Program-made: the position numbers and the translations under genes
The notes under the pieces: generated by a model
Told to the model about the DNA's origin: nothing
Databases searched by the model: none
The model's input: only the letters and a program-made list of their open reading frames with translations
Virus record (IMG/VR): IMGVR_UViG_2917875804_000004
Location: 1-40,868 of that record
Origin: a virus
Lineage: Duplodnaviria; Heunggongvirae; Uroviricota; Caudoviricetes
Length of the DNA: 40,868 nucleotides
Strand: one strand, 5' to 3'
Part shown: piece after piece, positions 1-40,868 of the stretch
Layout: the number at the start of each line of letters is the position of its first letter
Numbering within the stretch: the first letter of the stretch is position 1

Positions 1-8493: not shown

Positions 8494-9144
8494 TTATGGA
8501 AGGTTTGCTATTTTTGCATCGACAACTACACCGATGATTTTGCAGTTCCCGTTGATCTCAATCATCGGATATTGTGGGTTAAGTGGTTTTAGAAACCTCC
8601 TGCCAGCATCAATAACTAACTTCTTGAAAGTTGCCTCGTTTTCTCCTTCGAGCTTTGCCACTACCAGCTTCCCATTACGAGGTTCTACTTCAGGATCGAC
8701 GAGTATTATCATCCCTTCAGGGATGCTAAGACCGGCTGGAGCCGTCATCGAATCACCTTTTACGTCCAGCCAAAACGAATCTTCTGAACAATCTACGGTT
8801 GTATCGTACCAGTTATCTATTGCACGCTTATGATATGGCTCTACAGCTTCCATCCAACATCCTGCGCTTACCCAACTAATTAGAGGATACGAACCTCTTG
8901 GATCATGCCTGCTGTGATAGGCAATGTTTGAAAGACTATCTTCTCCTTTCAACAAGTAATCAGGGGAGCACTGCAAAGCCTTGGCTAAGGCCAATAGGTT
9001 TTCGCCATTGGGCTCAGTTTCAGAACGCTCCCATTGGGAAATAGCAACATTAGACACGCCAACCATCTTGCCAAGGGCAGCCTGCCTAATCTTGAGTTCT
9101 TTTCTGCGAGCGCGAATACGCTCACCCATCAGTTGTGTATTCAT
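8494..9144 (-). CDS. c2: Prophage repressor, P22 C2-type (HTH plus S24 LexA-like autopeptidase domain)
   Basis: 216-aa product nearly identical to remembered P22 C2. Confidence 0.9.
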   Translation of the reverse strand: MNTQLMGERIRARRKELKIRQAALGKMVGVSNVAISQWERSETEPNGENLLALAKALQCSPDYLLKGEDSLSNIAYHSRHDPRGSYPLISWVSAGCWMEAVEPYHKRAIDNWYDTTVDCSEDSFWLDVKGDSMTAPAGLSIPEGMIILVDPEVEPRNGKLVVAKLEGENEATFKKLVIDAGRRFLKPLNPQYPMIEINGNCKIIGVVVDAKIANLP

Positions 9145-9224
9145 AGTTAAGATATCTTAAATAAACTTGACTTAAGATTCCTTTGATAGATAATTTAAGT
9201 GTTCTTTAATTTCGGAGCGAGTCT
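9145..9224. promoter_or_regulatory. OR operator region with divergent PRM/PR; PR -35 TTGACT (9166-9171), -10 GATAAT (9189-9194)
   Basis: Operator-like half-site palindromes, e.g. AGTTAAGATATCTTAAAT and ATTTAAGTGTTCTTTAAT; canonical promoter hexamers with 17-bp spacing. Confidence 0.65.
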
Positions 9225-9410
9225 ATGTACAAGAAAGATGTTATCGACCACTTCGGAACCCAGCGTGCGGTAGCTAAAGCGTTAGGCATTAGCGATGCAG
9301 CAGTCTCTCAGTGGAAGGAAGTCATCCCAGAGAAAGACGCCTATCGACTGGAAGTCGTTACAGCTGGCGCCCTGAAGTATCAAGAAAGTGCTTATCGCAA
9401 AGCGGCATAA
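9225..9410 (+). CDS. cro: Cro repressor, P22-type
   Basis: 61-aa product matching remembered P22 Cro. Confidence 0.85.
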   Translation: MYKKDVIDHFGTQRAVAKALGISDAAVSQWKEVIPEKDAYRLEVVTAGALKYQESAYRKAA

Positions 9411-9417
9411 GCAAATT

Positions 9418-9460
9418 GCTCTTTAACAGTCATGGTCCTCATTCCCGCCGAAATGCGGGA
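9418..9460 (+). promoter_or_regulatory. nutR candidate: boxA GCTCTTTAACA plus boxB hairpin
   Basis: Identical boxA/boxB to the nutL candidate; located between cro and c1. Confidence 0.6.
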
Positions 9461-9518
9461 ATACAACGCGCATCAGTTGGTGCGTATAACTTCTTATTTG
9501 TTAAGGAAATACTTACAT

Positions 9519-9797
9519 ATGCAACTTACAAGTACTCGCAAGAAAGCGAATGCAATTACAAGCAACATCCTAAATCGAATTGCTGTACGTGGTCAGCGAA
9601 AGGTTGCTGATGCATTAGGGATTAATGAATCGCAAATTTCGCGATGGAAAGACAGCTTTATCCCAAAGATGGCCATGCTTCTGGCTGTGCTGGAGTGGGG
9701 TGTTGAAGACGAGGAATTAGCGGAGCTGGCAAAGAAAGTAGCCATGGTGCTGACAAAAGAAAAGCCTCAAGACTGCTGCAACAGTTTTGAGGCCTGA
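9519..9797 (+). CDS. c1: CII-like transcriptional activator (P22 C1)
   Basis: AAGGAAA SD; product from MQLTSTRKKANAITSN matches remembered P22 C1. Confidence 0.8.
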   Translation: MQLTSTRKKANAITSNILNRIAVRGQRKVADALGINESQISRWKDSFIPKMAMLLAVLEWGVEDEELAELAKKVAMVLTKEKPQDCCNSFEA

Positions 9798-9831
9798 TGT
9801 AGAAAGACTGGATCAATCCACAGGAGTAATT

Positions 9832-9993
9832 ATGACAAAACGTCGTAAGAAATACCAGGAAAAAGAAGAGATTCGACACTCTGATTCACCTGAGGGATTA
9901 GTGGTAGCCGCAGCAAATAACAGGGCGTTCGCAGAGCGCCTTGTTGGTGTTTACAGACTAGCCAAAGCAGGAGTGAAACATGGGCGTCGTTAA
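9832..9993 (+). CDS. Small hypothetical protein (53 aa)
   Basis: AGGAG SD 5 nt upstream of ATG at 9832; ends overlapping the initiator start. Confidence 0.45.
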   Translation: MTKRRKKYQEKEEIRHSDSPEGLVVAAANNRAFAERLVGVYRLAKAGVKHGRR

Positions 9994-10801
9994 GTTAGCT
10001 GATTACAGGCCTCAACTTGAGGTCGTGGAGCATCGCGTGGCAGATACCGAAGATGGTTTCATGCGCGTTGCTAACGAGATTACCGACAGTCTGCTGATGG
10101 CTGATTTAACCGTCCGGCAGTTGAAGGTGATGCTCGCTATCATGCGCAAGACATACGGATTCAATAAGCCGATGGATCGACTCACAAACACGCAGATAGC
10201 AGCCATGACAGGTATTCACCACACTCATGTTTGCGCTGCCAAGCGCCAGCTTATTGAGCGTAAATTCCTCATTGCTGATGGCGTGAAAATCGGAGTGAAC
10301 AAGGTGGTTTCGCAGTGGATTAGCCAGGACAGCTTAACATTAGCTAAAACAGCTAATAAAACATTAGCCGAGTCGGCTAATGGGTATAAGCCAAGTCAGC
10401 TAAACACAAAAGACAATATACAAAAGACAATAAATACAAATACCCCCTTACCCCCTAACGGGGGCGGCGATGGGCAGGTTAAACCTGAACGTCGCAAGGC
10501 AGAACGCATCGACTACGAATCCTTCCTGAACGCCTACAACACCGAAGTCGGTGACAGACTTCCACATGCTGTTGCGGTCAACGAGAAACGCAAACGTCGC
10601 TTGAAGAAAATCATTCCGCAACTGAAAACGCCAAACGTGGACGGTTTCAGAGCGTATGTCAGGGCGTTTGTGCATCAGGCCAAGCCGTTTTACTTCGGAG
10701 ACAACGACACGGGCTGGACGGCTGATTTTGATTACCTGTTGAGGGAAGATTCGTTAACGGGAGTACGGGAAGGGAAGTTTGCAGACAGGGGGATTGCATG
10801 A
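9980..10801 (+). CDS. Replication initiator, lambda O / P22 gene 18 analogue
   Basis: Position between cII-like gene and helicase; contains internal iteron/AT-rich ori-like segment. Confidence 0.75.
10320..10460 (+). promoter_or_regulatory. Putative replication origin inside the initiator gene
   Basis: Repeated ACATTAGC and AGCTAA motifs, direct repeat CAAAAGACAATA, AT-rich tract, then GC hairpin CCCCCTAACGGGGG. Confidence 0.45.
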
Positions 10802-12174
10802 GACAGGATATCGAAGCGAGCGTTATCGGTGGCCTGCTGATTGGTGGATTAACTCCAACCGCCAGCGACGTTCTGGCAACACTGGAGCCGGAAGCGTTTT
10901 CAATTCCGCTCTACAGAAAAGCCTTCGAGGTTATCCGCAAGCAGGCGAGAAACAGAAACCTAATCGACGCGCTGCTTGTTGCCGAGGAGTGCGGAGAGGA
11001 GCATTTCACGTCAATCCTGATGACCAGCAAAAACTGCCCGAGTGCCGCAAACCTGAAGGGATATGCCGGAATGGTCGCGGATAACTATCACCGCCGTCTG
11101 GTGCTGGAAATCATGGATGAAATGCGTGAACCAATTCGGAGCGGAACCATCGACGCATCGAGTCAGGCGATGGATGAGCTTGTAAAGCGTCTCTCAGCCA
11201 TCAGAAAGCCCCGTGACGAGGTTAAACCGGTGCGGTTAGGGGAAATCATCACTGACTACACTGACACGCTTGACAGGCGTCTGAGGAACGGAGAAGAGTC
11301 AGATACCCTGAAGACCGGAATCGAAGAACTTGACGCCATCACCGGAGGGATGAACGCGGAAGACCTGGTGATTATCGCCGCTCGTCCTGGTATGGGGAAA
11401 ACCGAACTGGCGCTGAAGATTGCCGAAGGCGTTGCAAGCCGCGTTATTCCTGGTTCTGACGTTCGGCGCGGAGTATTGATTTTCTCGATGGAAATGAGCG
11501 CATTGCAGATTGCAGAGCGAAGCATTGCCAACGCCGGGAGGATGTCGGTTAGCGTGCTGCGAAATCCTGCTTCGATGGATGACGAAGGCTGGGCGCGCGT
11601 TGCTAACGGCATGAGTCAGCTTGCAGATTTGGATGTATGGGTAGTCGATGCCTCGCGGTTATCGGTCGAAGAAATACGCTCAATCGCAGAACGGCACAAA
11701 CAGGAAAATCCAAACCTGTCACTCATCATGGTGGATTATCTTGGCCTGATTGAGAAGCCGAAAGCAGATCGCAACGACCTCGCAATTGCTCACATCTCCG
11801 GAAGCCTGAAGGCGATGGCGAAAGACCTGAAAACGCCAGTTATCTCCCTAAGTCAGCTTTCGCGCGATGTTGAGAAGCGACCAAACAAACGCCCGACAAA
11901 CGCAGATTTGCGTGATTCAGGAAGCATTGAACAGGACGCAGACTCAATCATCATGCTCTATCGGGAAGCGGTATATGACGAGAACAGTAGCGCCGCGCCA
12001 TTTGCTGAAATCATTGTGACGAAAAACCGTTTTGGCTCGCTTGGTACGGTTTACCAGCGGTTCTGCAACGGACACTTTGTTGCATGTGACCAGGATGAAG
12101 CCAGACAGATTTGCACAGCATCAAATGCACCTGCTGCGCGTGGCAGACGATATGCACAAGGGGCTGACGTATGA
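10798..12174 (+). CDS. DnaB-family replicative helicase (P22 gene 12-like)
   Basis: 458-aa product with Walker A GMGKT and DnaB-like C-terminal domain; ATGA overlap with the initiator stop. Confidence 0.9.
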
Positions 12175-12199
12175 CCATCTACATCACTGAGCTAATAAC

Positions 12200-12232
12200 A
12201 GGCCTGCTGGTAATCGCAGGCCTTTTTTATTT
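12200..12232 (+). terminator. Strong rho-independent terminator (AGGCCTGC-8 nt loop-GCAGGCCT then T6), tR2-like
   Basis: Perfect 8-bp stem and T-run directly after the helicase. Confidence 0.6.
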
Positions 12233-12247
12233 GGGGGAGAGTAAATC

Positions 12248-12454
12248 GTGGTTGAGTTGATTTTCTCTGCATTGAGGCTTCTCGGTGCTCTGTGGATGGT
12301 GGCGACGTTCATTGTGGTTGCTGGCTGTTTTGTCCGGTTGGTAGGCGAAGGTAAAGACCTGGGGAATATGCTTTTAGGTAGCATTTTCCTGTGGGGGATT
12401 ATCGGTGTTATGCCTGTTGTCGTAGCAAAAATGGCGTGGCGTTTTGTGAGTTAA
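12248..12454 (+). CDS. Small membrane protein (68 aa, two predicted TM helices)
   Basis: GTG start with GGGGGAGAG SD; hydrophobic product. Confidence 0.5.
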   Translation: MVELIFSALRLLGALWMVATFIVVAGCFVRLVGEGKDLGNMLLGSIFLWGIIGVMPVVVAKMAWRFVS

Positions 12455-12466
12455 GCGGAGGTAAGC

Positions 12467-12787
12467 GTGGCTGACTGGCAAATACCAATCATCATTCTTG
12501 CCGGAGCTTCGCTGGTTGCTGGCTTTATCCTGCTGAAAAAGCATAAAGACCGTGATCAAAAAGTCGAAGTTCTCTATGGGTATCCAGCGAACAGCACAAC
12601 ATGGCTGACCATTTACCACTACCGAAAATCAGGACGCTGGGTATTCGAACGGGATGATCTGTTCGCTGAAAAGCGACCAAAGTCATGGGGAGACATCAGC
12701 GAATGCATGATGTTTGAAGAAAGAAAATCCGGCGCAACACGAGAAGAGTTTAACGAAGCGTGGAGGAGATTAAGTGAGAGAGGGTAA
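12467..12787 (+). CDS. Hypothetical protein (106 aa) with N-terminal TM helix
   Basis: GTG start with GGAGG SD. Confidence 0.5.
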   Translation: MADWQIPIIILAGASLVAGFILLKKHKDRDQKVEVLYGYPANSTTWLTIYHYRKSGRWVFERDDLFAEKRPKSWGDISECMMFEERKSGATREEFNEAWRRLSERG

Positions 12788-12793
12788 GCACTG

Positions 12794-12976
12794 ATGGCAA
12801 ATGCATTTATTTATAGTTTATTTCTTGTCGCGATTTTTCATGGATGTCTTCTGATTATGAGTTTTGCTCTCTGGAAGAATGGATATCGCATATTGGGAGC
12901 GGGGTTTGTTTTACGGTTATCAGTTGTCGGCGCGTTGCTACCAATAATTATGTCGATTATCAAATATTATTGGTAA
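12794..12976 (+). CDS. Small membrane protein (60 aa, two predicted TM helices)
   Basis: ORF in an AT-rich stretch; hydrophobic product. Confidence 0.4.
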   Translation: MANAFIYSLFLVAIFHGCLLIMSFALWKNGYRILGAGFVLRLSVVGALLPIIMSIIKYYW

Positions 12977-13003
12977 CCCAAAAAATTATAAACGGACAGG
13001 AAT

Positions 13004-13336
13004 ATGGACGAATCAAGAAAGCAGTTTGAAGAAAGTTGGTTGCGACGTGGAGGCGAATCTTCAGACCTTATCCGTTACCCTGAAAATCACTATGAAATTG
13101 GCAGCGGTAATATTGGCGGTCAATACGTGATGGACGATGTTCAAGGCCACTGGCAAACGTGGCAGGCATCGCGCTCTGCTATTGAACTGGATATCGACTG
13201 GCCCGAATCGAATGACAACTTTTGGAAAGGTGGCGAAGAAGGCGCTTATGCGATGGGGCATGAGGATGGGAAGGACAAAACGGTAATTGCAGTGATGAAA
13301 GCCATCATAGCCGCTGGAGTCAAAGTGAAGGAGTGA
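13004..13336 (+). CDS. Hypothetical protein (110 aa)
   Basis: ORF with plausible SD; no family recognised. Confidence 0.5.
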   Translation: MDESRKQFEESWLRRGGESSDLIRYPENHYEIGSGNIGGQYVMDDVQGHWQTWQASRSAIELDIDWPESNDNFWKGGEEGAYAMGHEDGKDKTVIAVMKAIIAAGVKVKE

Positions 13337-13338
13337 GT

Positions 13339-13503
13339 ATGAGCGCATACGAAGAAATCATGTTAGCCCTGCGATTCTTTTTCGATGTGGAAGATGATGA
13401 AAACGTAAATGAGATTATCGGGCAAGACCATGACCCGATAGGGACTATTGCAGCTGCACTTGACGATTACAGGAGCGTAAATGGTGAGGAAACTAACATT
13501 TGA
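13339..13503 (+). CDS. Small acidic hypothetical protein (54 aa)
   Basis: ATG at 13339 close behind the previous stop; ends overlapping the ninB start; below ORF-track cutoff. Confidence 0.35.
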   Translation: MSAYEEIMLALRFFFDVEDDENVNEIIGQDHDPIGTIAAALDDYRSVNGEETNI

Positions 13504-13924
13504 ACTAAGAAGCCCCATCCATCAGCAGAACGCCATTCAAGCTATCCAGCAAATCCTTCCAGACCCAACCAAACCAATCGTAGTAACCATTCAGGAGCGC
13601 AACCGCAGCTTAGACCAGAATCGAAAGCTTTGGGCTTGCCTTGGTGACGTCTCTCGTCAGGTTGAATGGCATGGTCGCTGGCTGGATGCAGAAAGCTGGA
13701 AGTGTGTGTTTACCGCAGCATTAAAGCAGCAGGATGTTGTTCCTAACCTTGCCGGGAATGGCTTTGTGGTAATAGGCCAGTCAACCAGCAGGATGCGTGT
13801 AAGCGAATTTGCGGAGCTATTAGAGCTTATACAGGCATTCGGTACAGAGCGTGGCGTTAAGTGGTCAGACGAAGCGCGACTGGCTCTGGAGTGGAAAGCG
13901 CGATGGGGAGACCGGGCAGCATGA
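13481..13924 (+). CDS. ninB: NinB (Orf) recombination protein
   Basis: 147-aa product matching lambda NinB by memory. Confidence 0.85.
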
Positions 13925-14094
13925 TGCGATGTTATCGGTGCGGTGAATGCAAAGAAGATAACCGCTTCCGACCAAATCAACCTTACTGGAATCGATGGTG
14001 TCTCCGGTGTGAAAGAACACCAACAGGGGTGTTACCACTACCGCAGGAAAAGGAGGACGTGTGGCGAGACAGCGACGAAGTATCACCGACATAA
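13921..14094 (+). CDS. ninD: NinD-like zinc-ribbon protein (57 aa)
   Basis: ATGA overlap with the ninB stop; Cys pairs CYRCGEC...CLRC. Confidence 0.5.
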
Positions 14095-14243
14095 TCTGCG
14101 AAAACTGCAAATACCTTCCAACGAAACGCTCCAGAAATAAACGCAAGCCAATCCCAAAAGAATCTGACGTAAAAACCTTCAATTACACGGCTCACCTGTG
14201 GGATATCCGGTGGCTAAGACATCGTGCGAGGAAAACAAGGTGA
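14061..14243 (+). CDS. ninE: NinE
   Basis: 60-aa product matching lambda NinE by memory. Confidence 0.7.
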
Positions 14244-14410
14244 TTGACCCAAATCGAAGTTACGAACAAGAAAGCGTCGAGCAGGCTTTAACGTGCGCTA
14301 ACTGCGGTCAGAAGCTGCATGTGTTGGAAGTTCACGTGTGTGAGTACTGCTGCGCAGAACTGATGAGCGATCCGAATAGCTCAATGCACGAGGAAGAAGA
14401 CGATGGCTAA
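14240..14410 (+). CDS. ninF: NinF
   Basis: GTG start with GAGGAA SD; 56-aa Cys-rich product matching lambda NinF by memory. Confidence 0.6.
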
Positions 14411-15014
14411 ACCAGCGCGAAGACGATGTAAAAACGATGAATGTCGGGAATGGTTTCACCCTGCATTCGCTAATCAGTGGTGGTGCTCTCCAGAGTGTGG
14501 AACAAAGATAGCACTCGAACGACGAAGCAAAGAACGCGAAAAAGCGGAAAAAGCAGCAGAGAAGAAACGACGACGAGAGGAGCAGAAACAGAAAGATAAA
14601 ATTAAGATTCGAAAACTCGCCTTAAAGCCCCGCAGTTACTGGATTAAACAAGCCCAACAAGCCGTAAACGCCTTCATCAGAGAAAGAGACCGCGACTTAC
14701 CATGTATCTCGTGCGGAACGCTCACGTCTGCTCAGTGGGATGCCGGGCATTACCGGACAACTGCTGCGGCACCTCAACTCCGATTTGATGAACGCAATAT
14801 TCACAAGCAATGCGTGGTGTGCAACCAGCACAAAAGCGGAAATCTCGTTCCGTATCGCGTCGAACTGATTAATCGCATCGGGCAGGAAGCAGTAGACGAA
14901 ATCGAATCAAACCATAACCGCCATCGCTGGACTGTCGAAGAGTGCAGGGCCATCAAGGCGGAGTATCAGCAGAAACTTAAAAATCTGCGAAACAGCAGAA
15001 GTGAGGCAGCATGA
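14403..15014 (+). CDS. ninG: NinG (Rap) recombination-associated endonuclease
   Basis: 203-aa product matching lambda NinG by memory. Confidence 0.85.
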
Positions 15015-15676
15015 ATATCTACGAAAGAATTGATGGCAGCAACTACCGAAATATTTGGGTAGCTGGCGACCTGCACGGATGCTACACGAACCTGATGAAC
15101 AAACTGGATACGATTGGATTCGACACCAAAAAAGACCTGCTTATCTCGGTTGGCGATTTGGTTGATCGTGGTGCAGAGAACGTTGAATGCCTGGAATTAA
15201 TCACATTCCCCTGGTTCAGAGCTGTACGTGGAAACCATGAGCACATGATGATTGATGGCTTATCAGAGCGTGGAAACGTCAATCACTGGCTGCTTAATGG
15301 CGGTGGCTGGTTCTTTAATCTCGATTACGACAAAGAAATTCTGGCTAAAGCTCTTGCCCATAAAGCAGATGAACTTCCGTTAATCATCGAACTGGTGAGC
15401 AAAGATAAAAAATATGTCATCTGCCACGCCGATTATCCTTGTGACGAATACGAGTTTGGAAAGCCAGTTGATCATCAGCAGGTAATCTGGAACCGCGAAC
15501 GAATCAGCAACTCACAAGACGGGATCGTGAAAGAAATCAAAGGCGCGGACACGTTCATCTTTGGTCATACGCCAGCAGTGAAACCACTTAAATTTGCCAA
15601 CCAGATGTATATCGATACCGGCGCAGTGTTCTGCGGAAACCTCACATTGATTCAGGTACAGGGAGAAGGCGCATGA
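15011..15676 (+). CDS. ninI: Ser/Thr protein phosphatase (lambda NinI-type)
   Basis: 221-aa product with metallophosphatase motifs GDLHG, GDLVDRG, GNHE. Confidence 0.9.
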
Positions 15677-16296
15677 GACTCGAAAGCGTAGCTAAATTTC
15701 ATTCGCCAAAAAGCCCGATGATGAGTGACTCACCACGGGCCACGGCTTCTGACTCTCTTTCCGGTACTGATGTGATGGCTGCTATGGGGATGGCGCAATC
15801 ACAAGCCGGATTCGGAATGGCTGCATTCTGCGGTAAGCATGAACTCAGCCAGAACGACAAACAAAAGGCTATCAACTATCTGATGCAATTTGCACACAAG
15901 GTATCGGGGAAATACCGTGGTGTGGCAAAGCTTGAAGGAAATACTAAGGCAAAGGTACTGCAAGTGCTCGCAACATTCGCTTATGCGGATTATTGCCGTA
16001 GTGCCGCGACGCCGGGTGCAAGATGCAGAGATTGCCACGGTACAGGCCGTGCGGTTGATATTGTCAAAACAGAGCTGTGGGGGAGAGTTGTTGAGAAAGA
16101 GTGCGGAAGATGCAAAGGTGTCGGCTATTCAAGAATGCCAGCAAGCGCCGCATATCGCGCTGTAACGATGCTAATCCCAAACCTTACTCAACCCACCTGG
16201 TCACGCACTGTTAAGCCACTGTATGACGCTCTGGTGGTGCAATGCCACAAGGAAGAGTCAATCGCAGACAACATTTTGAATGCGGTCACACGTTAG
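15673..16296 (+). CDS. Q: Late-gene antiterminator Q
   Basis: 207-aa product matching lambda Q by memory, including the Cys-rich zinc site. Confidence 0.9.
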
Positions 16297-16338
16297 CAGC
16301 ATGATTGCCACGGATGGCAACATATTAACGGCATGATA

Positions 16339-16367
16339 TTGACTTTTTGAATAAGGTTGGGTAAATT
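16339..16367 (+). promoter_or_regulatory. Late promoter PR-prime (-35 TTGACT, -10 TAAATT) with overlapping qut site
   Basis: Canonical hexamers with 17-bp spacing directly downstream of Q. Confidence 0.6.
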
Positions 16368-16507
16368 TGACCCAACGATGGGTTAATTCGCTCGTTGTGG
16401 TAGTGAGATAAAAAGAGGCGGCGCTTACTACCGATTCCGCCTAGTTGGTCACTTCGACGTATCGTCTGGAACTCCAACCATCGCAGGCTGAGAGGTCTGC
16501 AAAATGC

Positions 16508-16570
16508 AATCCCGAAACAGTTCGCAGGTAATAGTTAGAGCCTGCATAACGGTTTCGGGATTTTTTATTT
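16508..16570 (+). terminator. tR-prime terminator ending the short 6S-like leader transcript
   Basis: Long stem ATCCCGAAAC...GTTTCGGGAT followed by TTTTTTATTT. Confidence 0.6.
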
Positions 16571-16645
16571 GGGTCAGTCGTATAAAGGTCATTACGGAAG
16601 GCTGTTAACCTTCTTATCGTGGTTCGAGTCCACGCTGTCCCGCCA
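16571..16645 (+). tRNA. tRNA, anticodon GUU (Asn) by manual cloverleaf; one mismatch each in acceptor and D stems
   Basis: Hand-folded: perfect T arm CGTGG-TTCGAGT-CCACG, anticodon arm GAAGG-CTGTTAA-CCTTC, encoded CCA. Confidence 0.55.
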
Positions 16646-16650
16646 AACAT

Positions 16651-16726
16651 GCTGGTTTAGCTCTAATGGTAGAGCAGTCGCCTTGTAAGCGAATGGGTAG
16701 CGGTTCAAGTCCGTTAACCAGCACCA
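16651..16726 (+). tRNA. tRNA, anticodon UGU (Thr) by manual cloverleaf
   Basis: Hand-folded 76-nt cloverleaf: acceptor GCTGGTT/AACCAGC, D stem GCTC/GAGC, T loop TTCAAGT, encoded CCA. Confidence 0.65.
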
Positions 16727-16844
16727 TAACTGAGCCGTAGCCACTGGCTATCCTGAATTCATCAGTGATAGTTACGCTGCGGCCTTCTTTTTTCCCCTTC
16801 CCAATATAAGAACTACGCAATCCGTTACTGGCGGAGGCGTTGCT

Positions 16845-17060
16845 ATGAAATCAATGGACAAAATCTCAACTGGCATTGCCTACGGAACATCTGCTGGTAG
16901 TGCAGGATACTGGTTTTTGCAGTGGTTGGATCAGGTCAGTCCGTCACAGTGGGCAGCGATTGGAGTGCTTGGAAGCCTTGTGTTGGGTTTTCTCACTTAT
17001 CTGACAAATCTGTATTTCAAAATCAGAGAAGACAGACGAAAGGCTGCGAGAGGTGAATAA
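16845..17060 (+). CDS. S: Pinholin S21 with dual-start motif (MKSM...)
   Basis: 71-aa product matching phage 21 S by memory; two Met starts 3 codons apart. Confidence 0.9.
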
Positions 17061-17557
17061 TGCCTCCATCATTACGAAAAGCCGTTGCTGCTGCTATTGG
17101 TGGCGGGGCTATTGCCATAGCATCTGTGTTAATCACTGGCCCAAGTGGTAACGATGGTCTGGAAGGTGTGAGACATAATCCTTACAAAGACATAGTTGGT
17201 GTATGGACTGTATGTTACGGGCATACAGGAAAAGACATCATTCCCGGTAAAACGTATACCGAAGCAGAATGCAAAGCCCTCCTGAATAAAGACCTTGCCA
17301 CGGTCGCCAGACAAATTAACCCGTACATCAAAGTCGATATACCGGAAACAACGCGCGGCGCTCTTTACTCGTTCGTTTACAACGTGGGTGCAGGCAATTT
17401 CAGAACATCGACGCTTCTTCGCAAAATAAACCAGGGCGATATCAAAGGCGCATGTGACCAGCTACGTCGCTGGACATACGCTGGCGGTAAGCAATGGAAA
17501 GGGCTGATGACCCGTCGTGATATTGAGCGTGAAGTCTGTTTGTGGGGGCAGCAATGA
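17060..17557 (+). CDS. R: SAR endolysin (phage 21 R-type lysozyme)
   Basis: N-terminal Gly/Ala-rich signal-arrest-release segment followed by lysozyme domain. Confidence 0.9.
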
Positions 17558-17997
17558 GCAGGTTAACCGCGATTATCTCCGCTCTGATTATCTGCATCAT
17601 CGTCTGCCTGTCATGGGCTGTTAATCATTACCGTGATAACGCCATCGCCTACAAAGACCAGCGCGATAAAGCCACATCCATCATCGCTGATATGCAGAAG
17701 CGTCAACGTGATGTAGCAGAACTTGACGCCAGATACACAAAGGAGCTTGCTGATGCTAACGCGACTATCGAAAGTCTCCGTGCTGATGTTTCTGCTGGGC
17801 GTAAGCGGCTGCGCTTCAATGCAGTCTGTCCCGACATGCATAAAATCACCGCCGCCTCCGGCGTGGATGATGGCGCCAGCCCCAGACTTACTGACACCGC
17901 TCAACGGGATTATTTCGTTCTCAGAGAGCGCATCGAAACCATAACTAACCAATTGAATGGCCTGCAAGAGTATGTGAGATCACAGTGTTCATATTAG
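17554..17997 (+). CDS. Rz: i-spanin Rz
   Basis: N-terminal TM helix, coiled-coil periplasmic domain; overlaps the R stop. Confidence 0.8.
17753..17944 (+). CDS. Rz1: o-spanin Rz1 lipoprotein, embedded in the +1 frame of Rz
   Basis: Lipobox LLGVSGC and Pro-rich segment [14 protein letters not shown] as in lambda Rz1. Confidence 0.7.
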
Positions 17998-18410
17998 AAA
18001 AGTCTTATCATAAGATTTTTGTATATGGATGCATTATGTCTCAATACGCGCGCGCCGCTTTAATTGCTTATTATTTGGTTGCTGATAATTCAATATCCCC
18101 TCGTGATGCATGGGATGCAGCTGTCGCAGAGGTTACAGAAAGCGAATCGTCAAGAAAGAAGATATGCCCAAGGGCAACATTTCTCGCCCTGGCGGATAGC
18201 GGTTATCTGAAGAATGTAAAACCACAGCATGGGGAGAAAAAGATCGGTAAGTTGTACCAAAGGGCAATTGAAGTTGCGAATCTGATTCTTGATTTACCCG
18301 GAATTAGCAAAGCTGAGCTAGTTGATAAAACTTGCTATAAAGACAGGCAAGGGTCTTATGACATTGCTCTAACTCTCGCTCAGCACGGATTACTCCAGCG
18401 TCCTCAATAA
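17985..18410 (+). CDS. Hypothetical protein (141 aa; alternative start at 18035) in the post-lysis accessory slot
   Basis: ORF directly after Rz, followed by its own terminator; no family recognised. Confidence 0.45.
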
Positions 18411-18428
18411 GATATTAAGTTATTTATG

Positions 18429-18452
18429 GCCTCGCTTTTAGCGGGGCTTTTT
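18429..18452 (+). terminator. Rho-independent terminator (GCCTCGC-TTTTA-GCGGGGC then T5)
   Basis: 7-bp stem with one G-U pair plus T-run. Confidence 0.45.
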
Positions 18453-18508
18453 CATATCTGAATCTCACCATGCATATCATCACCTGACTGGAACGTCAGG
18501 AGAATTCG

Positions 18509-18760
18509 TTACCGGGATTCGATAAAGGTATTCAAGCCTGACACATTATGCGCTGTATCGTCGCCGTATTCCTGCATTAACCATGACCGTAGCCCGACGG
18601 GGAATTCCTTCTGCGCGAGTGTGTGGGAATAATCAAAAACGATGCACACCGGGTTTTTACCGCGTTTATGATTCGCGGGGTTGTCCCTCATGCTCGCCAG
18701 TCCTGTGCGGGGGTGGAAGAAACAGGACGTGTATTCAGGTCTGTGCGACCGTGGTCGCAC
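18509..18760 (-). CDS. Doubtful ORF (83 aa) in GC-rich cos-proximal region
   Basis: ORF only; R/P/H-rich product, no SD found. Confidence 0.15.
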   Translation of the reverse strand: MRPRSHRPEYTSCFFHPRTGLASMRDNPANHKRGKNPVCIVFDYSHTLAQKEFPVGLRSWLMQEYGDDTAHNVSGLNTFIESR

Positions 18761-18845
18761 GACTTTGGTCGTTCAGATATTAAATCCCATTGCGAAGTAA
18801 ACCCGAATGGCTGGCGGGTCCTTTCCGGCAATCCAGAACGTTACG

Positions 18846-19034
18846 GGGCGGAAGGCGCGCGGATTTTCGCTATTTATGAAAATTTTCCGGTTTAAGGCGT
18901 TTCCGTTCTTCTTCGCCGTAACCTAATGTTTTTATTTAAAACACCCCCTGAAAAGAAAGGAAACGACAGGTGCTGAAAACGGGCTTTTTGGCCTCTGTCG
19001 TTTCCTTTCTCTGTTTTTGTCTGTGGAATGAACA
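18846..19034 (+). promoter_or_regulatory. cos region (cosN and cosB) upstream of nu1; putative 12-nt overhang GGGCGGAAGGCG at 18846-18857
   Basis: Flanks match the remembered lambda cos context (TTACG before, CGCGG-TTTTCGCTATTTATGAAAATTTTCCGG after). Confidence 0.5.
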
Positions 19035-19553
19035 ATGGAAGTCAACAAAAAGCAGCTGGCTGACATTTTCGGCGCGAGTATCCGTACCATTCAGAACTGG
19101 CAGGAGCAGGGAATGCCCGTTCTGCGAGGCGGTGGGAAGGGTAATGAGGTGCTTTATGACTCTGCCGCCGTCATAAATGGTATGCCGAAAGGGATGCTGA
19201 AATTGAGAACGAAAAGCTGCGCCGGGAGGTTGAAGAACTGCGGCAGGCCAGCGAGACAGATCTCCAGCCAGGGACTATTGAGTACGAACGCCATCGACTT
19301 ACGCGTGCGCAGGCCGACGCACAGGAGCTGAAAAATGCCAGAGACTCCGCTGAAGTGGTGGAAACTGCATTCTGTACTTTCGTGCTGTCGCGGATCGCAG
19401 GTGAAATTGCCAGTATTCTCGACGGGATCCCCCTGTCGGTGCAGCGGCGTTTTCCGGAACTGGAAAACCGACATGTTGATTTCCTGAAACGGGATATCAT
19501 CAAAGCCATGAACAAAGCAGCCGCGCTGGATGAACTGATACCGGGGTTGCTGA

Positions 19554-19579
<26 letters not shown>
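19035..19579 (+). pseudogene. nu1: Terminase small subunit Nu1; frame broken at AAA run 19175-19177
   Basis: ORFs 19035-19331 and 19355-19579 are the N- and C-terminal parts of lambda Nu1; remembered lambda sequence has GTCATAAAATGG where this window has GTCATAAATGG. Confidence 0.85.
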
Positions 19580-23261
<3,682 letters not shown>

Positions 23262-23281
<20 letters not shown>

Positions 23282-24581
23282 TCTCCCGCATATTGCCAGC
23301 ATGGCCTTTAATGAGCCGCTGATGCTTGAACCCGCCTATGCGCGGGTTTTCTTTTGTGCGCTTGCAGGCCAGCTTGGGATCAGCCGCCTGACGGATGCGG
23401 TGTCCGGCGACAGCCTGACTGCCCAGGAGGCACTCGCGACGCTGGCATTATCCGGTGATGATGACGGACCACGACAGGCCCGCAGTTATCAGGTCATGAA
23501 CGGCATCGCCGTGCTGCCGGTGTCCGGCACGCTGGTCAGCCGGACGCGGGCGCTGCAGCCGTACTCGGGGATGACCGGTTACAACGGCATTATCGCCCGT
23601 CTGCAACAGGCTGCCAGCGACCCGATGGTGGACGGCATTCTGCTCGATATGGACACGCCAGGCGGAATGGTGGCGGGAGCATTTGACTGCGCTGACATCA
23701 TCGCCCGTGTGCGTGACATAAAACCGGTATGGGCGCTGGCCAACGACATGAACTGCAGTGCAGGTCAGCTGCTTGCCAGTGCTGCCTCCCGGCGTCTGGT
23801 CACGCAGACCGCCCGGACAGGCTCCATCGGCGTCATGATGGCTCACAGTAATTACGGCGCTGCGCTGGAGAAACAGGGTGTGGAAATCACGCTGATTTAC
23901 AGCGGCAGCCATAAGGTGGATGGCAACCCCTACAGCCATCTTCCGGATGATGTCCGGGAGACACTGCAGTCCCGGATGGACGCAACCCGCCAGATGTTTG
24001 CACAGAAGGTGTCGGCATATACCGGCCTGTCTGTGCAGGCTGTGCTGGATACCGAGGCTGCAGTGTACAGCGGTCAGGAGGCCATTGATGCCGGACTGGC
24101 TGATGAACTTGTTAACAGCACCGATGCGATCACCGTCATGCGTGATGCACTGGATGCACGTAAATCCCGTCTCTCAGGAGGGCGAATGACCAAAGAGACT
24201 CAATCAACAACTGTTTCAGCCACTGCTTCGCAGGCTGACGTTACTGAGGTGGTGCCAGCGACGGAGGGCGAAAACGCCAGCGCGGCGCAGCCGGACGTGA
24301 ACGCGCAGATCACCGCAGCGGTTGCGGCAGAAAACAGCCGCATTATGGGGATCCTCAACTGTGAGGAGGCTCACGGACGCGAAGAACAGGCACGCGTGCT
24401 GGCAGAAACCCCCGGTATGACCGTGGAAACGGCCCGCCGCATTCTGGCCGCAGCACCACAGAGTGCACAGGCGCGCAGTGACACTGCGCTGGATCGTCTG
24501 ATGCAGGGTGCACCGGCACCGCTGGCTGCAGGTAACCCGGCATCTGATGCCGTTAACGATTTGCTGAACACACCAGTGTAA
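23262..24581 (+). CDS. C: Capsid assembly protease C (scaffold Nu3 nested in the same frame)
   Basis: GTG start with GGAGGAG SD; 439-aa product matching lambda gpC by memory. Confidence 0.85.
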
Positions 24582-24590
24582 GGGATGTTT

Positions 24591-24923
24591 ATGACGAGCA
24601 AAGAAACCTTTACCCATTACCAGCCGCTGGGCAACAGTGATCCGGCTCATACCGCAACCGCGCCAGGCGGATTGAGTGCGAAAGCGCCTGCAATGACCCC
24701 GCTGATGCTGGACACATCCACCCGTAAGCTGGTTGCGTGGGATGGCACCACCGACGGTGCTGCTGTCGGCATTCTTGCTGTTGCTGCTGACCAGACCAGC
24801 ACCACGCTGACGTTCTACAAGTCCGGCACGTTCCGTTATGAGGATGTGCTCTGGCCGGAGGCTGCCAGCGACGAGACGAAAAAACGGACCACGTTTGCCG
24901 GAACGGCAATCAGCATCGTTTAA
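24591..24923 (+). CDS. D: Head decoration protein D
   Basis: 110-aa product matching lambda gpD by memory. Confidence 0.9.
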
Positions 24924-24943
24924 CTTTACCCTTCATCACTAAA

Positions 24944-24965
24944 GGCCGCCTGTGCGGCTTTTTTT
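24944..24965 (+). terminator. Hairpin (GCCGC-CTGT-GCGGC then T7) between D and E
   Basis: Stem-loop plus T-run; may act as an attenuator within the late operon. Confidence 0.4.
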
Positions 24966-24979
24966 ACGGGATTTTTTTT

Positions 24980-26005
24980 ATGTCGATGTACACAACCGCC
25001 CAGCTGCTGGCGGCAAATGAGCAGAAATTTAAGTTTGATCCGCTGTTTCTGCGTCTCTTTTTCCGTGAAAGCTATCCCTTCACCACGGAGAAAGTCTATC
25101 TCTCACAAATTCCGGGACTGGTAAACATGGCGCTGTACGTTTCGCCGATTGTTTCCGGTGAGGTTATCCGCTCCCGTGGCGGCTCCACCTCTGAATTTAC
25201 GCCGGGATATGTCAAACCCAAGCATGAGGTGAATCCGCAGATGACCCTGCGTCGCCTGCCGGATGAAGATCCGCAGAATCTGGCGGACCCGGCTTACCGC
25301 CGCCGTCGCATCATTATGCAGAACATGCGTGACGAAGAGCTGGCCATTGCCCAGGTCGAAGAGATGCAGGCAGTTTCTGCCGTGCTTAAGGGCAAATACA
25401 CCATGACCGGTGAAGCCTTCGATCCGGTTGAGGTGGATATGGGCCGCAGTGCGGCGAACAACATCACGCAGTCCGGCGGCACGGAGTGGAGCAAGCGCGA
25501 CAAGTCCACGTATGACCCGACCGACGATATCGAAGCCTACGCGCTGAACGCCAGCGGCGTGGTGAATATCATCGTGTTTGACCCGAAAGGCTGGGCGCTG
25601 TTCCGTTCCTTCAAAGCCGTCAAGGAGAAGCTGGATACCCGTCGCGGCTCTCATTCCGAACTGGAGACAGCGGTAAAAGACCTGGGCAAAGCGGTGTCTT
25701 ATAAGGGAATGTATGGCGATGTGGCCATCGTCGTGTATTCCGGGCAGTACGTGGAAAACGGTGTCAAAAAGAACTTCCTGCCGGACAACACGATGGTGCT
25801 GGGGAACACTCAGGCACGCGGTCTGCGCACCTATGGTTGCATTCAGGATGCGGACGCACAGCGCGAAGGCATTAACGCCTCTGCCCGTTACCCGAAAAAC
25901 TGGGTGACCACCGGCGATCCGGCACGTGAGTTCACCATGATTCAGTCAGCACCGCTGATGCTGTTGGCTGACCCTGATGAGTTCGTGTCCGTACAACTGG
26001 CGTAA
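24980..26005 (+). CDS. E: Major capsid protein E
   Basis: 341-aa product matching lambda gpE by memory. Confidence 0.95.
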   Translation: MSMYTTAQLLAANEQKFKFDPLFLRLFFRESYPFTTEKVYLSQIPGLVNMALYVSPIVSGEVIRSRGGSTSEFTPGYVKPKHEVNPQMTLRRLPDEDPQNLADPAYRRRRIIMQNMRDEELAIAQVEEMQAVSAVLKGKYTMTGEAFDPVEVDMGRSAANNITQSGGTEWSKRDKSTYDPTDDIEAYALNASGVVNIIVFDPKGWALFRSFKAVKEKLDTRRGSHSELETAVKDLGKAVSYKGMYGDVAIVVYSGQYVENGVKKNFLPDNTMVLGNTQARGLRTYGCIQDADAQREGINASARYPKNWVTTGDPAREFTMIQSAPLMLLADPDEFVSVQLA

Positions 26006-26046
26006 TCATGGCCCTTCGGGGCCATTTTCTCTCTGTGGAGGAGTTC

Positions 26047-26445
26047 ATGACGAAAGATGAACTGATTGCCCGTCTCCGCTCGCTGGGTGAACAACTGAAC
26101 CGTGATATCAGCCTGACAGGAACGAAAGAAGAACTGGCGCTCCGTGTGGCAGAGCTGGAAGAGGAGCTTGATGATACGGATGACACTGCCGGTCAGGCCA
26201 CCCCTCTCAGCCCGGAAAATGTGCTGACCGGGCATGAAAATGAGGTGGTATCAGCGCAGCCGGATACCGTGATTCAGGATACGGCTGAACTGGTCACGGT
26301 CGTGGCAATGGTGACGCTGCATACTGATGCACTTCACGCCACGCGGGATGAACCTGTGGCATTTGTGCTGCCGGGAACGGCGTTTCGTGTTTCTGCCGGT
26401 GTGGCAGTCGAAATGACAGAACGTAGCCTGGCCAGAATGCAATAA
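26047..26445 (+). CDS. FI: DNA packaging protein FI
   Basis: GGAGG SD; product from MTKDELIARL matches lambda FI by memory. Confidence 0.85.
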   Translation: MTKDELIARLRSLGEQLNRDISLTGTKEELALRVAELEEELDDTDDTAGQATPLSPENVLTGHENEVVSAQPDTVIQDTAELVTVVAMVTLHTDALHATRDEPVAFVLPGTAFRVSAGVAVEMTERSLARMQ

Positions 26446-26456
26446 CGGGAGGCGCT

Positions 26457-26810
26457 GTGGCTGATTTCGATAACCTGTTCGATGCTGCCATTGCCCGCGC
26501 CGATGAAACGATACGCGGGTACATGGGAACGTCAGCCACCATTACATCCGGTGAGCAATCCGGCGTAGTAATACGTGGTGTTTTTGATGACCCTGAAAAT
26601 ATCAGCTATGCCGGACAGGGCGTGCGCGTTGAAGGCTCCAGCCCGTCCCTGTTTGTCCGGACTGATGATGTGCGGCAGCTGCGGCGTGGAGACACGCTGA
26701 CCATCGGTGAGGAAAACTTCTGGGTAGATCGGGTTACGCCGGATGATGGCGGAAGCTGTCATCTCTGGCTTGGGCGGGGCGTACCGCCTGCCGTTAACCG
26801 TCGCCGCTGA
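26457..26810 (+). CDS. FII: Head-tail connector protein FII
   Basis: GTG start with GGAGG SD; 117 aa. Confidence 0.85.
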   Translation: MADFDNLFDAAIARADETIRGYMGTSATITSGEQSGVVIRGVFDDPENISYAGQGVRVEGSSPSLFVRTDDVRQLRRGDTLTIGEENFWVDRVTPDDGGSCHLWLGRGVPPAVNRRR

Positions 26811-26821
26811 AAGGGGGATGT

Positions 26822-27400
26822 ATGGCCATAAAAGGTCTTGAGCAGGCCGTTGAAAACCTCAGCCGTATCAGCAAAACGGCGGTGCCTGGTGCCGCCGCAA
26901 TGGCCATTAACCGCGTTGCTTCATCCGCGATATCGCAGTCGGCGTCACAGGTTGCCCGTGAGACAAAGGTACGCCGGAAACTGGTAAAGGAAAGGGCCAG
27001 GCTGAAAAGGGCCACGGTCAAAAATCCGCAGGCCAGAATCAAAGTTAACCGGGGGGATTTGCCCGTAATCAGGCTGGGTAACGCACGGGTTGTCCTGTCC
27101 CGCCGCAGGCGTCGTAAAAAGGGGCAGCATTCATCCCTGAAAGGTGGCGGCAGCGTGCTTGTGGTGGGTAACCGTCGTATTCCCGGCGCGTTTATTCAGC
27201 AACTGAAAAATGGCCGGTGGCATGTCATGCAGCGTGTGGCCGGGAAAAACCGTTACCCCATTGATGTGGTGAAAATTCCGATGGCGGTGCCACTTACCAC
27301 GGCGTTTAAACAGAATATTGAACGGATACGGCGTGAGCGTCTTCCGAAAGAGCTGGGCTATGCGCTGCAGCATCAACTGAGAATGGTAATAAAGCGATGA
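26822..27400 (+). CDS. Z: Tail completion protein Z
   Basis: 192 aa, lambda Z-like by memory. Confidence 0.9.
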   Translation: MAIKGLEQAVENLSRISKTAVPGAAAMAINRVASSAISQSASQVARETKVRRKLVKERARLKRATVKNPQARIKVNRGDLPVIRLGNARVVLSRRRRRKKGQHSSLKGGGSVLVVGNRRIPGAFIQQLKNGRWHVMQRVAGKNRYPIDVVKIPMAVPLTTAFKQNIERIRRERLPKELGYALQHQLRMVIKR

Positions 27401-27792
27401 AACATACTGAACTCCGTGCAGCCGTACTGGATGCACTGGAGAAGCATGACACCGGTGCGACGCTTTTTGATGGTCGCCCCGCTGTTTTTGATGAGGAAGA
27501 TTTTCCGGCAATTGCCGTTTATCTCACCGGCGCTGAATACACGGGCGAAGAGCTGGACAGCGATACCTGGCAGGCGGAGCTGCATATTGAAGTTTTCCTG
27601 CCTGCTCAGGTGCCGGATTCAGAGCTGGATTCGTGGATGGAGTCCCGGATTTATCCGGTGATGAGCGATATCCCGGCACTGTCAGATTTGATCACCAGTA
27701 TGGTGGCCAGTGGCTATGACTACCGGCGCGACGATGATGCGGGCCTGTGGAGTTCAGCCGATCTGACTTATGTCATTACCTATGAAATGTGA
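27397..27792 (+). CDS. U: Tail terminator protein U
   Basis: 131 aa, lambda U-like by memory. Confidence 0.9.
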
Positions 27793-27799
27793 GGACGAT

Positions 27800-28540
27800 A
27801 TGCCTGTACCAAATCCAGTAATGCCGGTGAAAGGTGCCGGGACCACACTGTGGGTTTATAAGGGGAACGGTGACCCTTATGCGAACCCGCTTTCAGACGT
27901 TGACTGGTCGCGTCTGGCAAAAGTTAAAGACCTGACACCCGGCGAACTGACCGCTGAGTCCTATGACGACAGCTATCTCGATGATGAAGATGCGGACTGG
28001 ACTGCGACCGGGCAGGGGCAGAAATCTGCCGGAGATACCAGCTTCACGCTGGCGTGGATGCCCGGAGAGCAGGGGCAGCAGGCGCTGCTGGCGTGGTTTA
28101 ATGAAGGTGATACCCGTGCCTATAAAATCCGCTTCCCGAACGGCACGGTCGATGTGTTCCGTGGCTGGGTCAGCAGTATCGGTAAGGCGGTGACGGCGAA
28201 GGAAGTGATCACCCGCACGGTGAAGGTCACCAATGTGGGACGCCCGTCGATGGCTGAAGATCGCAGCACAGTAACAGCGGCAACCGGCATGACGGTAACG
28301 CCAGCCAGTGCTTCCGTAGTGAAAGGGCAGAGCACCACGCTGACCGTGGCATTCCAGCCGGAAGGCGTAACCGACAAGAGCTTCCGTGCGGTGTCTGCGG
28401 ATAAAACAAAAGCCACCGTGTCGGTCAGTGGTATGACCATCACCGTGAACGGCGTTGCTGCAGGCAAGGTCAACATTCCGGTTGTATCCGGTAATGGTGA
28501 GTTTGCTGCGGTTGCAGAAATCACCGTCACCGCCAGTTAA
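27800..28540 (+). CDS. V: Major tail protein V
   Basis: Product from [16 protein letters not shown] matches lambda gpV by memory, including the C-terminal Ig-like domain. Confidence 0.9.
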
Positions 28541-28555
28541 TCCGGAGAGTCAGCG

Positions 28556-28978
28556 ATGTTCCTGAAAACCGAATCATTTGAATATAACGGCGTGACCGTC
28601 ACGCTTTCTGAACTGTCAGCCCTGCAGCGTATTGAGCATCTCGCCTGGTTGAAAGAGCAGGAAAAAAAGGCTGAATCCAGTGGTAACCTGCAGGTGTCTG
28701 TAGAGGATCTTATCAGAGGCGGGGCGTTTCTGGTGGCGATGTCTCTGTGGCATAACCATCCGCAGAAGACAAAGCTGCCGTCCATGAATGAAGCCATTAC
28801 GCAGATTGAGCAGGAAGTGCTTACCACCTGGCCCACGGAGGCAATTGCTCAGGCTGAAAACGTGGTGTTACGTCTGTCCGGAATGTCTGAGTTTGTGGTG
28901 AATAATGCCCCTGAACAGGCAGATGACGCCGGGCCTGCAGAGCCTGTTTCTGCGGGAAAGTGTTCGACGGTGAGCTGA
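28556..28978 (+). CDS. G: Tail assembly chaperone G
   Basis: 140 aa, lambda G-like by memory. Confidence 0.9.
   Translation: MFLKTESFEYNGVTVTLSELSALQRIEHLAWLKEQEKKAESSGNLQVSVEDLIRGGAFLVAMSLWHNHPQKTKLPSMNEAITQIEQEVLTTWPTEAIAQAENVVLRLSGMSEFVVNNAPEQADDAGPAEPVSAGKCSTVS
28954..28960 (+). promoter_or_regulatory. Programmed -1 ribosomal frameshift slippery heptamer G GGA AAG (G to G-T)
   Basis: Heptamer sits at the G/T overlap exactly as in lambda. Confidence 0.7.
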
Positions 28979-29394
28979 GTTTTGCCCTGAAACTGGCGCG
29001 TGAGATGGGGCGACCCGACTGGCGCGCCATGCTTGCCGGGATGTCATCCACGGAGTATGCCGACTGGCACCGCTTTTACAGTACCCATTATTTTCATGAT
29101 GTTCTGCTGGATATGCACTTTTCCGGGCTGACGTACACCGTGCTCAGCCTGTTTTTCAGCGATCCGGAGATGCATCCGCTGGATTTCAGTCTGCTTAACC
29201 GGCGCGAGGCTGACGAAGAGCCTGAAGATGATGTGCTGATGCAGAAAGCGGCAGGGCTTGCCGGAGGCGTTCGTTTTGGCCCGGACGGGAATGAAGTTAT
29301 CCCCGTTTCCCCGGATGTGGCGGACATGACGGAGGATGACGTAATGCTGATGACAGTATCAGAAGGGATCGCAGGAGGAGTCCGGTATGGCTGA
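28960..29394 (+). CDS. T: Tail assembly protein T, expressed as G-T fusion by -1 frameshift
   Basis: -1 frame ORF continuing from the slippery site; lambda T-like product. Confidence 0.8.
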   Translation: MFDGELSFALKLAREMGRPDWRAMLAGMSSTEYADWHRFYSTHYFHDVLLDMHFSGLTYTVLSLFFSDPEMHPLDFSLLNRREADEEPEDDVLMQKAAGLAGGVRFGPDGNEVIPVSPDVADMTEDDVMLMTVSEGIAGGVRYG

Positions 29395-31948
29395 ACCGGT
29401 AGGCGATCTGGTCGTTGATTTAAGTCTGGATGCGGCCAGATTTGACGAGCAGATGGCCAGAGTCAGGCGTCATTTTTCCGGTACGGAAAGTGATGCGAAA
29501 AAAACAGCGGCAGTCGTTGAACAGTCAATGAACCGGCAGGCGCTGGCTGCACAGAAAGCGGGGATTTCCGTCGGACAGTATAAAGCCGCCATGCGTATGC
29601 TTCCTGCACAGTTCACCGACGTGGCCACGCAGCTTGCAGGCGGGCAAAGTCCGTGGCTGATCCTGCTGCAACAGGGTGGTCAGGTTAAGGACTCCTTCGG
29701 CGGGATGATCCCCATGTTCAGGGGGCTTGCCGGTGCGATCACCCTGCCGATGGTCGGGGCCACCTCGCTGGCAGTGGCGACCGGTGCGCTGGCGTATGCC
29801 TGGTATCAGGGCAACTCAACCCTGTCTGAGTTCAACAAAACGCTGGTCCTTTCCGGTCATCAGTCAGGTCTGACGGCAGATCGTATGCTGGTCCTGTCCA
29901 GAGCCGGGCAGGCGGCAGGGCTGACGTTTAACCAGACCAGCGAGTCACTCAGTGCACTGGTTAAGGCGGGGGTAAGCGGTGAGGCTCAGATTGCGTCCAT
30001 CAGCCAGAGTGTGGCGCGTTTCTCCTCTGCATCCGGCGTGGAGGTGGACAAGGTCGCTGAAGCCTTCGGGAAGCTGACCACTGACCCGACGTCGGGGCTG
30101 ACGGCGATGGCGCGCCAGTTCCATAACGTGACGGCGGAGCAGATTGCGTATGTTGCTCAGTTGCAGCGTTCCGGCGATGAAGCCGGGGCATTGCAGGCGG
30201 CGAACGAGGCCGCAACGAAAGGGTTTGATGACCAGACCCGACGCCTGAAAGAGAACATGGGCACGCTGGAAACCTGGGCAGACAGGACAGCACGGGCATT
30301 CAAATCCATGTGGGATGCGGTGCTGGATATTGGTCGTCCTGATACCGCTCAGGAGATGCTGATTAAGGCAGAGGCTGCGTTTAAGAAAGCGGACGACATC
30401 TGGAATCTGCGCAAGGATGATTATTTTGTTAACGATGAAGCGCGGGCGCGTTACTGGGATGATCGTGAAAAGGCCCGTCTTGCGCTTGAAGCCGCCCGAA
30501 AGAAGGCTGAACAGCAGAGTCAACAGGACAAAAATGCGCAGCAGCAGAGCGATACCGAAGCGTCACGGCTGAAATATACCGAAGAGGCGCAGAAGGCTTA
30601 CGAACGGCTGCAGACGCCGCTGGAGAAATATACCGCCCGTCAGGAAGAACTGAACAAGGCACTGAAAGACGGGAAAATCCTGCAGGCAGATTACAACACG
30701 CTGATGGCGGCGGCGAAAAAGGATTATGAAGCGACGCTGAAAAAGCCGAAACAGTCCGGCGTGAAGGTGTCTGCGGGCGATCGTCAGGAAGACAATGCTC
30801 ATGCTGCCCTGCTGACGCTTCAGGCAGAACTCCGGACACTGGAGAAGCATGCCGGAGCGAATGAGAAAATCAGCCAGCAGCGCCGGGATTTGTGGAAGGC
30901 AGAAAGTCAGTTCGCGGTACTGGAGGAGGCGGCACAACGTCGCCAGCTGTCCGCACAGGAGAAATCCCTGCTGGCGCATAAAGACGAGACGCTGGAGTAC
31001 AAACGCCAGCTGGCTGCACTTGGCGATAAGGTCACGTATCAGGAGCACCTGAATGCGCTGGCGCAGCAGGCGGATAAATTCGCACAGCAACAACGGGCAA
31101 AACGGGCAGCCATTGATGCGAAAAACCGGGGGCTGACTGACCGGCAGGCAGCGCGGGACGCCACGGAACAGCGTCTGAAGGAACAGTATGGCGATAATCC
31201 GCTGGCGCTGAATAACGTCATGTCAGAGCAGAAAAAGACCTGGGCAGCTGAAGACCAGCTTCGCGGGAGCTGGATGGCAGGCCTCAAGTCAGGCTGGAGT
31301 GAGTGGGAAGAGAGCGCCACGGACAGTATGTCGCAGGTTAAAAGTGCAGCCACGCAGACCTTTGATGGTATTGCACAGAATATGGCGGCGATGCTGACCG
31401 GCAGTGAACAGAACTGGCGCAGCTTCACCCGATCCGTGCTGTCCATGATGACAGAAATTCTGCTTAAGCAGGCAATGGTGGGGATTGTCGGGAGTATCGG
31501 CAGCACCATTGGCGGTGCTACCGGTGGCGGGGCATCAGCGTCAGGTGGTACAGCCATTCAGGCCGCTGCGGCGAAATTCCATTTTGCGACCGGAGGATTT
31601 ACGGGCTTCGGCGGCAAATATGAGCCAGCGGGGATTGTTCACCGTGGTGAATTTGTCTTCACGAAGGAGGCAACCAGCCGGATTGGCGTGGGGAATCTTT
31701 ACCGGCTGATGCGCGGCTATGCCACCGGCGGTTATGTCGGTACACCGGGCAGTCTGGCTGACAGCCGGTCGCAGGTGTCCGGGAAGTTTGAGCAGAATAA
31801 CCATGTGGTGATTAATAACGACGGCACGAACGGTCAGATAGGGCCACAGGCGCTGAAGGCTGTTTATGACGTAGCCCGTAAGGCGGCAATGGATGTCGTG
31901 ACCGGGCAGATGCGTGATGGTGGTCTGTTCTCCGGAGGTGGGCGATGA
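29387..31948 (+). CDS. H: Tail tape measure protein H
   Basis: 853 aa, lambda gpH-like by memory. Confidence 0.9.
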   Translation: MAEPVGDLVVDLSLDAARFDEQMARVRRHFSGTESDAKKTAAVVEQSMNRQALAAQKAGISVGQYKAAMRMLPAQFTDVATQLAGGQSPWLILLQQGGQVKDSFGGMIPMFRGLAGAITLPMVGATSLAVATGALAYAWYQGNSTLSEFNKTLVLSGHQSGLTADRMLVLSRAGQAAGLTFNQTSESLSALVKAGVSGEAQIASISQSVARFSSASGVEVDKVAEAFGKLTTDPTSGLTAMARQFHNVTAEQIAYVAQLQRSGDEAGALQAANEAATKGFDDQTRRLKENMGTLETWADRTARAFKSMWDAVLDIGRPDTAQEMLIKAEAAFKKADDIWNLRKDDYFVNDEARARYWDDREKARLALEAARKKAEQQSQQDKNAQQQSDTEASRLKYTEEAQKAYERLQTPLEKYTARQEELNKALKDGKILQADYNTLMAAAKKDYEATLKKPKQSGVKVSAGDRQEDNAHAALLTLQAELRTLEKHAGANEKISQQRRDLWKAESQFAVLEEAAQRRQLSAQEKSLLAHKDETLEYKRQLAALGDKVTYQEHLNALAQQADKFAQQQRAKRAAIDAKNRGLTDRQAARDATEQRLKEQYGDNPLALNNVMSEQKKTWAAEDQLRGSWMAGLKSGWSEWEESATDSMSQVKSAATQTFDGIAQNMAAMLTGSEQNWRSFTRSVLSMMTEILLKQAMVGIVGSIGSTIGGATGGGASASGGTAIQAAAAKFHFATGGFTGFGGKYEPAGIVHRGEFVFTKEATSRIGVGNLYRLMRGYATGGYVGTPGSLADSRSQVSGKFEQNNHVVINNDGTNGQIGPQALKAVYDVARKAAMDVVTGQMRDGGLFSGGGR

Positions 31949-32274
31949 AAACCTTCCGCTGGAAAGTGAAACCGGGTATGGATGTGGCTTCGGCTCCTTC
32001 CGTCAGGGAGGTGCGCTTTGGTGATGGTTACTCCCAGCGCGCGCCTGCCGGGCTGAATGCCAACCTGAAAACGTACAACGTGACGATTTCTGTTCCCCGT
32101 TGGGAGGCCACGGCGCTGGAATCGTTTCTGGCAGAGCACGGAGGCTGGAAAGCCTTTCTGTGGACGCCGCCTTATGACTGGCGGCAGATAAAGGTGACCT
32201 GCGCAAAATGGACGTCGCGGGTCAGTATGCTGCGTGTTGAGTTCAGCGCAGAGTTTAAGCAGGTGGTGAACTGA
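31945..32274 (+). CDS. M: Tail tip protein M
   Basis: 109 aa, lambda M-like by memory. Confidence 0.9.
   Translation: MKTFRWKVKPGMDVASAPSVREVRFGDGYSQRAPAGLNANLKTYNVTISVPRWEATALESFLAEHGGWKAFLWTPPYDWRQIKVTCAKWTSRVSMLRVEFSAEFKQVVN

Positions 32275-40868: not shown

Follow-up and report, generated by a model that had tools for sequence, protein, structure and literature searches.

Replication genes of the locus

The window, by which we mean the whole 40,868-nt stretch of DNA analysed here, is by its gene content and sequence a mosaic lambdoid (pro)phage, with lambda-like head genes lying apart from the replication region that is the subject of this report. The genes and signals of that region are as follows.

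8494-9144, minus strand: cI-type repressor (HTH_3 and Peptidase_S24)
9167-9194, plus strand: putative pR-like promoter 5' of cro, TTGACT-16-GATAAT (consensus scan, 10/12 hexamer matches)
9225-9410: P22_Cro-family gene
within 9432-9797: cII gene (Phage_CII)
9980-10801, plus strand: initiator gene of the lambda O / P22 gene 18 family, 273 aa (Pfam PF04492 Phage_rep_O, E 5.8e-33)
10798-12174, plus strand: DnaB-type replicative helicase of the P22 gene 12 type (Pfam DnaB_C, E 8e-79; DnaB N-terminal domain, E 3e-13)

The pR-like sequence sits between the cI-like repressor and the P22_Cro-family gene and, if it acts as a promoter, rightward transcription from it would cross cro, cII, the initiator gene and the origin described below. 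From N to C terminus, the initiator comprises a Phage_rep_O DNA-binding domain (aa 19-113), a linker whose codons are those of the origin itself, and a P22-type C-terminal domain, and its stop codon is overlapped by the start of the helicase gene (10798-10801). An O-like initiator, a P22-type C-domain and an overlapping DnaB-type helicase gene together make up a module of the P22 gene 18 / gene 12 kind, and the two reading frames are intact, their products being 98% and 89% identical, respectively, to counterparts in viable phages. A small ORF (9787-9993, plus strand) overlaps the initiator gene start, in the position held by HK97 gp53, P22 orf48 and Nil2 ORF53. Elsewhere, in the phage late-regulatory region, two adjoining tRNA genes occupy 16571-16726 on the plus strand, one for tRNA-Asn (GTT) and one for tRNA-Thr (TGT); phage Thr(UGU) tRNAs, that of HK446 included, are reported to counter the P2 OLD tRNase (preprint 10.64898/2026.07.10.737580). 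An Rfam search of the whole window returned two tRNAs only, with no RNA family at the origin and no oop-like match at gathering score.

Four dyad iterons inside the initiator gene

The original prediction had placed an iteron-bearing, AT-rich, origin-like segment at 10320-10460 within the initiator gene, and all the motifs that it listed are indeed there. The gene is of the Phage_rep_O family (E 6e-33, rounded) and the repeats follow directly upon the DNA-binding domain, which ends at aa 113 or nt 10318, the first of them (10320) falling at nt 341 of the gene. Four repeats of 17/18 nt start at 10320, 10340, 10364 and 10387, that is, at start-to-start distances of 20, 24 and 23 nt, and each encloses the dyad TTAGCY-N5-RGCTAA. 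They are followed rightward by three further elements.

10320-10336: iteron 1, TTAGCCAGGACAGCTTA, an imperfect dyad
10340-10356: iteron 2, TTAGCTAAAACAGCTAA, a perfect 6+6 dyad with an AAAAC centre as in the lambda iterons
10364-10380: iteron 3, TTAGCCGAGTCGGCTAA, a perfect 10+10 palindrome reaching 10362-10382
10387-10403: iteron 4, TAAGCCAAGTCAGCTAA
10404-10442: AT-rich tract, presumed unwinding element, ACACAAAAGACAATATACAAAAGACAATAAATACAAATA, 39 nt, 79% A+T
10441-10464: GC element, composed of the direct repeat TACCCCCT in two copies (10441-10456) and the hairpin CCCCC-TAAC-GGGGG (10451-10464)
10467-10495: imperfect 14+14 palindrome, GCGATGGGCAGGTT/AACCTGAACGTCGC, in the place that an inverted repeat takes in lambda, rightward of the AT-rich tract

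Two motifs listed in the original prediction, ACATTAGC (10337 and 10361, its sole two copies in the window) and AGCTAA (10342, 10351 and 10398), are present and repeated as predicted, but they are parts of the 17-nt palindromic iterons rather than independent units. The palindrome of iteron 3 is perfect because its centre has a G where that of HK97 has an A (GAGTC here, AAGTC in HK97), the one base by which the two differ in that centre. On the minus strand, a T-run follows this palindrome (10362-10382) and yields a terminator-like score, at chance level.

Could these motifs be no more than a chance cluster in an A-rich stretch? AGCTAA-like hexamers are common enough in the window, with 10 copies of AGCTAA on the plus strand and 8 on the minus strand, but a search for TTAGCY-N5-RGCTAA with at most two mismatches had 12 matches over the window where 2.74 were expected, and no shuffle out of 100 gave as many. 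Eight of the 12 are the four iterons counted on both strands; the same search found no site with one mismatch or fewer elsewhere in the window and no second iteron cluster. Since the iteron pattern had been taken from the data, a pattern-free scan was added, in which 17-mers were sought that matched three or more others within 100 nt at 70% identity or better, and clusters of such positions were counted (a single-position version was weak, a count of 3 being reached in 16% of shuffles, and the cluster statistic was used in its stead). Over the 40.9 kb, clusters appeared at two places only, the iteron segment, with 16 positions, and a coding tandem repeat at 38.7-39.1 kb, whereas the largest cluster in 200 block shuffles had 4. 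Moreover, the identical arrangement is kept in phages of other genera (see below), and the likelihood of a chance cluster is accordingly negligible. Repeat finding, the check that the original prediction had itself named, thus puts the motifs well beyond chance.

The second cluster belongs to a tandem repeat at 38748-39175 with a 189-nt period, 2.3 copies and 82% matches, in which 21/42-nt periods rich in GCNAAA are nested; it probably lies inside a tail-fibre-type gene.

Constraint on the DNA rather than the protein

Because the segment encodes the linker between two protein domains, and its translation is mildly repetitive, the DNA repeats might alternatively be the by-product of a repetitive, low-complexity peptide, with no function of their own as DNA. 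The frames speak against this: the four iterons stand in codon phases 1, 0, 0 and 2, so that all three reading frames are used, and a period of 14 nt, that of the tandem repeat in the AT-rich tract (see below), cannot stay in frame; neither can be read as peptide repeats. A peptide origin likewise fails to explain why each repeat should hold a DNA palindrome.

Codon alignments with diverged relatives that share the same half-sites, Yersinia phage 21.09 and Cronobacter phiES15, bear on the same point. Identity at third codon positions was 0.72 in the iteron segment against 0.36 in the N-domain for the former (Fisher p 6e-4), and 0.66 against 0.30 for the latter (Fisher p 9e-4), while codon positions 1 and 2 had similar identity in the two regions; only in the iteron segment, then, are third positions conserved equally to positions 1 and 2. 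Such raised third-position conservation shows selection on the nucleotide sequence, and the constraint in the iteron segment is on DNA and not on protein, which leaves the peptide by-product highly improbable.

AT-rich tract, GC element and right-hand palindrome

Iteron 4 is followed at once, as in origins of the ori-lambda type, by a strand-asymmetric AT-rich tract of about 40 bp, whose plus strand has 26 A, 5 T, 6 C and 2 G. A 14-nt tandem repeat, ACAAAAGACAATAT/A, fills 10406-10433 of it, and the direct repeat CAAAAGACAATA, which the original prediction had noted here, occurs at 10407 and 10421 and nowhere else in the window. By predicted stability, the tract (about 10402-10442) belongs to the least stable 0.25% of all 40-nt stretches in the window (z 3.05); in A+T content, several intergenic stretches in the window exceed it.

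The GC hairpin that had been predicted after the AT-rich tract exists, at 10451-10464, with CCCCCTAACGGGGG beginning at 10451, and the GC element is kept in P22 and Kapi1. When folded alone, however, the C5-TAAC-G5 hairpin does not rise above chance (z 0.02, with 92/200 shuffles folding equally well); it is the statistically weakest element of the segment and, being no better than shuffles, is not counted as independent evidence. Folded together, the hairpin and the palindrome at 10467-10495 gave a z of -2.55, and this palindrome presumably also has a part in the origin.

Comparison with the lambda and P22 origins

In lambda and P22, the iterons lie inside O and gene 18, respectively (PMC8022706, PMC7466680), and lambda O binds four of them in the middle of gene O, after which the AT-rich tract follows (PMC7466680, PMC3349717). 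The present segment has the same layout: it lies between the N- and C-terminal domains of an O-family initiator gene, just past the DNA-binding domain, and presents four dyad iterons of about 18 nt, about two helical turns apart. The lambda record has 'ori iteron 1-4' at 39034, 39054, 39078 and 39101, a 20/24/23 spacing identical to that of the window, with the first iteron at nt 349 of O as compared with nt 341 of the initiator gene here. As in lambda, an A-rich AT tract comes directly after the iterons and has the same ACACAAAAGACA motif at its start; the lambda tract, ACACAAAAGACACTATTACAAAAGAAAAAAG, which opens ACACAAAAGACAC, resembles that of the window. To the right, in the place of the lambda inverted repeat (positions 563-590 of locus L005), stands a candidate inverted repeat of another sequence, weaker than its lambda counterpart. 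The two differ further in the half-site, TTAGCY here and TCCCTC in lambda, in the initiator, which is 41% identical to lambda O over the N-terminal part only, its C-terminal domain being unrelated, and in the partner gene, which encodes a phage DnaB-type helicase rather than lambda P.

The rep_origin of P22 is annotated at 32840-32984 of OQ031658.1, nt 353-497 of gene 18, with the note 'bi-directional replication origin similar to phage lambda', which is to say that it was annotated by similarity. The AT-rich tract of the window, 14-nt tandem repeat included, is found base for base inside this annotated rep_origin, and the C5/G5 element differs by a single base. P22 also has four repeats with the 20/24/23 spacing of the window, but with half-sites that read TTTACC-N5-GGTAAA. 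Its gp18 is 51% identical overall to the initiator, 40% in the N-domain and 59% in the C-terminal domain, and its protein 12 (gp12) is 89% identical to the helicase over 397 aa. In BLAST, P22-type phages match only from 10396 rightward (93.5%), and the mosaic joint between the HK97-type left half (N-domain and iterons) and the part shared with P22 lies at 10396-10404 (from position 1201 of the P22 locus, L002, onward), where iteron 4 ends and the AT-rich tract starts. The comparison with both origins that the original prediction had called for therefore comes out in its favour, the spacing being identical to both and the AT-rich tract identical to that of P22, and so does the position and architecture that it had expected, the lambda order of four dyad iterons, AT-rich tract and putative inverted repeat.

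The HK97/ST104 class and its wider relatives

The origin itself is shared widely. In BLAST, 10300-10480 with its four iterons is 97.8-100% identical in nucleotides to HK97, ST104, HK446, Nil2 and many Stx and Salmonella phages; identity of the origin segment reaches 100% with Salmonella phage BIS08P22 and stands at 98.9% with HK97, and its near-identity to HK97 gp54 and ST104 gene 18, 98.9-99.4% over 10300-10480, places it in the HK97/ST104 specificity class. ST104 and HK97, whose replication proteins are 98% identical, form one origin-recognition type (PMC2629481). The whole initiator gene is 98% identical in nucleotides to the HK446 O gene and ST104 gene 18, and HK97 O (gp54) is the same 273-aa protein with few differences, its four sites lying at identical spacing; the surrounding phage genome, by contrast, with the lambda-like head genes of the window, differs from those of HK97, ST104 and Nil2. 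None of the HK97-type records examined has an annotated origin, and the literature surveyed yielded no experiment on an HK97-type origin or on the present sequence.

Farther afield, Yersinia 21.09 has four TTAGCC-N5-AGCTAA sites spaced 20/24/23, and Erwinia 49 and Salmonella SEN34 carry a degenerate variant of three TTAGC-type sites with 1-3 mismatches (spacing 24/23 in Erwinia 49). Cronobacter phiES15 (positions 602-722 of locus L006) has five TTAGCC-N5-RGCTAA iterons at 20/24/36/24; the fourth and fifth have the same sequence, a sign that an iteron may have been duplicated recently, with a longer protein linker as the result. Relatives whose N-domain is of another kind carry other half-sites at the corresponding position: for Klebsiella GZ7 and E. 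coli 1W these read TTACCY (in full, TTACCY-N5-AGGTAA), for P22 TTTACC and for lambda TCCCTC. The N-terminal half of the 'replication protein O' of the Escherichia phage Kapi1 gives no alignment to the O family, and its locus (L012, 552-683 and 700-770) has 12-nt CCGCACA(T/A) repeats followed by the C5/G5 element and C-domain of the window; on sequence, it looks as if another initiator head had been set on the tail found in the window.

Lambdoid O proteins have long been known to swap domains. Across 11 phages, the type of N-domain co-varied with the type of half-site, whereas the C-domain and the next gene did not, the latter encoding, among the phages compared, a DnaB-type helicase, a lambda P-like protein or a DnaC/DnaI-like loader. 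Beside the TTAGC-type cassette of N-domain and iterons, the window, Yersinia 21.09 and Erwinia 49 have a DnaB-type helicase, and phiES15 and SEN34 have a lambda P-like protein; in the related TTACC class, the partner is a DnaC/DnaI-like loader in GZ7 and a P-like protein in 1W. These alignments show the mosaic of two domains that is classical for lambdoid initiators.

One may go further, tentatively, and suppose that the O-family origin is built of three exchangeable cassettes and that the N-domain carries a recognition code for the half-sites, a proposal that we regard as possible but on balance doubtful. The cassettes may be the N-domain with the iterons, the AT-rich tract, and the GC element with the C-domain and helicase or loader, and the nearly universal ACAAAAGACA-type tract may serve as the homologous joint for their swaps. 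A PDB sequence search with the initiator found no solved relative, so it is from sequence, and from 11 sequences, that we infer the recognition helix; the code, read in a short stretch of the N-domain that co-varies with the half-site, could pair TGIHHTHVC with TTAGC, TGMAPTKCS or TGILPHKCS with TTACC, and TKLPVKRCN with TCCCTC. Compatible with both ideas are the occurrence of the TTAGC class with four different partner types and the position of the window/P22 joint, exactly at the end of iteron 4.

A probable lambdoid theta-replication origin

Taken together, the segment is very probably, on comparative sequence grounds, the theta-replication origin of a lambdoid (pro)phage, with the architecture of ori-lambda and the specificity of the HK97/ST104 class, situated in the linker-coding part of the initiator gene. 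By analogy with lambda, binding, unwinding, helicase recruitment and initiation would all take place at this site. Indirect support for iteron binding by the initiator and for a replication start here comes from the co-variation of N-domain and half-site over the 11 phages and from the DNA-level constraint. Dimers of the O-like initiator would bind the four TTAGCY-N5-RGCTAA iterons through their N-terminal Phage_rep_O domain; since a spacing of 20-24 bp amounts to about two helical turns, these dimers would come to lie on one face of the DNA, which is proposed to be wrapped into an O-some. Strain from the O-some would then open the adjoining 39-nt AT-rich, strand-asymmetric tract, with the probable help of pR-like transcription through the origin, and the P22-type C-terminal domain would recruit the DnaB-type helicase that the phage itself encodes in the adjoining gene and that would stand in for lambda P and host DnaB together. 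Host primase and polymerase would then begin replication.

A different role for the same sites deserves to be weighed, namely that they bind the initiator but mainly for another end, initiation occurring elsewhere, or that they survive as a relic within a prophage that is defective. The sites might titrate or handcuff the initiator, in line with the finding that lambda iterons on a plasmid inhibit lambda replication (PMC3349717), or might terminate antisense transcripts by means of a palindrome and minus-strand T-run; iterons 2-3 hold two terminator-like matches on the minus strand. These two matches compare with 2.2 expected in shuffles, however, and are found because the palindrome adjoins A-runs; terminators inside the iterons were rejected on this account, the scan matches being at chance expectation and arising from the palindromes. 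Against a relic or an origin elsewhere stand the intact initiator and helicase frames, as close as they are to those of viable phages, and the want of a second iteron cluster in the window, and we hold a main role other than initiation to be improbable.

The reading as a replication origin brings no new biology, since lambdoid origins of this architecture are textbook matter and phages with this sequence have been sequenced before. Its value is one of annotation: it marks the probable replication origin of this phage and the origin-specificity class to which the phage would belong, and it points to a replication module of the P22 type, one that encodes its own helicase and would be independent of a lambda P-type loader.

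Follow-up and report, generated by a model that had tools for sequence, protein, structure and literature searches.

A tandem tRNA-Asn(GUU)/tRNA-Thr(UGU) module in the late leader of a lambda-like prophage

The stretch of viral DNA analysed here in full (40,868 nt, hereafter the window) carries a tRNA-Asn(GUU) gene and a tRNA-Thr(UGU) gene in tandem, directly after a lambda-type late terminator and ahead of a phage 21-type lysis cassette. The pair corresponds to a tRNA module already known from the late leader of lambdoid and P22-like phages. In the best explanation of the locus, which we hold with a probability of roughly 0.75, the module supplies functional phage elongator tRNAs, with tRNA-Thr and, most likely, tRNA-Asn each substituting for the corresponding host tRNA.

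Organization of the locus

ARAGORN found exactly two tRNA genes in the whole 40.9-kb window. They and their neighbours are arranged as follows.

15673..16296, + strand: Q, a lambda-type antiterminator gene (207 aa); ORF with homologues annotated as Q or antitermination protein in HK446, Kapi1 and mEp506
16339..16367, + strand: late promoter PR' (TTGACT, 17 nt, TAAATT), assigned by identity to lambda; HK446 annotates the same site as PR'
16508..16570, + strand: tR' intrinsic terminator at the 3' end of the 6S leader (hairpin 16508-16562, U-run 16561-16570)
16571..16645, + strand: tRNA-Asn(GUU), 75 nt (ARAGORN; Rfam RF00005)
16646..16650, + strand: spacer AACAT, 5 nt, read from the sequence
16651..16726, + strand: tRNA-Thr(UGU), 76 nt (ARAGORN; Rfam RF00005)
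16734..16793, + strand: terminator-like element 3' of the tRNA genes, a conserved hairpin (16734-16783) followed by CUUCUUUUUU (16784-16793)
16845-17060, + strand: S21 pinholin (ORF), first gene of the phage 21-type lysis cassette (16845..17997)
17060-17557, + strand: SAR endolysin (ORF) of the same cassette
17542-17997, + strand: Rz spanin (ORF) of the same cassette

A promoter scan of 15500-17500 returned PR' as the sole promoter-like site. PR', the 6S leader and tR' (16300-16568) share 97.8% identity with lambda 44513-44781, and the lambda homology upstream of the pair stops at 16568. The tR' hairpin folds at -26.9 kcal/mol (z -5.4); a simple terminator scan missed it because its stem has an internal branch. 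On the other side of the pair, the downstream hairpin begins seven bases past the CCA of tRNA-Thr, and a folding energy of -40.1 kcal/mol (z -3.9) was obtained for the 127-nt stretch containing it (16724-16850). This hairpin is common to lambda (44945-45003), HK75 and most of the viral contigs, and the U-run that follows it is present only at the S21-type junction, as in this window and in phage 21. Other types of tRNA array have clear intrinsic terminators at most 80 nt downstream. The lysis cassette region shows 98.9% identity to phage 21 (39581-40021 and beyond), and in the matching cassette the phage 21 record annotates an antiholin/holin class II, a SAR endolysin and an i-spanin. Within 16250-16900, no Rfam family other than tRNA was found at E <= 1. 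The rest of the window has the make-up of a mosaic lambda-like prophage and is arranged in prophage order, with int at the left end (1-1306), cos near 18850 and then lambda-like head and tail genes. Homopolymer indels are present in int, nu1 and B, and the prophage may be defective. The source genome was not found among complete RefSeq E. coli genomes, the best match there being 97.3%.

Two full-length elongator tRNA genes

An earlier note on this DNA had described two tRNA genes with anticodons GUU and UGU upstream of the lysis cassette. When tRNA prediction was run, both regions were called as tRNA by ARAGORN and Rfam, and the boundaries and anticodons proved exact (16571-16645 gtt and 16651-16726 tgt, both on the plus strand). 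Against RF00005, with a gathering score of 29 bits, tRNA-Asn scored 55.3 bits (E 2e-9) and tRNA-Thr 63.2 bits (E 1e-11), each over the full model (1-71/71), and the minimum-free-energy folds of both are cloverleaf-like. Also as described earlier, the genes have encoded CCA ends and lie 5 nt apart, between Q/PR'/tR' and the S21-type cassette, and the first of them starts at the first base after the tR' T-run: the T-run ATTTTTTATTT (attttttattt) ends at 16570, and the very next base is G1 of tRNA-Asn. A discriminator G followed by CCA closes tRNA-Asn (16642-16645), and a discriminator A followed by CCA closes tRNA-Thr (16723-16726).

The identity set of E. coli AsnRS comprises the anticodon G34-U35-U36 and the discriminator G73, and that of ThrRS comprises G1-C72, C2-G71, G35 and U36. 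The window tRNA-Asn carries the former, with the loop CUGUUAA and a G before CCA at 16642; the window tRNA-Thr carries the latter, with the acceptor strands GCUGGUU / AACCAGC and the anticodon UGU. The two are confirmed as genuine bacterial elongator tRNA genes. The tRNA-Asn sequence is 100% identical in phage 21, HK446 and ST64T. The tRNA-Thr is 98.7% identical to the copy of phage 21 and HK446, which is the same sequence in both phages, and the sole difference is U14 in place of C14 in the D-loop. Comparison with the host tRNAs gave lower values, 61.5% identity for phage Asn versus asnT and 70.5% for phage Thr versus thrU; both are closer to tRNAs of other phages, such as Mosigvirus Asn and N4-like Thr.

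The acceptor- and D-stem mismatches noted earlier in the first tRNA are present, as U4·U69 and U13·U22. In tRNA-Thr we observed a further mismatch, G27·A43, that the earlier note did not list, next to U28-A42 and together with a pyrimidine at position 14.

Conservation and covariation

Homologues were recovered with a 19-nt pattern of the Asn D arm, giving 18 distinct Asn variants from 119 viral contigs; the Thr set comprised 20 variants. Among the Asn variants, six stem pairs are altered on both sides, namely five compensatory Watson-Crick switches (5:68, 6:67, 7:66, 28:42 and 29:41) and pair 4:69. U4·U69 is retained in 16/18 variants and position 39 is C in 17/18, while the retention of U13·U22 in 18/18 holds by construction, because the search pattern fixed the D arm. 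Four pairs of tRNA-Thr are changed on both sides (3:70, 5:68, 6:67 and 49:65), whereas G27·A43 and U28-A42 are invariant in all 20 variants; pair 1:72 is kept in 19 of them and pair 2:71 in every one. Neither the 500 shuffles nor any slid register attained the observed covariation score of either tRNA. Conserved mismatches standing beside covarying pairs indicate selection rather than decay.

These data bear on the suggestion, made in the earlier note for the first gene, that it may be degenerate or an integration target remnant. The two stem mismatches of tRNA-Asn had prompted this reading, and decayed forms do occur at this locus elsewhere: nothing but the first 24 nt of tRNA-Asn is left in Stx2 phages with a Q21-type cassette, the second gene of ST64T is non-canonical, and one viral contig carries a phage/host chimeric tRNA-Thr. 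An att remnant normally copies only the 3' part of a tRNA, whereas both genes here are full length, end in CCA and lie more than 15 kb away from int. Furthermore, the attP of HK446 resembles thrW and not the tRNA-pair locus. The 55-bit Rfam score of tRNA-Asn, its identity in three phages and the compensatory changes around its fixed mismatches contradict the suggestion, and covariation together with full-length structure rules out tRNA-Asn as a degenerate gene or att remnant. We accordingly give hardly any weight to a decaying pseudo-tRNA or an integration or recombination target remnant, be it the first gene or both.

A module shared among temperate enterobacterial phages

The earlier note missed that the pair is a published and widely annotated module. 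It is annotated in phage 21, SfI, Kapi1, mEp506, BTP1 and Oslo. The SfI paper of 2013 described tandem Asn(GUU) and Thr(UGU) genes downstream of Q and one or both tRNA genes at the same position in Sf6, ST64T, PS3 and phage 21 (PMC3636060); for phage 21, that paper cites Guo, Kainz & Roberts 1991 (PMID 1704887). Of 5426 complete E. coli genomes, 369 carry the 156-nt pair, labelled tRNA-Asn/tRNA-Thr by PGAP, and at least 119 IMG/VR contigs match the 19-nt Asn D-arm pattern. In one-per-species genomes, the same pattern was found only in Enterobacteriaceae and in a few gut MAGs, which are probably mis-binned.

Among the viral contigs, a Q21-type terminator precedes the Asn gene in about 85, lambda tR' in about 13 and one of three other terminators in further contigs, and one context lacks a terminator. 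If there is a terminator, the Asn gene begins directly after its U-run in nearly all cases. The module is found after at least two unrelated Q/terminator cassettes and before differing lysis cassettes. Asn-Thr is the array in 95 contigs and Asn-Gly(UCC) in 7; the rest are larger and add Phe(GAA), Arg(UCU) or Gly(UCC). The spacers AACAT and AATAT are equally common, with 45 contigs each. Lambda keeps both flanks (window 16300-16568 and 16728-16786), and its slot holds 163 nt of unrelated sequence. We considered this lambda spacer as a decayed tRNA pair and rejected it, as its global alignment score was no better than shuffles (z 0.7) and ARAGORN found no tRNA there.

Such a distribution could also be read as that of a neutral passenger, spreading through a mosaic junction with the T-run on its left and the hairpin on its right and bringing no selective benefit. 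The flanks shared among lambda, 21 and HK-type phages could serve as recombination joints, and only about 7% of E. coli genomes carry the module. However, covariation that preserves the structure and an anticodon arm that hardly varies point to purifying selection, and a benefit on old+ hosts has been reported from experiment (10.64898/2026.07.10.737580 and PMC12445682), which leaves the passenger reading with very little probability.

Expression and processing

With no promoter-like site but PR' ahead of the pair, Q-dependent read-through of tR' is the evident route of expression, and the position of the pair suggests that it is transcribed from PR' in this way, as the earlier note had proposed. 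Polymerase from PR' would halt at tR' unless modified by Q; the Q-modified polymerase would read through, and the tRNAs would be made together with the lysis and structural mRNA. With zero spacing at the junction, the read-through transcript would need an RNase P cut exactly after the tR' U-run for tRNA-Asn to acquire its 5' end, and the CCA ends, being encoded, should need trimming only. Since terminator-like elements bracket the pair, both a low Q-independent output from the constitutive PR' and a Q-dependent burst could result.

The same junction might be taken to mean that the tRNAs act chiefly as RNA-processing signals, whose RNase P and 3' cuts detach the 6S/tR' leader and set the 5' end and stability of the late mRNA, with decoding being secondary. 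G1 of tRNA-Asn does adjoin the U-run with zero spacing in at least five terminator contexts, and a conserved hairpin follows the last tRNA. Nevertheless, lambda and many relatives keep both flanks and function without the tRNAs, and a processing signal needs no conserved anticodons, identity elements or CCA. The Thr allele, moreover, has a demonstrated decoding phenotype (10.64898/2026.07.10.737580 and PMC12445682). We therefore consider a primary processing function very unlikely.

tRNA-Thr as a probable substitute under P2 OLD

Two recent studies give the tRNA-Thr of this module a function. Govande et al. (NAR 2025, PMC12445682) found that the phage 21 tRNA-Thr shields cells from P2-OLD and is itself resistant to cleavage, a resistance attributed to a shortened anticodon stem and an altered CNG motif (C28U/G42A), both of which are required. 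A July 2026 preprint reports that the Thr(UGU) of HK446 restores plating of OLD-sensitive phages (bioRxiv 10.64898/2026.07.10.737580). According to the preprint and the article, the phage 21/HK446 allele rescues translation of ACA codons, and OLD toxicity is rescued by the phage allele and not by extra host thrU (PMC12445682, 10.64898/2026.07.10.737580). In recB cells, by contrast, a single Thr tRNA failed to rescue lambda or OLD toxicity (10.64898/2026.07.10.737580). The authors of the preprint favour a 'temperate lifestyle' reading of the HK446 tRNA because HK446 also has a protein inhibitor, Oad2 (10.64898/2026.07.10.737580).

The anticodon arm of the window tRNA-Thr, GUCGC-CUUGUAA-GCGAA, is identical to that of phage 21 and HK446, and the features of the tRNAThr21 class are all present: a UGU anticodon, U28-A42 and an unpaired G27·A43. 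Given that the window tRNA-Thr is the tested allele bar U14 and shares its arm, a counter-defence or substitute role is experimentally grounded: by analogy with the demonstrated C14 allele, the U14 form should act as an OLD-resistant substitute. It would replace the single-copy host tRNA-ThrU that reads ACA and so help to decode ACA-rich phage genes, and translation would continue after OLD, the Toprim nuclease of a resident P2 prophage, has destroyed host tRNA-ThrU. Resistance would stem from the 27·43 mismatch and C28U/G42A, both of which are in the window tRNA-Thr. Among the known OLD triggers and inhibitors looked for, Gam, Abc2 and Erf are absent from the window; all that was found, alongside RecT and gp157, is 21 aa of Gp33 and a broken N-terminal piece similar to the Oad2 of HK446.

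Codon usage, which the earlier note had proposed to compare for the late genes, offers an alternative account, in which the tRNAs top up the host pool for over-used codons with no defence role. The comparison, with 37 annotated K-12 genes as host reference, bore this out for Thr and not for Asn. ACA occurs 11.4 times per 1000 codons in the late genes and 12.8 times in all phage genes, against 6.5 in the K-12 sample (odds ratios 1.75, p 2e-4, and 1.98, respectively), and E. coli has a single tRNA-Thr(UGU) gene, thrU. Asn codons, however, are not enriched (38.6 versus 35.7 per 1000 in the K-12 sample, p 0.27). In SfI, similarly, ACA stands at 17.3% versus 7.1% in the host, and its authors found no rationale for the Asn tRNA (PMC3636060). 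The codons most over-used by the window phage, AGA, AGG, AUA and CGA, come without any phage tRNA, and ACA enrichment peaks in the early genes, which are translated before PR'-driven tRNA appears. Finally, as the phage allele succeeds against OLD toxicity where additional thrU fails, sequence and not dosage alone must matter. Pure codon supplementation is thus an unlikely explanation of the pair, albeit one with some support from ACA usage.

tRNA-Asn as a possible substitute

The accessible text of neither OLD study mentions the Asn gene beside the phage 21 or HK446 tRNA-Thr. We propose that tRNA-Asn, too, most probably stands in for its host counterpart. Host tRNA-Asn(GUU) is described as one of the slower OLD substrates by Govande et al. 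(PMC12445682), and in the 2026 tRNA-seq it falls outside the five OLD targets with the strongest depletion (10.64898/2026.07.10.737580). The PARIS nuclease AriB cleaves between positions 40 and 41 of Lys(UUU), Thr(UGU) and Asn(GUU) and requires U39, as the U39A change abolishes tRNA-Lys cleavage (PMC12409363). Both tRNA species of the module are therefore among the three main targets of AriB. The window Asn reads UAAC39-C40-U41 versus UAAU39-C40-C41 in the host, and the window Thr reads UAAG-C-G (G39, G41) versus UAAU-C-A, so that both are substituted at U39 and/or position 41. The window tRNA-Asn is also without the paired CNG motif found in host asnT. OLD and AriB both cut host tRNA-Asn as a secondary target, and the phage tRNA deviates from it at the reported determinant positions; it is therefore plausible that the phage tRNA-Asn substitutes for nuclease-cleaved host tRNA-Asn.

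Loss of the CNG motif was considered as a conserved feature of the Asn family and rejected: pair 28:42 is C-G in 7 of the 18 variants, which recreates a perfect paired CNG, and the loss of the OLD motif is hence not conserved. In addition, tRNAs without U39 or CNG are common, so the absence of either is weak evidence by itself.

A stronger version of the substitute reading is that temperate enterobacterial phages carry the Asn-Thr tandem as a dedicated two-tRNA cassette for counter-defence against Toprim anticodon-stem nucleases. Its targets may be P2 OLD and PARIS AriB, carried by rival P2 prophages and P4 satellites; the Asn gene may be a nuclease-resistant stand-in for host tRNA-Asn, with C39, U4·U69 and U13·U22 as possible resistance determinants; and placement between tR' and the second terminator-like hairpin may provide a trickle from PR' in addition to a Q-driven burst. 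We regard this version as tentative and lean against it. tRNA-Lys(UUU) is the main AriB target and is required for escape from PARIS (PMC12409363); the module lacks this tRNA and therefore could not neutralise PARIS alone. The other array members also fit a pure anti-OLD logic poorly, in that neither Phe nor Arg-UCU is a listed target and CNG is retained in the phage Gly-UCC.

Comparison with known systems

The closest relative of the module is in phage 21 (OL657228, 39591-39746), with Asn at 100% and Thr at 98.7% identity and the AACAT spacer in both. There the terminator (39543-39590) is followed by tRNA-Asn from 39591, with the same zero spacing as in the window, and the downstream hairpin and the S21/R21 lysis cassette are shared as well. 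The upstream cassette of phage 21, however, is of the Q21 type with an unrelated terminator, in contrast to the lambda-type Q/PR'/tR' of the window. Conversely, HK446, Kapi1 and mEp506 are 98.6-99.0% identical to window 16300-16788, which covers PR', tR' and both tRNAs, and continue into lambda/P22-type holin cassettes instead of S21. The HK446 record is without tRNA annotation and the preprint credits this phage with one tRNA (10.64898/2026.07.10.737580), whereas ARAGORN finds both.

Stx phages of the 933W type carry ileZ-argN-argO in the same slot, between Q and stx, with the same presumed Q-dependent expression; their tRNAs are Ile-CAU, Arg-UCG and Arg-UCU, with a rare-codon rationale, as opposed to Asn and Thr in the window. 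The 24-nt Asn-gene relic of some Stx phages likewise lies directly after the Q21-type terminator. Among virulent phages, T5 deploys nuclease-resistant tRNA-Lys/Thr/Asn against PARIS AriB, and T4, T5 and Bas32 deploy nuclease-resistant tRNA-Thr against P2 OLD. Their variants and the window share the tRNA species (Thr-UGU and Asn-GUU) and the substituted positions, 39/41 for AriB and 28/42 plus 27·43 for OLD. The window differs from them in having two tRNAs only, without tRNA-Lys, in the Q-controlled late leader of a temperate phage. P1, a temperate enterobacterial phage, has independently come to carry adjacent Asn(GUU)-Thr(UGU) genes, with a 2-nt spacer, though in the C1-controlled ban operon, so that location and regulation differ. 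Its Asn is unrelated in sequence (57.7% identity) and its Thr is 80.8% identical; P1 Thr has a full 5-bp anticodon stem with a paired CNG and P1 Asn a host-like UAAUC, both of which the window lacks.

In summary, these genes are already annotated and published, so that finding them here is not new in itself. The window contributes a one-base variant (U14 for C14) of the Thr allele tied to escape from P2-lambda interference, next to a tRNA-Asn that is conserved, covarying and altered at positions relevant to both Toprim tRNases known to cut host tRNA-Asn. Should this tRNA-Asn turn out to be a substitute that resists the nucleases, the module would represent, in compact form, a tRNA-based counter-defence of temperate phages against several targets, and the joint occurrence of Asn and Thr in lambdoid phages and P1 would be explained.

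In phage HK446, ARAGORN called both tRNA-Asn and tRNA-Thr at 572-727 (L144), and its tRNA-Asn is identical to that of the window. No tRNA is annotated in the HK446 GenBank record, and the phage was credited with a single tRNA, Thr, in a 2026 preprint (10.64898/2026.07.10.737580). Position 14 of the window tRNA-Thr (16664) is a pyrimidine, in contrast to the near-universal A14. The window has U here, and the phage 21 and HK446 genes, like most copies, have C; in the window, U14 could pair with A21, resulting in a longer D stem. Immediately 3' of tRNA-Thr, there is a conserved hairpin:

16734-16793, (+): conserved hairpin, followed in the window by a U-run

The same hairpin occurs in lambda (44945-45003), in HK75 and in most of the viral contigs. 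Given that a U-run comes next in both the window and phage 21, it resembles a terminator. Intrinsic terminators are also found within 80 nt downstream of tRNA arrays in other contexts.

A tandem of adjacent Asn(GUU) and Thr(UGU) genes is also present in phage P1 (L013, 1425-1578), where the two genes are separated by a 2-nt spacer and sit in the C1-controlled ban operon. The P1 tRNA sequences are unlike those of the window pair: P1 Thr retains the paired CNG motif of the type associated with OLD, the tRNA-cutting nuclease of P2 prophage, and P1 Asn retains a host-like UAAUC. The enterobacterial phage tRNA-Asn pattern was further matched in metagenome-assembled contigs assigned to Christensenella, Segatella, Paraprevotella and Collinsella (L134, L136, L140 and L141), which are most likely mis-binned phage contigs.

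Comparison of the window with HK446 revealed differences in the recombination locus, at two intervals:

3756-4292, (-): difference from HK446
6422-6818, (-): difference from HK446

The window encodes RecT (5523-6425) and gp157 (5057-5539), whereas HK446 carries Erf and Abc2 instead. In the window, the OLD trigger Gp33 is reduced to its first 21 residues, followed by a 103-aa gene (phrog_3486) at the position of lambda gam. Only a broken N-terminal fragment remains of Oad2, the OLD inhibitor of HK446, and it adjoins an ORF for a Pol III theta (HOT-like) protein. Three essential genes of the window are disrupted by small indels, each in a homopolymer run:

1-1306, (-): int
19035-19579, (+): nu1
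21679-23281, (+): portal gene B

An A7 run near 640 divides int into 503-1306 and 1-639; nu1 bears a 1-nt deletion at 19177; and gene B, compared with lambda, has gained TT at 21930-21931 and lost 1 nt at 22430. These indels reflect either a defective prophage or homopolymer errors of the assembly.

In ST64T and PS3, the tRNA-Thr slot is occupied by a 72-nt tRNA-like sequence (ST64T, L009, 1586-1662), the anticodon arm of which has a 5-bp stem and a CUAA tetraloop. ARAGORN made no call for this sequence, which is therefore either a pseudo-tRNA or a tRNA-like RNA. Stx2 phages with a cassette of the phage 21 Q type retain the terminator U-run and the first 24 nt of tRNA-Asn, beyond which they diverge (Stx2a_WGPS6, L006, 1201-1234), with ileZ-argN-argO about 200 nt farther on. 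This arrangement is a recombination scar within the Asn gene. Among the IMG/VR contigs matched by the tRNA-Asn D-arm pattern, one carries a chimeric tRNA-Thr. Its 5' acceptor strand and D arm are of phage type, and everything from position 26 onward, CCA end included, matches host thrU. This chimera suggests that the phage tRNA recombined with its chromosomal counterpart.
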